A stretch of DNA of 64,000 nt from an uncultured delta proteobacterium (GTDB lineage Bacteria > Desulfobacterota > Binatia > UBA9968), in NCBI GenBank assembly GCA_963728565.1, contig CAVSLC010000013.1:416001-480000 (forward strand), in the 5' to 3' direction. Under the pieces are notes generated by a model that was not told the DNA's origin, did not search any database, and was given only the letters and a program-made list of their open reading frames with translations. This document shows positions 1 to 64,000 of this stretch, piece after piece. Made by a program: the position numbers and the translations under genes. Position 1 is the stretch's first letter. The number at the start of each line of letters is the position of its first letter.

Positions 1-72
1 ATCGCCGCGCCATTGAAAGCTATCTGGTTAAAGATTATTCCGAAGATTTCTAACAAGGGGGGGGCACCTACG

Positions 73-1248
73 ATGTCAGCTATGGCCCGGCGTGTCGCTG
101 GATTTGGCACCACCGTATTCGTCGAGATCAATGATTTGGCGCGACAATGCAACGCAGTCAATCTCGGCCAGGGCGCGCCGGACTTCGATGGTCCGCCGGA
201 AGTTCTTGCGGCGGCGGTGAAAGCGATCAACGGCGAGTTGAATCAGTATGCCCCCGGTATCGGTATGCAGGTATTGCGCGAAGCGGTGGCGCAGCATGCC
301 GAACGTTTCTACAACCAAAAGGTCGATTGGCGGACCGAGGTTCTAATCACCTCCGGCGCGACCGAAGCTGTTTTTGCTGCAATCCTCGGCTTGACCGATC
401 CCGGCGACGAAGTCATCGTCTTTGAGCCCGCCTATGACAGCTATGTGCCGAACATGGTGATGGCGGGAGTTATGCCGCGCTATGTGCCCTTGCGCGGTGA
501 CCAGTGGAGCTTCGATCCGGACGAGCTTGCACGAGCTTTCAATGCTCGCACCCGCGCGATTATCGTCAATACGCCGCACAATCCGACCGGCAAGGCTTAT
601 TCCCGCCAGGAACTTAGCCTGATTGCGGATCTATGCCGCAAGCATCAGGTCGTCGCCATTACCGACGAGGTCTATGAGCATATCCTCTACGACGGAATGG
701 CGCATATACGACTGGCAACCTTGCCGGGCATGGCAGAACGCACAGTGACCATCAGCAGTATTGGTAAAACCTTTAGTATTACCGGCTGGAAGATTGGCTG
801 GGCGATCGGTCCGGCAGATTTGGTGAATGCTGTTAATCGGGCGCACCAGTTCATCACCTTTGCTGTTGCCTCGCCCCTACAAGCCGCGGCCGCACTGGCG
901 CTCAGTTTGCCAGTCAATTATTTCGAAGAGCTGCAGGTGAGCTATCAGTGCAAGCGTAATCGAATGCTCGAGGTGTTCCAACATGCCGGTTTCAGAGTTC
1001 TCAAGCCGCAGGGCAGCTATTTCATTATGGCGGATTGGCGCGCCGTCGCGCCGCGGCATGTGCAGGACGATGTTCAGTTCGCGCGCTGGCTGATAACCAA
1101 GATCGGCGTCGCCTGTATTCCACCCAGCGCCTTCTATCAACAATCCAACAAAGAACTGGGCAGGTACCTGGCGCGTTTTGCAATTTGCAAGAAAGATGAA
1201 ACCCTTGCTGCCGCAGCGCAACGATTTGCGAGGCTAGGAAAACTGTAA
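73..1248 (+). CDS. PLP-dependent aminotransferase class I/II (YbdL/DapC-like)
   Basis: Motifs AVNLGQGAPD, NTPHNPTG, DEVYE and SIGKTFSITGWKIGW (PLP lysine). ATG at 73 preferred over the ORF-track start at 13. Confidence 0.9.
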   Translation: MSAMARRVAGFGTTVFVEINDLARQCNAVNLGQGAPDFDGPPEVLAAAVKAINGELNQYAPGIGMQVLREAVAQHAERFYNQKVDWRTEVLITSGATEAVFAAILGLTDPGDEVIVFEPAYDSYVPNMVMAGVMPRYVPLRGDQWSFDPDELARAFNARTRAIIVNTPHNPTGKAYSRQELSLIADLCRKHQVVAITDEVYEHILYDGMAHIRLATLPGMAERTVTISSIGKTFSITGWKIGWAIGPADLVNAVNRAHQFITFAVASPLQAAAALALSLPVNYFEELQVSYQCKRNRMLEVFQHAGFRVLKPQGSYFIMADWRAVAPRHVQDDVQFARWLITKIGVACIPPSAFYQQSNKELGRYLARFAICKKDETLAAAAQRFARLGKL

Positions 1249-1469
1249 GCTCGCCCGTTCATGCCTAGTGTTGGAACCATAGGAACCGGGCTGTTATCGC
1301 CGCATTTGCAGTCCCAAGATTTTGCTTCCAGGCGATCACCGCCTCTAAGAGGAAGGGTCCCATGAGGCACTAGTCCGCAGACCGATTGACTCGCCAACCT
1401 GGATGCGGCTAAGTTTAGCTCCGCATCATCGCCACAGGCCAATGCTTCTGAACGAGGTCGCATCGTCCG

Positions 1470-1847
1470 ATGAAGACAAAGGGCGAAATAGAGGCAGCCA
1501 TCAGTGAAGCCATGGTCGGTTTCGAAATCGACTGCATGGGCCGCGGTCCGAAAGAGGCTCGCAGTCATATCATCGAAGATTTGATACTGGTCCGGCTCAA
1601 AGGCGTGCTGACACCGGCGGAGCAACAGTTAGCCAAACGCGCCGACGGCGTGGAACTGATTAAAAAAATGCGTTCCACCTTGATTGAAAGCGCGCGGGCC
1701 CAACTTTCAACCATGATCAGCGATGTTAGCGGCGCCAAAGTTCTCGATATTCTTACGGACATCAATACGACGTCGGGGGAGCGTGTATTCATCTTCATAT
1801 TGGACGCCAATCTGGGCAGGGATCTATCGCGCAAAATAACCGCTTGA
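1470..1847 (+). CDS. DUF2294 / MpsC-family protein
   Basis: MKTKGEIEAAISEA..MGRGPKEARS..LKGVLTPAEQQL..DINTTSGERVFIFIL is the DUF2294 pattern; 125 aa. Confidence 0.88.
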   Translation: MKTKGEIEAAISEAMVGFEIDCMGRGPKEARSHIIEDLILVRLKGVLTPAEQQLAKRADGVELIKKMRSTLIESARAQLSTMISDVSGAKVLDILTDINTTSGERVFIFILDANLGRDLSRKITA

Positions 1848-1872
1848 CATTTACCTGGTTCGTTATTAGCGT
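1844..1872 (+). promoter_or_regulatory. sigma70-type promoter for the leader and ABC permease
   Basis: TTGACA (1844-1849, overlapping the DUF2294 stop), 17-bp spacer, TAGCGT (1867-1872). Confidence 0.7.
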
Positions 1873-1884
1873 GTGTCTAGTTTT

Positions 1885-1976
1885 GCTGATGACCTGAGGG
1901 GCTGCTTTTGCACACGGATCGCAGCCAGTCGGGCCATAAGCCGACTTGGATGGTCACATCCCTGTCGGCTTTTTTA
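1885..1976 (+). ncRNA. Riboswitch/attenuator-like structured leader with mutually exclusive terminator
   Basis: Three-stem fold: GATGACC 1888-94/GGTCACATC 1952-60, GGCTGC 1900-05/GCAGCC 1921-26, AGTCGG 1927-32/CCGACT 1941-46. It competes with terminator AAGCCGAC 1938-45/GTCGGCTT 1964-71 plus T-run. Confidence 0.7.
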
Positions 1977-2034
1977 TTGGTTGAAACAGGCCAATTGGAG
2001 GAAGCCCCTATGAGGGCGTCTCGATCAAAGGTGG

Positions 2035-2070
2035 GCCAGTCTAACCCGATGGGGAGAGGCTGGCTTTTTT
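2035..2070 (+). terminator. Second intrinsic terminator in the permease leader
   Basis: GCCAGTCT (2035-42)/AGGCTGGC (2057-64) stem followed by T6, just before the RBS AAAGGAGG. Confidence 0.7.
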
Positions 2071-2090
2071 CTTGAAAGGAGGGACAGACA

Positions 2091-2942
2091 ATGGCTGATC
2101 AGAATCCCGCGGCAGAAGAGGTCTTACTCGACATCCGCGTAGCAGAGGCTTCAGGAGCTTATAAGTTTTACCTGAACAACGAGAAGAAAATTCTCGGGAC
2201 CGCCTCCGTGGCTATATTCCTGACTGTCTGGGAATTAGTCGGTAACACGTTACAGCTAATCAATCCCATGTTCATGAGCGCGCCGTCACTCATATGGAAG
2301 GCCGCCGTGCAACTGTTCACCTCGGGAGAGATATACAACGATCTCCGGGTTAGCGGCATTGAGTTCGCCTGGGGATACGTGCTCTCGGTGATCGTCGGCG
2401 TTCCCTTCGGCATCGCATGTGGCTGGTATAAAAAAATGGCGTACATCTTCGATCCGTTCATTAATGCGATGAACGCGACCCCGCGCGTCGCCCTCCTACC
2501 GCTGGTTATCATCTGGTTGGGCATCGGCATACTCTCGAAGGTGGGCATTATTTTTCTCGGCGCGGTCTTTCCGATCCTGATCAATGCGCGTGACGGGGTA
2601 AAGACCACTCCATACAACCTGCTTACGGCCGCAAAGAGCTTCGGCGCTTCGGAATGGCAGATATTCAGAAGTGTCGTGCTGCCGTCGACTTTGCCATTTA
2701 TCCTTACCGGCTTGAGGCTCGGGGTCGGCAGGGCCTTGATCGGTGTCATGGTCGGAGAGCTTTATGCCGCTACCGCTGGCATCGGCTTTATGATTACTGT
2801 GGCGGGAGCTACTTTCCAGACCGATAAAGTCTTTGTCGGCGTCCTGATCTTCGCCATCACCGGCATGATCTCCATGGAGCTGCTAACCAAATTGGAGGCT
2901 CGCTTCGAGAAGTGGCGCCCGAAAGTCGGGGCGGCAGCATAG
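2091..2942 (+). CDS. ABC transporter permease, NitT/TauT (SsuC/TauC-like) family
   Basis: Multiple TM helices, EAA-like loop AAKSFGAS, GELYAATAGIG; strong RBS. Confidence 0.9.
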   Translation: MADQNPAAEEVLLDIRVAEASGAYKFYLNNEKKILGTASVAIFLTVWELVGNTLQLINPMFMSAPSLIWKAAVQLFTSGEIYNDLRVSGIEFAWGYVLSVIVGVPFGIACGWYKKMAYIFDPFINAMNATPRVALLPLVIIWLGIGILSKVGIIFLGAVFPILINARDGVKTTPYNLLTAAKSFGASEWQIFRSVVLPSTLPFILTGLRLGVGRALIGVMVGELYAATAGIGFMITVAGATFQTDKVFVGVLIFAITGMISMELLTKLEARFEKWRPKVGAAA

Positions 2943-3221
2943 TCAGTATCCAGCGCCTCATTAAAAAGAGAAGTTCCCAGATATTTCCGCACAACAAGCC
3001 GATTACCTCTCCAGGTAATCGGCTTTTTCTTTGGCGATGCTGTCCCCGCTTTTTAAGCTCGAATAACCCTAACAGTCCCTTCGTTTCGAAACTCTTTGCT
3101 TGGCTATCATAAGTTTTTGTACAGCCCTCTTTCTTATAGTCCTTGCCCGGCCTCGAGAAACCACGTATATACCTGCGCAGCTTGAAGGCATAAACGATCT
3201 TCATCGGGAAGGAACACGAAA

Positions 3222-3503
3222 ATGCAACATAAATATAAATCGTATAACATTGTGATCACGAGCTGGGCCAATCTTAACCCGGACGGATTTAGACCGGAAT
3301 ATCGAATCAGTATGAACACTGCTAGTCTCTCCCAAAGTTTAAAAATAAACCTGACGTTTGCTACAAGAAGAGAGGCTGAAGATTACGCGCTCCAAGTCGC
3401 CAAAAAATGGATCGACGAGCAAGGATCCAATCATTCATCGACATTGATCGAAAAGGTCGGTGACAAAAGTCGAAAGCCTCTCAAGAAAGACTCCGTCTTC
3501 TAA
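3222..3503 (+). CDS. Small hypothetical protein
   Basis: 93-aa ORF with RBS (GGAAGGA), AT-rich; ends in the TFATRREAEDYALQVAKKWID helix pattern. Confidence 0.55.
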   Translation: MQHKYKSYNIVITSWANLNPDGFRPEYRISMNTASLSQSLKINLTFATRREAEDYALQVAKKWIDEQGSNHSSTLIEKVGDKSRKPLKKDSVF

Positions 3504-3831
3504 CGTTAAATCGAGCCTGTCCCGGGTCATCCGACATATGACATCGCGCGAAGCAACACATCGTGGCAGAAATTGTTTTGAATTGGGTACACAAACGCGT
3601 CCGCACTAAAGAGAGACATCCTCTTAGCGCACAACGAGTTGACGTCTCCCCACATCTCACTCCAGTATGAAACCATCCCGGCTCAGCCTAGTCCCCAAAC
3701 GCAAGCCTGCGCTCACCCCCGACAACTAAATATTCTTGACCCGCTTATCTCCAGTCGTTTACTCTTAAGGCCGAAGCCGCGGGTACATCGTACGAGATTT
3801 GCCTACCACCCGTTTTATTCACGGAGAACCG

Positions 3832-5481
3832 ATGGCCAAGAACATTGTGATCTGCTCGGACGGAACTGGAAACTCCGCAGTTAAGGACCGCGGCACGAAT
3901 GTATTCAGGATCTTTGAGTCTATCGATCTCAATGGGCACCGACTTAACCCGAAGCTGGATCCGCAGGTGCCGATCTACGACGATGGCGTCGGCACGGAAG
4001 ATTTCAGGCCGCTCAAAATTTTTGCCGGAATAACCGGGTGGGGTTTAAGCCGAAATGTCAAGCAACTGTACAAGGAGCTATGCCGTATCTATGATCCTGG
4101 CGATAAAATATTCTTGTTCGGCTTTAGCCGCGGCGCTTTCACGGTCCGTAGCCTGGTGGGGCTCATCGTCCGATGCGGGATTATCGATGCACAGAAGCAA
4201 CCTACCGCAGAAGCTTTCGACGATTGCGTGAATAGAGCCTACAAGGCTTACCGCAGTTGTTACCGAACGGCCTTGATGCGACTGCTGCGCGGCGACGCTA
4301 GCGCTGCCGCGACCGATGAATTTAGAATCAAATACTGCCACCCGCAGCAAACCAAGATCCATTTCATCGGCGTTTGGGATACCGTCGACGCGGTCGGGAT
4401 GCCTTTCCACACCAGCGATTTCATCAATGCGGTGATCTATCGATTCAAGTTTCCCAATCAAAGGCTAAGCGAGCAGGTCGACCACGCCTACCATGCGTTG
4501 GCTGTTGACGATGACCGTCATTCGTTCCACCCGCTGCTCTGGGATCAACGGGCATCCAGCCCGGGCAAATCGCAAAAGATCGAGCAGGTGTGGTTTGCCG
4601 GCGCCCATGCCAATGTTGGCGGAGGTTACCCGAAGCAAGGCTTGTCACTCACGGCAATGCACTGGTTGATGACCAAGGCTCAAAACGCCGGGCTGCGATT
4701 TATCCCTGACGAGTACGAATACTATCGAGATCACGCCAACGTTGACGACAAACTTTATGATCCCCGCGCCGGCTTAGGCGTTTTCTACCGCTGGAAACCG
4801 CGCGATATCGGGAAGCTCTGTCATGATAATGGGGTGACCCCCGCGATCCATCTGAGCGTGATGGAACGGATCGCGCACGGAACCGAGGACTACAGTCCGG
4901 GAAATCTGCCACCCGGTGCGAGGATTGTTATCACGCCAGCCAATGACCAGGGAGAAGACGCGACCGCGACGACCCGGGCGCTCGCGGCAGAAATGGTATT
5001 GAAATCTGCCCACGCAAACACCCAAAGCTCCTTGTTGAATCGTGTCCGGGGCACCATCAGCGTCGGACGGCTCTCTTATTATGTTTACTTGTCGTCCTGC
5101 GTGGCCGCGTTGATCGCCGCCTCGGGCGTGCTTGATGACCCTTCGAGGACCGGCATCGGGTCAATCACCAAGGGGGTAGCTGTCTTCCTGGTAAATTTAG
5201 TGACATCACCGTTCGCCACGCTCTATCAGGTAGGAAAAAACTTCTCAGGTGACGTCATCCGGGTTGCTTGGATAGCGAGCGGCTTCCTCATCGCTTACCT
5301 GCTGATGAAGATCACCGATAGACGGATGAGCGCAACATTTTCCAGGTTCTGGTTCGAACAACAGAAGCATTTACGAGTCGCGCTGAAGCAGGCGCGTCAG
5401 GAGGCACACGAAATCATCTCAGCCGGAGTTTCTTCGCGGGAGCCGGCTACGAATCGTGCCGACAAAGAAGCCAGGAATTAA
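3832..5481 (+). CDS. DUF2235 (Tle1-like phospholipase alpha/beta hydrolase) with C-terminal TM helices
   Basis: KNIVICSDGTGN, YDDGVGT, GFSRGA nucleophile motif, GVWDTV, QVWFAGAHANVGGGY; hydrophobic C-terminal segments. Confidence 0.88.
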   Translation: MAKNIVICSDGTGNSAVKDRGTNVFRIFESIDLNGHRLNPKLDPQVPIYDDGVGTEDFRPLKIFAGITGWGLSRNVKQLYKELCRIYDPGDKIFLFGFSRGAFTVRSLVGLIVRCGIIDAQKQPTAEAFDDCVNRAYKAYRSCYRTALMRLLRGDASAAATDEFRIKYCHPQQTKIHFIGVWDTVDAVGMPFHTSDFINAVIYRFKFPNQRLSEQVDHAYHALAVDDDRHSFHPLLWDQRASSPGKSQKIEQVWFAGAHANVGGGYPKQGLSLTAMHWLMTKAQNAGLRFIPDEYEYYRDHANVDDKLYDPRAGLGVFYRWKPRDIGKLCHDNGVTPAIHLSVMERIAHGTEDYSPGNLPPGARIVITPANDQGEDATATTRALAAEMVLKSAHANTQSSLLNRVRGTISVGRLSYYVYLSSCVAALIAASGVLDDPSRTGIGSITKGVAVFLVNLVTSPFATLYQVGKNFSGDVIRVAWIASGFLIAYLLMKITDRRMSATFSRFWFEQQKHLRVALKQARQEAHEIISAGVSSREPATNRADKEARN

Positions 5482-5555
5482 GGTTTCGCGGACAGGTCTC
5501 TCGCAGGTTTCGCGAACAACAGCTTCGCCGGCTACTCCCGCGCTCAGAGCGCACG

Positions 5556-6605
5556 TCAGTTGCCGAGCATCTTTTTGACTCGATCGACGACTTCTTTGGG
5601 CTGATCCATCACTTTCTTGATCAATTCTTCCAGCTCTTCGCCGGGCGTCGGATCGACATCCATCTTGGCCTTTTCGGTTTCAAGCAGAAGCTCCGGATCC
5701 TTCAACGCCTTGGCATAGGCTTCGCGGATTATCTTGACGCGCTCCGCCGGCGTGCCCGGAGTCACCAGCATCGGACGGCCCAAGTCTCCGCCGGTTAGTA
5801 TCACCTGAGCGACGCGCCGGCTGGCGTCCGAGCTGTTATATTCGTCAAACAGCTCATAGATCGTCGGCGTATCCGGCAGGCGCGGGTCGCGCTTGCGGCC
5901 GGTCTGAATGATGTGCCGATCGAAGTCTTTCTTGTGCCAGCTGTTGAAGGGTTCCCGGCCGAAATGCGCAGATATGTTGTGAGCGCGGCAAACAACCTCG
6001 TTCTTTTCAACCGCGAGATCGATTTCCGAACCGCCCGGATAACCTATAACGGTATTGAATTTCGCCCCGATGGAGTCTTCGAGCAATCTCGCCAGCAAGT
6101 AGTCGGTGCTTACTGTTCCCGATGAGCCGCATTTAGGCGGCTCCTTCGCCTTGATGATATCTCGGATCGACTGATATGGAGCATCCTTGCGCATGTAAAG
6201 CAAAACGCTCTCGCTTGCCGGAGAGCCGATCCAACTGAACTTGCGGACGTCGAACTGCACTTCCTTACGCCCTACCAGCTGGTCCATGTAGATGTTGTAC
6301 TGCACCAGTCCCAATGTGAGTCCGTCGGGCTTGGCGACATTGTAGACATAGTTTGCCGCGACCAAAGAGCCGGCCGCGGGCATGTTCTGCACCGCGATCT
6401 CAGGAGTGCCGGGAATATATTTTGGCATGTATCGGGCAAAGAATCGCGCCCAGCGGTCATAGAATCCTCCGGGGGTTGAGCCGACGATCAAGCGGATGGA
6501 CTTGCCTTTGTAGAAAGATTCTTGCGCTGCGGCGAGAGGGACAGAACCGAGGTAACTAAGGCAGGCGAGCAAGACAAACATACCCATAACTAAGCGCTGC
6601 TTCAT
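5556..6605 (-). CDS. Tripartite tricarboxylate transporter substrate-binding protein (TctC/Bug family)
   Basis: Signal peptide, FYKGKSIRLIVGSTPGGFYD, QNMPAAGS, KPDGLT, GYPGGSEIDLA; RBS GGAGGAG before ATG at 6605. Confidence 0.9.
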   Translation of the reverse strand: MKQRLVMGMFVLLACLSYLGSVPLAAAQESFYKGKSIRLIVGSTPGGFYDRWARFFARYMPKYIPGTPEIAVQNMPAAGSLVAANYVYNVAKPDGLTLGLVQYNIYMDQLVGRKEVQFDVRKFSWIGSPASESVLLYMRKDAPYQSIRDIIKAKEPPKCGSSGTVSTDYLLARLLEDSIGAKFNTVIGYPGGSEIDLAVEKNEVVCRAHNISAHFGREPFNSWHKKDFDRHIIQTGRKRDPRLPDTPTIYELFDEYNSSDASRRVAQVILTGGDLGRPMLVTPGTPAERVKIIREAYAKALKDPELLLETEKAKMDVDPTPGEELEELIKKVMDQPKEVVDRVKKMLGN

Positions 6606-6645
6606 GACTCCTCCACAAACTCGTACTTCACGCGAACGTCCGATT

Positions 6646-7773
6646 TTACCGAACTTGGAACTCTTTGATTGCGTCATCGTTAAGCTCCAGGCCGAGCCCC
6701 GGCTTTTCAGTCAGAGTTATCCATCCTTTGACCGGCGCCGGCAGGTCCTTATAGATGACGTTTGCCGTCAGCCAATTATTTACGTGAATCTCGGCGCGCC
6801 AACCGTTGGGAACAGCAGCGTGCAGGTGAATATCGAAATGATCGCCATTTCCAACCGGCAAATTGAACGCGTGCGCCAGTCCCGCCGCTTTCATGCCCAT
6901 GGTGAATCCGCCTACGGAAAGGACGTGGATGTTTAAGAAATCGACAGAATTCTGCTTTACCAGGTCGGCAAGCTTGAAAAAATTGTCCCACTGACCGGCG
7001 GCGATAGGGATTGACGTTTGTTTCCGCAGCTCGGCTAATAAGTGTGGGTCGTTGTGGATGATCGGCTCTTCGAACCACATGAGATTATAAGGCTCAAAGC
7101 GTTTACACCATCGAACCGCGGCATCATATTTCATCAAACAGTTGGCATCGGCCATCAGTTCGACATCGTCGCCTACCGCTTCGCGCACCGCTCTGATGCG
7201 AGACTCATCTTCCGCCGGATTGTCTTCGCGATGCTCGCCGCTGGCGCCGGAAGGATCCATCTCGCCACGAATATTTGAGCGGCCGACTTGAATTTTGAGT
7301 CGGCTCTGTCCGTCGGCGACCCAATGCTTGGCCGCCTGGGCGAGCTCGTCACGACTATAAGCGCGCAATCCGAAGGTGATGTAGGAGGGAATGGCTTTTT
7401 GCGCGCCGCCCAACAAACGCCATACGGGAGCGTTGTAGAATTTCCCTTTTATGTCCCAGAGCGCGACATCAATCGCGCTGGCGGCAAAATTCCACACCCC
7501 GGCGTGGGCGCGCGTGTTGAATTTCCAGAGCATCTGATGCATCAGGCGCTCGTTCTCCAGCGGATCCTTGCCCTTTAAAAACGGCAAGAGGTCCTGCTGG
7601 ATAAACGCCGCCGTGGCCGAGTGCATGAACCCACCGAGCTGGGAGATACCGATTCGGCCGTCGTCGGTTTTAACTTTCAGCAGCCGCACGGCCGTGCGCA
7701 ACGGCTGCTTGAACAACGGCGGAGTCACCGGAATATTTTGCAGCTCGAGAATTTCGATAGCAGCTACTTTCAA
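6646..7773 (-). CDS. Mandelate racemase/muconate lactonizing enzyme (enolase superfamily)
   Basis: SAIDVALWDIKGK, LMADAN, WFEEP, KPGLGLEL; TTG start with RBS. Confidence 0.9.
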   Translation of the reverse strand: MKVAAIEILELQNIPVTPPLFKQPLRTAVRLLKVKTDDGRIGISQLGGFMHSATAAFIQQDLLPFLKGKDPLENERLMHQMLWKFNTRAHAGVWNFAASAIDVALWDIKGKFYNAPVWRLLGGAQKAIPSYITFGLRAYSRDELAQAAKHWVADGQSRLKIQVGRSNIRGEMDPSGASGEHREDNPAEDESRIRAVREAVGDDVELMADANCLMKYDAAVRWCKRFEPYNLMWFEEPIIHNDPHLLAELRKQTSIPIAAGQWDNFFKLADLVKQNSVDFLNIHVLSVGGFTMGMKAAGLAHAFNLPVGNGDHFDIHLHAAVPNGWRAEIHVNNWLTANVIYKDLPAPVKGWITLTEKPGLGLELNDDAIKEFQVR

Positions 7774-7891
7774 AATGGTTCTCCTTTGAAGTTTTTATCG
7801 ACGCGTTAGGTAAACAGCAGGCACTGACAGCCCCGCGAAGATGATCGCGGCGATTGCACTGTCAGCAACTGACTTCTCCGCCGCCGTTTCG

Positions 7892-8920
7892 TTACTGCGC
7901 CAGTATTTTTCGGATGCGATCGACGACATCCTGCGGCTGATCGATGACTTCACGAGCGATCTTGGCGAGCTCCTCGCCCGATACCGGTGTTATGTCCAGC
8001 TTCTTTTGCTTTGCTTCCTCCAACAGCCCTGGATCACTCATGCTTTTCATAAAGGCATCGCGTAGCAACTGGGTGCGATCCGGCGGCGTGGCTGGGGAGG
8101 TCACTACGGGTCGGCCGAGCTCGCCGGAACCGAGCATCACCGTCGCTACTCGTCGACCCAGGTCCGGTGTTTTGACTTCGTCCATCAGCTCGCTCAAAAG
8201 CGGGGTATCCGGCAATCGCGGATCGCGGGTGCGGCCGGTTTGCATAAGTATCCGGACAAAGTTTTTCTTGCGCCAAGTATGATATGGCTCACGCTGGAAA
8301 TAGGCCTGAGTAGTAAATGAGCGGCAAACTACCTCGTTGCGCTCAGTGGCGAGGTCGATCTCGTTGCCGCCCGCATAGCCGGTGACGATGGTGAATTTAG
8401 TCCCGAGAGTTTCCTCGAGCATCCGCGGGATATAGTGACCGCTGGTTCCCGTCCCAGTGGCGCCGCATTTGGGAGGTTCCGCCGCTTTGCGGACGTCCTG
8501 CATGGTCTTGTAAGGTGTATCGCTGCGCATGTAGAGCATGTGCTCCGATTTGTCCATGCTGGCAATCCAGGCGAACTTCGTCCAGTCGAATTTCACTTCT
8601 TTATTGCCCTGGAGCTGATTGAAGTAGTGCGCCGGATTGATGGAAGCCAGAGTCAGGCCGTCAGGCTTGGCAACTCCGTAAACATAATTGGCTGCGACCA
8701 ATCCCCCTGCCGCAGGCATATTCTGCACGACAACGGTGGGGTTGCCGGGCAGATACTTTCCGATGTGCGCCGCCAGCAACCGCGAGTAGATGTCATATGC
8801 CGTGCCTGAGCCGGAGCCGACGATGAACGTAATCGTTTTGCCTTGATAGAAAGGCGCTTGGGCGTGCAGTTCAGTAAGAAGAGCGAACACAATCAAAAGC
8901 GATAAAAACAATTTCTCCAT
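7892..8920 (-). CDS. TctC/Bug-family substrate-binding protein
   Basis: Signal peptide; paralogous to 5556-6605 (FYQGKTITFIVG, QNMPAAGG, KPDGLT, PPKCG). Confidence 0.9.
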   Translation of the reverse strand: MEKLFLSLLIVFALLTELHAQAPFYQGKTITFIVGSGSGTAYDIYSRLLAAHIGKYLPGNPTVVVQNMPAAGGLVAANYVYGVAKPDGLTLASINPAHYFNQLQGNKEVKFDWTKFAWIASMDKSEHMLYMRSDTPYKTMQDVRKAAEPPKCGATGTGTSGHYIPRMLEETLGTKFTIVTGYAGGNEIDLATERNEVVCRSFTTQAYFQREPYHTWRKKNFVRILMQTGRTRDPRLPDTPLLSELMDEVKTPDLGRRVATVMLGSGELGRPVVTSPATPPDRTQLLRDAFMKSMSDPGLLEEAKQKKLDITPVSGEELAKIAREVIDQPQDVVDRIRKILAQ

Positions 8921-9000
8921 ATGACCTCCGTACGCTGTTTCGAAGTTGGCCTGAGCGCCGCATACCAGGCCTCGATGAGAATTGTGAAATATTTTTGGAT

Positions 9001-10053
9001 CTATCCGCGCGGCGGCAGCGGCTCATGCTCTGCTAACTTTTTATAAAGCCCAATGACTTCCGGGTCGCGCGGTAACTCTTTTACCAGCTTCTGAACATCC
9101 TCTCCCGTGAGCGGCGTCGGTTCTCGCCCCATCAGTTTCTTGAATTCCTGCTGGAATGCCGAATCGTTGAAGGTTTTGATCATCGCTTGCCGCAGTATCA
9201 TGACCAGTTCCGGAGGAGTTCCGGGCGATAGATGATGCGGCCAGCGCGGCACCTGGAAGGCACGGAACAATTCTATGACGTTTCGTTCTTTGTCGTTCTT
9301 GGCGAATGTGTCGAGGTCAGGCAGGCCAGGGAGGCGGGGATCGGTTCTCCCTTTGGGATTGCTGATGGTGGCGTGGACGTGAATATTATCCATCATGTCT
9401 TTTCGCAGCAGGCTGTCGGTGTTGCTCGTGGTTCGGGCGTCGAGCTCGTTGTTCTGCATGGCGACGTCCATCTCAGGATCGGTAAAGCCAACGACGAACT
9501 TGGGCTCTTTCAAATCCAGCATATAAGCAAACATACGCGCGGTCACATACACCGAGTGTCCCACCGAGTGAGCTCCTATGCGCAGTGCCGGCGCGCGCCG
9601 CATTTTGTCGAGAGTGTCCAGTCCGGCTGCTTTGCGGGTAAATAGAATGTACGGATTGCCGGTTTCGGTAGAGCCTATGTATGGAAATTTGTCGATATCA
9701 TAATTGCTGCCTGGCAAGCCCAAAATAGGCCCGGGAATCATCGCGCCGGCGGACGCGATCTTTAGACCATCAGGTTTGGCGGTGTAGAAATAATTCGCCG
9801 CCTTCCTTCCACCCGCGCCCGGCATGTACTCCATCACAATCGTCGGATTTCCTGGAATATATTTCTGCAGATACGGCATCAGAGCCCGCGACTGAAACTC
9901 ACCCGAACCACCGGGGCCTCCGCCGCGGATAATCGCAATCGTCTTGCCGACATAGTACGGCGTCTGTGGAAGCACGGGCGCCGCGAAAAACACGTTGCTG
10001 AATGCCAGCGCGGCCAGCGCGCACCGGATGACCCTTCTATCCGCGCGATCCAT
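9001..10053 (-). CDS. TctC/Bug-family substrate-binding protein (divergent)
   Basis: Signal peptide, YYVGKTIAIIRGGGPGG, MPGAGG, KPDGL. Confidence 0.85.
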   Translation of the reverse strand: MDRADRRVIRCALAALAFSNVFFAAPVLPQTPYYVGKTIAIIRGGGPGGSGEFQSRALMPYLQKYIPGNPTIVMEYMPGAGGRKAANYFYTAKPDGLKIASAGAMIPGPILGLPGSNYDIDKFPYIGSTETGNPYILFTRKAAGLDTLDKMRRAPALRIGAHSVGHSVYVTARMFAYMLDLKEPKFVVGFTDPEMDVAMQNNELDARTTSNTDSLLRKDMMDNIHVHATISNPKGRTDPRLPGLPDLDTFAKNDKERNVIELFRAFQVPRWPHHLSPGTPPELVMILRQAMIKTFNDSAFQQEFKKLMGREPTPLTGEDVQKLVKELPRDPEVIGLYKKLAEHEPLPPRG

Positions 10054-10214
10054 GCTACCTCCGAGAGATTTGCTACCGGTATGCCGATGTTGTGAAATCT
10101 GTGATTACTACATATCTAAATTGCCCCTTAGCTGTCGAGCAAATTCTAGCGGACCACATCACAGTTCGGCGCGCCCTTCGATTCCGACAGAGGCGAAATG
10201 GAAAAATCGTCACT

Positions 10215-10560
10215 CTCGGCAAGCCGATGCTTTGACATCGACGATTGAATAAGCAATTTGATCGGGTTGCCGGGCGATGAGACCACCCCGGATCGCGTAG
10301 CGCTTGGGCCAAAAGTCTTCACCCTCATCATAGAACCGCTTGATCTGTTTATTGACGACGATGCCGAATGGCGCGCTGTCTAAAACGGGTAACGATCCGC
10401 GCGGTCGAACTTGGGCGCCCGCGGTCGGGCTCGAGATGAGGCGCGATCGCCCAAGTTCGACGCCGCGCTCGAGGAGCTCTTTTGACATTCGTCCCTGGTT
10501 GTGCCGGGTGCCGCGGATGATGAAGTTGTCCGCGGCCTCGCCCCAGTACTCTCTCAACCA
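10215..10560 (-). pseudogene. tcuA: Remnant of FAD-dependent tricarballylate dehydrogenase (TcuA-like)
   Basis: Fragments EYWGEAADNFIIRGT, APKFD..IVTR and DSAPFGIVVNK..RFYDEGEDFWPKRYAI match TcuA as I recall it. Only ~110 codons remain, with internal frame breaks and no start. Confidence 0.7.
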
Positions 10561-10771
10561 CGATGAAAATGTTACGCGCCGCGCATGCTGGGAATCGAGT
10601 CGTCACTGCTCATCTGGTCCTAACTTAAATACTTCAAATCTCGAAAGTACTGCTTCTAGCATCTCGGTACTGAGATAATCCTATTTTCTTGACTCGCCAT
10701 TCGCTCACGACTAGTGTCCACATCGAGTGAGATTTACTGTCAGGCAAGACCCGAAACGATAGGAGTCGAGG

Positions 10772-12226
10772 ATGAACCAACAGAATACAATCAGTCGCCG
10801 GGGTTTCTTGGAGGCCGTGGCCGCATTGGGCTCGCTCGGTCTCGCGAGCTGCGCCAGCAATGACCGGCAAGCGTCAAGATCGGCGGCGCGCGGCCGAACG
10901 GGGCCGCTCCCCCATCGCCGTGAATTCGTGGTGCGCAATGCCTATGTGGTGACCATGGACCCTAAACTCGGTGATATCCCGCGCGGCGATGTCCACGTGC
11001 GCAACGGCGAGCTGATCGCAGTAGGCCCGAATCTTACCGCGCCCGGCGTCGAACAGATCGACGGCAGCAACCGCATTGCTTTACCGGGCTTCGTCGATAC
11101 TCATTTTCATCTGTGGGGCAGTTTCGCGCGCGGCATCGTCGCCGATGGCGAGTTCGATTATTTTCCCGTGATGAGCCGGCTCGGACCAGCGATGACTCCC
11201 GACGAAGCATATGACAGCGCCCGGCTCGGCATCGCCGAAGCCATCAACTCCGGGCTTACGACGATTCACGACTGGTCGCATAATATTATTTCCGGCGCTT
11301 ACGCCGACGCCGATCTACGCGCAATTCGCGACACCGGGATCCGCGCGCGCTTTTCTTACGGCTACAGCAGGAACTTGCAGACCAAGCCGGAGCAGACCGC
11401 CGACTTCGCCGATATCGCCCGGGTCAAGGAAGAATGGTTTGGCTCATCGAACGACGGTTTGACGACCCTGGGATTCGCGTCGCGCGGCGCGGGCGATACG
11501 CCGCCCAAGGTTTACCGGGCCGAGTGGGAGTTCGCTCGCAGCCAGGGACTGCCGATTACACAGCACGCCGGGCGTTCGCTCGCGGAGATCAAAAGATTTC
11601 GGCGCATCGAAATGCTGTACAAGGACAGGCTATTGGGTCCCGACGTGCAGCTCATTCACACTTACAGCGCCTCGCCCGAAGAACGCGCCATGATTGCCGA
11701 AACCAAAACACACGTGAGTATCGCGCCGTTCACCGCGTCGCGGCTAGCTTCCGGACTTCCCTACCTCGGCGATCTCCTGAGTAGAGGGGTTCAATGCAGT
11801 CTCTCTGTCGACACCACGACCGTAGGGGGTAATGCGGATATGTTCGGCATCATGCGGCTGATGCTCCAACTCAATCATCTGCGCTCGATGAATGTCATGG
11901 AAGTGCAACCACGCCGGATATTAGAGCTGGCCACGCTCGATGGCGCCAAGGATCTCGGCATCGCCGATAGGATCGGATCGCTGAGTCCCGGCAAACGCGC
12001 CGATTTGATCCTGGTACGAACGGACGACCTCAATGTCGCGCCGTTTTTCAATCCCGCCCTGTTGCTGGTGCAGCAGGCGCAACCCTTTAACGTCGATACG
12101 GTGGTGATCGATGGGCGCATTCTCAAGCGCAAGGGAGAGTTGCTCGCGTTGGATGCTCAGGAGGTGATCCACAAGGCTGCCGAGTCATTCAATGCGGCGC
12201 GCAAACGGGCCGGCGGCCCGTACTAG
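10772..12226 (+). CDS. Metal-dependent amidohydrolase/deaminase (AtzA/SsnA-like) with Tat lipoprotein signal
   Basis: SRRGFL twin-arginine motif plus LASC lipobox; PGFVDTHFH, QHAG, SVD, GSLSPGKRADL. Confidence 0.88.
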   Translation: MNQQNTISRRGFLEAVAALGSLGLASCASNDRQASRSAARGRTGPLPHRREFVVRNAYVVTMDPKLGDIPRGDVHVRNGELIAVGPNLTAPGVEQIDGSNRIALPGFVDTHFHLWGSFARGIVADGEFDYFPVMSRLGPAMTPDEAYDSARLGIAEAINSGLTTIHDWSHNIISGAYADADLRAIRDTGIRARFSYGYSRNLQTKPEQTADFADIARVKEEWFGSSNDGLTTLGFASRGAGDTPPKVYRAEWEFARSQGLPITQHAGRSLAEIKRFRRIEMLYKDRLLGPDVQLIHTYSASPEERAMIAETKTHVSIAPFTASRLASGLPYLGDLLSRGVQCSLSVDTTTVGGNADMFGIMRLMLQLNHLRSMNVMEVQPRRILELATLDGAKDLGIADRIGSLSPGKRADLILVRTDDLNVAPFFNPALLLVQQAQPFNVDTVVIDGRILKRKGELLALDAQEVIHKAAESFNAARKRAGGPY

Positions 12227-12416
12227 ATTGCACGAAGATCATTGAAGAGAGATGCCCAGATTTCTAGGTTAGGTAACGGTGGTTAGAAGCTAAGACGTTC
12301 CGCCAAAGTGTCACTCCGAATGTTTGGTAGCGGTCATTTCGGAGTCTCGCTCAAATTCCACTAAAACATAGCGGAAAGACGGACTTTGATTCAACCCACA
12401 AATGGGCAGTTAAGTT

Positions 12417-12543
12417 GCAGGCTGTTCAAAAAGCGTCCAGATGCGAGGCGCGCGATAGATCGATGAGCGGAGGCGTACTTTTAGTACGTTGCAGCGAGGC
12501 GATTGAGCGCAACAAAGCATGTGGGCCTTTTTGGACAGCCTGC
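12417..12543 (+). repeat. Miniature inverted-repeat element, copy 1
   Basis: TIRs GCAGGCTGTTCAAAAAG / CTTTTTGGACAGCCTGC; internal GAGGCGTAC..GTACGTTG..GAGCGCAAC.AAGCAT shared with 3 other copies. Confidence 0.85.
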
Positions 12544-12544
12544 T

Positions 12545-14227
12545 TCATGCTCGCGTCAGTGGCCGATACTTGATTCGATGCGGTTGTTCCGCTGCGGCGC
12601 CCAGCCGCTGCTTGCGGTCCGTCTCGTACTCCGAGTAATTGCCATCGAACCAAACGACTTTGCTGTCGCCTTCGAATGCCAGGATATGGGTCGCGATGCG
12701 ATCGAGAAACCAGCGATCGTGGGAAATTACCACGGCGCAGCCGGCGAAATTCTCCAGCGCCTCCTCCAGAGCGCGCAACGTATTAACATCCAGATCGTTG
12801 GTCGGCTCGTCGAGCAACAAAACGTTGGCGCCCCCTTTCAACATCTTTGCCAGATGGACCCGATTGCGTTCGCCGCCGGACAACATCCCGACTTTCTTTT
12901 GTTGATCGGTTCCGGAGAAATTAAACCGCGCCACGTACGCCCGCGAGTTCATCTCGCGCGCGCCGAGCTTCAGTGAATCCGCGCCGCCGGTGATTTCCTC
13001 CCAGATCGATTTTTCCGCATCGAGGATTCGGCTCTGATCGACATATCCGAGGACCACCGTTCCACCGATGCGAATCGTTCCGCTGTCGGGTTGCTCCTGC
13101 CCTGTAATCATCCGAAACAACGTCGTCTTGCCGGCGCCGTTCGGACCAATGACGCCGATGATGCCGCCGGGAGGGAGCGAAAAGCTCATATCGTCTACCA
13201 GCAGGTGATCGCCGTAGGCCTTGGAAACCCCTTCCGCTTCGATCACGGTGTTGCCCAGGCGCGGCCCTGGCGGAATGTGAAGGTCTAGATCTTCGCGGCG
13301 CTTCTGTGATTCCTGCTCAAGCAGCGCATCATAGGCATTGATGCGCGCCTTGCCCTTGGCCCGCCGCGCCTTCGGCGACATACGAATCCACTCGAGCTCG
13401 CGCTGCAGTGTCTTTTGCCTTTCGCTTTCGGATTTTTCCTGGCGGCGCAGACGTTCCTGCTTCTGTTCCAACCACGAGGTGTAATTCCCTTGCCATGGAA
13501 TGCCCTGGCCGCGGTCGAGCTCAAGAATCCAACCCGCGACATTGTCGAGAAAATAACGGTCGTGGGTCACCGCGATGACGGTTCCGGGATAACTCTGCAG
13601 GTGATGCTCAAGCCACGCGACGGACTCGGCATCCAGGTGATTGGTAGGCTCATCGAGTAAAAGAATATCCGGCTTCTGCAAAAGCAAGCGGCACAAGGCG
13701 ACCCGGCGACGCTCGCCCCCTGAAAGCACCTTGACCGGCGTTTCCGGAGGCGGGCAGCGCAGCGCATCCATGGCCATCTCCAGCCGCGCATCAAGATCCC
13801 ACGCATCTTGATGATCGAGCTTCTCCTGCACCGCACCCTGGCGCTCGAGCAGCGCGTTCATTTCATTGTCGGACATCTCTTCCGCAAACTTGGCGCTGAT
13901 GTCTTCAAACTCTTTCAACAGATCAACGGTCTCTTGGACGCCTTCTTCGACAACTTCGCGCACGGTACGCGCCTCGGCAATCAATGGTTCCTGCTCAAGA
14001 TGGCCAATGGTGTAGCCCGGCGAGAGGATCGCCTCGCCGTTGAAATCCTTGTCAACTCCAGCGAGTATGCGCAGCAGCGAGGATTTGCCCGATCCGTTGA
14101 GACCGATGACGCCGATCTTGGCGCCGTAGAAATAGGAAAGATAAATATCTTTCAGGACGGCCTTCTTGTCGTAAAACTTACTGACGCCGACCATGGAATA
14201 GATGACCTTATTGGGTTCTGTGCTCAT
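12545..14227 (-). CDS. ettA: Energy-dependent translational throttle protein EttA (ABC-F)
   Basis: Two ABC domains ([32 protein letters not shown]), LQRELEWIR linker, [11 protein letters not shown]-terminus. Confidence 0.95.
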
Positions 14228-14319
14228 TGTCTAAATCATTTCCCTTGAAAGTGGGTTTTTCAAGCTAGCCTGTCAGATCGGATTGTGCAAGAAATAATCA
14301 AATCGGCTGCGATTACGTT

Positions 14320-15312
14320 ATGGGGACAAACCTGAAGTTCGGGCTGCTGCTACCGCATTTCTGCGAGCATGCATCAGTGGCAAATTGCCTTGAAGGGGCG
14401 CGACGCGCGGAGACCTATGGCTTCGACTCTGTCTGGGTGCGGGATCACCTGGTGTTCGAACCGCATGGTATCGAGGGCAGCGACAATACTCACGTTGAAG
14501 GCTTGTTGCTGCTTTCGGCGATTGCCGCTGTGACAAAAAGCATATCGCTGGGGACTTCGATGGCGATTTGCCATCGCCACCCGATCCACCTAGCGCAACT
14601 CTTTGCCGGTTTGAGCGTGATTTCGCGCGGCCGCGTCATCATGGGCATTGGTTTGGGCGGATTCCCGCACGAGTTCGCCGCGGCAGGTTACCCGACGGCG
14701 ATCGATCAACGCGCCGAGTTGGTTAGAAGCAACGTGCAGATTTGCCGGCGGTTGTGGGCGGGTGAAAGGGTCTCTTTTAAAGATGACTATTTTCAGTTTG
14801 CCGAAGTCGCGCTGAAGCCCTGTCCGGTTCGCCCGATTCCAATCTGGTACGGCGGTGGCACACCGGCCGCCTGCCGGCGCGCGGTGGAGTACTGCGACGG
14901 CTGGATGCCGGCGCGAACCACCTTGGCGACTTTCGAGAAACTCATCGGTTACCTGCGAGAGCTCTGTCGAAACGCGAACAGACCGATGCTTAGCGCGGCG
15001 GTGATGCCCTTTACCAGCGTCAGTAAAGATCGCGAGACAGCGCTGAGCAAGATAAGCATCGAGTCATTGCTGCGAGAGGCCAACAAGTTTCCAACCTGGG
15101 TTAAACCGCCGAGCGGCGTGTTTTCAAGATTGGATGATATCCGGGGTTTGATCCTGGCGGGAACGCCGGCAGATGTGATCCGTGAGACGCGCGCCTATGA
15201 AGACGCCGGCGCCGATCACATCGTTTATGATCTGCGTTTCCGCTATGCCGATTGGCACCAACAAGTGGACCTTTTGGGACAAGAAGTCTTGCCGGCGTTT
15301 ACACGCCGCTGA
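14320..15312 (+). CDS. LLM-class flavin-dependent oxidoreductase
   Basis: GFDSVWVRDH, SRGRVIMGIG.G, PIPIWYGG, CDGWMP. Confidence 0.9.
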   Translation: MGTNLKFGLLLPHFCEHASVANCLEGARRAETYGFDSVWVRDHLVFEPHGIEGSDNTHVEGLLLLSAIAAVTKSISLGTSMAICHRHPIHLAQLFAGLSVISRGRVIMGIGLGGFPHEFAAAGYPTAIDQRAELVRSNVQICRRLWAGERVSFKDDYFQFAEVALKPCPVRPIPIWYGGGTPAACRRAVEYCDGWMPARTTLATFEKLIGYLRELCRNANRPMLSAAVMPFTSVSKDRETALSKISIESLLREANKFPTWVKPPSGVFSRLDDIRGLILAGTPADVIRETRAYEDAGADHIVYDLRFRYADWHQQVDLLGQEVLPAFTRR

Positions 15313-15434
15313 AAAAGACCCATACGCTTCGTTGCTCTTAAACTTCTCGCGTCAACGTACTGCAGGCGTACGCCTCCAGCGCGTCGAGGTTCGATTTCAC
15401 GCGCCTCGCCTTTGGATCTTTTTGAGCAGCGTGC
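15301..15434 (-). repeat. Miniature inverted-repeat element, copy 2 (supplies the LLM stop codon)
   Basis: TIRs ACACGCCGCTGAAAAAG / CTTTTTGAGCAGCGTGC; internal core is the reverse complement of copy 1. Confidence 0.8.
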
Positions 15435-15441
15435 TAAGAGC

Positions 15442-16590
15442 CTAAGCGCCGTGTGAGAGATAATAGACGCGGCGCACTACAGATCGTAAAATCTCGACAG
15501 CATTCTCGCCGAGGATCTTTTTCTTTACGGTTTCGGAAAGATCGCTGCGGGCGCGCACGACGTCCATGGAGCGCTCACGCGCTTCACCGTGCGGAATATC
15601 CGCGGAAGCCATCATCTGGTCCTCGCCGAGCAGCTCGAGGACCTGCGGCAACGACGCCTCCTCGGCTTCGCAGGTGAAGAACACCCGCCCTTCTTTTAAG
15701 TATTGCGGCGGACGCTTTTTTGGCATGTACCCGCCCCGCGCATTGCCGGTATCGGCGTGATAGTAGTGATCCATCCGGCCGATCCAGTACGGCAGCCACT
15801 CCGAGCCGGCCTCAAGGAAGGCCACGCGCAAGCGAGGGAATTCATCCAATACGCCGCCGCCGAGGATGGACCAGAAGGCCGCGAGCACCGGCAGGGTGAA
15901 TGAGATCCTCGACATGTAAATATTCTCGCAGCTCTGGTTGAGCCCGGGATGACTCCAGCCGACGTGAACACAAAACGGCAGGTTCTGCCGTTCCATTTCC
16001 GCATAAACCGGGAATAAGGACTTATCGTGCAAGAGTCTCTCACCGGCTGTTCCCATCGTGGTGATCGCCGAGGCGCCGAGTTCCTTGCAACGCCGCACCT
16101 CTTTGGCTGCCTCGGCCGGCGAGCGCAGCGGCACGACACCCGCCCATTTCAAACGATGCGGAGCCTGAGCGCAGGCGCGCGCGAGATAGCTGTTGTACGC
16201 GCGCATCAGCGCAGCTTCGAAGACCAGGTCATCGGTTAACGTGGCGAGAAACAAGGTGGGATAGATAACCTGAACGTCAAGACCAAAATCGTCGAGATCT
16301 CTCAAACGCGCCTTGACATCGGTAAGGCCCTGGCTGCCGACGCTGAACGGCTTGGCTTGCGCGTAGGTTGAAGTCAGCGGCGTCGCAATCAGGATCGTGC
16401 CGGGCCCCTCGAGTTTCGGCACCGCAGCTCCGTCTATGTACCAGAACGCGTTGAGATTCGTGTGGCCGATATTCTTCTCGAGAGTGACGGGAAACGGTCG
16501 CCGTGATTGGAACTCCGGCTCTAGATGATCCCAGATCTGAGTCACCTCCTCGATATGGGAATCCGCATCAACGATTTTAAACTTTTCCAT
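15442..16590 (-). CDS. Amidohydrolase_2 family protein (LigW/ACMSD-like)
   Basis: VDADSH, VHVG, FLEAGSEWLP, SADIPH, ILGENA. The true end is probably ..SRFYDL* at 15477 after a +1 error. Confidence 0.88.
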   Translation of the reverse strand: MEKFKIVDADSHIEEVTQIWDHLEPEFQSRRPFPVTLEKNIGHTNLNAFWYIDGAAVPKLEGPGTILIATPLTSTYAQAKPFSVGSQGLTDVKARLRDLDDFGLDVQVIYPTLFLATLTDDLVFEAALMRAYNSYLARACAQAPHRLKWAGVVPLRSPAEAAKEVRRCKELGASAITTMGTAGERLLHDKSLFPVYAEMERQNLPFCVHVGWSHPGLNQSCENIYMSRISFTLPVLAAFWSILGGGVLDEFPRLRVAFLEAGSEWLPYWIGRMDHYYHADTGNARGGYMPKKRPPQYLKEGRVFFTCEAEEASLPQVLELLGEDQMMASADIPHGEARERSMDVVRARSDLSETVKKKILGENAVEILRSVVRRVYYLSHGA

Positions 16591-16612
16591 AACAAGCTCT
16601 CCGATGATCTCC

Positions 16613-17593
16613 TTACAGTCCTAGCTCTTTCTGCGCCTGGCGCAGATAACTCACATCGATATATTTTTCCGGTCCCGGCAGCGGCTCTTTCAGCACCCCG
16701 TCCTGCGCCTGCACCTCAATGTTCACTTTGAGCCCCGGCAACGTCACCTCGCCGTTTACGGCATAGACTTTTTTCTTGATGTAATAATCGATCCCGCGAC
16801 GCGAGTAAGGCGCCTGCAGGCCAAGCTCCTTCGTTAAAAAATCCGCGGCTTCGGCAGGCCGGTCATAAATCCAGCGCAAAGCCTGAATGTGGCCCTTGAT
16901 GAATTTGACCACTGAGGGGCGATTTTTTTCAGCCCATGCCGGATTTATATTGATGGAATTGAATTGATAGGTCGAGATCACCTCCATCGTGTCGCCCAGG
17001 CTCGGGAATCCTTTGTCGACGGCAATGTCCCCGTAGGGAATCCCCAAGACGGCGCCGGCAATGGCGCCGCTTTCAAGAGCGCTCAGACGCGCCGGCGTGC
17101 CGCCCGCGATCACCACCATCGAAAAATCCCGCGGATAAACAAGCCCTTTGCTCTTGAGATAAGACAGCAGAATGGACGTGGCGCCGCCGCGCAAGCTCGC
17201 AACCCCAAGTCTCTGTCCCTTGAGATCCTCGATCCGCTTGATGTTTTTTGCCCCGACCAGAAGATAAGGCGCGGCGTTGCTCGAACCCGCGGCAACCTTC
17301 AGCTCGCCGCCGCCACCGCTGCGCTCGTTCCAGATGATAATGCCGTCGGCATTGATATTAGCAAAATGAAGATCGCCGGTGACCAGCGCCTGAAGCTGAA
17401 CATCGCTCCGGCCGATGCTCACAAGATCGACTTGCAAACCTTCTTTAGGATGGAAGTGCTTGCGCGCGATGAAAAACGGTAGGTAGTTAAGATCTCGAGA
17501 CGTATACCCGGCGCGAACCGTCTCGGCTCTGCCGGAGTGCGCAAGGATCAAAGCAGATAGAAGCAGCAGAATGAGAATGACTGTCTGTTTCAT
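16613..17593 (-). CDS. ABC substrate-binding protein, NitT/TauT family
   Basis: Signal peptide, EGLQVDLV, IEDLKGQRLGV, ARLSALESGAI. Confidence 0.88.
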   Translation of the reverse strand: MKQTVILILLLLSALILAHSGRAETVRAGYTSRDLNYLPFFIARKHFHPKEGLQVDLVSIGRSDVQLQALVTGDLHFANINADGIIIWNERSGGGGELKVAAGSSNAAPYLLVGAKNIKRIEDLKGQRLGVASLRGGATSILLSYLKSKGLVYPRDFSMVVIAGGTPARLSALESGAIAGAVLGIPYGDIAVDKGFPSLGDTMEVISTYQFNSININPAWAEKNRPSVVKFIKGHIQALRWIYDRPAEAADFLTKELGLQAPYSRRGIDYYIKKKVYAVNGEVTLPGLKVNIEVQAQDGVLKEPLPGPEKYIDVSYLRQAQKELGL

Positions 17594-17907
17594 AGCGCAA
17601 TGTCTCTCCTTTTATGCGGCGATCTTTGGCGTTGTATCAGCGCTCCAGCTACACGTCAAAGGAAGCTTCTTAAGCATTTCAGACACGACAGCAAGCATCG
17701 CATCGAATCTGCTCTCGAATGAGTTGCGGCTGCGGATTGATAATGGCGAATGCCGGTAGACTAGGTGAATCGTGGTTGCTCCGACAACAACGATAAAATG
17801 TTTTCAACTTGAGTGTGACAAAGAAAAATACGTCCGTGGAGTCGCCAGAACAAGAATGGTTACTATAAACATCGTCTCCAAGTCAAATCACACCGATGGG
17901 TAAACCG

Positions 17908-19275
17908 TCACCTGTCCCGCACTATTTGGCTTGCGTCGATCTCGCTCACCCTACCGATGCATAGCCGGTTTACAAACCACAGGACGACGCCGATCGCAAT
18001 CAGCACGCCCACTCGCACATAAACAGCGGTGTCGCGGCCGGTGATCGGTAGGGCCAGGATCAAGCACACCAAAGCGCCGAGAACCGGCATCCATGTCGGT
18101 GCGCGAAAGTGCTCATGATCGACCCGGTCGCGCCGCAGCACCAGCACGGATACGTTGACCAGCGCAAATACGCACAGCAGCAAGAGCACAGTGGTTTCGG
18201 CCAGGCCGCCGATATCTCCGGTAGCCACCAGCACAGCAGCGATTGCGGTCGTGAACAGGATCGCGACCCATGGGGTGCCGCGTACCGGGTGGACACTGGC
18301 AAATATAGCTGGCACGACGCGCTGACAGGCCATGCCGTAGACCAGACGCGACGCCATAATCATGTTCATGAGAGCGGTATTGGCGACGGCGAATAGCGCG
18401 ATCAACGCGAACAGCTTGGGCGGAAACGGCAGGCCCGCAACCTTGACCACCTCAAGGAGCGGTCCGGAAGAATTCGTCAACGTCTGAGTGTCGACCAGCA
18501 TAGCGGCGGTAAAGGCTACCGCCATGTAGACGACCGCCGCTACGACGATGCCGCCAAACAGCGCGTAAGGAAAATCCCTCGCCGGATCCTTCGCCTCTTC
18601 CGCAAGATTAACCGAATCTTCAAAACCGAGCAGCGCATAGAAGGCCAACGCGGTCCCCTGCAGCACACTGAGAAAAGCGCCAGCGCGCGGGTTGAACTCT
18701 AACGCCCGGCCCGGATCGCCTTCGCCGGTAAGTAACGCATAAATTCCAATGACGACAATCACGACCAAGCCGGAACCTTCGATGACGGTGAGCGTCACAT
18801 TCACCTTGACGGACTCGGAAATTCCGACAAAGTTTACCAGGGTTACAAGTGCGAGAAAGATCAGCGCGCCGGCAATAACCGGTAGTGTTACGAACTCGGC
18901 GAGATATCGGCCGCCGAAGGCCTGGGCCGAGACGCCTGCTGAAGTCACACCGCTCATCATAACCGCGAACGCCACGATGAACGTCACGAAAGGAATTTTA
19001 AATGCCTTATTGACGTAAAGCGCCGCGCCCGCCGCTTGGGAATATTTTCCCGCCAGCTCGGAGTACGCAGCTGCGGTCAGTACCGCGAGGACGAAGGCGA
19101 GCAAAAACGGCAGCCACAGCATGCCCCCGACATGGCCTGCCACCCTGCCGACCAGCACGTAAATGCCTGCTCCCAGGATATCGCCAATGATAAAGAACAG
19201 CAGCATCCTCCTTCCGATGACCCGCTTGAGGGAGGATGGCCTGGACTCTTTGGGTGCTTCGCCTGTATTAGCCAT
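17908..19275 (-). CDS. APC-family amino acid permease
   Basis: GDILGAGIY, YSELAGKY..AAG, FYALLGFED, ~12 TM segments. Confidence 0.9.
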   Translation of the reverse strand: MANTGEAPKESRPSSLKRVIGRRMLLFFIIGDILGAGIYVLVGRVAGHVGGMLWLPFLLAFVLAVLTAAAYSELAGKYSQAAGAALYVNKAFKIPFVTFIVAFAVMMSGVTSAGVSAQAFGGRYLAEFVTLPVIAGALIFLALVTLVNFVGISESVKVNVTLTVIEGSGLVVIVVIGIYALLTGEGDPGRALEFNPRAGAFLSVLQGTALAFYALLGFEDSVNLAEEAKDPARDFPYALFGGIVVAAVVYMAVAFTAAMLVDTQTLTNSSGPLLEVVKVAGLPFPPKLFALIALFAVANTALMNMIMASRLVYGMACQRVVPAIFASVHPVRGTPWVAILFTTAIAAVLVATGDIGGLAETTVLLLLCVFALVNVSVLVLRRDRVDHEHFRAPTWMPVLGALVCLILALPITGRDTAVYVRVGVLIAIGVVLWFVNRLCIGRVSEIDASQIVRDR

Positions 19276-19494
19276 GATTGTTTTCTTTAGCTTTTCATCG
19301 GATCTACTAGAGCACGATCCTATGTGCAAGAGGAGGCGCTGCCCTGGTACGGCTCAGGGCGGTATGAAGAAGGCAATCGCGTATGCGTTTGCCCGCATCA
19401 TTTTCGACGAATATACTCCGACACACATCGGCTCGAAAGGAAGTCCCAATCAGTCGATCACCGAAGGGATATTTCCGGTGAAAGGATCAGAGCA

Positions 19495-20481
19495 ATGTTT
19501 CAACTTGGTGTGTTCTTAGCAGTTGTCATGACCGCTTTTGCGGCAAACGTCTGGGGTCTGGATAAAATTCGGATCGGCATGGGCGCATTCAGCCCGACCA
19601 ACAGCGCGATCTGGGTCGCCGAGGAGCGCGGCTTTTTCAAAAAGCACGGCATCGAAGCCGAAGCGATCTTCATCGGCGGCGGCGCAGCGCGCGGCGTCAA
19701 TGCCTTGCTTGCCGGCGATATTCAGTTCGCCACCGCGGGCGGCGGGGCCGTGATCACCTCAGCCCTCAAGGGCGCCGACGTCGTCATGGTCGCGGCGCAG
19801 AACAATAAAGGAGTTCATCGAATTCTCGTGCGGCCCGAAATCGATACGCCGGAAGCGATCAAAGGAAAGAAAATCGCGATTACTACGTTCGGCTCTTCAT
19901 CCCACGCCGTGCTGACGATGGTCCTCGACGTATGGAAGATTCGTCCCGACGAGCTGCAGATATTGCAAGTTGGCTCCTCGCCGACCATGCTGATCAGCCT
20001 GCAAAAGAAATTGGTCGACGGCGCGGTGCTGACCGATCCGTCTTATTTCATCGCCGAGGATCACGGCTTTCGCGTCATCGCCGATCTCGCCAAGATGAAC
20101 ATTCACTATCTTCAGAGCATGATTGTATCGACACGCAGCTACCTGCGCTCCAACCGTGATCAAGCGACTCGGGTCCTTCGGGCCTTCGTCGAGGGCATCG
20201 CTTATTTCAAGAAAAATAAGAAAGACAGCGTGCGCATTATACTTAAAAAGATGCGTATGGATGCGGATCAAGCAAAATACGCCGAGCGCACTTACGATCA
20301 GTACGCCGAGCTCTACTTCGACCGGATCCCCTACCCGTCACCGACGGGAATCAAAACCGTCCTGGAGAGTCTCGCCAAAGACAACCCCAAAGCCAAAGGC
20401 GCCGATCCAAGCTCCTTCGTAGATGCCAGTATCCTGAAATCGATCGAGGACAGCGGGTTTATCAAGAGTTTGTACGAGTAG
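19495..20481 (+). CDS. ABC substrate-binding protein, NitT/TauT family
   Basis: Signal peptide from ATG 19495, WVAEERGFFKKHG, IKGKKIAITTFGSSS. Confidence 0.88.
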   Translation: MFQLGVFLAVVMTAFAANVWGLDKIRIGMGAFSPTNSAIWVAEERGFFKKHGIEAEAIFIGGGAARGVNALLAGDIQFATAGGGAVITSALKGADVVMVAAQNNKGVHRILVRPEIDTPEAIKGKKIAITTFGSSSHAVLTMVLDVWKIRPDELQILQVGSSPTMLISLQKKLVDGAVLTDPSYFIAEDHGFRVIADLAKMNIHYLQSMIVSTRSYLRSNRDQATRVLRAFVEGIAYFKKNKKDSVRIILKKMRMDADQAKYAERTYDQYAELYFDRIPYPSPTGIKTVLESLAKDNPKAKGADPSSFVDASILKSIEDSGFIKSLYE

Positions 20482-20509
20482 TGGTTTGCAGGACGAGTTA
20501 AGGGGCGGT

Positions 20510-21379
20510 TTATAAGCTCTTCACAAAATCGATTATCAATCGATTAACGTGTCTCGCCTGTTCTCGAAACACATAATGACCTGCATGATTAAATGCGTGG
20601 AATTCCGTCCTATCTACCACCGAGCTGATCACGTGAAGTAAATCGATTCCCAGCTTCATGGGGGAGGACTGATCGTTGATGCCCCAGATGATCAACGTCG
20701 GAGCCTTCAATCCTCCGGCTTGAATCAGTTTCAGGGTCTCATACTTTTTCTCGCGCATACTCGGAAGAAATACCTCATCGAGAAAACGCTCCATCTTCTT
20801 TCGCGCGTCGAGGGTCCTTGGGAGCCGGCCTATTCTCAGCATCTCTTGAACGAAATCTTCAGTGATGTGCTCATGCGAGTAGGAGTTGGCGATGGGCTCT
20901 TTTAAAATAAACTCTCGATCCGGAACGGCGGGCGCGCCGACTTCCAATTTCGTATAGAAATCATATGGCAGTGACGCATCTTCCGCAGGGAGAGTGTTGC
21001 TGTCAAAGATTATCAGGGCTTTAACCAATTCGGGGTGATCGACCGCGAGGCGCGCCGCCGGCAGAGCTCCCCTGGAATGGCCCGCCAACGTAGCGTTTGT
21101 TATCCCGAGAGTTCGTACAAAAGCACGGGTGTGCTCGATCACTGCGGCCATCGTATAATCCGCGTCGCTTTTAGGATTATCGGTATCGCCCATTCCTAGT
21201 TTATCGAATGCGTAAACATGAAAGTGCTGGCTCAGCTCGTGGAAGTTCAAGCTCCAGTGATAAGCGCTATAAAATGTCCCGAACTTTCCCCCGTGAATAA
21301 GAACGAGGTTATCGCCGGTTCCGGCCTCGAAATATCTGGTTCTTATACCGTCTAGCGTGACATATTTGGCTTTGTCCAT
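20510..21379 (-). CDS. Alpha/beta hydrolase (meta-cleavage hydrolase-like)
   Basis: VLIHGG, FDKLGMG, GHSRG nucleophile, IIWGIND, AGHYVFRE. Confidence 0.85.
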   Translation of the reverse strand: MDKAKYVTLDGIRTRYFEAGTGDNLVLIHGGKFGTFYSAYHWSLNFHELSQHFHVYAFDKLGMGDTDNPKSDADYTMAAVIEHTRAFVRTLGITNATLAGHSRGALPAARLAVDHPELVKALIIFDSNTLPAEDASLPYDFYTKLEVGAPAVPDREFILKEPIANSYSHEHITEDFVQEMLRIGRLPRTLDARKKMERFLDEVFLPSMREKKYETLKLIQAGGLKAPTLIIWGINDQSSPMKLGIDLLHVISSVVDRTEFHAFNHAGHYVFREQARHVNRLIIDFVKSL

Positions 21380-21421
21380 CGTTTCCTCACGGCGGAATAA
21401 AACACAGAGCCGAGCTGCCGG

Positions 21422-22429
21422 CTACTTGCTAAAAAGTTTTCCGTACTCCCTGCTTTTTTCTTGATATGCATTTTTATCGAGATCGAGCATCTCGACAAAT
21501 TGGATCTTGTCCGCACCGGGTAACGGCGGCTTGATGCCTTGGCGATTTACGAACTCGCCTCCGATTTTGGTCATGAGCTCCATACTCTCGTCACCGAGAA
21601 AGAAATCGATAAAGGCCTTTGCCGCGTTCGGGTTCGATGCCTTACTGCTGGACGCAATATGATGTCCATCGCCTAACATCTTCCCCAATCTCACGTAATC
21701 AAGCGGCGCTCCTTTTTGCCCGTAGAGAAAAACATACCTGACGAAAGCTATCGCGATAGGCGTCTCTGCGGTTATCACCCGCTCCGCGGCCGGAATATAC
21801 GATTCCACCAGCGCCGGCTTGGTTGCTGCCAAATCGCGGATGAATCTATCTGCCTTTTCCTGTCCCATGACTTTATGAAGGCTGGCAAGCCACTGCGTAG
21901 TCGTCGTGTGTTGCCTCGGATCAGCCATAACTACTTTGCCTTTGTACTGAGGCTTGACCAGATCTTCCAAAGATTTCGGAGCGTCCGCAGGCTTGATGGC
22001 ATCTTTATTATAGATAATCCCAATGATCACGTTGCGATATCTTGGACCCAAGTCAGGATCGATCACATCCTTTGCAAAACCTTTGGCCGAAGGAGAGTCG
22101 TACTTGCCTACAATTCCTTCCTTGAAAAGGATCTGCATCGGACTGGCATTGTTAATGAGCACGTCAAAAAGCGGTTTGCCGGCGCGGTATTCGCTCGTGG
22201 CCCGATCCATGACCTTGGTCGACGACGCCCGCCAATATTCCATTTTGATTCCGGTCTTCTTTAGAAAGGCATTGCCGATGGCATCTCCCGTATCGGAATC
22301 GAGAGAGCCGTAAACCACTACTTTGCCTCCCTCTTTTTTAGCCGCCTCGATCAGTTTTGCATCTTGGGCAAAGGCTGTGCTTGATAGGGATAGAAACAAA
22401 CCAGCTGCGATCAATGCGATGCTCTTCAT
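21422..22429 (-). CDS. Extracellular solute-binding protein (Fe3+/thiamine/polyamine-type ABC)
   Basis: Signal peptide, AAKKEGGKVVVYGS, YN..APKSLEDL..YKGK, NPNAAKAFIDF. Confidence 0.88.
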   Translation of the reverse strand: MKSIALIAAGLFLSLSSTAFAQDAKLIEAAKKEGGKVVVYGSLDSDTGDAIGNAFLKKTGIKMEYWRASSTKVMDRATSEYRAGKPLFDVLINNASPMQILFKEGIVGKYDSPSAKGFAKDVIDPDLGPRYRNVIIGIIYNKDAIKPADAPKSLEDLVKPQYKGKVVMADPRQHTTTTQWLASLHKVMGQEKADRFIRDLAATKPALVESYIPAAERVITAETPIAIAFVRYVFLYGQKGAPLDYVRLGKMLGDGHHIASSSKASNPNAAKAFIDFFLGDESMELMTKIGGEFVNRQGIKPPLPGADKIQFVEMLDLDKNAYQEKSREYGKLFSK

Positions 22430-22555
22430 CTCTGGATCTCCCAATTTTTGTTATGGTTGTTCTTAGCTTCCATTTTCTGATTTGACTAAGGCATCCGAAA
22501 CATACGACCTCCGCTGGTTAGTACATCTGACAGGAACAACGTTTTTAGGTCCACT

Positions 22556-23300
22556 TCATTTATGGTCTTTATAGGCGTAGCCACGCTTCTGGATGAACCG
22601 ATCAACTATCAACATGATCGTTTGGTTTAAGTCGGTGGTTATGTCTGCCAAACGATTTATCAAGTCGGTCAATTGTTTGTTATCGGCCTGCGACTGTAAA
22701 TATCCTTCTGCAGCAGCATCTACAAAATAAAATCTGGAACCTTTCATGTTGCTTCCTCTCGAAATAAACGCCGGTTCGATTGAATCGGCGCTTTTAAAAG
22801 AAATGCTCTCGGTAGCCTCTATACAGTTCTCTCGGATCGTAATGGAACGACACTTTGTTACGAATCATCAACAAGGATTTCGTTAAAGGCGTTGAAGTTG
22901 CTTTTGACAGGGAAGCATCAACTAAAGAATTCCATTCGACGCGCACACTGCTAGGTAGCGATCTAACTACTGAAATAAAGAATGGATGGTTAATGGCCGC
23001 CTGATTAGCCTCAATTAGCTTCAGCAGTTCATGTATAAGAGCGCAATGAAGTCTTACGTAATGAAGCTTCATTCCACTATACGTACCCCAAGACCGGGAA
23101 ACCGGGAACTGACTATCTGGTTTTGCTTCAGCCAAAAGCAAGTTACTAAAGATCCCGTTTTTGCAATCGTTATAGATGAGGGCCAACGCTAAAACGAAGC
23201 TGCGAATCTCTTGCGGGGCATCGCTATCGCCCACAAAAGCCTGTGGATCGAAACTTTGCAGGGGAGCAAGTTGTGCAGTTTCTTCGGAGAAACTTCTCAT
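22556..23300 (-). CDS. Putative HEPN-domain protein (frameshifted at ~22795)
   Basis: Removing one T in TTCTTTTAAAA joins ..EHFF to KSADSIEPAFISRGSNMKGSRF.. (~248 aa, helical). IRNKVSFHYD fits the Rx4-6H HEPN motif; AT-rich. Confidence 0.55.
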
Positions 23301-23603
23301 CCAATATACCTGTGCGACCAGGGTGAATATGGCTGCCGATCTTGCGAGCAAATTTTGTGGCCCATCATGGAGGCCTCATGACATTACCGGCTCCCGTTAT
23401 CTATTTTCCATGCATTGCCGGCCGGTAAGTCTCAGGTTTGTTTCCGTAATTCGCCCTTCTTCTACCGTGCTCGTTAGCATACGAATCATCATGGAGAACA
23501 GATTTTTTACGGAACTTTTACCCATTATCGTTCGTGTTCGGTGACAGCGAGATAGTCGGTTGAGTTTTTTCAATCACGACAAATGTTGGGTGGAGACGTC
23601 GGA

Positions 23604-24548
23604 TTAACGATTCCTGTAAAGTCGATCGATAAAACCTTCACTTACGAGCTTGTCGATGATGCGATTGTCGGCGATCGTTTCGACCGAAATGGGCTTCTTG
23701 CCCATGAATTCCACAATCGGTGCAATCGCTTCTTGTTCCACCCGTGGTATGCGATCCAAAAATTTAACTGCGTCGCTGTAAATTTCTTCGATCAACTTCG
23801 GCTCCTTGAGGCGGGTATATTTCGCGATTACCTTGAATGCCATTTCCTTCTGCTGGTTGACCGCCGCGACACCTTCAAGATACGCCCGCACCATTCCTTC
23901 CACGGCCGGTGAAGAGCGGCGGTAAAAGTCCTGAGGTACCGCAATCACAACGTTGGAGTACTGAATCCCCAGTTCATCCAAATCCACCAGCATCCTCACC
24001 GGCGCATCCACGCGCAGCACCGCTAAGACCGCGCCGGCAATTTGCCGGCGCCCAAACGCGACCGACATTTCTGCCGTGCCGCCCATTTGCCGCACGTTGA
24101 CCGCGCCATCCAACCCTTGTTTGCGAAGCAAAATCCGCGTCAGATTGTCAGTCACCGATCCGAACCGGGAAACGCCCAAAGTCTTGCCGCGCAGCTCGTC
24201 GATCCGGGTAATCTCCGGCTGTACCCACAGTCGAAAGTAGGGGCGGTTAACCAGACTCATCACCGAGACCAGCGGAGCACCGGCCATCACTGCCGAGATT
24301 ACCGCATTGGTTGCCGCCAACCCGCCGTGAAGGTCGCCGCCGATCAGCGCCTGAACGACTACCGGGCCGGATGAAATGAAAATCAGGTCGGCGTTGATGC
24401 CATATTTCTCAAAGGCGCCGATCTCCTTGGCCATCCACAGTCCGCTTCCTGACGGACCCACTGTGGAATATGCCAGGCTGAGTTTTTTGAGCTCGGCAGA
24501 ATAGCCGCCGACGGCAAAAAACAACAAAAATCCCACCGCCAACATCAT
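23604..24548 (-). CDS. ABC substrate-binding protein, NitT/TauT family
   Basis: Signal peptide, LWMAKEIGAFEKYG, LRGKTLGVSRFGS. Confidence 0.88.
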   Translation of the reverse strand: MMLAVGFLLFFAVGGYSAELKKLSLAYSTVGPSGSGLWMAKEIGAFEKYGINADLIFISSGPVVVQALIGGDLHGGLAATNAVISAVMAGAPLVSVMSLVNRPYFRLWVQPEITRIDELRGKTLGVSRFGSVTDNLTRILLRKQGLDGAVNVRQMGGTAEMSVAFGRRQIAGAVLAVLRVDAPVRMLVDLDELGIQYSNVVIAVPQDFYRRSSPAVEGMVRAYLEGVAAVNQQKEMAFKVIAKYTRLKEPKLIEEIYSDAVKFLDRIPRVEQEAIAPIVEFMGKKPISVETIADNRIIDKLVSEGFIDRLYRNR

Positions 24549-24743
24549 TGAGGCCCGTTGGGGTCGCGTCTCGAATCTTGATGTCCACTTAACCTGCACG
24601 CCTGAATTCAAGTTCGAGCCTTTCTTAATATCGCCGCCTCAGATAGCGTTTCCGGCGCAATATGGGCCCAATTGGACCCCGCGATAAAGGACATAAAAAC
24701 CTTTTCTCGGCTCGATTTGGCGGCTCACGGATCCAGTAGCGGC

Positions 24744-25139
24744 TTATCGTACGTTCTCAACCACAATTCCAAGCGAAGGCGCACGCGAAAGTGGACCATC
24801 CGCGGTGATAAGCGGCGCGTCACATAGACTTGCTGCCGCTACATAAAACGCATCATAAGCGCTCACATTATTACGGTGTTGCCATGCTGCCCAAAGGAGC
24901 GATGTATGAGGAATACGATCGATATGCCAACTCATAAGATCTTCGAGGGCGCGCAATGCGCGCTGCTCGTCAAGCTGCCGGCGCAATACAGCGCGTCTTA
25001 GAACCGAGAGCACTTCCACATCCAATAACTCAGGGGCCAACAAGAGACCATCTTCAATGATGTTAGCAACTTTGAGCCCCAAGGATGTTCGAAGAAGGTA
25101 CTCCGCGGCCGCGGAGGCGTCGATAACATAGCGACTCAC
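24744..25139 (-). CDS. vapC: VapC PIN-domain toxin
   Basis: YVIDAS, E in LDVEVLS, SAYDAFYVA, LITAD acidic PIN residues; GTG start overlaps the antitoxin stop. Confidence 0.9.
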   Translation of the reverse strand: MSRYVIDASAAAEYLLRTSLGLKVANIIEDGLLLAPELLDVEVLSVLRRAVLRRQLDEQRALRALEDLMSWHIDRIPHTSLLWAAWQHRNNVSAYDAFYVAAASLCDAPLITADGPLSRAPSLGIVVENVR

Positions 25140-25369
25140 AGAAGATCACTGTCGCGATGCCAGCGTTCTTCCTCGAGCAGCTTAGCCGCCGAGCTACGAA
25201 GCTGCGTTGAAGGGCGGCCCGAAAAACGTTTGTGCCATTCTCGCCGCGAAACCTCTCGCTCGATGGCTTCTAAAATGATCTCCCCTAGGGTGCAGCCCTT
25301 CTCCCGGGCATAGCGACGAAGCTGATTGTGCAGTTTCTCGGGAATATTTTTAACTTGAATATTAGCCAT
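25136..25369 (-). CDS. Ribbon-helix-helix (FitA/VapB-like) antitoxin
   Basis: MANIQVKNIPEKLHNQLRRYAREKGCTL N-terminus; 77 aa; directly upstream of vapC. Confidence 0.85.
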   Translation of the reverse strand: MANIQVKNIPEKLHNQLRRYAREKGCTLGEIILEAIEREVSRREWHKRFSGRPSTQLRSSAAKLLEEERWHRDSDLL

Positions 25370-25374
25370 AGCTA

Positions 25375-25403
25375 ACGGTAGCATGCCTGCGGCATGCCCG
25401 CAA
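25375..25403 (-). promoter_or_regulatory. TA promoter with operator palindrome
   Basis: Minus strand TTGCGG-17-TACCGT. The 17-bp spacer is the palindrome GCATGCC-GCA-GGCATGC. ATG follows 5 nt after the -10. Confidence 0.7.
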
Positions 25404-25645
25404 TGATTCGGTAAGATGGAGGAGAATAGTTTCGCAGTGAATAACGATCCGGGGCTCTTTGCTATCGCGGAGCGTTGTTCTGTATTATTTTGATGGTTCA
25501 CGCCAGCATAATTGGCGTCGCTTCGTGACCTTGAGCGATGCGCGCTTACGGCGCGATTCAGGGATTAGGGTCGCGTCTTGAATCTCCATGGTTCGAGACA
25601 CGGGTGATTACAACCTGAGAAATGTTTGTCCCAGGCATGCGCGAA

Positions 25646-26683
25646 TCAGTAGCCCACATCCACAGGGCAGCGCCACGTGATTTCGGCGATGCTTTTTCCG
25701 GTTGGCGTCAGGAGTCCGGGTTTGGCTTCCAAAATCGGAGCAACAGCGTTAATCAGAATCGCCACGGTGGCCTGGTCACCGGCAATGCCATCTTTGATCG
25801 CGACATCGATATTAGTCATTCCCTTAACCACGATCCGATCCTGCGGCTCCGTCGCTCCCACGCAAAAAAGCACTTCGAGGCTGACGCATTCCTTGCCGTT
25901 GCTTAGACAGCGCGCGACCTGGCGCATGCCGGAAACCTCACCGGATTTTACTTTTACGTGTTCCGACTCGACGTTGCCTTCCGCGATCACCGGCTCGACG
26001 GATTGGGTAATTCGATCGGGAACCATACCGAGTGCGTCAGCCACGAGCGCCGCCGACTCCATCAGTCCGAGATGGCCGAAAATTTTACTGCCGAGACTGG
26101 CCTTAAACTGATCAACCCGCAGACCCGCTCCCACCTTCATTTGCAGCTGTCTGCGCCGCAGCGAACAATCCACCACCCGTTTCGCCCACACATGTTCGAT
26201 ATCCGCCGAGGCTGTCGCTAGAAATACGATGAGGCTGTCCATCACGAAGCCGGGATTGATACCGGCGGCCTTGATCGTAACGCCCTTTTCTTTGGCGAGC
26301 TGATCGAGTTGTTCGGCCAGCTGCGCGCTTTGCAAAGTTGGAAAAGCGAGCTCCTCTGCCGAGGTGACCACATTGAGCCCGGCCTGGACTGCGGTCTCGA
26401 GCTGATCGTATATGGCCGGCAGGAAGGAACCGGTTGTGAGCACCACGACATCCGCTTCAACCTCGCTGAAGAGCGCAGCGGGATCGCCGCTCACTTTTAT
26501 GCCGAGGTTTTTCTCAAGTCCTAGAACCGTGCCGAGATCGACTCCAATTTTGCCTGGATCAGAATCGATAACCCCGACTACCTCCAGCCCTGGGCGGCTC
26601 AAACCAAATTTAGCCACCTCACTGCCGATCGCGCCGACACCGTAAAAAATAACTTTTATTTTTTTATTGCTGGGAAGGTTCAT
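25646..26683 (-). CDS. NAD(P)-dependent amine dehydrogenase family (2,4-diaminopentanoate dehydrogenase/DapB-like)
   Basis: YGVGAIG Rossmann motif, NVVTSAEELAFP, GINPGFVMD, GIAGDQAT. Confidence 0.8.
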   Translation of the reverse strand: MNLPSNKKIKVIFYGVGAIGSEVAKFGLSRPGLEVVGVIDSDPGKIGVDLGTVLGLEKNLGIKVSGDPAALFSEVEADVVVLTTGSFLPAIYDQLETAVQAGLNVVTSAEELAFPTLQSAQLAEQLDQLAKEKGVTIKAAGINPGFVMDSLIVFLATASADIEHVWAKRVVDCSLRRRQLQMKVGAGLRVDQFKASLGSKIFGHLGLMESAALVADALGMVPDRITQSVEPVIAEGNVESEHVKVKSGEVSGMRQVARCLSNGKECVSLEVLFCVGATEPQDRIVVKGMTNIDVAIKDGIAGDQATVAILINAVAPILEAKPGLLTPTGKSIAEITWRCPVDVGY

Positions 26684-26737
26684 ATGAAGAGCAACTGCCT
26701 GTGGAATGGATTTGCACAGTGATGAAAAACTGTGTTT

Positions 26738-26862
26738 GCAGGCTGCTTAAAAGATCTCAGAGGCAAGACGCGCGAAGTTCGCTGAGCTGAGGCGTACGCT
26801 TCAGTACGTTGAAGCGAATCAGGCGAGCGCAACGAAGCATATGAGTCTTTTCAGCAGCCGGC
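26738..26862 (+). repeat. Miniature inverted-repeat element, copy 3
   Basis: GCAGGCTGCTTAAAAG..GAGGCGTACGCTTCAGTACGTTG..GAGCGCAACGAAGCAT..CTTTTCAGCAGCCGGC. Confidence 0.85.
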
Positions 26863-26866
26863 TAAG

Positions 26867-27826
26867 CTAGGCGGCCTTCTTGCTTTGCCAAAGAGTCATC
26901 AGACGATCACGCTCCGCCTTGTCGAGATGGCTCAAAGCCTGATCGACGATGTCTAGTCCGACCATTTGGTTCCAGGCGCCGATTAATCGCAGCGTTATCG
27001 GTCCCGGTGCACCCTTGCCGATTTGCAGACCGTTGACCGTCTTGATCGGAACGAATGTCGGGCTGGTGCTAGCTAGAAAAGCCTCTTCGGCGGTGTACAG
27101 ATCGAATGGCGTATAGTTTCCCTCGACGACCTCCACGCCCAACTGTTTGGCGAGCTCGAAGATCGCCGCTTTGGTAATGCCGCCGAGGACGTTCCTGTCC
27201 GAGGGCGTGCAGAGCTTGCCGTCGATGACCAGGAAACAATTGTGCGCGCTGGTCTCGCTGAGGTTGCCATCGATGTCGAGCATCAACGGAATCGCCCTGG
27301 GATCGGCCTGCTTGGCCTCGAACGCCGCCATGTTGTGATTCATCTTGTTGGTGATCTTTGCTTTGGACTCGAGGCACTGTGGCGGTATGCGTCTGGTAGC
27401 CGGAATGACCAGCGGCGCGCCCTCGACATAAAAACTCGCAAACTCGGGAAAATTGACAATCACAGGATAGACGGTCACGGTGGCGCGGCCGCTCACGCGA
27501 TTGCCTCGCATGGAGCGAACGCCCCGGCTCACTACTTGCCAGAGGGCGCAGTCTTCGTTATCGCGTAAGAGCTTCTTGTTGCGCTCCAAAACCTCCAACG
27601 TCGTCTTTTCCATGTCCTCCAGCGACATGCCGCAGTCGATGCGGGTATATTGAAGGGAGCGAAACAGCCGCTCGGTATGCTCCCGCAGCCGGAACGGTTT
27701 ATGGCGGAACGTGCGGGTCACATCATACACGCCGTCACCGGCGTTAAAGCCGCTGTCCAACACCGAAACCTTTGCCTGGCTCTCCGGTACGAATGCGCCG
27801 TTAAGGTAAACGATCGTCTCTTCCAT
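26867..27826 (-). CDS. Aminotransferase class IV (IlvE/D-amino acid aminotransferase-like)
   Basis: YLNGAFVPE, DSGFNAGDGVYD, HTERL, AKITNK, LGGITK, AEEAFLAST. Confidence 0.9.
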   Translation of the reverse strand: MEETIVYLNGAFVPESQAKVSVLDSGFNAGDGVYDVTRTFRHKPFRLREHTERLFRSLQYTRIDCGMSLEDMEKTTLEVLERNKKLLRDNEDCALWQVVSRGVRSMRGNRVSGRATVTVYPVIVNFPEFASFYVEGAPLVIPATRRIPPQCLESKAKITNKMNHNMAAFEAKQADPRAIPLMLDIDGNLSETSAHNCFLVIDGKLCTPSDRNVLGGITKAAIFELAKQLGVEVVEGNYTPFDLYTAEEAFLASTSPTFVPIKTVNGLQIGKGAPGPITLRLIGAWNQMVGLDIVDQALSHLDKAERDRLMTLWQSKKAA

Positions 27827-27853
27827 CGCTTTATCTTCCTTTCGTTGTTTCTG

Positions 27854-27978
27854 GCAGACTGCTGAAAAAGACCCATTTGCTTCGTTGCCGCTCAATCGCC
27901 TCGCTGCAACCTACTGTAGTACGCCTCCGGCCGCCGATTTTCCCGAGCCTTGTATCTTGATCTTTTTGCCCAGCCTGC
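27854..27978 (-). repeat. Miniature inverted-repeat element, copy 4
   Basis: GCAGACTGCTGAAAAAG..GCTTCGTTGC..GTACGCCTC..CTTTTTGCCCAGCCTGC; reverse orientation to copies 1 and 3. Confidence 0.85.
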
Positions 27979-28056
27979 AAGAGGTTTTTTTCAGCACCTC
28001 CTAGAGAATGCAACTGAATCACGATTGTGCTGTTCACTTCAATGCGCCGCGGTGAT

Positions 28057-29069
28057 TCATTGGGCAAAGAAGATCTGGCGAAACTCGCTACTTAAATTCT
28101 TTGCCTCCTCCTGCGTCGGATTGTCCATGGGTATCATGTTCGGAGTCACCTTCTCAGCGCCTTGAATCGGCGGGTAGACACCGGGCGCCAGGACGAATTC
28201 GCCGTCTTGTGCGATGATTCTCTGCCCTTCGGCGGAAACTGCGTACTCGATGTAGAGTCGGCCCGCGTTTGAGCGCGCCGCTTTGGCTCCAAGCGCCAGG
28301 TGATTAGGGTCGGAGAGATATTTATCAAGCGGCGACATAAGAAACCGGACCTTTGTATTGCTTGACGAATTTTATGTAGGCGATGCCGACCTGCGCTTCT
28401 CCTTTTATGATCGCCGGAGTTACCGGCGCCAGGGATTCCAGCAGAAGCGGTTGTTGCTTCGCCAAACCTCTCACATACTCGCGCCATTTCGGCCCCATCA
28501 GTTTTTCGAGATTCCATAAAAACTTTGCCGTCGTCGTGTGCCGCGAGGGATCAGGCATGCTGATTTTTCCTTTCCATTTAGAGTTCAGGAGATCTTCTAA
28601 ACTCTTGGGAGCGTCAGCGGCTTTGACCAATTCGGTGTTGTAAAGAATGCTGATCGGCAAGATACGCCACGGCGTGATCAGAGCATCTTTTTCCTTGAAC
28701 TGGTCGGCAAAGCTTTGTGCAGACGGCGGAACATAAGGTGCGAAAATCCCTTCCTTTTTCATTAAAGCCATGACATCCCAACTCGACTCGACCACGTCAA
28801 ATGCGGGCCGGCTGGCGCGCCATTCGCTTTGTGCGCGCTCAGCTACCGCGGTCGAGGACCCGCGCCAATAGTCGACTCTGATGCCGTGCTTTAATTCAAA
28901 ATTTTTGTGCAGCTCTTCCATCGCCTGCGGCACCACACTGCCGTAGACGACCACCTTGCCCTCCTTCTTTGCCGCGGCAATATCAATGGCTTGTCCCCGG
29001 GCGTCGACAACTAGCGAATAACCACAGAGCCAGAACTATTCCGACGCTACAGGCTTTAACCATATTCAT
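28057..29069 (-). CDS. Extracellular solute-binding protein (Fe3+-type), two frameshifts
   Basis: Paralogue of 21422-22429 (AAKKEGKVVVYGS, APKSLEDL, HTTT). +1 shifts at ~29010 and ~28333. Confidence 0.8.
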
Positions 29070-29487
29070 GCCTCCGGTCGCTAGAGCTAGTTCGCCAGTT
29101 TTGGCTTTCTTAGATGACGCGCCTGGTTTTCTGGCCGGAGTCTATGTTGAGTACAACTGCCCCATATACGCTTTCAGGGGCACATCAGCACCGTTAGACC
29201 ACGCGATTGTCAGACCGTCAATAAAAAACTTCTTGAATAGTGTTTGTTCAGAGGTTCGAAAATCGGTCCGGTGAGCCACGACTAAGTCGATGATTCTCTG
29301 GTGCTGTCGATACATGGCCCGAAGAACCTCTTACTACATATTCCGCATAGATATTCCACTCCATGGGAAGATTGGGTAATTTGTACCGTCCCGACTGATG
29401 CCCTGTTGAAGTCTCCCGTCCGGGTCAGATCGGCAGTAGAACCACGGCCGCGAGCGGGACGGGGAAGCCGGGCAGCTGGCTTATCTT

Positions 29488-29526
29488 AACAAAAGGAGCT
29501 AGCGCGGCAAGCCCGCGCTAGCTCCT
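29488..29526 (-). terminator. Intrinsic terminator downstream of the methyltransferase
   Basis: 14-bp stem AGGAGCTAGCGCGG/CCGCGCTAGCTCCT with TTTTGTT tail on the minus strand. Confidence 0.85.
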
Positions 29527-29553
29527 AAATCGCTCATTTCTGGACCGCCTACT

Positions 29554-30611
29554 CTAAGGTTGAGCTTCGAGAATCAGGTTAAACGGGGTTTTCTTGGCCG
29601 CCCGGATAGTCCGGAATCCAGCTTCTTTTAAAATCTTCGTTAACTTCTTCTCGCCCGCTTGGGCTCCGAGCGCCATCCCTTCTTCGGACAATGAATGCGC
29701 GCAGCAGAGCGTCGTCGACGCGGAATAGTAAAGGCGTCCGATGGGATTTAGATTATCTTCGACCCGGTCGTTGGCGTACGGTTCGACGAGCATGACGGAG
29801 CCGTTTGGCGACAACGCTTCGCGCGCGTGGCGCGCCGCGCCCACTGGATCTCCCATATCGTGCAAACAATCGAAGAAACAGATCAAATCGAACCCTTGCG
29901 CGGGATAGTTCTTGGCATCCGCAACCTCGAAGGTAACACGATCGCCGATACTGCGCTTTTTAGCATTCCCTCGCGCGGCATCGATCGAATCCGGGTGAAT
30001 GTCGAAGCCCCAAAATCGAGATCCGAGGAAACGCTTCGGCCATGATGATCGTCGAGTGTCCGTGGCCGCAGCCGACGTCGGCGATCTTGGCCCCGGCATT
30101 TAACTTCTCCGTGCCGTTTTCCAGAGCGGGTAGCCAATCTGAAACTAACTGGCCCTGGTATGCGTTTCGGTAAAAGGCGGCGACACCCCGGTACAGTCGC
30201 GGGTTGTGCTCGTCCCAGCCGATGCCTCGCCCGGTGCGGAACGCCTCGATTGTTTTCTCTTCATCGAACCACATGGACGCCGGCACTTCCCAGGCGGGCG
30301 GCAGGAAAAGCGGGCTGTCCTCGTTAGCGAGCACCATCGCCTGCTCGGGTGTGAGCTCGTAAGTCTCGCTGGACGGGTGATAGACGACATAACCCGCGGC
30401 TGCCTGGCTGTTGAGCCATTCGCGCACATACCGCTCTGCGCAACCAGCTAGTTTGGCGACCTCCGTGGAGCTTAAGGGACCCTGTCCTGCCATTGCCTTG
30501 TACAAGCCGAGTTTATCTCCCAAAGCGACCATCACTCCGCCATAACCCGCCGCCAGATCATTGATCGCTTTTTCCACGAAGCTCATTTAGCTTTTGCTCG
30601 TTGACCTTCAT
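29554..30611 (-). CDS. Class I SAM-dependent methyltransferase with N-terminal wHTH (Rv2258c-like), frameshifted
   Basis: GDKLGLYKAM, ERYVREWL, ADVGCGHG, FDCLHDMGDP, LGAQAGE; +1 shifts at ~30585 and ~30022; RBS GGAGG. Confidence 0.85.
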
Positions 30612-30727
30612 CGTTCTATCCTCCTAAGGTAGATTTGTTTTCACGCCAGTCAAAATAATCTCTCGAGCCTGTCGGTAGAAGAGCGAAAACGGTCAAAACA
30701 GGTTCGTTCGTGCCAGAGGGAAAGAAA

Positions 30728-31779
30728 ATGAAGGGTGGAAAAAAATCGATTAGCGTCAGTCTCTTGGCTATTCCCGAGGTCATGGCCTCGACGCTTAATC
30801 GGACTCCACGACGTGTTGAATTCGTTCGCTCTGCTTTCCACTTACAATGATGCTTTACCGAGCGATCCGCCGTTCACCGTGGAAATCGTCGCCCCCAGTT
30901 CGCGGCCTGACGCACACTGCCAGCGGTATGCCGATCCCAGCCGGGCGATCCATCGATGACATCGATTCGACCGATGTGATCATTGTACCGTCGGTCATCG
31001 TTGCGCGGGGCGAGTGGCTTAAAGGCAGATATCCGAGCATCGTTCGTTGGTTAACCGAGATGCATGCCAAAGGCGCGCAGTTGTGTTCGACGTGCTCCGG
31101 CGTACTACTGTTGGCGGAAACCGGTTTATTGGAGGGCAAAGAAGCAACCATTCACTGGATTTACGCGCCGACTTTCCAAAGAAACTTTCCCGGTGTTCGT
31201 TTGCGCGTGGAGAAAGCCTTGGTTGCGATCGGAGAAAATAATCAATTCATCATGTCCGGCGCGTCCACGGCATGGCACGATTTGATTCTCTACTTGATCT
31301 CCCAGCATGCCGGTCCCACAGCCGCGCAAGCCATCGCCAAGTTTTTCGCATTTCAATGGCATGCCGACGGCTTGTCTCCCTATGTCATGTTCGAACCAGC
31401 TACGGATCATGGCGACGCCGTAATTCAAGAGACTCAGAAATGGCTCAACAAGCATTTCTCGGTGCCAAGCCCGATCGAGCAAGCGGTGCGCCAATCCGGC
31501 ATCGCTGAGCGCACCTTCAAACGGCGCTTCAAGAACGCAACGGGTCACACGCCCATTGAGTATGTCCAGCGCCTGCGCGTGGATGAAGCAAAGCGGCGGT
31601 TGGAAAGAACAACCGCGCCCATCGATGAAATTGGCTGGCAGGTCGGCTACGAAGACCCGACCTTTTTTCGCCGCTTATTCAAGCGTCTCACCGGCGTTAC
31701 CGCCGGCGCATACAGACGCAGGTTCAGGATCCCGGAGTCTGTGCCTCTCGCAAAGATGAAAAGTGGGATTCGATTGTGA
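30728..31779 (+). CDS. GlxA-family AraC transcriptional regulator (DJ-1/PfpI + HTH), frameshifted
   Basis: STCSGVLLLAETGLLEGKEATIHW, SGIAERTFKRRFK, VGYEDPTFFRRLFKR; +1 shifts at ~30797 and ~30900; divergent from the methyltransferase. Confidence 0.85.
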
Positions 31780-32048
31780 TGGCCGATTCGGTCGTAATGA
31801 TCCCGGATTCCGCAGTTGAAGGAGAGGTCATGAGCGAGGAGCAAACCTTCCGCAGCGGCGAGCCAAGCATCAAAAAGGACTTTGAAACGGAACACTCCGG
31901 TGTCTTCGCTTCTCCAGGCTGCCCCTCGCTCAGTTTTTAACTGCGGAAGGCGGGTTGATATCACCGCGACTGTTTGCAGTTGCAATTCCCGGCGCAACCA
32001 GCTGTCACTCATCGGCGGAACGGACAAAATCAATGCTCGTCCAGCACG

Positions 32049-32587
32049 TTATTTCGGCGGGATGTTCGCCGGAACTTTATTGGGTATCGGCTTGATGGTT
32101 CTAAGATAACGATAGATAGCGCGAACATCCTCTTCCTTCATATTGGCATAGATGTTCCACTCCATCGGCGAGGTCGCGTACTTGGTGCCGTCGGACCTGA
32201 CGCCGTGTTTGAATGTCCGGACGAACTGCTCCTCGCTCCAGCGTCCGAGCCCCGTTTCCGGGTCCGGAGTTAGATTCGCAGCGTAAAAACGCGCGCCCCT
32301 TGGTCCCGGAAAGCCGGCCACCTGGCTACGACCTACTTTCGTGCCGGCATATTTTGCCGGCACGCCGGATAGATAAAGGCTCATGTCCGATTCGCCATCG
32401 GGCGCTAACGGGAGTGTGACAGCCGACACAGTGGCCGAGATAGATTCACCAAATAGTTGCCTCGCTCGATGTAGCTTGCTTGCTCCCAATCGGCAGGGAT
32501 CGTTTCCTGAGCCGAGTTAAAGGAGCACGCCGCGCCGAGTAAAGTCAATGCGCCGCAAGCAAGAAAGATTGCATACCGCCATTTCAT
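32049..32587 (-). CDS. Monoheme cytochrome c (possibly lipoprotein), frameshifted
   Basis: A third frame between the two ORFs reads YLGHCVGCHTP (CXXCH); NLTPDPETGLGRWS, PMEW distal Met, AIYRYLRT. Confidence 0.8.
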
Positions 32588-32599
32588 GGTTTGCTCCGG

Positions 32600-33106
32600 T
32601 TATTTTTGTTCGGCTGGGATTCTTTCGGGCGGCGTATTCTTGATCGGCTTGATCGTCCTGAGATACGCCCATAGCGACTTCAGATCGCGATCGGTTATTT
32701 TTTGAAAGGCATCCCACGGCATCTGCGCGTCGAGCACTCGTCCGTCCGGCGTAATGCCGGTTTTCATGGCTCTAATGAACTGGGCTTCAGTCCATTTGCC
32801 GATGCCGGTTTCCGGATCGGGCGTGATGTTACTCGCATAAATCTTCTTCCACCGGGGCGAGGACCAGCCCGCGTTTGCCGGCGGACCGGCAGGCGGCGCG
32901 GGATTGGGCGAACCGGCATAGTGCCAATTCTCATCCTTACTGCCATCGGGCTTTTCACGCGTGTGACAGCCGCAGCCTTGAATCGCAGTTGCGATGTAGC
33001 GACCGCGGGCGATCCTTTCCGTTTCCGTCTCAGCGCCGGCCGGCGCGGGGGGCGATACGAGGAAAGATGTTGCCAGGATCATCAAAAGAGTAGATATCCA
33101 ATTCAT
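32600..33106 (-). CDS. Cytochrome c with contracted CXCH motif
   Basis: Signal peptide, ARGRYIA..GCGCHT, NITPDPETGIGKWT, QMPW, LWAYLRT; paralogue of 32049-32587. Confidence 0.8.
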   Translation of the reverse strand: MNWISTLLMILATSFLVSPPAPAGAETETERIARGRYIATAIQGCGCHTREKPDGSKDENWHYAGSPNPAPPAGPPANAGWSSPRWKKIYASNITPDPETGIGKWTEAQFIRAMKTGITPDGRVLDAQMPWDAFQKITDRDLKSLWAYLRTIKPIKNTPPERIPAEQK

Positions 33107-33157
33107 CGACGGGCCTTTCCACAAATCTGATCATCACGATGTACCCTTGGGTGAAAC

Positions 33158-33559
33158 ATGTTTGCAACCGAATTCATGCTTTTTGGACTCAGCCGGGCAA
33201 AAAATGGCGCGCTGCGGATTCTGATCGTCGCCGGCGTTCTGCTTCTATGCTGCTCAAATGCCCACGCCGATATGGAACAGGGGAAACGGATCTATCGTGA
33301 GAACTGCGCTCCCTGTCATGGCGAGGCAGGCAAAGGCGATGGAGTTGGAGCGCGATCGCTGCCGGTGCGTCCGGCCGATCATACCAATTCCGCGGCAATG
33401 ACTGCACGCACGGATGCTTTTCTGCGCGATGTCATAGCCAAAGGCGGTAAAGCGATGGGCCTCTCCTCTTTCATGCCGGCATGGCAAGGAATCTTTAAAG
33501 ATAAAGAGATTGAAGATCTGGTTGCTTACATCCGCAGCCTGGCGCTACCTGCCAAATGA
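33158..33559 (+). CDS. Class I cytochrome c (c6-like)
   Basis: Signal peptide, GKRIYRENCAPCHG, MPAW, LVAYIRSL. Confidence 0.88.
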   Translation: MFATEFMLFGLSRAKNGALRILIVAGVLLLCCSNAHADMEQGKRIYRENCAPCHGEAGKGDGVGARSLPVRPADHTNSAAMTARTDAFLRDVIAKGGKAMGLSSFMPAWQGIFKDKEIEDLVAYIRSLALPAK

Positions 33560-34161
33560 ATCGGTCTATGGCGCCACAGGATTCATATCCGTTAATTTTT
33601 ACAGCTCTTACTTTTCAGTCTGAAAACTCCCGCCACGAACACCACCCTTCGCTGTTGATTGGTTGAGACGATTCCCGCGCTCACCAGTCACGAGAGGCGC
33701 GGGCGGCAAAAAATCATTCCCGGCTTTCTGACCAGACAATATCATTTATCCAGTGAGCCGGTAGGTCTCGCATCCCTTAACGAGACCCGCGCTTGACTGT
33801 CCACCTTTTACAATTTTCGCCAGGATTCACGATTTTGTTTATGGGTCAACCAATCGCAGCGACACAAGACCGGCTTCCCCCCTCGTTTAGACGCGCACTA
33901 TCAGCACTTTTAGTAGCTTGGCGGAGCAATCACGAGAATTGGCACATATTTGGCGATCGGCTTCGGGCGACTGAACTTTGGCGCCAGCCGAACCTGGTTC
34001 AGCCGTTCCGAGCAAAACTGAACTGAACCACTAAACATAGAATGATTCTCCAATTTCTCTCCTCGAACGGTGACAGCGCATGGCTTGCGCGATCGAAGTA
34101 TCTGCGCGGCGCTAAACATTAGCCTTTCCGGTTCAAATCCGATGTAAATAGGGAGACCACA

Positions 34162-36124
34162 ATGGATGGCACGATTACCTGGATGCTCGTTCTCGCGGGC
34201 GCTACCATAGCTCTACTGGGCGCCTTTCTGGTTGCCTCTGAAAAGGAATTAAGAAAGAAGCGCCGGGAAGTGGCGACTCTTGCCGCGAAACTTTCCCGGC
34301 CGAACACGGGCACAGCTGCCGATGATTATCAAAACAACCTAGGCAAACTCGAAAACGCCAATAAAGAATTACAGGAACAACTCTCGGCTCTAGCCAGCAG
34401 ACTGGAGTCGACTGAGCGTAAGTTCAGTCAACTTGACGCCGAGAAGCGCCGGTTAGAAGTCTCTAACCAGAATCTCAACTACGAAGCAGTAGCCCTCCGG
34501 GAGCAGTTGCATTCCAGATTAAAAGCGACCGAGGAATCTGATTTAGAGAGAGCTGCCTTCGATGAGCAGCTTGCCGCGATAGCGAACGAGTTGAAGTCGA
34601 CCACGGCAAAGCTCGAGCAAAGCAAGACGAGAATCGAGGAACTGGAGAACGCCAGCGCACCGTCAGCTCTTGTCAATGCCGAGCGTTCCCTCGCCGAGTC
34701 CCGCGTCGAGTTCGAAAATAATCTCCAAGCACTTGAGCGAGAGCTGGCCGATTGTCAGGAGAAGCTGCGGACGGTCGATACGATCAACCGTCAGTTGCTC
34801 GACCTCGAACAAGGATACGACAAGGCGCTGCTCAGTAATCGGCAACTGCAACAGGAAATCATTGGCTACCAAGAGCGGCTTACTAAAAAGGAGGCCTCGC
34901 AGCAGCCTATGGGGATCATTCGCGAGCAGATGGATGATTCACCTTTGCAAAGCGACATGTCGGATGACCCGGCGCAAATGCAGTTTGATGGGATCAGGTT
35001 ACTCGAGAACCGGTCCAGCAGCCGCCAAGCTGCGCCATCAGGAATAGTTCTTCGAAGCGCAGCTTCCCCGGGGCTCTCCGGAATGGACGGCCTCGAGAGT
35101 TATGGACAAACCACCACTTTGCATACTGCCATCGGTTATGTTGAGCCCATTCAGGACCAAAGCAAGGTCGCCGACATGGATCTGGAACGGCGGCAGTCAA
35201 CGACTAGGCGAACCGCCCAATTGTCCCACCTGCTCGCCTGGATACGACTTCATGGTAGCGATACCTACCGAGAACAGATCGACTCGCTCAAAGACTTTAC
35301 CGATCTTTCCGAACGTGAACGAGAAGTGGTTAGGGATATTTTCCTGGCGCGCGCGGACGAGGCGCAAAAGCGCGGGCGCGACGATGAAATGCTGCGTTAC
35401 CGCAGTTGGGCGAAAAACATCGTCTATCATACCCGATTTGCCGATGACGAGATCGAGTATTTCTCTAAAAATGGGGCTCCAGAAAACAAGCCCAGCTACG
35501 AGGAAAGCCATGATCGAACGGCCATCGATACGATCTCCGGGACGACGGACACAAACGCCGGCAAAGCCGTTTTGAGCACCCTTCCACCGGCCGGTACTAA
35601 GAGCCCGGCAGGGAATATCGCCCTAGGGATAGGCATAGGCCTAGGATTGGTTCTGATTCTCTTGGTTCAGCTCTTATTAGATACGTCCGCCGAGATCACT
35701 GTGGCCTCCGACGGTGCAACGACACCTGCCAGTTCTCGAGCCGTCGAGCTTCCGAAAAAGCAGCAATCCGTAGATGAGAACCGTTCAGCAATCGCGTTCC
35801 GAGAGTGCCCTTAAGGTCGAGGCTTTGCGCTCGGACGAGCACGTCAGAGCAAAACCGGACGACGCTAAAGCTGCCGCGCGCAACACCTCCAAAGAACCCG
35901 CGGGGAAGGCCCCCAGATCGCCGAGCACTTTTGGAGCGCATACGATCGTCAGATCAACGCCGGTTTACAGTGAACCCAGTGAGGACTCGGCCTTAATTAC
36001 CCGTCTGGATCCGGGCACTCAGGTCAACGTAGTCGCAGGGAACCGGGGGTGGTACGAGATTCGCTCTAGGAGCGGCCGTCCGCCGGGATTCATCAGGCAG
36101 GACGGCGCCTCGCGCAATCGTTAA
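34162..36124 (+). CDS. Membrane-anchored coiled-coil protein with C-terminal SH3b domain (frameshift ~35800)
   Basis: N-terminal TM, ~200-aa heptad-rich region, second TM (GIGIGLGLVLILL). The overlapping ORF 35774-36124 ends in SH3b-like VYSEPS..LITRLDPGTQVNV..GWYEIRS..PGFI. Confidence 0.65.
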
Positions 36125-36392
36125 TACGTCATCACCAAAACGGGTCGCGTCATACTCGATGAGGCCCGGCGATCGATGATCTCCTGCGCTAAGCGCTGGA
36201 ACTCGAACCGCGCACCCCACTTCGCGTGTTCAACTCACGTTAGAACGGCGTCAGATCGCGCGCGTCAATCGCGGGGCATAAATCGTTGCACCGATACCGC
36301 CTCGCAGGCGAGCAACCGGTCTTCCGCCTACTATCAGCGCGTCTTCGGCTTTCTTTTAAACGCCAATCTTGTCAGAGTTTGTTTTTTGGCTC

Positions 36393-37160
36393 ATGAAACT
36401 TTACTGCCGCATCGAAGGATCGGGTTTTCCTGTCATCATTCTTCACGGTCTCCTCGGCTCGTCGGATAACTGGCGCGCGATCAGCACACGGCTTAGTCCA
36501 AAGTACAAAATCTATACGGTAGACCTCCGCAATCATGGACGGTCACCGCATAGCGAAATAATGACGTACCCGGCCATGGCCGACGATTTGCGCGAACTCA
36601 TGGAGCGTGAAAGTATCTCGGAATGCCACGTTGTCGGTCACTCGATGGGCGGCAAGGTCGCCATGCAGTTCGCCACCAGTCACCCGGACCGGGTGAGCAA
36701 ATTGGTAATCGTTGATATCGCGCCCAAAGCTTACCCGCCGTCGCAGCGCGCCATGATGGCGGCGCTCGAAGAGCTGGAGCTGCAAAGTTTTCAAAGTTTC
36801 GGCGAAATCGATGCGGCCCTCGCGCCTGCTATCTCCGAAGCCCCGCTCCGGCAGTTTTTGATAAAAAATATTAGTCGACTGCCGTCCGGCGGTTTTCAAT
36901 GGCGGATCGATCTTGGTTCGATGGCCAAAAATTATGATCACCTGACGGAGCCGATCATCGCCGCAGCTTGCTATGACAAACCGGCTCTTTTCATGCGCGG
37001 CGGCCGATCGGAGTACATTGCGGATACCGACCTGTCATCCATCAGAACGATATTTACACGGGCTGAACTTGTGACAATCGTTCGCGCCGGGCACTGGCTT
37101 CACGCCGAGGCGACGGATGAGTTTCTTCAGATTCTGACTGATTTTCTAACCAAGCCCTAA
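36393..37160 (+). CDS. YbfF-like esterase (alpha/beta hydrolase)
   Basis: LHGLLGSSDNW, DLRNHGRS, GHSMGGK, VDIAP, AGHWLHAE. Confidence 0.9.
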   Translation: MKLYCRIEGSGFPVIILHGLLGSSDNWRAISTRLSPKYKIYTVDLRNHGRSPHSEIMTYPAMADDLRELMERESISECHVVGHSMGGKVAMQFATSHPDRVSKLVIVDIAPKAYPPSQRAMMAALEELELQSFQSFGEIDAALAPAISEAPLRQFLIKNISRLPSGGFQWRIDLGSMAKNYDHLTEPIIAAACYDKPALFMRGGRSEYIADTDLSSIRTIFTRAELVTIVRAGHWLHAEATDEFLQILTDFLTKP

Positions 37161-37352
37161 GCCGGTCGCAGGATCTCACTGCCGGAGTCATTGAACGGCC
37201 GGCGTTCTCGACGTCAAGCCATTCTGTAACAACTCCATACAGGTTCATTTCACGAAAACATCGGCGCACGGCGCTGACCCGCCGAACCCGTAGACCGTCA
37301 TCCGACAGCGTGCTATGAGACAGCTACCTATCGAGCAAAGGAGGCATCTCTC

Positions 37353-37733
37353 ATGGCGAAGCGCAAAAGCATTCACATCGAAGGTATGGAGCACGGCGCG
37401 CCGATTCCCAATGGCGTGGTCATCGGCAATCTGATTTTCTCCTCGGCAATTTCCGGCAAGGACGCCAAAACCGGGGTGCTTTCCGATGATCCGGTGGAAC
37501 AAGCCTACGCCATGTTTCGCAATCTCAAGTTATTCATGGAGAAGGCCGGCGGCACGACCGATAATATCGCGCATATGAAAGTTTATTTAAAAGAGGAAAA
37601 GTTTCGTGACGCCGTCAATAACGCATGGCTCGGGATGTTTCCCGATGAACACGACCGCCCCGCCCGGCACGCGCTCAAAGTCGAGTTGCGCGGCAATGTA
37701 TTGTTTCAAATCGAGGTGGTGGCCGTGCTATAA
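37353..37733 (+). CDS. RidA/YjgF-family protein
   Basis: IFSSAISG, MFPDEHDRPARH, QIEVVAVL; RBS GGAGG. Confidence 0.85.
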   Translation: MAKRKSIHIEGMEHGAPIPNGVVIGNLIFSSAISGKDAKTGVLSDDPVEQAYAMFRNLKLFMEKAGGTTDNIAHMKVYLKEEKFRDAVNNAWLGMFPDEHDRPARHALKVELRGNVLFQIEVVAVL

Positions 37734-37783
37734 ATCTATTTAGGCAGTCGCTCTTGCGAAATATAACAAGCGAGGAGGTTTTT

Positions 37784-38170
37784 ATGAGCGTCGACGTCAT
37801 CGATCTGGTGGATCTGGCCCGTCAAGAAAAGCGGCGCAAGAATATTTTCAACACGCCGCGGTTTCACGCCTGGATGCATTATTATAAGCCGGGACAGAAA
37901 GATGAAATGCATTGTCACAATGCCGATCAAACCTTTTACGTGATTGAGGGCGAATGCACCATGCGTTTTCCCGATGGCGGCCAAGTGGTCATGAAGCCAG
38001 GGCAGGCGGCGCTGATCACGGGAGGATCGTTCTATCAGCTGGAGAACGCCGGCTCCGAACCGATGATCATGATGGGTAATCGCTCGGGGCCGGCCGAAAA
38101 AATTCAGATCATCAGCTACGAGACGCGTAAAGATATTCGCCAGCAAGTTCAAGCCGATTTCAATCCCTGA
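37784..38170 (+). CDS. Cupin-domain protein
   Basis: MHCHNADQTFYVIEG cupin motif; RBS GAGGAGG. Confidence 0.85.
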   Translation: MSVDVIDLVDLARQEKRRKNIFNTPRFHAWMHYYKPGQKDEMHCHNADQTFYVIEGECTMRFPDGGQVVMKPGQAALITGGSFYQLENAGSEPMIMMGNRSGPAEKIQIISYETRKDIRQQVQADFNP

Positions 38171-38445
38171 CATCTTTCACGGCGGGCGGCCGCGCTGCCA
38201 TGCGTTGCCGCCCTTGGGCCCGGCTCTCCCCTTCGGCATCAGCCGCTGGTTTATCAACGAGCAACAGCAGCACATTAGTTCTATCTCTTGCATTCCGGGT
38301 CAATCTTAGACCTGCGGCCTAGCAAACGGCACAAGCGATTCTCAAATTTCACAGACTGCATCTAGCGGTCTCTAAATTGTTTGTATTTATCGTGACGGCG
38401 GTCTAAGAGAGTAGCGTTGCTGCGCCGCGATTTGAACGGACAACG

Positions 38446-39690
38446 ATGTCGCTACGGACTAAACTAACCGATCAGATACGTCAGATCAGAGAGACCGATT
38501 CCCTGTTATGGCTGGTTGCTCTAGGTCACACCTTTACGCACTGGTGCCCCGCGACCTTTTATCTGCTGCTGCCGTATCTGGTTCAAGAGTTAGGGTTGAC
38601 CTATAGCCAAGCCGGCTTTCTTGTCACCATTCGCGCAGTCGCCAACCTGCTCGTTAATGTTCCAGCAGGCATACTCGTCGATATCATCGGCCGCAAAGCT
38701 TTGCTGATGGGGTTGGCGCTGCTCGCCACCGGCGTCCCGTATTTCCTAGTCGGCTTAAGTCATAGCTTTTTCTGGGTAGCGGTCTTCATGGCTTTTGTCG
38801 GCGTGGGCAACTATCTCTGGCATCCGGCGGCGATTTCCACAATTTCCGAAAGGTATCCCAGCAAACGGGGTTTTGCCATCGCGATCCACGCCATTGGCCC
38901 CAACATCGGTGAGAGTATCGCGCCGCTACTCGTCGGCGTGCTGCTCCTGACTTTATCCTGGCGCTCGGTTCTGTTCGTAAATCTCATTCCAGGCATCGTC
39001 ATCGCTTTAATCCTTTGGAAATTTCTCTTCGGCCGGCTTCAGACCCGGGCGCAGGCCAAGAAAGCTCTGCCGTTGAAAGAGTATCTGGCCGGCATGAAAA
39101 AAATGGCGCAGAACCCCAGCATCCTGCTGCTGGTACTCGTGGCCGGCATGCGCTCCATGACCCAGCAGGGATTGCATACTTTCTTGCCCATCTATCTAAC
39201 GCACGACCTCGGCTTGTCGAGCGCAATGGCAGGACTCTATCTCTCCATCACTCAAACCGCCGGCATGATAGGCACGCCCATCGCCGGGAGTATTTCGGAT
39301 CGCAGTGGAAGAAAACGAGTCCTCACCGCCGGACTGTTTTCAACCAGCGTCGTGCTCTTTGTTCTGGCTTATTTCCAGATGACCTGGCTATTCATCACAG
39401 GGTTGGCGATTCTTGGTTTCTTCCTGTACGCGGTCCGGCCTGTCATCTGGGCTTGGGTGCTCGATCTCAGCCCCAAGGAGTTGGGAGGGAGCATGGTCAG
39501 TTTCTTTTCCGGTTCACAGTCGTTGCTAAGTTCGCTCTCCCCGCTCATCTGCGGATTTATCGCCGACCGATGGGGCATTCTCACCGCGTTCTACTTCCTC
39601 GCAGGCACGGTCCTCTTAGCGAACCTTGTGGTTCTTGCTATAAGAGAACCGCAACCAGAAGCGCCGGGTCTGGTTGAAGAGCTTGCCTGA
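38446..39690 (+). CDS. MFS transporter (FSR-like)
   Basis: ~12 TM segments, GILVDIIGRK, GSISDRSGRK, WHPAA. Confidence 0.9.
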   Translation: MSLRTKLTDQIRQIRETDSLLWLVALGHTFTHWCPATFYLLLPYLVQELGLTYSQAGFLVTIRAVANLLVNVPAGILVDIIGRKALLMGLALLATGVPYFLVGLSHSFFWVAVFMAFVGVGNYLWHPAAISTISERYPSKRGFAIAIHAIGPNIGESIAPLLVGVLLLTLSWRSVLFVNLIPGIVIALILWKFLFGRLQTRAQAKKALPLKEYLAGMKKMAQNPSILLLVLVAGMRSMTQQGLHTFLPIYLTHDLGLSSAMAGLYLSITQTAGMIGTPIAGSISDRSGRKRVLTAGLFSTSVVLFVLAYFQMTWLFITGLAILGFFLYAVRPVIWAWVLDLSPKELGGSMVSFFSGSQSLLSSLSPLICGFIADRWGILTAFYFLAGTVLLANLVVLAIREPQPEAPGLVEELA

Positions 39691-39878
39691 CGACCAGGGA
39701 AGAGATGAGAACTCGTTCTTGACAAGTAAAACAAAAATCTACTATGAATTGCTGCTCGCGCCACCGTTCGCAAACTTCATCTCGTACGACTATCATGGTT
39801 AATCACGGATGCCGATTTTGGGCATCGGCCGGTTAATTTCATTTGATTCAAACAGGCTTGATTAGACGGGGGATATGA

Positions 39879-41148
39879 ATGGTCGAATCTCTTAGCTCGG
39901 GCGACAACAAAACCTTGGTAGAGACTCACTTTGGACTTCACGACATGCCTTTTGGCGTCGCTCCGGACCCCCGCTTCTTCTTCCGAAACTATCACTATAC
40001 CGAAGCATTAGACGTACTCGCAGACGGCATTAAAGCAAAAAAAGGGCTATTGGTCGTGACCGGTGAAGTTGGAACCGGGAAGACCATCCTGTTGCGCAAA
40101 CTGATGCGCCACCTTGAAGCGACTACGCGGTTTGTCTTTGTTTCCACAAGTCATGCTACCAGCGATAGATTGATCGAATTAATCGTCGAGGATCTGGGTC
40201 TCCCGGCTCAAGGTAAGACGCGGTTCGAGATAGAGCAGGCGCTCAAGGATTATTTGCTGCAGCAGAACAGCGAAGCAAAAAACGTCGCTCTCCTAATCGA
40301 TGAAGCGCAAAAGCTAACTGATGGCGCATTGGAAAGCCTGTGCGATCTTTCGAATTTAGAGACAGAGCAGGAGAAACTGCTGCAAATTGTGCTGGTAGGA
40401 CAACCTGAACTGATCGTCAAATTGCGCAAGCCGGCGCTGCAAAGAATCAAACAAAGAATTGCAGATCCACTACCAAACCCGCGTATTATCGTTCGCCAGT
40501 GAAGTGGAGCATTACATTGGCCATCGCCTGCGCGCGGCCGGCTACGAAGGTCCGGAAATCTTCAATCAAAAAGCGCTCGAGGCCATTTGGTCTTATTCCT
40601 CTGGAACGCCCCGTTTAATCAACACGCTATGCGACAACGCGCTCGCCATGGCATCGAGAGCCGGGCGGAAGAGAGTTTCCGCTTACGTGATTGTCAAAGT
40701 AGCGGCAAAGCTCATGTTGGACCGGCCTGCCGATGGTCGAACAAACGGCGCATCTAATAATGGCGTTGCCGGAGTTTCGGTCCCGGAATTCGGCGCGCAC
40801 ACTTCTCAAGCGACCCAACAAGCCGCTGAATCGCTGGATACGTTCATCAACCGACGGTCGAACCATGTGGCCCCACCTGTAAGCGCTATCAAGGAACGCA
40901 CCGTCGCATCGCAGTTTTTCGACTTCATGGCTCGAGCAGCTACCGAGGGTATGGGACCCATGGCAAAGCTGATCATTGATGATCAAATTGCCGATCTCGG
41001 CGAGTCTCGCGATAGCTTTCCGCAGAGGAAGCTTGACGAGCTTATCGAGCGAGTCAGCCGTGAGATTTTCAACGACACCATGAGAGCTCGTTTTTTGGAT
41101 AAGATGGAGCAGGCGGTCAGCGCGCTTCAAACGATACGAGCTTTTTAG
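39879..41148 (+). CDS. ExeA/GspA-like AAA ATPase with C-terminal helical domain (frameshift at ~40464)
   Basis: HFGL..PF..PDPRFFF, Walker A GEVGTGKT, Walker B LLIDEAQ, VLVGQPEL, SGTPRLINTLCDNAL; C-terminal MGPMAKLIIDD..LGESRDSFP domain. Confidence 0.85.
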
Positions 41149-41185
41149 AGGGCACTCGGTTTTACCTAAAGGAGAAGATGAATTT

Positions 41186-41932
41186 ATGGCTGCAGAATCA
41201 GGTGTCAGTTTGAAATGGAAGATCGGCGGAGTTTATACCGCGGTCATGTTTATCCTGGGACTGCTTTTGATAGCGGCGCTCTATCAGCTAACGAGAACAG
41301 CGATGCGAGAGCAACTCGACAAGCGCGCTCTCGCCATCGCGACCAACTTCAGCGATGCCGCTGCCGGTCATATAGTCAGTAAGAATCTGCTCGCGCTTCA
41401 TGCGTTGGCTGCAAAATACACTCTTTTCGAGGGAGTGGCCTACGTTTACATCAATGATGCGCGCGGCGAAGTCATTGCCCAAACACTGGGTTCTTTTCCG
41501 CAGCAACTGCGCCAAGGAGCTAGCGCCGGAAGCCCACGTGAAGCACAGCGCCGGACTTTGTCGCTACAGGAGAAATCTGTTTATGAGACAAGCGTTCCAG
41601 TTCTGGACGGACAAGCGGGAACTGCCCATGTGGGGTTCTGGAGCGACGCGGTGGACAAGGAAGTACAAAGCTTTATCTGGCCTATGATCGGCGTCATTGC
41701 GCTCGTTCCGATTGTCGGCGCGGCGCTCTCTTTTGTCATCGCCAACTGGATTGTTCGACCGATTATCGGTCTAACTGAAGTCGCCGATAAGGTGACCAAA
41801 GGTGATCTCGAAATGTCGATCGGCAACTGTGTCGTCTCGCGCGACGAAATCGGTGAATTGGCGCGTTCTCTTGAACGGATGCGCTCGAGCCTGAGAGCCG
41901 CGATGCTGCGCTTGAACCGGGAGACCACATGA
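41186..41932 (+). CDS. Membrane sensor: TM, Cache-like domain, TM, HAMP, with no output domain
   Basis: Two TM helices flank ~125 aa; RPIIGLTEVADKVTKGDL..RDEIGELARSLERMR HAMP; stop ~14 aa later; RBS AAGGAG. Confidence 0.85.
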   Translation: MAAESGVSLKWKIGGVYTAVMFILGLLLIAALYQLTRTAMREQLDKRALAIATNFSDAAAGHIVSKNLLALHALAAKYTLFEGVAYVYINDARGEVIAQTLGSFPQQLRQGASAGSPREAQRRTLSLQEKSVYETSVPVLDGQAGTAHVGFWSDAVDKEVQSFIWPMIGVIALVPIVGAALSFVIANWIVRPIIGLTEVADKVTKGDLEMSIGNCVVSRDEIGELARSLERMRSSLRAAMLRLNRETT

Positions 41933-41954
41933 TCTCTCAAACTCCAATGGGAGG

Positions 41955-43295
41955 ATGACTATGCATTACTCGAAGAGATATAGCCCGCTACGATTGCTGA
42001 TTTTACTTATCGTCGCGCTGTTCTTACCTGCTGGCGCTAACAGCGCCGACACGCCGGGGCGACCGCTCGAGAAGCTTACCATCGCGTACAGCTCTGTTTC
42101 CGGCAACATGGCGCCTTTATGGATAACCCACGAGCGCGGCTTCTTTCGCAAGAACGGTCTCGACGTGCAAATCGTCTTCATCGAAAGTGGCAGCACCGCA
42201 GTACAGAGCTTGACTAATAAAGACGTGGCATTCGCGCAGATGGCCGGCGCTGGCGTGCTGCAGAGTCGCCTCAGAGGATCCGACGTGGTCATGATCGCGG
42301 GCTTTCTGAACACTCTCGATTATCAACTGATGGTTGAGAAAAGCATCACCCGACCCGAACAACTCAAAGGCAAAACCATGGCGGTAAGCCGGTTTGGTTC
42401 TTCTTCGGATTTCGCCACCCGTTATGCGCTCGAAAAATTCGGCCTGGTGCCGGAAAAAGATGTTCCGATATTGGAAATTGGATCTCAGCCGGCGCGATTC
42501 GCCGCGCTGGAATCCGGCAAAATCCAAGCGGCGATGATCGCCGTGCCCTTAACCGTCAGAGCCAAAGCCCTCGGCTTCCATGCTCTCGCCGATCTCCAAA
42601 TGCTCGGTCTGGAATATCAACATACCGGCTTGGTGACGACCCAGGCTCTGATCAAATCCCGCCCTGACATTGTTCGTAATGTGATGAAAGCTTACGTGGA
42701 AGGGATCCACTACTATAAAACCAATCGCCCTGAATCGATCGCTATTCTGGCAAAATACTTAAAGACCAATGACTCGGAACTGCTGAACGAAGTCTATACC
42801 GACTTGGGCCTGACGCTCACGCCGCAGAAACCTTATCCAACCCTACGGGGCATCGACATAATGCTGCGCGAACTGGCGGGGAGAGATGCAAAAGCCAAAA
42901 CAGCGCGGCCGGAGGAGTTTGTCGACCTGACGTTCATCAAAGAGCTAGATAGCTCCGGCTATATCGATCGGCTTTATAAAACCCAGCCGGTAATCGCCAA
43001 GCGTCAGGAGTCCCCTGCCGCGGCACCGGCCGCTCCCAGCGCCAAAGCGCCGCTGCAGCCGAAAGCCGCGCCGCCTCCGGCGAAGGTCGCCACGGCAAAG
43101 CCGGCTGCTGCTGCAGATGCTCCCAGTGAGGGTTCGCAAGAATACACCGTTGTTCCCGGAGACACTCTCAGCCACCTGGCACAGCGTTTTTATGGAGATC
43201 ATTACAGGTGGAACAAAATCTTTGAGGCGAACAAGGCGACGATGAAGAATCCCAATTTTTTGTTCATCGGGCAAAAGATATTCATCCCCTCATGA
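41955..43295 (+). CDS. NitT/TauT-type substrate-binding protein fused to C-terminal LysM
   Basis: Signal peptide, SBP motifs (GFFRKNGLDV, LKGKTMAVSRFGSSSD), Pro/Ala linker, YTVVPGDTLSHLAQRFYG..WNKIFEAN..IGQKIFIP LysM. Confidence 0.9.
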   Translation: MTMHYSKRYSPLRLLILLIVALFLPAGANSADTPGRPLEKLTIAYSSVSGNMAPLWITHERGFFRKNGLDVQIVFIESGSTAVQSLTNKDVAFAQMAGAGVLQSRLRGSDVVMIAGFLNTLDYQLMVEKSITRPEQLKGKTMAVSRFGSSSDFATRYALEKFGLVPEKDVPILEIGSQPARFAALESGKIQAAMIAVPLTVRAKALGFHALADLQMLGLEYQHTGLVTTQALIKSRPDIVRNVMKAYVEGIHYYKTNRPESIAILAKYLKTNDSELLNEVYTDLGLTLTPQKPYPTLRGIDIMLRELAGRDAKAKTARPEEFVDLTFIKELDSSGYIDRLYKTQPVIAKRQESPAAAPAAPSAKAPLQPKAAPPPAKVATAKPAAAADAPSEGSQEYTVVPGDTLSHLAQRFYGDHYRWNKIFEANKATMKNPNFLFIGQKIFIPS

Positions 43296-43432
43296 TTTGA
43301 AGTGACTTTTGCCAGTACAGCATGACGTTTTGAGACTTGCGGCGGAGTAAGTTTAGTTGAGCGCTGTGATAGTTCTGCCTATCTTCCCAAACGACAACAG
43401 GCGCCGCGGTTCGAAGACGGAGGAGTGAAGCG

Positions 43433-43825
43433 ATGGCTCAGATCAAGCATATTGCTATACGGACTCGCGATGTCGATCAAACCGCTGCTTTTTACAAGGA
43501 TGCGTTCGGTCTTACTCAGGTGGGGATGGGGAAAAATGGCGTCTATCTAACCGATGGCCATCTTAATATCGCAATCCTCAAATACCAGCAGGGCAAAGAT
43601 GGCGAACCTTTGAGATTGGGCGTCGATCATGTTGGTTTCCAAGTCGAAGATCTTGATACCGCTCTAGCCCAGGTCGAATCGTTGCATGGAAAGGCGTTGA
43701 CTGAACCGGTCGAAGTTAGCCCGAAAGATGCCGCAGAGCGGCAGTCCTATTACGAAATCAAATGCGTCGGTCCGGACGAACAGGTAATCGACATCTCCAC
43801 CGTCGGCTGGGTAGGCGCCAGATAG
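43433..43825 (+). CDS. VOC/glyoxalase-family protein
   Basis: IKHIAI, FYKDAFGL, LTDGHLN, VDHVGFQVED, GPDEQVIDIS. Confidence 0.85.
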   Translation: MAQIKHIAIRTRDVDQTAAFYKDAFGLTQVGMGKNGVYLTDGHLNIAILKYQQGKDGEPLRLGVDHVGFQVEDLDTALAQVESLHGKALTEPVEVSPKDAAERQSYYEIKCVGPDEQVIDISTVGWVGAR

Positions 43826-44080
43826 CAGAAAATGTTTGCCGAGGCGCCCGGCGCCCACCGCTTTCCCGATTGGTCGGAAAACACCTCAAAGCGCGATCAA
43901 GTTACCAGCTCGAAAAATCGACTTTGCCTCACGACACAATTTGCTGAGCAGTTGACACCCTACCAGGCCCAGGAGCTAAAGGGAGGCTGCAGATAATTCA
44001 CCCGCCGTGAATTTTTCTGCGGCAGCATGGCGCATCAACCGCCGTGAAAGCCGAACTCAGAGTCACAAACAAGCGGGAGT

Positions 44081-45421
44081 CTAGCGGATATACCGCGCGC
44101 GCGGCAATGCCAGATGAATCGCCAGCATGGCCAAGGCCCCGGCGGTTCCCATGAGCGCAACGGCGGCGCGGGTTCCTGACAGGGTCGCCAAGGCGCCGAT
44201 CAGCATGCTTCCTAAAGTCATGACAACGTTGCTCATGTGGAAGACAGACATTGTTCGACCGCGAAATTCAGACGGAGAGTAGCTTTGAATCACGGTTTGA
44301 ACCAGCGCATGAGAACAAACATTGGCAAACCCAACAACAACCATGAGCGTCATTGAAAGCTGAAACCATGGAGAGGCCGCAAATGCCACGACGCTGAGAC
44401 CGTACAAGGCAACGCCGCCGAGCATGAACAGCCCCCTGGGCATGCGGTCGCCGAAGGATGCTATGAGCACCGCGGTCGCCAACGCGCCCACGCCCATTGC
44501 CGTGAGAAGCAGCCCTTGGCCGTGGGCGCCGACGCCGAGAATATCCCGCGCAAACACCGGCAAAAGAGTTGTAAACGGCACGATGAACAGAGACGCAAAC
44601 ATCACCACGAGCAAAGCAGTGCGGACGGCTTCATTATGCCAGCTGAATCTCCAGCCTTCGATGATACTGCGAGCGAAAGAGCCGTGCAGTCCGGCGTGGC
44701 CGCCAGCGCTTGGCGAAGACGGCTGCGTCGGACGAAGTTGAATCGTCCAGATCGTGGCGAGAAGGTAACACACCGCTTGAGTGGCAAACGAGCCGCCAGT
44801 TCCGAAAGCCGCAATCAGCACGCCAGCCAAGGCTGGGCCTGTGCTGCGCGCGACATTGAAGATGATCGAATTGAGACCTATGGCATTGGTCAGGTGAGTG
44901 GAAGGAATCGTATCGGCAATCATCGCTGCGCGCGCCGGCTGCTGAAACGCCTGAACGACGGCCATGCCGAAAGCGGTCACGTAAACATGCCACGGTTCAA
45001 CCCGACCGGTGAAAATCAGCCCAGCCAGAGCCGCAAGCATCAAACCATCGGCCACTTGGGCGATCATGATTTGCATCTTGCGCGAGTAACGATCAGCTGC
45101 GCTCCCAGCCACTGGAGACAGAAGCAGCGTGGGAATTGCCTGAACTCCACGGATTAAGCCGAGCTGCAGCGCCGAGTCGGTCAGTTCATAAATCAGCCAC
45201 CCGCGTGAGACCTGATCCATCCAGAAAGCGACCGAGCTAAAAGAGTGGCCGAGCCAAAGCAGCCGGAAATCACGATACGCGAGCGCCTCGACGGCGCGGA
45301 TTTTGGAGAACTTATGCCGAATACCTGGCGGCGCAGTTTCATGGGGATGGGCAATCTCGCCTGCTACAGCAGTGTCGCCGCCATCTTCTGTAGTCGGTGG
45401 ACTCAGGGTAAACTCCGGCAA
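44081..45421 (-). CDS. MFS transporter (DHA3/EntS-like)
   Basis: RDFRLLWLG, GSAADRYSRK, FQQPARAA, FRGRTMS; start uncertain. Confidence 0.88.
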   Translation of the reverse strand: MPEFTLSPPTTEDGGDTAVAGEIAHPHETAPPGIRHKFSKIRAVEALAYRDFRLLWLGHSFSSVAFWMDQVSRGWLIYELTDSALQLGLIRGVQAIPTLLLSPVAGSAADRYSRKMQIMIAQVADGLMLAALAGLIFTGRVEPWHVYVTAFGMAVVQAFQQPARAAMIADTIPSTHLTNAIGLNSIIFNVARSTGPALAGVLIAAFGTGGSFATQAVCYLLATIWTIQLRPTQPSSPSAGGHAGLHGSFARSIIEGWRFSWHNEAVRTALLVVMFASLFIVPFTTLLPVFARDILGVGAHGQGLLLTAMGVGALATAVLIASFGDRMPRGLFMLGGVALYGLSVVAFAASPWFQLSMTLMVVVGFANVCSHALVQTVIQSYSPSEFRGRTMSVFHMSNVVMTLGSMLIGALATLSGTRAAVALMGTAGALAMLAIHLALPRARYIR

Positions 45422-45656
45422 CGACCTTTCAAGTTCAACGGCTCAAGAGTTCAAGGTTCAATCAGCCGGTAATGCGAAGTGTCCAGCAACACAATTAGCA
45501 GATTCAAACTCCGAAAACATCGACGTCGAACTGTTGAGCTTCTGCCAACCGGCGCAATCAATTATTCGGCTCGTTGAGAGGATCAAATACTTTGCCGATC
45601 GCAAACCTTATTGGTCGTCCAGTCGGTGCCAAACGTTCAAGGTTTGAACCGGCTTG

Positions 45657-46226
45657 CTAATCGGATCGCTGCGCCGATTCGACGCCGACTTTCCACAGGT
45701 AGAGGGTGTGATGTCTTTCAATGCCGGGGTCTTTGGTCGGTTCCAGTTGTAAAACCGTTGTCGGTTTCCAATCATCGATGTCGTAATCATGAGCGACGAT
45801 GCGCGATCCCGGTTTTAACTTCTGCAGCTTAGGTTTGATCGCATTGTTGAACCATTTGAACATGTACAGAGTCACTACGGTGGCTTTGGAAATATCGGTC
45901 TGAGTACCGTCCTCGGCACGAAACTCAACTAGGTGGCTCACTCCTTCCTCCTTGGCCTTTTGTCTCGCCTCGGCCACCCGTTGCGGGTCTAGATCGATGC
46001 CGACGCCGCGTGTACCGTATTTCTTAGCCGCCTGGATCAAAATACGGCCATCGCCGCTGCCGAGATCATAAAGAAAATCGTCTTTCCGGACCTCCGCCAG
46101 CTCAAGCATTTTCTCGACGACCGGCATGGTGCTCGGGACAAAAGGGATCGGGTCCTGGGACCATGCCAGCGAAATGCTCAAAACCAACAACAGCGCTGAA
46201 AGTGAGCCGATGATACGAACCTTCAT
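45657..46226 (-). CDS. Class I SAM-dependent methyltransferase with signal peptide
   Basis: PFVPS..VVEKML, YDLGSGDGRI, GVGIDLD, ATVVTLY, LKPGSRIVAHD; N-terminal LLLVLSISLAWS. Confidence 0.85.
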   Translation of the reverse strand: MKVRIIGSLSALLLVLSISLAWSQDPIPFVPSTMPVVEKMLELAEVRKDDFLYDLGSGDGRILIQAAKKYGTRGVGIDLDPQRVAEARQKAKEEGVSHLVEFRAEDGTQTDISKATVVTLYMFKWFNNAIKPKLQKLKPGSRIVAHDYDIDDWKPTTVLQLEPTKDPGIERHHTLYLWKVGVESAQRSD

Positions 46227-46429
46227 GGGGGTTTACCTCGCAATTTAGAATGAATTTAAATCTGCATATCGCCCCAAACTATGGGGGATGGCTTCTAAAT
46301 GCAACTACTCTGCCCCTGCTTCAGCGCTGGCATCAATCGATGGAATAAATATGACGCGGCTTGGCCTTGACAACACCGATGATGCTTGTTTGGTTTAGCA
46401 CAGAGCAACTTCTTTGATGAGGCATCGTT

Positions 46430-46747
46430 ATGAACATTCCGGCTGTTTGGACACATCTCAGTGTCAATCTCTTGCTGCAGGCGTTTGACGGAATTCTAAC
46501 CTATCGGGTTTTGTTGCTTGGCATACCCGAGGCGAACCCTCTTGTGAGCGCCTCCATCTATCACTGGGGCGAATTCTGGGGCTTACTTTTATGGAAGGCG
46601 CTTGCGTGCGTTTTGCTGTTGTTCATTTTTAGATTTCGGCACCAGCGCCAGAACCTCACGATTCAGGCCTACAGAATAACCGGCGGGGTGTATGGCTGGT
46701 TCGGTGTTTTGTCGTTATGTGAGTTGCTGATAGATCTCGACGCCTGA
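46430..46747 (+). CDS. Small membrane protein (DUF5658-like)
   Basis: LLQAFDGILTY..GIPEANPL..K pattern; 3 hydrophobic segments. Confidence 0.65.
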   Translation: MNIPAVWTHLSVNLLLQAFDGILTYRVLLLGIPEANPLVSASIYHWGEFWGLLLWKALACVLLLFIFRFRHQRQNLTIQAYRITGGVYGWFGVLSLCELLIDLDA

Positions 46748-46866
46748 TTGGATTGGCAGCTTAGCGGTCGTTGAAACTTCCGGGCTCCACGGGAGGGGCG
46801 TGACTGAGAGTAATCCCTACCCCTCCCTTGCTCAATTTCCGAATTGCAAGCGTCGGCCGTTTTACA

Positions 46867-47883
46867 CTATCGGGCGCCGGCACGTTTTGCGCGCAAGAAG
46901 GCAGCCACGGCTAAACCCGCTCCCACCAGCGCTGACCCGGTCAGTACAGGGTGTAACGAAGCCCGGGTATAAAGACTGCTCTCAGCCACGTGTCCGACAT
47001 AGCCGCCCCGTTCCTTAAGCTCGCCCGAGGAGCGGTACAATCCGTTTTCTTGGCTCGCGCCGGCGGGCCGATTGCTTTGCTGTTGCTTGATCATGGTTCT
47101 TTCCATGATTTTGTCGGCCATGCGCGGAGCGAAGCGGCCCAATAGAGAGATGCCTTTACCGCCGGCGCCGACGAACACGTCGCGTTCGGGAGTCTCGGCG
47201 CAGTGCAGAATGGCGCGGGCCACCGTCTCAGGGGCATACAGCGGCGGCGGATTTTTAGGCTCCACCGGCATATAGTTTTTCGCATGCTCGGTATAGGGCG
47301 TATCGATAGCGCCCGGCTTTACCAAGCTTACGGAGATTGGCGCGCCTTGGCTTTCAAGCTCCATGCGCAACGCATCGGTAAACCCTTTAACCGCATGCTT
47401 CGAGGCGCTGTAAATTCCCTGCATCGGGATCGCCCGGTCCGATAAGGTGCTGCCGATGTTGATGATCGCTCCGCCGCGCTCTTTCAAGTGTCGCGCGGCT
47501 TCCAATGAGCCGTAGACCAGCCCCCAGAAATTGGTTTCGAAAACACGCCGCATATCTTCGATGGAAACTTCCGACAGCTTGCCGTAGATCGAAACGCCGG
47601 CGTTGTTAACCCACGTGTCGAACCCGCCAAATTGTTCCTGAGCTGCTTGCGCCAGCCGCCGGACATCTTCCGCATCGCCGACATCGGCTCGGACCGCTAT
47701 GGCTTGGCCGCCATTGGCCTTGATCTCTTCCGTCAACTCTCGTAACTCCTCTTCGCTGCGTGCCGACAGAACCAGGCGCGCGCCGTGTTTGGCGGCCATG
47801 CGCGCTGTTACCAAACCAATCCCGGAGGACGCGCCGGTAATCACCATGATCTGCTCATTCAGTTTTCTAAGTGAGACTGCCAT
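46867..47883 (-). CDS. SDR-family oxidoreductase
   Basis: TGASSGIG, NNAG, YSASK; C-terminal hydrophobic tail. Confidence 0.92.
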   Translation of the reverse strand: MAVSLRKLNEQIMVITGASSGIGLVTARMAAKHGARLVLSARSEEELRELTEEIKANGGQAIAVRADVGDAEDVRRLAQAAQEQFGGFDTWVNNAGVSIYGKLSEVSIEDMRRVFETNFWGLVYGSLEAARHLKERGGAIINIGSTLSDRAIPMQGIYSASKHAVKGFTDALRMELESQGAPISVSLVKPGAIDTPYTEHAKNYMPVEPKNPPPLYAPETVARAILHCAETPERDVFVGAGGKGISLLGRFAPRMADKIMERTMIKQQQSNRPAGASQENGLYRSSGELKERGGYVGHVAESSLYTRASLHPVLTGSALVGAGLAVAAFLRAKRAGAR

Positions 47884-47954
47884 GTTTTCCTCCGTTCGTC
47901 TGATCGATCGCCGCTCCGAGACAACAGCGCAACCACTCCTAATAGGAACGGGTG

Positions 47955-47970
47955 TTCAAACGCTGTGCCA
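47955..47970 (-). promoter_or_regulatory. Possible sigma54 -24/-12 promoter for the SDR gene
   Basis: Minus strand TGGCAC-AGCGT-TTGAA, one mismatch to TGGCAC-N5-TTGCA, ~70 bp upstream of the ATG. Confidence 0.4.
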
Positions 47971-48131
47971 GGAAGAAAACGTTGCAGCCGCTGGATTCCG
48001 GCTTTGTCTCAGGTTTGGTTTTGTCGCACACGCAAAAAGCGTGTCGCTTGTGTGCAACGGACGGCAACTGAACTGATGAACTGGGTTGGCGCGGACGCAA
48101 GCTAAAGTGGCAGACGAGGTGTTTAGAAGAG

Positions 48132-51100
48132 TCAGCGGATCGGCGGCCGCTGCGATTTCCAGCTGCCGATAAATCGGCGGCGCAAGTTGAAGAGCCGGCC
48201 GTGAGCCGTTGCGCGCTTCGAAAACAACAATCCGGCGGCGTCTTCAAACATCGAGTAAGCCACGGGTGTCACCAGTAAGGTTAAGAGCAGGCAGAGCGAC
48301 TGTCCGCCGATGACCACGACCGCCACAGCACGGCGCTCCTCGGCGCCCGGGCCCGACCCTAGCGCCAGCGGCAACATGCCCGCCACCAGTGCCAGTGTGG
48401 TCATCAGGATCGGCCGCAACCGGTCGCGGTTGGCGCGCAAGATGGCGGGCAACCGCTCCGTTCCCTCCTCGCGCAGCCGATTCATGTGGTCGATTTGCAG
48501 GATCGCATTCTTCTTGACCACGCCAAAGAGCACCAGTATGCCAAGCGCGGAGTAGAGATTGAGGGTATTACCGGTCAGCCACAATGAGAGTAACGCAAAC
48601 GGCACGGACAGCGGCAGTGACAAAAGGATTGTCAGCGGATGAATCGTGCTTTCATACTGCGATGCCAGAATCATGTACATGAAAATGAATGACAACAAGA
48701 AAGCCCATAAAAACTGGTTGAAGGTGCGTTGCAACTCGCGGCCGCGACCCGATACGCTAGTGGTGTATTCGGCGGGCAGATTCATCTCCCGTACGGCTCC
48801 ATTCAGCGCCTCGATGCGATCGGCAAGTGCATAACCGGGAGCGATCCCGGCGCGCAGACTTACCTGTCGCTGGCGGTCCAGGCGGTCGATACGCGACGCG
48901 CTCTGAGCCGGCTCCACCTGCACGAGATTGTCGAGCCGCACCAGCCCGGCGCCGGCGCGCGGAACATAGAGGCGGGAAATCACTCCGATGTCTTCGCGAT
49001 CGTGCAGCGATAAGCGCAATTGCACATCATATTCTTCATTGACCGCCGGATCGATGAACCGCGATACTTCCTCGTCGCCGCCAACCATCAAGCGCAGCGC
49101 CGACGCGATATGCTCGGTATCGACGTTGAGATCCGCGGCGCGTTTGCGGTCGATCACCACCCGGAGTTCGGGGTTGTCGAGCTTAAGCGTGGTATCGGCG
49201 TCGATGATACCCAAATCCTTGGAGCGGATACGCAAACGCTCGGCATAATCGGCCAGCGCCTTGAGATCCGGGCCGCGCAAGACGAAGTCGATCTCCCAAT
49301 TACCGCCGCCGATGTTAAACGACGGCAGATTGCGCACGGAGGTGCGTAGATCGGAGAATCTGCTCAAACGGGCGCGAATCTGCTGCATGATGTCGCGCTG
49401 CGAAACGTTGCTGAACGCCGCCCAGGGTCTGCCATTGAGCGTCTCGCGCCAGAGCCGGCCAGACGAGAAAATCCTCTCCTCGTGCGGCGCGATGCGCACG
49501 TAGCATCCGCCCGAACCGACGCCGCTGATGAAACCGCCGCCGGCATCGCAAAGCATCAGGCGGACTGACGGAACCGCCCGCAGCTCGGTTTCGACGGCGC
49601 GCATGATCTCATCCATTGCCGCCAGACTGGTCCCTTGAGGGGCGGTTATGTTGACATCGAACTCGGCTTCGTCCACGTCACCGGGGATGTACTCCTGCCG
49701 GACCATCGTATAGAGCGGAACGGAAGAGAGCACGACCAACCCGGCAAATAGCATCACCGCAACGCGGTGCGCCAAAGACCACTGGAGCATTCTTTCGTAG
49801 TGGCGATCGATCCAGCCGTAAAAACCGCGCCGCGACCGCGGGTGATTGCCCTCCCCTTCCTTGTTCGCGTGTTGAGTATCGCTGATCATGCGCGCGCTCA
49901 TCATCGGCGTGAGCGTAAAAGAGACCAGCAAACTGACCAGGACCGCCACTGAGGCGGTCAGACCGAATTGATAGAGAAATCGTCCCGAGATGCTCGACAT
50001 GAATGAGACCGGAACGAAAATTATCACCAGGCTGAAGGTCGTCGCCATGACCGCCAGACCGATTTCAGCAGTGGCGGCGCGCGCCGCCTCGAAAGGCTTC
50101 ATCTTCTTTTCCTCGACGAAACGGAAGATGTTTTCGAGCACGACGATGGCATCGTCGATGACAATGCCGACCATCAGCACCAGCGCCAGCATGGTGACGC
50201 TGTTGAGGGTAAAGTCGAGCGCCCACATCATGCCGAAGGCTGAAATGACCGAGCTCGGAATTGCCACGGAGGCAATGATCGTGGAACGCCAACTGCGCAT
50301 GAAAGCCAGCACTACCAGACAGGCAAATAGGCTGCCCAAGATCAGATGGAAAGTGATCTCGTGCAGAGCGGCATAAATGTAACGGGACTGGTCGCGGATA
50401 ATTTCAGTCCTGACATCGCCCGGAAGTTGCCGGCTGACCCGGGCCAGATTTTCCTTCACCGACTCGATCACGGCAATGGTGTTGGCGCCCGACTGCCGCC
50501 TTACCTGGAGCTGTACCGTCGGTACGCCGTTGAGCCGCGCTAGCGATCGCTGTTCCTTGGTGCCGTCTTCCGCCGCACCGATGTCGCGGATGCGAATCGG
50601 GACGCCGTTCACCGTCGAGACCACCAGATCATTGAAAGCCTCCGGAACAACAATCCGCCCCATCGTGCGAAGCACCTGTTCGCGCGCTCCGGCGGTCACA
50701 TTACCGCCCGGTATGTCGGCGTTCTGCCGCTGGATCGCGTCCCTGACCGCGGTGATGGGTATTTGATACGCGGCTAAACGGTCGGCATCTACCCAAATGT
50801 TGATGGCACGTTCCAAGCCGCCGACGATACGAACCTCCCCTACACCCGCAGAGCGCTCGATCTGCACCTTGACGATTTTATCGGCGATCTCGGTCAACTC
50901 GCGCAACGATCGGTCGCCTGAAAGAGCGAGGGTAAGAATCGGCGAATCTTCGTTGTTGAATTTTGAAATGACGGGAGGATCGACTTCGCGCGGCAAACGG
51001 TTGAGCACCGTGGCCACCCGGTCACGGACATCCTGAGCCGCGACATCGATGTCGCGGTCCAAATTGAACGTGGCGATCACGAACGAGGTTCCCCGCCCGG

Positions 51101-51353
51101 ATATGGAACGCAGCTCGTCGATTCCTTCGACGGTGTTGACGACTTCCTCGATGGGCTGTGAGATTACGGTCTCGACCTCTTCGGGGGAAGCGCCGGGCAA
51201 GGTAGTGCGCACCGAAACGTTGGGCAAGTCTACGGACGGGAAACGATCGACACCCAATCGGAAATAGCTCGCCGCGCCGACGACCACGAGCGCCAAGACA
51301 ATCATCGAGGCAAACACCGGACGTCGGATCGATACTTCCGCGAGCTTCTGCAT
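48132..51353 (-). CDS. RND efflux transporter permease (AcrB/HAE1 family)
   Basis: 1073 aa; IRRPVFA, GIVIDDAIVVLENI, GVVKKNAIL, RLRPILMTT. Confidence 0.95.
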   Translation of the reverse strand: MQKLAEVSIRRPVFASMIVLALVVVGAASYFRLGVDRFPSVDLPNVSVRTTLPGASPEEVETVISQPIEEVVNTVEGIDELRSISGRGTSFVIATFNLDRDIDVAAQDVRDRVATVLNRLPREVDPPVISKFNNEDSPILTLALSGDRSLRELTEIADKIVKVQIERSAGVGEVRIVGGLERAINIWVDADRLAAYQIPITAVRDAIQRQNADIPGGNVTAGAREQVLRTMGRIVVPEAFNDLVVSTVNGVPIRIRDIGAAEDGTKEQRSLARLNGVPTVQLQVRRQSGANTIAVIESVKENLARVSRQLPGDVRTEIIRDQSRYIYAALHEITFHLILGSLFACLVVLAFMRSWRSTIIASVAIPSSVISAFGMMWALDFTLNSVTMLALVLMVGIVIDDAIVVLENIFRFVEEKKMKPFEAARAATAEIGLAVMATTFSLVIIFVPVSFMSSISGRFLYQFGLTASVAVLVSLLVSFTLTPMMSARMISDTQHANKEGEGNHPRSRRGFYGWIDRHYERMLQWSLAHRVAVMLFAGLVVLSSVPLYTMVRQEYIPGDVDEAEFDVNITAPQGTSLAAMDEIMRAVETELRAVPSVRLMLCDAGGGFISGVGSGGCYVRIAPHEERIFSSGRLWRETLNGRPWAAFSNVSQRDIMQQIRARLSRFSDLRTSVRNLPSFNIGGGNWEIDFVLRGPDLKALADYAERLRIRSKDLGIIDADTTLKLDNPELRVVIDRKRAADLNVDTEHIASALRLMVGGDEEVSRFIDPAVNEEYDVQLRLSLHDREDIGVISRLYVPRAGAGLVRLDNLVQVEPAQSASRIDRLDRQRQVSLRAGIAPGYALADRIEALNGAVREMNLPAEYTTSVSGRGRELQRTFNQFLWAFLLSFIFMYMILASQYESTIHPLTILLSLPLSVPFALLSLWLTGNTLNLYSALGILVLFGVVKKNAILQIDHMNRLREEGTERLPAILRANRDRLRPILMTTLALVAGMLPLALGSGPGAEERRAVAVVVIGGQSLCLLLTLLVTPVAYSMFEDAAGLLFSKRATAHGRLFNLRRRFIGSWKSQRPPIR

Positions 51354-52570
51354 CAGTTCACTATTTTGACGGGCTGCCCGGCAACCAGATTTCCCGGATC
51401 GACAATGACGTGATAGCCGGCGGCAATGCCTTCGATAATCTCGATCTGCTCACCGATACGACGTCCGGTGCGCACCCGCTTTTCCACGGCTTGTCCCTCT
51501 TCCACGCTCAAAACCTTATCGATCCCCGCAAAAGTAATGATCGCGTCGCGTGGCACGGTAATAATCTGCTCGCCGGCTTCCACGATGATATCGGCTTTGG
51601 CAAAGGATCCAGGACGCAGTCCGCCGTCCCGATTGGGTACTTCAGCCTCGATCAGCAATGTTCGATTGTTCTCACTGATCGCCGGAGAAAGCCGGACGAC
51701 CCGGCCGGAATAGCGACGGCTATCGCCTTCGACGGTCAGTTCTACCGCCTGGCCGACGCGCACGGATCCGGCCTGTCGCTCGGGCACCGCCAGCCGCAAG
51801 CGCAACGGATCCATGCGCACCAGCGTGACCACCGGTGCGCCGGCAATCAAATATTGGCCCACCGAGGCCTGACGTTCGCTGACGGCGCCGTCCATCGGCG
51901 AAACGATGATCGTGTCATCGAGTTGCTGGCGCGCGATCTCGAGCTCTGAACGCCGTTGAAATAGTAGTCCCTGGCGAATTCTGGCTTCTTCAAGAGCATT
52001 CTGGTACTGGCCTTCGGCAATCGCCAGTTGCGCCACCGCGGCATCCAGCTCAGCGCGCGCGATGTAATTATTTTCCCACAATTTTGTCATGCGATCGTGT
52101 GTCAAACGAGCTTCTTTGAGGCCGGCTGCCGCTTGCCGCACCGCCGATGTTTGCTCGGGTTCGATCTTATCGCTCTTCCCTTCGGCCGGGAGCCCGAGAC
52201 GAACTCGGGCCTGCTGAAGAGCAGCCTCGGCTTGATCCACGCGCAGCCGGTAATCGCTGGGGTCGATGCGCGCAATCGCCTGGCCTTTGCGCACTCGGCT
52301 GCCGAGATCGACCGAGATCTCACCGAGCCGGCCGACAACTTTGGTGCCCAGGACAACTTGATCTTCGGCCGCCAGCGTTCCGGTGGCGCTCACCGTGCGG
52401 GCCACTTTGGCCTCCACCGCTGTAGCGATTTTTACCTGGCGCGGCGGCGGCGAGTCGATCACGGCGGTAGCTGATTGATCGCCGCCACATGCCGCTAGCG
52501 CGAATGGCAGCAGCAGAGCCACGGATAGCAATCGGCCCCAGCCCCTCCCCGTTGATCCGAGCCAAGTCAT
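51353..52570 (-). CDS. RND periplasmic adaptor (membrane fusion lipoprotein)
   Basis: LAAC lipobox, V.LGSRVRKGQ, ISPMDG-type lipoyl halves; overlaps the permease start. Confidence 0.93.
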   Translation of the reverse strand: MTWLGSTGRGWGRLLSVALLLPFALAACGGDQSATAVIDSPPPRQVKIATAVEAKVARTVSATGTLAAEDQVVLGTKVVGRLGEISVDLGSRVRKGQAIARIDPSDYRLRVDQAEAALQQARVRLGLPAEGKSDKIEPEQTSAVRQAAAGLKEARLTHDRMTKLWENNYIARAELDAAVAQLAIAEGQYQNALEEARIRQGLLFQRRSELEIARQQLDDTIIVSPMDGAVSERQASVGQYLIAGAPVVTLVRMDPLRLRLAVPERQAGSVRVGQAVELTVEGDSRRYSGRVVRLSPAISENNRTLLIEAEVPNRDGGLRPGSFAKADIIVEAGEQIITVPRDAIITFAGIDKVLSVEEGQAVEKRVRTGRRIGEQIEIIEGIAAGYHVIVDPGNLVAGQPVKIVN

Positions 52571-53313
52571 CGGTCGATCTTCCTAACGCGCTTGAGCCGG
52601 GATCGATTGGTCTTCGCAAGCTGCACAGTGCGGCGGCTCTTTGCACCCGACCCGCGGCTATTGCCTTGGGCAAAATGCTGCAAAGCGCCCTGAGAAAACC
52701 GTGTAATATGATCCGCCAGTTGAGCGATGTCTTGGGAGCCGTATTCCTGTTGCGGATAAAGGCGGCTCAGCACCGAGCGAGCGTGATGGTAGTAAACACA
52801 TTGACTTAAAATACTCAGCGTGCACAGGCGCACGGCATCCGCGGCCGCCCTCGAGCCCAGCAGCTCGCGGACAATGGCAGCCAACTCCTGATGGACCGGC
52901 AGAGCAACGTCGGCGACCAGAGTATCCAAAGCACGGGTGGGCTCGATCATTTCCCGGGCCATAATCTTGGTATGCCAACCCGGCCGTCCTTCATCGAAAA
53001 CCCGATTCAACAAGGATTCGATGTAAGCCGCCAGCCTCTGTTGCACGGTTGCTCCAGCAGCAAGCCCCCTGTTGGCAGGGAACTTCTCGGCATGGGCATC
53101 CGGGACCGAGCGCAGCACCGCCATGTAGAGTCCTTCTTTGTCGCCGAAGTGGTAATTCACCGCGGCGATGTTGGCGCCGGCCTTCTCACAGATCTGCCGT
53201 ACCGTAGCGGCGCGATAACCGACTTCCGCAAAAATCTCGCCCGCCGCTTCGAGCAAACGACTCTCGGTGGCTGAAGACAATTCGGTGGAATGTTTTTCCG
53301 GGTGATTAAACAT
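52567..53313 (-). CDS. TetR-family regulator with CerR/DUF1956 C-terminus (CecR/YbiH-like)
   Basis: LLEAAGEIFAEVGY..TVRQICEKAGANIAAVNYHFGDKEGLY, REMIEPT; first gene of the efflux operon. Confidence 0.9.
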   Translation of the reverse strand: MFNHPEKHSTELSSATESRLLEAAGEIFAEVGYRAATVRQICEKAGANIAAVNYHFGDKEGLYMAVLRSVPDAHAEKFPANRGLAAGATVQQRLAAYIESLLNRVFDEGRPGWHTKIMAREMIEPTRALDTLVADVALPVHQELAAIVRELLGSRAAADAVRLCTLSILSQCVYYHHARSVLSRLYPQQEYGSQDIAQLADHITRFSQGALQHFAQGNSRGSGAKSRRTVQLAKTNRSRLKRVRKIDR

Positions 53314-53448
53314 ATGTTTCAATCAAGCGTATCAAACAGCCGTTGGGCACACAAGCCATATAGTTCGCGCGATCTGTCCGCGCGCTCGCATTTGCTTCAA
53401 AGTGCGCCGGATGCTAGACGAGAACCATCGCATTCAGGAGGAATGATT

Positions 53449-53859
53449 ATGGCAAAACTAAGGCATCTGGCATTGTTGACCCATCAACCGGAGAAGCTCG
53501 CCGAGTTTTACAAAAAAGTCTTCGAGCTCAATGAAGTTTTCCGCACCAAGAATGGCTCAGTGCACCTGTCCGATGGCGAAGTGAATCTGGCGATTTTGAA
53601 CGCCAATGATCCCAAGGATCCGGACGATCTTAAACACATGGGCATGTACCACTTCGGCTTTCATGTCGACGATCAGGAGACCGTGGCCAAGAGAATTCAA
53701 GACATCTATCCGCAAGGGGCGCCGAAGAAGCGGCCCAGCGGCACCAGTTACGCTGAAACACGAGGCGCCGATCCCGACGGCAATATTTTTGACATCTCGA
53801 CCTGGGGATGGAGCGGAAAGCCGCTGCCGAAAGACAAAGGCGGACCCGAACAACAGTAG
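53449..53859 (+). CDS. VOC/glyoxalase-family protein
   Basis: LRHLAL, LSDGEVNLAIL, YHFGFHVDD, DPDGNIFDIS; paralogue of 43433-43825. Confidence 0.85.
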   Translation: MAKLRHLALLTHQPEKLAEFYKKVFELNEVFRTKNGSVHLSDGEVNLAILNANDPKDPDDLKHMGMYHFGFHVDDQETVAKRIQDIYPQGAPKKRPSGTSYAETRGADPDGNIFDISTWGWSGKPLPKDKGGPEQQ

Positions 53860-53879
53860 CCAATGGAGTTAAACATCAG

Positions 53880-54959
53880 ATGATGAAGTTCTTGCTCAAT
53901 CTATTGCTGACACTCGCCGCGGCTTCGATTCAATCGATCAGCGACGCCGCTACCGTTGCCGAGGTCTTAAAGAAAATACAGCCTCTTCAAGCAGCGCAGA
54001 GAAAAACTGCGTTGGAGCAAGGCGCGAAAAAAGAAGGCCAGGTCGTTATCTACACGTCGGTGAGCTTATCGGATTACCCCAAGATCCTGGCGGCTTTTGA
54101 ACAAGCGCATCCGTATATCAAAACTCACGCGTTCCGTTCGACGCCCTCGGGTGTATTCCGCAGGGTCGATACCGAGGCCAAGACCGGCCGTTTCGCCGTG
54201 GATCTGGTCGGCTCGGCGCCGATAGAAGTTTGGCAGTTAAAGGAGCGCCAACTCTCAACTCCCTATGCTTCCCCCGAACGAGACAGTTTATTCAAAGGGT
54301 CATTTGATGCCGACAGCTACTGGACTGCGTTCGATATCACCCCGATCGTGCTCGCTTACAATACCAAGCTGGTAAGCGCCCAGGAGGTGCCTAAGAATTA
54401 TCAGGATCTTTTGAATCCCAAGTGGCGCGGCAAGATGAGCCTCGGCACCGAAGATTACGATTGGTTCTCGGTCATGTTGGACCACATGGGCAAAGACAAG
54501 GGACTCGACTACATGAAGAGCCTGGCGAAGCAGAATTTGCACATGCCGGGCTCGAGTAGCGTGATGAGAGTCCAGTTGTTGCTCGCCGGCGAATCATCGA
54601 TCGCCATAGCGGCCCGCGGCCGTCGAGTCGCCGAGCTCAAATCCAAAGGCGCGCCCATCGATTTTCGAATTTTCGATCCTTATGCCGGCGAACCCGATTT
54701 GCTGGCATTGCTGCAGCGGGCGCCGAACCCCCACGCAGCGATTCTCTTCTACGACTGGTTGATCTCGCAGGACGGTCAGACCAAGATGTCCGACCAGACC
54801 GGCCGTATATCGGTCAGAAAAGGAGTCAAGCACCAGCCCTGGCTCCAGGAGTTACTGCAGAAGGATTTTGTCTTCGTCACGCCCAGCTCGAGAGCCGTGA
54901 ACTTAAAAGAAGTGACAGAGCTCTACCATCAGGTGTTCGGATTGCATCAGGCGCGATAA
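53880..54959 (+). CDS. Extracellular solute-binding protein (Fe3+-type ABC)
   Basis: GAKKEGQVVIYTS, YNTKLV..PKNYQDLLNPKWRGK, APNPHAAILF. Confidence 0.88.
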   Translation: MMKFLLNLLLTLAAASIQSISDAATVAEVLKKIQPLQAAQRKTALEQGAKKEGQVVIYTSVSLSDYPKILAAFEQAHPYIKTHAFRSTPSGVFRRVDTEAKTGRFAVDLVGSAPIEVWQLKERQLSTPYASPERDSLFKGSFDADSYWTAFDITPIVLAYNTKLVSAQEVPKNYQDLLNPKWRGKMSLGTEDYDWFSVMLDHMGKDKGLDYMKSLAKQNLHMPGSSSVMRVQLLLAGESSIAIAARGRRVAELKSKGAPIDFRIFDPYAGEPDLLALLQRAPNPHAAILFYDWLISQDGQTKMSDQTGRISVRKGVKHQPWLQELLQKDFVFVTPSSRAVNLKEVTELYHQVFGLHQAR

Positions 54960-55062
54960 GAAGCCCAGGACGGCGATCTCGGGCCGTTTCAATAGTTCAA
55001 AACGTTCAACCGCTTCGCTCCGACCAAAACGTCAGTCGAAGAAAAGCCGGTTGAACGGCTAG

Positions 55063-55557
55063 TTATTTAATCTCCACCTGCGCGGCGCACCAGGAAAGCA
55101 TTTCGATCTGTGCCATGGTTTCGACGATGGACCCCGCCCGCGACACCGCGTTCTCCGCTTCATCAAACGGTTCGCCCAACGCAAGCAGCACCGAGACCGC
55201 AAGCATGGCGGTGCGGCCGACACCTCCGGCGCAATGAATCAGCAAGGCTTCCCCGGAGCGCAATCGATTCGCTAGATCATTGGCAAACGTCCAGAAGGCG
55301 TCCCGATCCGCGGGCACGCCGCCTTCACGGATTTCAAAAGGCACGACGGAACAGGGAACTGTCCCGGTTTCCAAAGCATCCGCATATTTGGAAGATTTCA
55401 AGCGGATTTCGTACTCTTCGGTGAGACAGATAATTGCGGCCACCGCGTCACTCTTCAGCTGCTGCCAAACCTTCTCGATGGTTTCAAAGCGGCCCGGCAT
55501 GCTGTGCAGCAGCAGTGTTCCAGTAACCCGAGCGGGAAGTTCCACGCGACGAAACAT
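55063..55557 (-). CDS. Dual-specificity/tyrosine protein phosphatase (CX5R)
   Basis: IHCAGGVGRT P-loop, SMPGR, VETMAQ. Confidence 0.85.
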   Translation of the reverse strand: MFRRVELPARVTGTLLLHSMPGRFETIEKVWQQLKSDAVAAIICLTEEYEIRLKSSKYADALETGTVPCSVVPFEIREGGVPADRDAFWTFANDLANRLRSGEALLIHCAGGVGRTAMLAVSVLLALGEPFDEAENAVSRAGSIVETMAQIEMLSWCAAQVEIK

Positions 55558-55779
55558 CTCAAATCTCCGTTGTCTGCAGCCCATCCATGTTGCTGTTCAA
55601 CAATCTTTGCTAATCGTCATCGCACGCCGAGATGATTCTGTAAAGATTGAACGTCAGCGAAGGAGACGGCTTGAACGGATAGCAGCGGTTGAACGGCTGA
55701 ACCTTTGGGATGCGTTTGATGATCATACTGCCGTTGACACCTGATTTTTGAATCCGCTAGATTGGCGCTGCTCACGACA

Positions 55780-56727
55780 ATGCGAAAAACTTTCTGCTTT
55801 TCATTCATCTGGCTTCTTGCCTTTCTTTCGGAAAACTCTTTCGGACACTTCACCGCCAAAGGCCATGTTCACACGGTTTCGGAAACAAAACAGGATTTTC
55901 TGAATTCCGATTGCCGCGCCACCGCATCCTGCGATCTTAAAAGATTCACGTTGACAACGTCGGTTTACGAAGTCTGGTTTAGCGACGATCCGATCTATCC
56001 CACTTATGGCAACAGCGTGGTCATGGAGTATCAGACCGACTCAGTGGCTGCGCTCGAGAAATACGCGATCGTTCAATTCAAAAAAGGTTGCGTATTTTAC
56101 AGTTCAAAAACTAATGGCGGGAAGATCACCAGGAAAATAAATGACACCGTGCCGAGCTTTGGCGAGAACGTTCCTTTTTGCTTTCCCGAATGGGTCATCG
56201 ACTCACAGGACACCGATCCGGCTTACAATAGCGATCCGAAAGGCGGGAGATTCTCTTTACTGAGATGGAATAAACCGGGGTCCTATGATGAGCGCACCCA
56301 GAAATTCTACGGGACTCAGAAACCGAGAAGACCGGTCGTTTACATGGCCGATCATCCGAGCGGCGCCTTTGTTTCCGGAATCGGCATAAAAAATGTCGCG
56401 CTGGAATTCAACACCTGCATCTACAAGGCAAGTGAGGTCCCGGAAAAAACCCGACGAGAGGACATAAACTTTGCGACCCCCCTCACCTGCTTTGGCTGGC
56501 AAAATGTGTATGTTTACGACTTCGATAGAGGAAACTTCCAGACCGATATAGCGGATGTTCCGAGGTGGGAAGAGCCATCCGCGCGGATCGAAAAGCGGCA
56601 AGAGACACCGGCGCGGATCGATCTATATCTCATGGTGATTCTGGTCATTTTATTCATTGCACTAGCGCTGCTGATTTTTACGGCGCTAAGCAACTTCCTC
56701 CGCCAAAAAGATAGTCGCCATCCGTAG
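55780..56727 (+). CDS. Hypothetical exported protein with C-terminal membrane anchor
   Basis: N-terminal hydrophobic signal, several Cys, C-terminal TM plus basic tail. Confidence 0.65.
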   Translation: MRKTFCFSFIWLLAFLSENSFGHFTAKGHVHTVSETKQDFLNSDCRATASCDLKRFTLTTSVYEVWFSDDPIYPTYGNSVVMEYQTDSVAALEKYAIVQFKKGCVFYSSKTNGGKITRKINDTVPSFGENVPFCFPEWVIDSQDTDPAYNSDPKGGRFSLLRWNKPGSYDERTQKFYGTQKPRRPVVYMADHPSGAFVSGIGIKNVALEFNTCIYKASEVPEKTRREDINFATPLTCFGWQNVYVYDFDRGNFQTDIADVPRWEEPSARIEKRQETPARIDLYLMVILVILFIALALLIFTALSNFLRQKDSRHP

Positions 56728-57049
56728 AGCCGCGACACCGCTGCTTGTGGATTCCAAGGAATCATCGGGAGGAGCCAGATCCATTCAGATCCGAGTTTAT
56801 GGCATCTGTGGACCGTGCGCTTTGAAACCGCACGATCAAGACGATCAGCTTTGCACGATACTTTCTGGCTCCATGCGAACTCACCGGCTATATCAGAGCC
56901 AATGAAATGGAGTTTCGGTTCATCGGACAACTGCCGAAACGAAAGAGTCGCCGAGATCTAGCAGTTAAATAGCCGACGATATCCGCCAATCCTGACTTGA
57001 CCCGCTTCGTTGCGATCCTGTATAGCTCCGAACACGGAGGGCACGGATA

Positions 57050-58061
57050 ATGAACAAGACGCGACGACGATCCGCGCGCGCAAGATGGGCGCAAATAGCA
57101 GCGTTGGCGGCTTTGATTGTGATGCTGCAGGCGCCGATGCGCGCCGCCGTAGCGGCCGAACGACTCCGGGTCGCCCATTCGACTCTCACCGCAACCAATT
57201 CCGTGCTCTGGGTAGCGCGTGACCGCGGCATTTTTCCGCGCCACGGTCTCGATGTCAGCTTGATCTACGTCGCCGGTGTGCGCTCGATGCAAGCGCTGCT
57301 CGCTCAGGAAGTCGAAATCGGCTCGGTCTCGGGAACCACCGCCATCCAGGCGAATTTGTCAGGAGCGGATAGCGTCATCATCGGCGGCATCTCCAACAGC
57401 GTGCTCATGTCGCTTGTTGCCACTCCTGATATCACAGCTGTCGAAGCTCTGCGCGGCAAGCGGGTCAGGCGTCACCCGTTTCGGTTCTCTTTCCGATTTC
57501 ATGGCCCGCTCTTACTTGACGCGGGCTGGGGTCACGCCGGACCGGGATGTCGCCATTCTTCAGACCGGCGGGTACCCGGAAAGCGTGGCGGCGCTGCAGG
57601 CAGGCGGAATTCAGGCGGCGATGTTGAGTCCACCGTTCCATACGATCGCCATCAGACGGCTGGGTTTTCGCGAGTTGATCGATCTGAGCCGGACGACAAA
57701 ATATCAGTCCAATGCTTTGGTCACGCTGCGGCGGTTCGCCCAGTCAAAGCCGGCCGTCCTCACCGCGTTCATGGAAGCCTATACGGAGGCAGTCCGCGTC
57801 TTCAAACAGGAACCGGAGTTCACGATTGGAGTGCTGGGCCGCGCTATGCGGAGCAATGATCGGCAGATCTTGGAAGAGACGTACGGCTTCTACCGCGACT
57901 ACTTCGCAGATATACCTCAGCCGACGCTCGAGGGGGTACAACTCATTCTCGACGAGCTGGCGCCGCGTACTCCGAAAGCGCGGGAAGCGCGGCCCCAGGA
58001 TTTCGTCGACCTGCGATTCGTGCAGGCGCTCGATGGGGCGCGCGGCAAGAAAAGTCCGTGA
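57050..58061 (+). CDS. ABC substrate-binding protein, NitT/TauT family (frameshift at ~57467)
   Basis: WVARDRGIFPRHGLDV, LRGKRV/GVTRFGSLSD after removing one A. Confidence 0.85.
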
Positions 58062-58118
58062 AATGATGAGTTCTCTTCCGCAACCTACACCGGAGAATTT
58101 AACCGCATAAGGAGCTCG

Positions 58119-59362
58119 ATGGTGAATGACATAGTCTCTATAGACGCAGAGCGCATGATCGACGGTCGCGGCGGTCCTCCGGTGGAGCCAGCGCGAGTTG
58201 TCATTCAAGGAGAACGGATCACCGCCGCAGGGCCGCCGACCGGATCAAAGCGCCGGAGGGCGCCCGCCGGATTTCTTTGGGAGCCCGCACTCTCCTTCCC
58301 GGCCTCATTGATGCGCATGTTCACCTCAAAGGCTGGCGCAGCTCCAATCCCGACGACGTACTGATAACGCCGCATCCACTGGCGGCATTGCGCGCCGCGG
58401 CCGACTGTCGCAAGTTGCTCCATGCGGGATTTACCACCGTGCGTGATTGCGGCGGTTGCCTGGGGCCCCACTTGCGCGATGCCATCGCCGCCAAAGAAAT
58501 CCCCGGGCCGAGAATTCTCACCGCATACCGGGGACTGTCACAGACGGGACGCGTGAAGAAGGTCACTTGGGCTCTGGATATCACGCCGCTGCGCCAGGAA
58601 GTCGATGGAATCGACGATTGCGTGCGGGTTGTCAGAGAGCAGATCGGCCTCGGCGCCGACTTGATCAAGGTATCGATCACCGGGCGGGTCTATGCCCCGC
58701 AAAGCGATCCAGGGCAAACCGCGTACACATCGGAGGAGATCCAGGCGATCGTCAAGGAGGCTCACCGGATGGGCCGGCGGGTGGCGGCTCACGCTCAGGC
58801 GACCCAGGGCATCAAGAACGGAATCCTGGGCGGAGTCGATTCCATCGAGCACGGAATTTATTTGGACGAAGAAGCCTGTCAATGGATGCGCGAGCGAAAT
58901 ACCGTGCTCGTCCCTACCCTCGCCTATTTCTATCGCATCGCCACCTTGGGTGAAGGTCTGGGATCGCCGGCCTATGCTGTGCGTAAAGCCAAAGAGGTGG
59001 TCGAAGCCCACATGAAATCATTTGCCCTGGCGATGCGCATGGGAATTACCATCGGCATGGGGACCGACTTCGAAGGCTCGGCGCTTTTCCCGCACGGAGA
59101 GAACGGCGCTGAATTCGACCTGATGGTCGACGGAGGCATGGCGGAGCGCGATGTGATTGTCGCGGCCACCGCTACCAATGCGGCGATTTTAGGTATCGAG
59201 CAGAAAGTCGGAACCATCGAAATGGGAAAGTTGGCCGACATAATTGCTGTCCCGGGGAACCCGCTCAAACAGATCTCCGCGCTGCGCCAGGTGGAGTTCG
59301 TAATGCAGGAAGGGCGAATCGCCCGCTGCCGCATTGAAGGCGTCCCGGAGGACCTCCTCTAA
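58119..59362 (+). CDS. Metal-dependent amidohydrolase (prolidase/Xaa-Pro dipeptidase-like), frameshift ~58236
   Basis: LPGLIDAHVH, GFTTVRDCG, GADLIK, VAAHA, SIEHG, MGTD, GKLADIIAV. Confidence 0.88.
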
Positions 59363-59417
59363 AGGAGCAGCACTCATCATCAGGGGATGCTCTCGACGGA
59401 AAGCCGAGGCTCGAAAG

Positions 59418-59897
59418 TTATCTTGCAGAATCGGCGTTAGTCTTGCGCGACCGCTGGACCAACTGGTTAAAAGCTTGAGAATGAGCCCGGTGCCGATACC
59501 CCATACGCCGTTGATTGAAAATGCCGTCAGCAGCAGAGGCGGATGCCAACCGCCGCCCATGGGTCTTCCCTTGAGCGGTAAAACCACCATAAGAGCAACC
59601 AAGGACGGCAGGATGGCGCCAAAAAGAAATGCCGCAACCCAGTAGCCGCCGCGAGGAAAGCGACGTTGAGCCAGCGCAAATAAGATACCCCAGACACCGC
59701 CCCAGAATGCCAATGAACAAAACCGCCGGCACGCCAAACGGTCGAGTCGGCGCCATTGGAAACGGAAGCGATGGCGCCACACCTATGATCCACAGTAAAG
59801 TTAGCGCCAGCTGGTGAAAGATGACAGTGGCGAGCAAGCCGGCGACAAAACCAAACAGTAGCTGTGCCGAAGAGTTCGGGCGCATGCCGTCAGCCAT
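59418..59897 (-). CDS. Hypothetical membrane protein (frameshift ~59722; 3' end uncertain)
   Basis: Joined frames read GFVAGLLATVIFHQ..PFGVPAVL/SLAFWGGVWG..VLPLKG..NGVWGIG; 4 TM segments. Confidence 0.7.
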   Translation of the reverse strand: MADGMRPNSSAQLLFGFVAGLLATVIFHQLALTLLWIIGVAPSLPFPMAPTRPFGVPAVLFIGILGRCLGYLICAGSTSLSSRRLLGCGISFWRHPAVLGCSYGGFTAQGKTHGRRLASASAADGIFNQRRMGYRHRAHSQAFNQLVQRSRKTNADSAR

Positions 59898-60220
59898 AAA
59901 GCGATCCTCCCTGAAATTTTTTGGAGACCTACCTGTACGCTATCGCTAGCGCGATCGGCCCACATCGTAGTCCGGGCCCAACCTAAAATTCTTGCTACGA
60001 GAGGCTTGATTTTCAGAGACATTCGCGAAAGTTTACCCATAGGATCGCGAAATAACGAAGTCCGCAGCTATTCAGGCAAGATGAAACAGGCCTTGAATCC
60101 CCATGCAGATTGCTTGATCAGTTTAGCTAAGCCGGATTCAACTTTGAAGCGGCGTGCTCCGTATGGAAATTCCAAATGGCTTGTGGATCTTTCTTATAGA
60201 TCCTTGCGGAGGATACTTAC

Positions 60221-60661
60221 TTGGCGCAATCCAGCATAAAGTTTGGCAGCAACCGGTTTATATGTGAAGGTGATTTCACCATCATCGGCCTCAATGATGC
60301 AGGAGGTGTCGTGATCGGCGCCACATTGCCGCCGCCGACTCAGTCAGTGTGGGTCGAATTCAAAGCAGGTGGCGCATTCTTGAATGCTGACCTGTCGGAT
60401 GCCGATGGAGGTTTAGTCGCCAGGGTTCGCAGTAACGCAATCGAATTCAACAAGGATAATATCTATTCGGTGCAATTGCTTCCGCCCAACCACAATCCTC
60501 CCGAGCGCATAGTCGTAACCGACAGGCATGGGAAAACAGCCATCGATTTAAGCCTCAAAGAAAATGCCTGGGAGTTCACCGGAGACTTCTATGCCCAGGG
60601 ACAACATATTGTAGTGACAGGACAGGGACTCACTCTGAACCCGCAGAGTTCACAGGGTTGA
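60221..60661 (+). CDS. Hypothetical protein (beta-rich)
   Basis: 146-aa ORF, TTG start with GGAGG RBS. Confidence 0.6.
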   Translation: MAQSSIKFGSNRFICEGDFTIIGLNDAGGVVIGATLPPPTQSVWVEFKAGGAFLNADLSDADGGLVARVRSNAIEFNKDNIYSVQLLPPNHNPPERIVVTDRHGKTAIDLSLKENAWEFTGDFYAQGQHIVVTGQGLTLNPQSSQG

Positions 60662-60830
60662 TCGGGCTTCTTCTCGGACCGGCAAAGCCATCCACCGAGA
60701 TTCTGCCAGCGGATGAAAAAAAGCTGCACAATCTATCGGTACTCTTTTTTTAAGGTTATATTGTCATAAGCTCTGAGGCACACTCTAGATTCAATGTTCA
60801 ACAACGTCATGCATGCACAAGGAGGAATCG

Positions 60831-61472
60831 GTGAAAATTCTTAAACTGTCGTACGTGCTCGCATTTGCGCTTTCATTTAATGGATCTTACGCAAGCGCCC
60901 AGGACCAGCAGCCGGGGTCCAAGGCGCCGAAGAGCCAAGGCACGACCGCGGAGAAGCAGCTTCGCTCGCCCGATGTCGTTTACGTTCCCACACCCGCTGA
61001 AACCGTGGACGCGATGCTCAAAGTTGCCAAGGTCGGCAAGGAGGACATAGTCTATGATTTAGGTTCGGGGGACGGGCGTATCCCGATCATGGCGGTGCAG
61101 AAGTACAATGCGGCGCGCGCCGTCGGCATCGATATCAATCCCGACCGCATCAAGGAAGCTCAGGCAAATCACAAGGCCGCCGGCGTCGGCGACCGCGTAC
61201 GTTTCCTCAACGAGGACTTGTTCCAAGCGGATATCAGCGAGGCAACCGTCGTCACGCTCTACTTACTGCCTAGCCTCAATCTAAAATTGCTGCCAAAACT
61301 GTTATCTGAACTAAAGCCGGGGACCCGTATTGTCTCGCACGCTTTCGACATGGGCAGTTGGAAACCCCAGCAGACATTGAACGCCGGAGGGAGCACGGTC
61401 TATTTCTGGACGATTCCAGCCAAGGGAACGCCCGAATACGAAGCGGCATCTACCGCGGCAAGCAAGACCTGA
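60831..61472 (+). CDS. Class I SAM-dependent methyltransferase with signal peptide
   Basis: GTG start after AGGAGG; PDVVYVPTP..VDAML, YDLGSGDGRI, ATVVTLYLL, LKPGTRIVSH; paralogue of 45657-46226. Confidence 0.88.
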   Translation: MKILKLSYVLAFALSFNGSYASAQDQQPGSKAPKSQGTTAEKQLRSPDVVYVPTPAETVDAMLKVAKVGKEDIVYDLGSGDGRIPIMAVQKYNAARAVGIDINPDRIKEAQANHKAAGVGDRVRFLNEDLFQADISEATVVTLYLLPSLNLKLLPKLLSELKPGTRIVSHAFDMGSWKPQQTLNAGGSTVYFWTIPAKGTPEYEAASTAASKT

Positions 61473-62309
61473 TAGCGACTGCTGCGCTATGGCTGAGAGG
61501 CGTGGTTTGAAAAACCGTGTCTTTCGCCCTAGCGGCATTTTCTTATCGTTCGGACGCTTTGACGCTTTATGGACTCACCGCTTTTTTCTCTGACTCACGC
61601 TCCAGCGGCTCTTTCATCAAAAAAATCTTTGAGGCTCATGCTGACCTCGTGCTGCACTATCCGCGACCAGCAGATAAAATGTATAACATCGAACTGAGAT
61701 TGCTCGTTGGTGCGCCGTAGGGAGCCGCTGAGTTAGAGGAGTGGGATCTTTGACGTCCGTTTATCTGAAGATGTTGGCGCCAGTGCTTTGGGTTTCGAGA
61801 TTTAATTCCATGATCGTCTTAGAATGAGTCAATTCATTTTTGCGTGCTGGCTGTATGCTATCGCTTAATCCCTGTCCGCTCGCCTGAGGCACTTTCTGCG
61901 CTAACGCCGATCACCTTCGTGCCCTTAAGAATGATTACCGGTCCGACCCCGCCCAAGTTGGCATATGTTGTCAATGATTGACAATAATTGTTTGTGCGTG
62001 CAAGATTAGGGAGGAACAAATACTGGTTGGGCCCGTCGGCTCTCGTTTGTCAGTGACGATTCTCACGCGCGCTCCGGTCTAGGAAACGCCCGCAACACGA
62101 TCCGGTATGCCTACGTCGCCTCTTACTAATATAGAAACTTGTAACCCAAAAAAAAGCGAAGGATGATACAGCTCTCGGTTCCTGTCGACCCCGCTCCCAC
62201 TTAGAAGAAGTCTCATACCCGCCCGCTAGCTTCAAAGGCGTCCATTCTCGAATACCCGTAGAGCCAAACTCTTGAGAGTTCGTTCTGTGTATTTTGCGCA
62301 GCAGTAGCC

Positions 62310-64000
62310 ATGGAAAAGCGTCAGATCAAAACTGAGAAGGTTAGAGTAGTCGGTATCGGTGCATCTGCGGGTGGCCTCGATGCGTTAAAGGATTTCTTTC
62401 GCGCCATGCCTCGCGATACGGGTATGGCGTTCGTAGTAATCCAGCATCTGGATCCACATCAGGTAAGTCATTTGCCGAGCGTGTTAGCGAAGTACACGAA
62501 AATGACAGTGGTCCATGCCAAAGATCGCGTTGTCGTCGAGGCCAACTGTGTTTATACAATTCCTCCGAATAAATTTTTATCGATACGGAACGACAAGCTA
62601 CAGCTCTCCGAGACCTTTAAGAGTAACAGCTTACGGCTACCGATTGATTTTTTCTTCCACTCACTTGCACAGGAGCATCATGACAAGGCGATAGCGGTGC
62701 TTCTCTCCGGTGGCGGCTCCGATGGCAGCGTTGGAATTCGGGAGATTCGCAGCGAAGGCGGCATCGTTATGGTCCAGGACCCGACCACCGCACAATTCGA
62801 CCTTATGATCCGCAGCGCGCTTGCCACAGGATTGGTCGATGGCGTAATGCCGGTACCGCAAATACCCGCAGCGATTCTCCAATGCGTCGCACAAGAGTCG
62901 CACGGCGATGAGAATCTTGACCCTGAGGGTGTGCAGAACGAAGTTCAATCGATCCTCACGCTGTTCGATCAGGAGAACAAAGGCTACTTTAAATCTTATA
63001 AGAAAACGATGCTCTGGCGGCGCATCCGCCGCCGTATGGGGCTCAATCAGTTGAGTAGCTTGTCAGGATATATCTCCTTCCTTCGCACCAATCCAGACGA
63101 GCAATTGCGGCTCTCAAAGGACATGTTGATCGGCGTCACGACCTTCTTCCGCGATCATGAAGCATTCGAAACCCTCAAGGAGCGGGCTATTTTGCCGTTG
63201 CTTCAGGGCGAACAAAGCGGCGATTCACTGCGCGCGTGGATTGTCGGTTGTTCAACGGGAGAAGAGGCTTACTCGATCGTAATATTATTTATGGAGGAAA
63301 TGAGTCGGATTAAAAAAACGATTCCTCTTCGCATCATCGCGTCGGACCTCGACAACGAGAGCTTAAAGTTTGCTCGGGCAGCAATTTATCCAGACAGCAT
63401 CACAAGCCATGTCTCGGCGGAGCGGCTCGAGCGTTTCTTCATGAAGAAAGATCATTCCTATCAAGTTAACAAGGAAGTCCGGGACTGCATCACATTTGCG
63501 CCGCACAATATACTTGTCGATCCGGCATTTCTAAAAATGGACTTGATCAGTTGCCGCAATCTTTTGATTTACATCGAACCGGAAATTCAACAGAGACTTC
63601 TTGGTCAATTCGCATACTCGCTAAATCTCGGTGGATATCTTTTTCTTGGCAAGGCCGATACCAGTGTCGATCAAGAGAGATCTTTCGAGGCGGCGTCGAG
63701 AACTGCGCGTATTTACCGCCGCACCAGGACGGCTGCGATGCCTGTGTCAAACTTGCCGTTGCGTACTGCGATGCCGCCAAAGCAACGGGCGACAACCGAA
63801 AAAACACTGTCCTTTAGGCTATCAGACGTTAACCGGGACGTAGTCTTAAAGCACTTCAAAGCCGCAGTGGTTCTCGTCGATGAGCAGGGCGTGATCTCGC
63901 ACTTCTATGGTTCGACCAATAAATACTTGCAGCATCTGAGTGGCATCGCGACGTTAAGCCTCTTTGAAATGGTCGAGCGGCATTCGTTTAGACTTCGCTT
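62310..64000 (+). CDS. CheB methylesterase-CheR methyltransferase fusion (partial; runs off the window)
   Basis: Absent from the ORF track because it has no stop. Manual translation in one frame: VVGIGASAGG, IQHLDP, LSGGGSDG, VQDP, GVTTFFRD, GCSTGEEAYS, DLISCRNLLIY, then a possible PAS-like region. Confidence 0.9.
   Translation, partial: MEKRQIKTEKVRVVGIGASAGGLDALKDFFRAMPRDTGMAFVVIQHLDPHQVSHLPSVLAKYTKMTVVHAKDRVVVEANCVYTIPPNKFLSIRNDKLQLSETFKSNSLRLPIDFFFHSLAQEHHDKAIAVLLSGGGSDGSVGIREIRSEGGIVMVQDPTTAQFDLMIRSALATGLVDGVMPVPQIPAAILQCVAQESHGDENLDPEGVQNEVQSILTLFDQENKGYFKSYKKTMLWRRIRRRMGLNQLSSLSGYISFLRTNPDEQLRLSKDMLIGVTTFFRDHEAFETLKERAILPLLQGEQSGDSLRAWIVGCSTGEEAYSIVILFMEEMSRIKKTIPLRIIASDLDNESLKFARAAIYPDSITSHVSAERLERFFMKKDHSYQVNKEVRDCITFAPHNILVDPAFLKMDLISCRNLLIYIEPEIQQRLLGQFAYSLNLGGYLFLGKADTSVDQERSFEAASRTARIYRRTRTAAMPVSNLPLRTAMPPKQRATTEKTLSFRLSDVNRDVVLKHFKAAVVLVDEQGVISHFYGSTNKYLQHLSGIATLSLFEMVERHSFRLR

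Follow-up and report, generated by a model that had tools for sequence, protein, structure and literature searches.

In the window, the 64,000-nt stretch of Binatia DNA analysed here, the gene for a DUF2294 protein (MpsC) is followed by an intergenic leader and by a gene for a solitary transporter permease. The question raised by this arrangement is what the leader does, and whether the protein encoded just upstream operates it. mpsC (1470-1847; all features described lie on the forward strand) encodes 125 residues, which match PF10057 with 122.4 bits (E 1.2e-35; cut-off 23) over profile positions 1-110 of 111; no other Pfam domain was found in the protein, and the gene is single copy in the source genome (80.6% complete). 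A promoter-like site precedes it (TTGACT 1386-1391, 17-nt spacer, TAAGTT 1410-1415) and is kept in a genus-level alignment; conservation within the genus only lends it weak support.

The permease (2091-2942, 283 aa) has a ribosome-binding site, AAGGAGG, at 2076-2082, 8 nt 5' of the ATG at 2091 and kept in the alignment; a terminator scan places at 2996-3031 the intrinsic terminator that closes its transcript (13-bp stem within the stem-loop 2996-3025, then a T run). The protein, 83-97% identical across genera, matches PF00528 (BPD_transp_1; 102.5 bits, E 2.9e-29), and this domain, together with the best NCBIfam rows, TauC, SaoP, SsuC and NtrB, places it in the NitT/TauT family; all four rows score far under their equivalog cut-offs, so that no substrate can be assigned. 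The permease is indeed a lone one, as described in the first-pass annotation: ORFs and Pfam matches of its neighbours reveal no ABC ATPase or binding-protein gene, mpsC lying upstream and, beyond the terminator, unrelated ORFs downstream. The tie to the CmpABCD bicarbonate transporter, suggested in the same place, was not borne out: partner genes do not adjoin the permease, and no bicarbonate-specific model is found among its NCBIfam rows.

The leader has its own promoter, read from the sequence: a -35 TTGACA at 1844-1849, a 17-nt spacer and a -10 TAGCGT at 1867-1872, the hexamers and spacing originally proposed. The leader of about 210 nt starts there, and the mpsC stop codon, TGA 1845-1847, sits inside the -35 hexamer. 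With a -10 that agrees with the consensus at just 3 of 6 positions, the site escapes a simple promoter scan. Its position is nevertheless conserved: TTGAC is found at the same distance in 17 of the 20 distinct copies from the source's family (16 of 18 when the unpublished G012 is set aside); the three that lack it are second copies within operons. The stop codon lies within TTGAC also in three Nitrospirota loci. Contigs from soil RNA libraries cover 1892-2082 and bridge both mpsC into the leader (1631-1922) and the end of the leader into the permease (1982-2139); these are assembled contigs, with DNA carry-over possible, which cannot give starts, ends, strand or levels, and the parts left uncovered carry no meaning.

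Folding of the whole leader gives -96.1 kcal/mol (z -4.4), a stability equalled by 0 of 200 shuffles, and its minimum-energy state is the terminator fold. It is built as a tandem of two modules, each ending in a terminator, as anticipated. Module 1 begins with a conserved 5' tail (1879-1888), in which the alignments give a conservation of at least 95% across phyla for G1885 and G1888. A sensor-like domain follows (1889-1937), supported by folding and covariation: its helices P1 (1889-1891/1935-1937 and 1893-1897/1929-1933) and P2 (1900-1905/1921-1926) are separated by a 2x2 purine internal loop (1898-1899 and 1927-1928). The module is completed by terminator T1 (1938-1976; -21.6 kcal/mol, z -6.3), with a stem at 1938-1945/1964-1971, an inner hairpin at 1948-1952/1957-1961 and a U-tract at 1970-1975. 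Module 2 (1980-2071) is a weaker, diverged copy, composed of a hairpin, Pb, and a second terminator, T2 (2033-2042/2057-2066, U-tract to 2070; -21.8 kcal/mol, z -3.0), which lies, as expected, just before the ribosome-binding site. Both T1 and T2 have the make-up of intrinsic, Rho-independent terminators, a G+C-rich stem-loop followed by UUUUUU; a simple terminator scan misses them because their loops contain an inner hairpin.

Most of this structure is conserved. In 18 family copies, 95.3% of the cells of P1, P2 and T1 are paired, and 7 of the 24 base pairs show compensatory changes; in 41 distinct copies from several phyla the paired fraction is 94.8%, against 76.3% in shuffles, in an alignment which had been fitted to the model. 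Compensatory changes across phyla affect 21 of the 24 pairs, and in P1 and P2 all 13 pairs have changed on both sides. T1 is 99-100% paired in family and cross-phylum alignments; the columns of C1941 and C1942 and of G1967 and G1968, like the U run, are invariant in 41 of 41 sequences. The conserved unpaired core, in contrast, is very small (alignment columns G7, G10, R21, G60 and R71), and the length of the P2 loop varies widely. For module 2, 19 family copies give 98.8% pairing for T2 and 88% for Pb. A decoy copy of the T2 5' strand is present in this module, at about 1990-1996; a further helix tried there, Pa, reaches 58.5% pairing on the MAFFT alignment and is unsupported.

The three-way junction originally drawn for module 1 survives in part. 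Its helix 1900-1905/1921-1926 corresponds to P2, and is conserved with covariation. Helix 1888-1894/1952-1960, complementary in the source sequence, pairs in 61% of the cells across the family and was rejected as a conserved element: 1889-1897 pair instead with 1929-1937, forming P1, which covariation backs. Helix 1927-1932/1941-1946, here called AT, is pairable in 93.5% of the cells in the 18 family copies, but shows no excess over shuffles in the 41 cross-phylum copies (87.8% versus 86.8%). The same is true for P0, a pairing of the 5' tail with the T1 5' strand: 73.9% versus 72.5% in shuffles, with no support from covariation. P0 and AT can form, and are kept as hypotheses. Two other candidates were discarded: a pairing of 'GGCCA' with the start-codon region, proposed by RNAalifold, is 5 bp long and has one side in coding sequence, and a leader peptide was dropped because the sole ORF of the leader (1908-2075, TTG start) spans alignment gaps which are not multiples of three.

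Two covariance models of the leader RNA linked to mpsC, R1 and R2, were defined in the present analysis; the features they describe are the P1-P2 domain with its purine internal loop, followed by a GCCGAC...GUCGGC terminator. R2 was built from copies of other genomes, close relatives of the source included: 1879-1976 scores 74.6 bits against it (E 1.9e-17), while module 2 reaches only 20 bits (E 0.0036). In Rfam 15 (4227 models) no family matches the leader: a cmscan of positions 1-8000 of the window at E <= 1 returned only a chance snoRNA row at 3139-3191, and ten related loci scanned at E <= 0.1 gave tRNA only. The leader had not been recognised as a named riboswitch class in the first-pass annotation, in agreement with this result. 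On the evidence of comparative sequence analysis, module 1, comprising P1, P2 and T1, is a real RNA family, uncatalogued so far. A literature search for riboswitches connected with bicarbonate and sbtA or with dabA and dabB retrieved no description of such an RNA, which supplementary motif lists may hold; searches under DUF2294 returned unrelated fungal work, and under MpsC mostly unrelated abbreviations. The accessible part of PMC12873609 describes a structure overlapping the Shine-Dalgarno sequence upstream of cyanobacterial sbtA, different from the leader RNA, and does not mention DUF2294.

The RNA is linked to mpsC both by position and by phyletic pattern, and the coupling first noted at the source locus holds far beyond it, in several phyla. 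Of the 45 R1 copies in the source's Candidatus Binatia family, 30 start 34-68 nt after the last aligned MpsC residue. Among the 90 genomes of this family, 40 contain R1, 42 MpsC and 36 both; in a sample of 121 Nitrospirota genomes, where R2 matches were accepted at E <= 1e-4 with strict filters, the corresponding numbers are 10, 24 and 9. In three of the nine double-positive Nitrospirota genomes RNA and mpsC lie on different contigs. Two genomes, G035 and G045, look exceptional only because contigs end there. Regions downstream of DUF2294 genes were also collected across phyla, covariance models made and the next genes tabulated, and both the element and its covariation recur: with mpsC loci of other phyla retrieved by a single MpsC query protein, 39 of 54 have an R2 match within 2.5 kb. 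In the 22 loci with R1 matches listed, the gap from mpsC stop codon to element is 34-214 nt in 19, on the same strand, and 665-1102 nt in the other three. One further R1 match, in G125, proved false, being the tRNA-like end of a tmRNA-type gene followed by a terminator.

A promoter, a structured RNA of about 95 nt and a Rho-independent terminator are also the anatomy of a small RNA gene, and T1 is the only terminator after mpsC. Module 1 might accordingly be a free-standing small RNA, or a stabilising mpsC 3' UTR ending at T1, with the downstream gene expressed by leakage only and no dedicated cis-regulator. This is very improbable, given the arrangement of the loci: the element is always oriented as the next gene and close before it, many loci have no room for a further promoter, second copies lie between genes within operons, and module 2, without a promoter of its own, ends 20 nt before the permease ATG, an interval with no room for one. 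The RNA-library contigs spanning T1 and T2 are weak evidence in the same direction.

The reading preferred here is that 1879-2090 is a cis-acting transcription-attenuation leader, in which two related modules each combine a small structured domain with an intrinsic terminator, and that MpsC, or a factor under its control, acts on this RNA and shifts a competition between terminator and antiterminator, as HutP does. The probability of such action by MpsC is put at about one half. Since the same RNA follows mpsC in several phyla, MpsC is a strong candidate for the factor operating the leader. By default both T1 and T2 would form, so that little transcript would reach the permease gene, whether started at the promoter in the mpsC stop codon or supplied by read-through of mpsC. 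In a signal-dependent state MpsC, as trans-acting factor, would bind the P1-P2 domain and its purine-rich flanks, favoring a helix in which the invariant CC of the T1 5' strand is taken up by a GG, supplied either by the 5' tail or by the 3' strand of P1. With its CC engaged in this way T1 could not form, and the same switch would occur at module 2. What is signalled may be the inorganic-carbon or ionic status, or membrane stress. A planctomycete genome with 15 RNA copies and 6 MpsC matches fits a trans-acting factor with a regulon.

HutP, which acts at the hutP-hutH terminator of Bacillus subtilis, probably remodels its RNA, preventing the terminator; the genes hutP, pyrR and licT all immediately precede the terminator controlled by their product. 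The mpsC locus shares with hutP a small regulator gene directly upstream of an intrinsic terminator gating the next genes: the mpsC stop codon is found about 90 nt before T1, over which MpsC control is predicted, and the order regulator gene, then terminator, is kept in the 30 family copies close behind mpsC. It differs in that MpsC matches PF10057 and not the HutP family by Pfam, with a different predicted fold, and in having an additional promoter over the regulator stop codon and an RNA with a P1-P2 domain, in tandem.

Several results count against MpsC as the factor. RNA binding by MpsC is predicted only: its AlphaFold2 model, though of high confidence (pLDDT 96.7), is without a clear solved relative, and the pI is near neutral (6.6 for the source protein, median 6.75 over 50 homologues). 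By sequence no solved relative was found, the best row having an E value of 0.57; a Foldseek comparison with the PDB reached at best 0.013 (H-NOX, Bet3/TPC6, uL23), and a wide VIA-align search a Z of 6.7, followed by TRAPP/Bet3 at 5.8, RbfA at 5.6 and V4R (2oso) at 4.8, a range which the tool calls common; these scores neither assign MpsC to a fold family nor rule one out. Of the 24 Nitrospirota genomes with MpsC, 15 give no R2 match at the same threshold and filters, and real-looking RNA copies occur in genomes without a PF10057 match: G118 (67 bits, 88% complete), G049 (36 bits, 99% complete) and the Nitrospirota genome G204. MpsC paralogues, moreover, are often found downstream of the RNA, and MpsC-type proteins could be members of the regulon, not its regulators. 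The alternative helices P0 and AT, as reported above, do not exceed shuffles. Finally, in the accessible part of PMC6689103, deletion of mpsC in S. aureus causes no growth phenotype, and the authors state there that outside staphylococci mpsC does not lie together with mpsAB.

The lack of a recognisable RNA-binding fold would suit an indirect action, in which MpsC works through RNA polymerase, a termination factor, another RNA-binding protein or the DNA of the overlapping promoter, the RNA being a terminator device only. Synteny and co-occurrence support this scheme as well as the preferred one, and the weak likeness of the model to ligand-binding modules (H-NOX, Bet3, V4R) would be appropriate for a sensor. 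It appears unlikely, however: the DNA shows no conserved operator, the spacer of the promoter is free to vary, conservation starts at the transcribed tail and tracks RNA pairing, and if a terminator alone sufficed, nothing would be left for the conserved P1-P2 domain to do.

The RNA may also sense its signal by itself. The leader would then be a true riboswitch, in which each module uses its P1-P2 domain to bind a small molecule or ion directly, shifting the balance between terminator and antiterminator; inorganic carbon, Na+ or general stress are the candidate signals, and mpsC would be a conserved member of the same response, with T1 doubling as its terminator. The architecture, tandem included, is that of a classic transcriptional riboswitch, and the frequent MpsC paralogues among the targets, like the copies in G118, G049 and G204, are in line with this account, as are those without an adjoining mpsC (most of the 15 in the planctomycete, G131, and R1 copies upstream of TctC genes in G026 and G040). 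It is a serious rival, yet less probable than the preferred reading: a selective pocket would be expected to need more than the roughly five unpaired positions conserved across phyla, the regulons differ greatly in content, and few genomes with the RNA lack MpsC (it is present in 9 of 10 in the Nitrospirota sample and in 36 of 40 in the family). Nor does it explain why mpsC keeps its place directly upstream, with the leader promoter running over its stop codon, when the regulated gene differs between loci. The tiny unpaired core and the invariant CC and GG of T1 would fit competing helices plus protein contact, as in the preferred reading, better than an elaborate ligand pocket.

Known leader systems resemble the mpsC leader in single aspects. 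The guanidine-I (ykkC) riboswitch also controls NitT/TauT-type ABC transporters; with the Na+ (DUF1646) and Li+ (nhaA-I) riboswitches, it shares with the mpsC leader an aptamer-like domain plus intrinsic terminator, an occasional tandem arrangement and the control of transporters. The mpsC leader matches none of these three Rfam models, and is set apart by its tiny unpaired core and by an obligate-looking protein partner gene. In the BglG/SacY/LicT/GlcT systems a stabilised RAT hairpin prevents termination, and one protein can serve several leaders; there too the terminator shares its 5' strand with a short structured element, but the RNA is unlike in sequence and shape, no sugar-PTS genes lie near the mpsC leader, and by Pfam neither MpsC nor its neighbours have a CAT or PRD domain. 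In ANTAR-regulated leaders an ANTAR protein acts on a pair of hairpins, both with hexanucleotide loops, of which the second overlaps the terminator; the variable P2 loop does not conform to this pattern, and the proteins scanned contain no ANTAR domain. The effect of PyrR and TRAP is to promote termination, pyrR being the first gene of the operon it attenuates. With PyrR and TRAP/anti-TRAP the likeness would lie in a leader-bound protein choosing between terminator and antiterminator, and in a second, induced protein that can feed back on the first, a role that would suit the MpsC paralogues downstream of the leader; the difference is that antitermination is proposed for MpsC, which is related to them neither in sequence nor in fold.

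The nature of the genes behind the RNA bears on the signal. In other phyla the RNA precedes genes for DabB/DabA, SbtA with PII, PEPCK and ATP-citrate lyase, or stress genes, and in Nitrospirota and the Salinibacter group it lies between mpsC and dabBA or sbtA; the targets in Binatia and Planctomycetota are small membrane proteins and stress genes, with no carbon uptake genes. The link to inorganic carbon advanced in the first-pass annotation is retained for the former and not for the latter, nor for the source permease. Overall, the regulons are a mixture of carbon uptake genes, CsbD/Pmp3/YflT-type stress genes and small membrane peptides. It may tentatively be suggested that MpsC/DUF2294 is the first of a new class of antiterminators that sense a signal and bind RNA, forming with the leader a portable regulator-plus-target cassette, wired in at least four or five phyla to genes of inorganic-carbon uptake and of carboxylation (DabBA, SbtA/PII, PEPCK, ATP-citrate lyase) and to membrane or general stress genes, with CO2/bicarbonate, or a coupled ionic status, as signal.

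MpsC is a widespread family (1465 cluster representatives at E <= 0.001 among 1.84 billion proteins) of no known function, now tied by position and phyletic pattern to an uncatalogued structured RNA that appears to gate transcription, and the question of its function becomes directly testable. If the proposal is true, the third gene of the staphylococcal mpsABC locus would gain a function, and a mode of control, so far unknown, would be indicated that bacteria other than cyanobacteria may use for inorganic-carbon uptake and stress genes. The element can also help annotation, marking conditionally expressed operons in Binatia, Nitrospirota and Planctomycetota genomes known only from metagenomes. 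The genes so marked are diverse already within the source's family, where the first gene 3' of the R1 copies encodes the permease in 12 cases, a 36-aa peptide in 9, a 54-aa peptide in 8, TctC in 5, CRP in 2 and a membrane protein of about 180 aa in 1.

The 243-nt gap between mpsC (1470-1847; 125 aa, full-length match to Pfam MpsC/DUF2294, E 1.2e-35) and the ABC permease gene (2091-2942; 283 aa, BPD_transp_1, E 2.9e-29) contains a promoter, two hairpins with U runs and a ribosome-binding site. The promoter described in the first-pass annotation is found on reading the sequence: TTGACA (1844-49), with the mpsC stop codon inside it, is separated by a 17-nt spacer from TAGCGT (1867-72). The ribosome-binding site, AAGGAGG, lies 8 nt 5' of the permease ATG. 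Terminator T1 (1938-45/1964-71, then a U run) has a folding energy of -21.6 kcal/mol (z -6.3) and terminator T2 (2033-42/2057-66, then a U run) of -21.8 kcal/mol; both are included in the minimum-energy state of the leader, whose entire folding energy is -96.1 kcal/mol (z -4.4). A third terminator, reported by the terminator scan at 2996-3025, ends the permease unit. A consensus-based scan missed the promoter as well as T1 and T2, the -10 box being weak and an inner hairpin lying within both terminator loops; the case for these three signals is therefore their conservation.

As an RNA, the leader is structured and conserved. A blastn search recovered it from 17 of 101 related genomes, every one of them in a single family of Candidatus Binatia, and an end-to-end alignment of 13 loci keeps the promoter, both modules and the ribosome-binding site while the stems vary. 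Module 1 is composed of T1 and of a domain with two helices, P1 (1889-91/1935-37 and 1893-97/1929-33) and P2 (1900-05/1921-26), separated by a 2x2 purine internal loop. In 18 family copies, P1, P2 and T1 are 95.3% paired, with 7 of 24 pairs changed on both sides; none of 500 shuffles was as good. In 41 distinct copies from several phyla, aligned by fitting to the model (a procedure biased towards the structure), pairing is 94.8% versus 76.3% in shuffles, and compensatory changes are found in 21 of the 24 pairs. P1, P2 and upper T1 covary freely across phyla; in 41 of 41 sequences, a CC on the T1 5' strand (C1941, C1942) and the GG that pairs with it never change. Among unpaired positions, conservation of 90% or more across phyla is limited to about five.

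The three-way junction initially proposed is retained in part: its helix 1900-05/1921-26 is P2, a component of the covarying structure, while helix 1888-94/1952-60 is dropped, being only 61% paired in the 18 family copies. Its third helix, 1927-32/1941-46, is able to pair (93.5%), though with hardly any variation. Three GG-containing segments are complementary to the invariant CC: the 5' tail (forming helix P0), the P1 3' strand (forming helix AT, which corresponds to 1927-32/1941-46) and the T1 3' strand. P0 pairs in 74% and AT in 88% of cells, neither above shuffles, so that a competition of helices for the CC is plausible rather than demonstrated.

Module 2 follows module 1 in most of the permease loci and of those encoding a 36-aa peptide. 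Its terminator T2, the second terminator already noticed before the ribosome-binding site, is 98.8% paired in 19 copies, and the inner hairpin Pb 88%; a further helix, Pa, found no support (58.5% paired). Since models of module 1 score module 2 weakly (20-33 bits), the two look like diverged duplicates.

R1, a covariance model of module 1, finds the element in 40 of 90 family genomes, with 1-4 copies per genome, and in none of 33 genomes of two sister families. One match, that of G125, is to a tmRNA-like 3' end and so a false positive. Gene context was assigned to 45 R1 copies, omitting those of the unpublished genome G012 and treating five more separately: 30 begin 34-68 nt past the last aligned MpsC residue, and two are module-2-type matches about 140 nt 3' of mpsC. 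The other 13, with no mpsC directly upstream, are second copies within operons, copies before TctC genes, copies at contig ends, those of G118 and G049, and the false positive. PF10057 is matched in 42 of the 90 genomes, and RNA and protein occur together in 36. RNA without MpsC is seen in G045, on a 2.7-kb contig ending at the element, in G118 and G049, and as the false positive of G125; MpsC without RNA is seen in G035, where the gene lies 70 nt from the contig end, and in G124, where nothing was found. The same group takes in G014 and G041, in which module 1 is diverged and module 2 was found with filters off, as well as G020 and G032, whose PF10057 matches are weak or partial. G012 is counted in the blastn, R1 and PF10057 tallies, and all its arrangements also occur in G011.

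Conservation beside other DUF2294 genes, on which the first reading had staked its model, extends across phyla. An MpsC protein search, with one genome per species, gave 80 loci, 54 of them in MAGs labelled outside the Binatia lineage (Nitrospirota, Manganitrophus, Troglogloeales, Planctomycetota, Salinibacter, Salinivenus, Chitinophagales, Ignavibacteria, Thermodesulfobacteriota, Symbiobacterium and others). R1 matches many of these just 3' of mpsC, with the same plan, and a second module 1 model, R2, matches 39 of the 54 at E <= 0.01. The stop codon within TTGAC recurs in three Nitrospirota loci (L110, L112, L113). Of 121 sampled Nitrospirota genomes, 10 have an R2 match, 24 a PF10057 match and 9 the two together; three of the 9 carry RNA and mpsC on different contigs. 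Co-occurrence is given as counts, related genomes not being independent. The RNA had not been recognised as a named class, and Rfam 15 agrees: the leader has no match at E <= 1, and ten related loci gave nothing but one tRNA.

The genes behind the element are diverse. In the 45 family copies they are the solitary permease (12; also present in G003, G028, G034, G016 and G008, beyond those counted), a 36-aa peptide (9), a 54-aa peptide (8), TctC (5), CRP-type regulators (2) and a membrane protein of about 180 aa (1); farther downstream are an MpsC paralogue, an HtpX-type M48 peptidase, a Tmemb_14 protein and a TerC protein. The two peptide families, the commonest targets after the permease, are tiny membrane proteins with no Pfam or NCBIfam match: the 54-aa peptide (L048, 1645-1809) has two predicted helices, the 36-aa one (L028, 2869-2979) one helix and a basic tail. 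Outside the family, 61 ORFs behind the element were scanned with Pfam. DabB and/or DabA are found in 10 loci, plus Ca. Manganitrophus; SbtA in 4, followed by a PII protein in one; DUF4914 in 4; MpsC paralogues in 4, followed once by an HtpX-type and once by a TerC protein; and CBS proteins in 3 (L126 and L141, a HAD hydrolase following in both, and L140). L140 (Pirellulales, 3164-4439) reads leader, CBS, MpsC paralogue, PEP carboxykinase. Single targets are an ATP-citrate-lyase-like gene (Nitrospirae locus L106, 3251-4111), a PAS histidine kinase and an AI-2E transporter. The carboxykinase and the lyase-like protein are carboxylation/CO2-fixation enzymes, not transporters. In a 10-Mb planctomycete genome (G131), with 15 RNA copies and 6 PF10057 matches, targets include CsbD, Pmp3, DUF1328, YflT, catalase-like, cupin, KaiC-like, lactate/malate dehydrogenase and fatty-acid desaturase genes. 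The suggested inorganic-carbon theme is seen in other phyla, at the DabB/DabA, SbtA, PEP carboxykinase and ATP-citrate-lyase-like loci; the targets in Binatia and Planctomycetota are small membrane proteins and stress genes rather than genes of carbon uptake.

The genes that follow the leader lack the space for a separate promoter. Since two strong terminators stand one behind the other and no promoter comes after them, the default state would be OFF, and expression would therefore need active antitermination. The target gene differs between loci, yet mpsC keeps its position directly upstream, and few genomes carry the RNA without being MpsC-positive; the simplest candidate for the antitermination factor is therefore MpsC, on the precedent of hutP, pyrR and licT, and it would bind the leader RNA and switch it ON. 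The main rival, a direct riboswitch, is a serious one, though less likely; copies in genomes with no detectable mpsC (G118, G049, G204) speak for it, as do the many that are not linked to mpsC and the presence of MpsC paralogues in the set of targets. An indirect action of MpsC on the leader is clearly less probable. A free-standing sRNA or 3' UTR is very improbable: orientation, spacing, module 2 and intra-operon copies all speak against it. To the preferred reading, in which MpsC or a factor under its control shifts the balance between terminator and antiterminator, we assign a probability of about one half. What was first observed is confirmed, and its interpretation supported in part.

The predicted MpsC model (pLDDT 96.7) was placed in no fold family by structure searches; conserved positions include six basic and seven acidic residues, and the pI is near 6.6. 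Soil RNA-library contigs cover the leader and bridge mpsC to leader and T2 to permease: they are compatible with transcription across the region, and carry no information on starts, ends or regulation.

The functional scheme is like that of the HutP, BglG/LicT and PyrR antitermination leaders or, alternatively, of transcriptional riboswitches. The MpsC system belongs to none of the families tested, having neither an Rfam match nor a HutP, CAT/PRD or ANTAR domain. In the literature, DUF2294 is named only in unrelated work, and no RNA of this kind was found under riboswitch, bicarbonate, sbtA or dabA, motif lists in supplements aside. The RNA family and its candidate protein partner are new, the mechanism being of a known kind. 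The locus contributes a Binatia-wide copy family, the tandem design, a promoter in a stop codon, a solitary and unusually conserved permease as target, and co-occurrence counts in two lineages. According to Fan et al. 2019 (PMC6689103), mpsC deletion had no phenotype, mpsA transcription was lower at 5% CO2, and mpsC does not lie together with mpsAB outside staphylococci; the Nitrospirota and Salinibacter-group loci contradict the last statement.

The permease had been called a lone one, and neither an ATPase nor a binding-protein gene adjoins it among the neighbouring ORFs searched with Pfam; its best NCBIfam rows (TauC, SaoP, SsuC, NtrB) are all far under their cut-offs. Its protein identity across genera is 83-97%, where that of MpsC is only 62-98%, and over 120 metagenomic clusters share 87-92% identity with it, some of them under Verrucomicrobiae or Eisenbacteria labels. 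For an ABC permease that stands alone, away from any partner genes, this is unusually strong conservation. Some genomes have a second permease copy 5' of mpsC (L012/L025 in G017, L015/L027 in G015, L016/L023 in G011, L034 in G033); this copy lacks the leader, and its promoter, a plain one, and terminator are its own. The order in G017 is permease-mpsC-leader-permease.

Beyond the permease terminator lies a 93-aa ORF (3222-3503) with no Pfam match, its start conserved in G004 (L035). It is followed by a 560-aa protein (3799-5481) that begins with a T6SS Tle1-like phospholipase catalytic domain (E 5.9e-74) at the N-terminal end and is hydrophobic in its C-terminal part; no T6SS genes are found beside it in the first 8 kb of the window. 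A TctC-family binding protein adjoins a mandelate racemase/muconate lactonising enzyme-type gene (5556-6677 and 6646-7773, both on the minus strand); TctC genes are leader targets in other family genomes, and the copy in the window has no leader match. In G131, 9 of the 15 RNA copies are grouped round an mpsC gene in a stretch of 25 kb (C29:971-996 kb; loci listed for this cluster are L155, L162, L165-L168, L170 and L171). Two copies on other contigs of the same genome, L160 and L161, are identical, flanks included; this points to a recent duplication.
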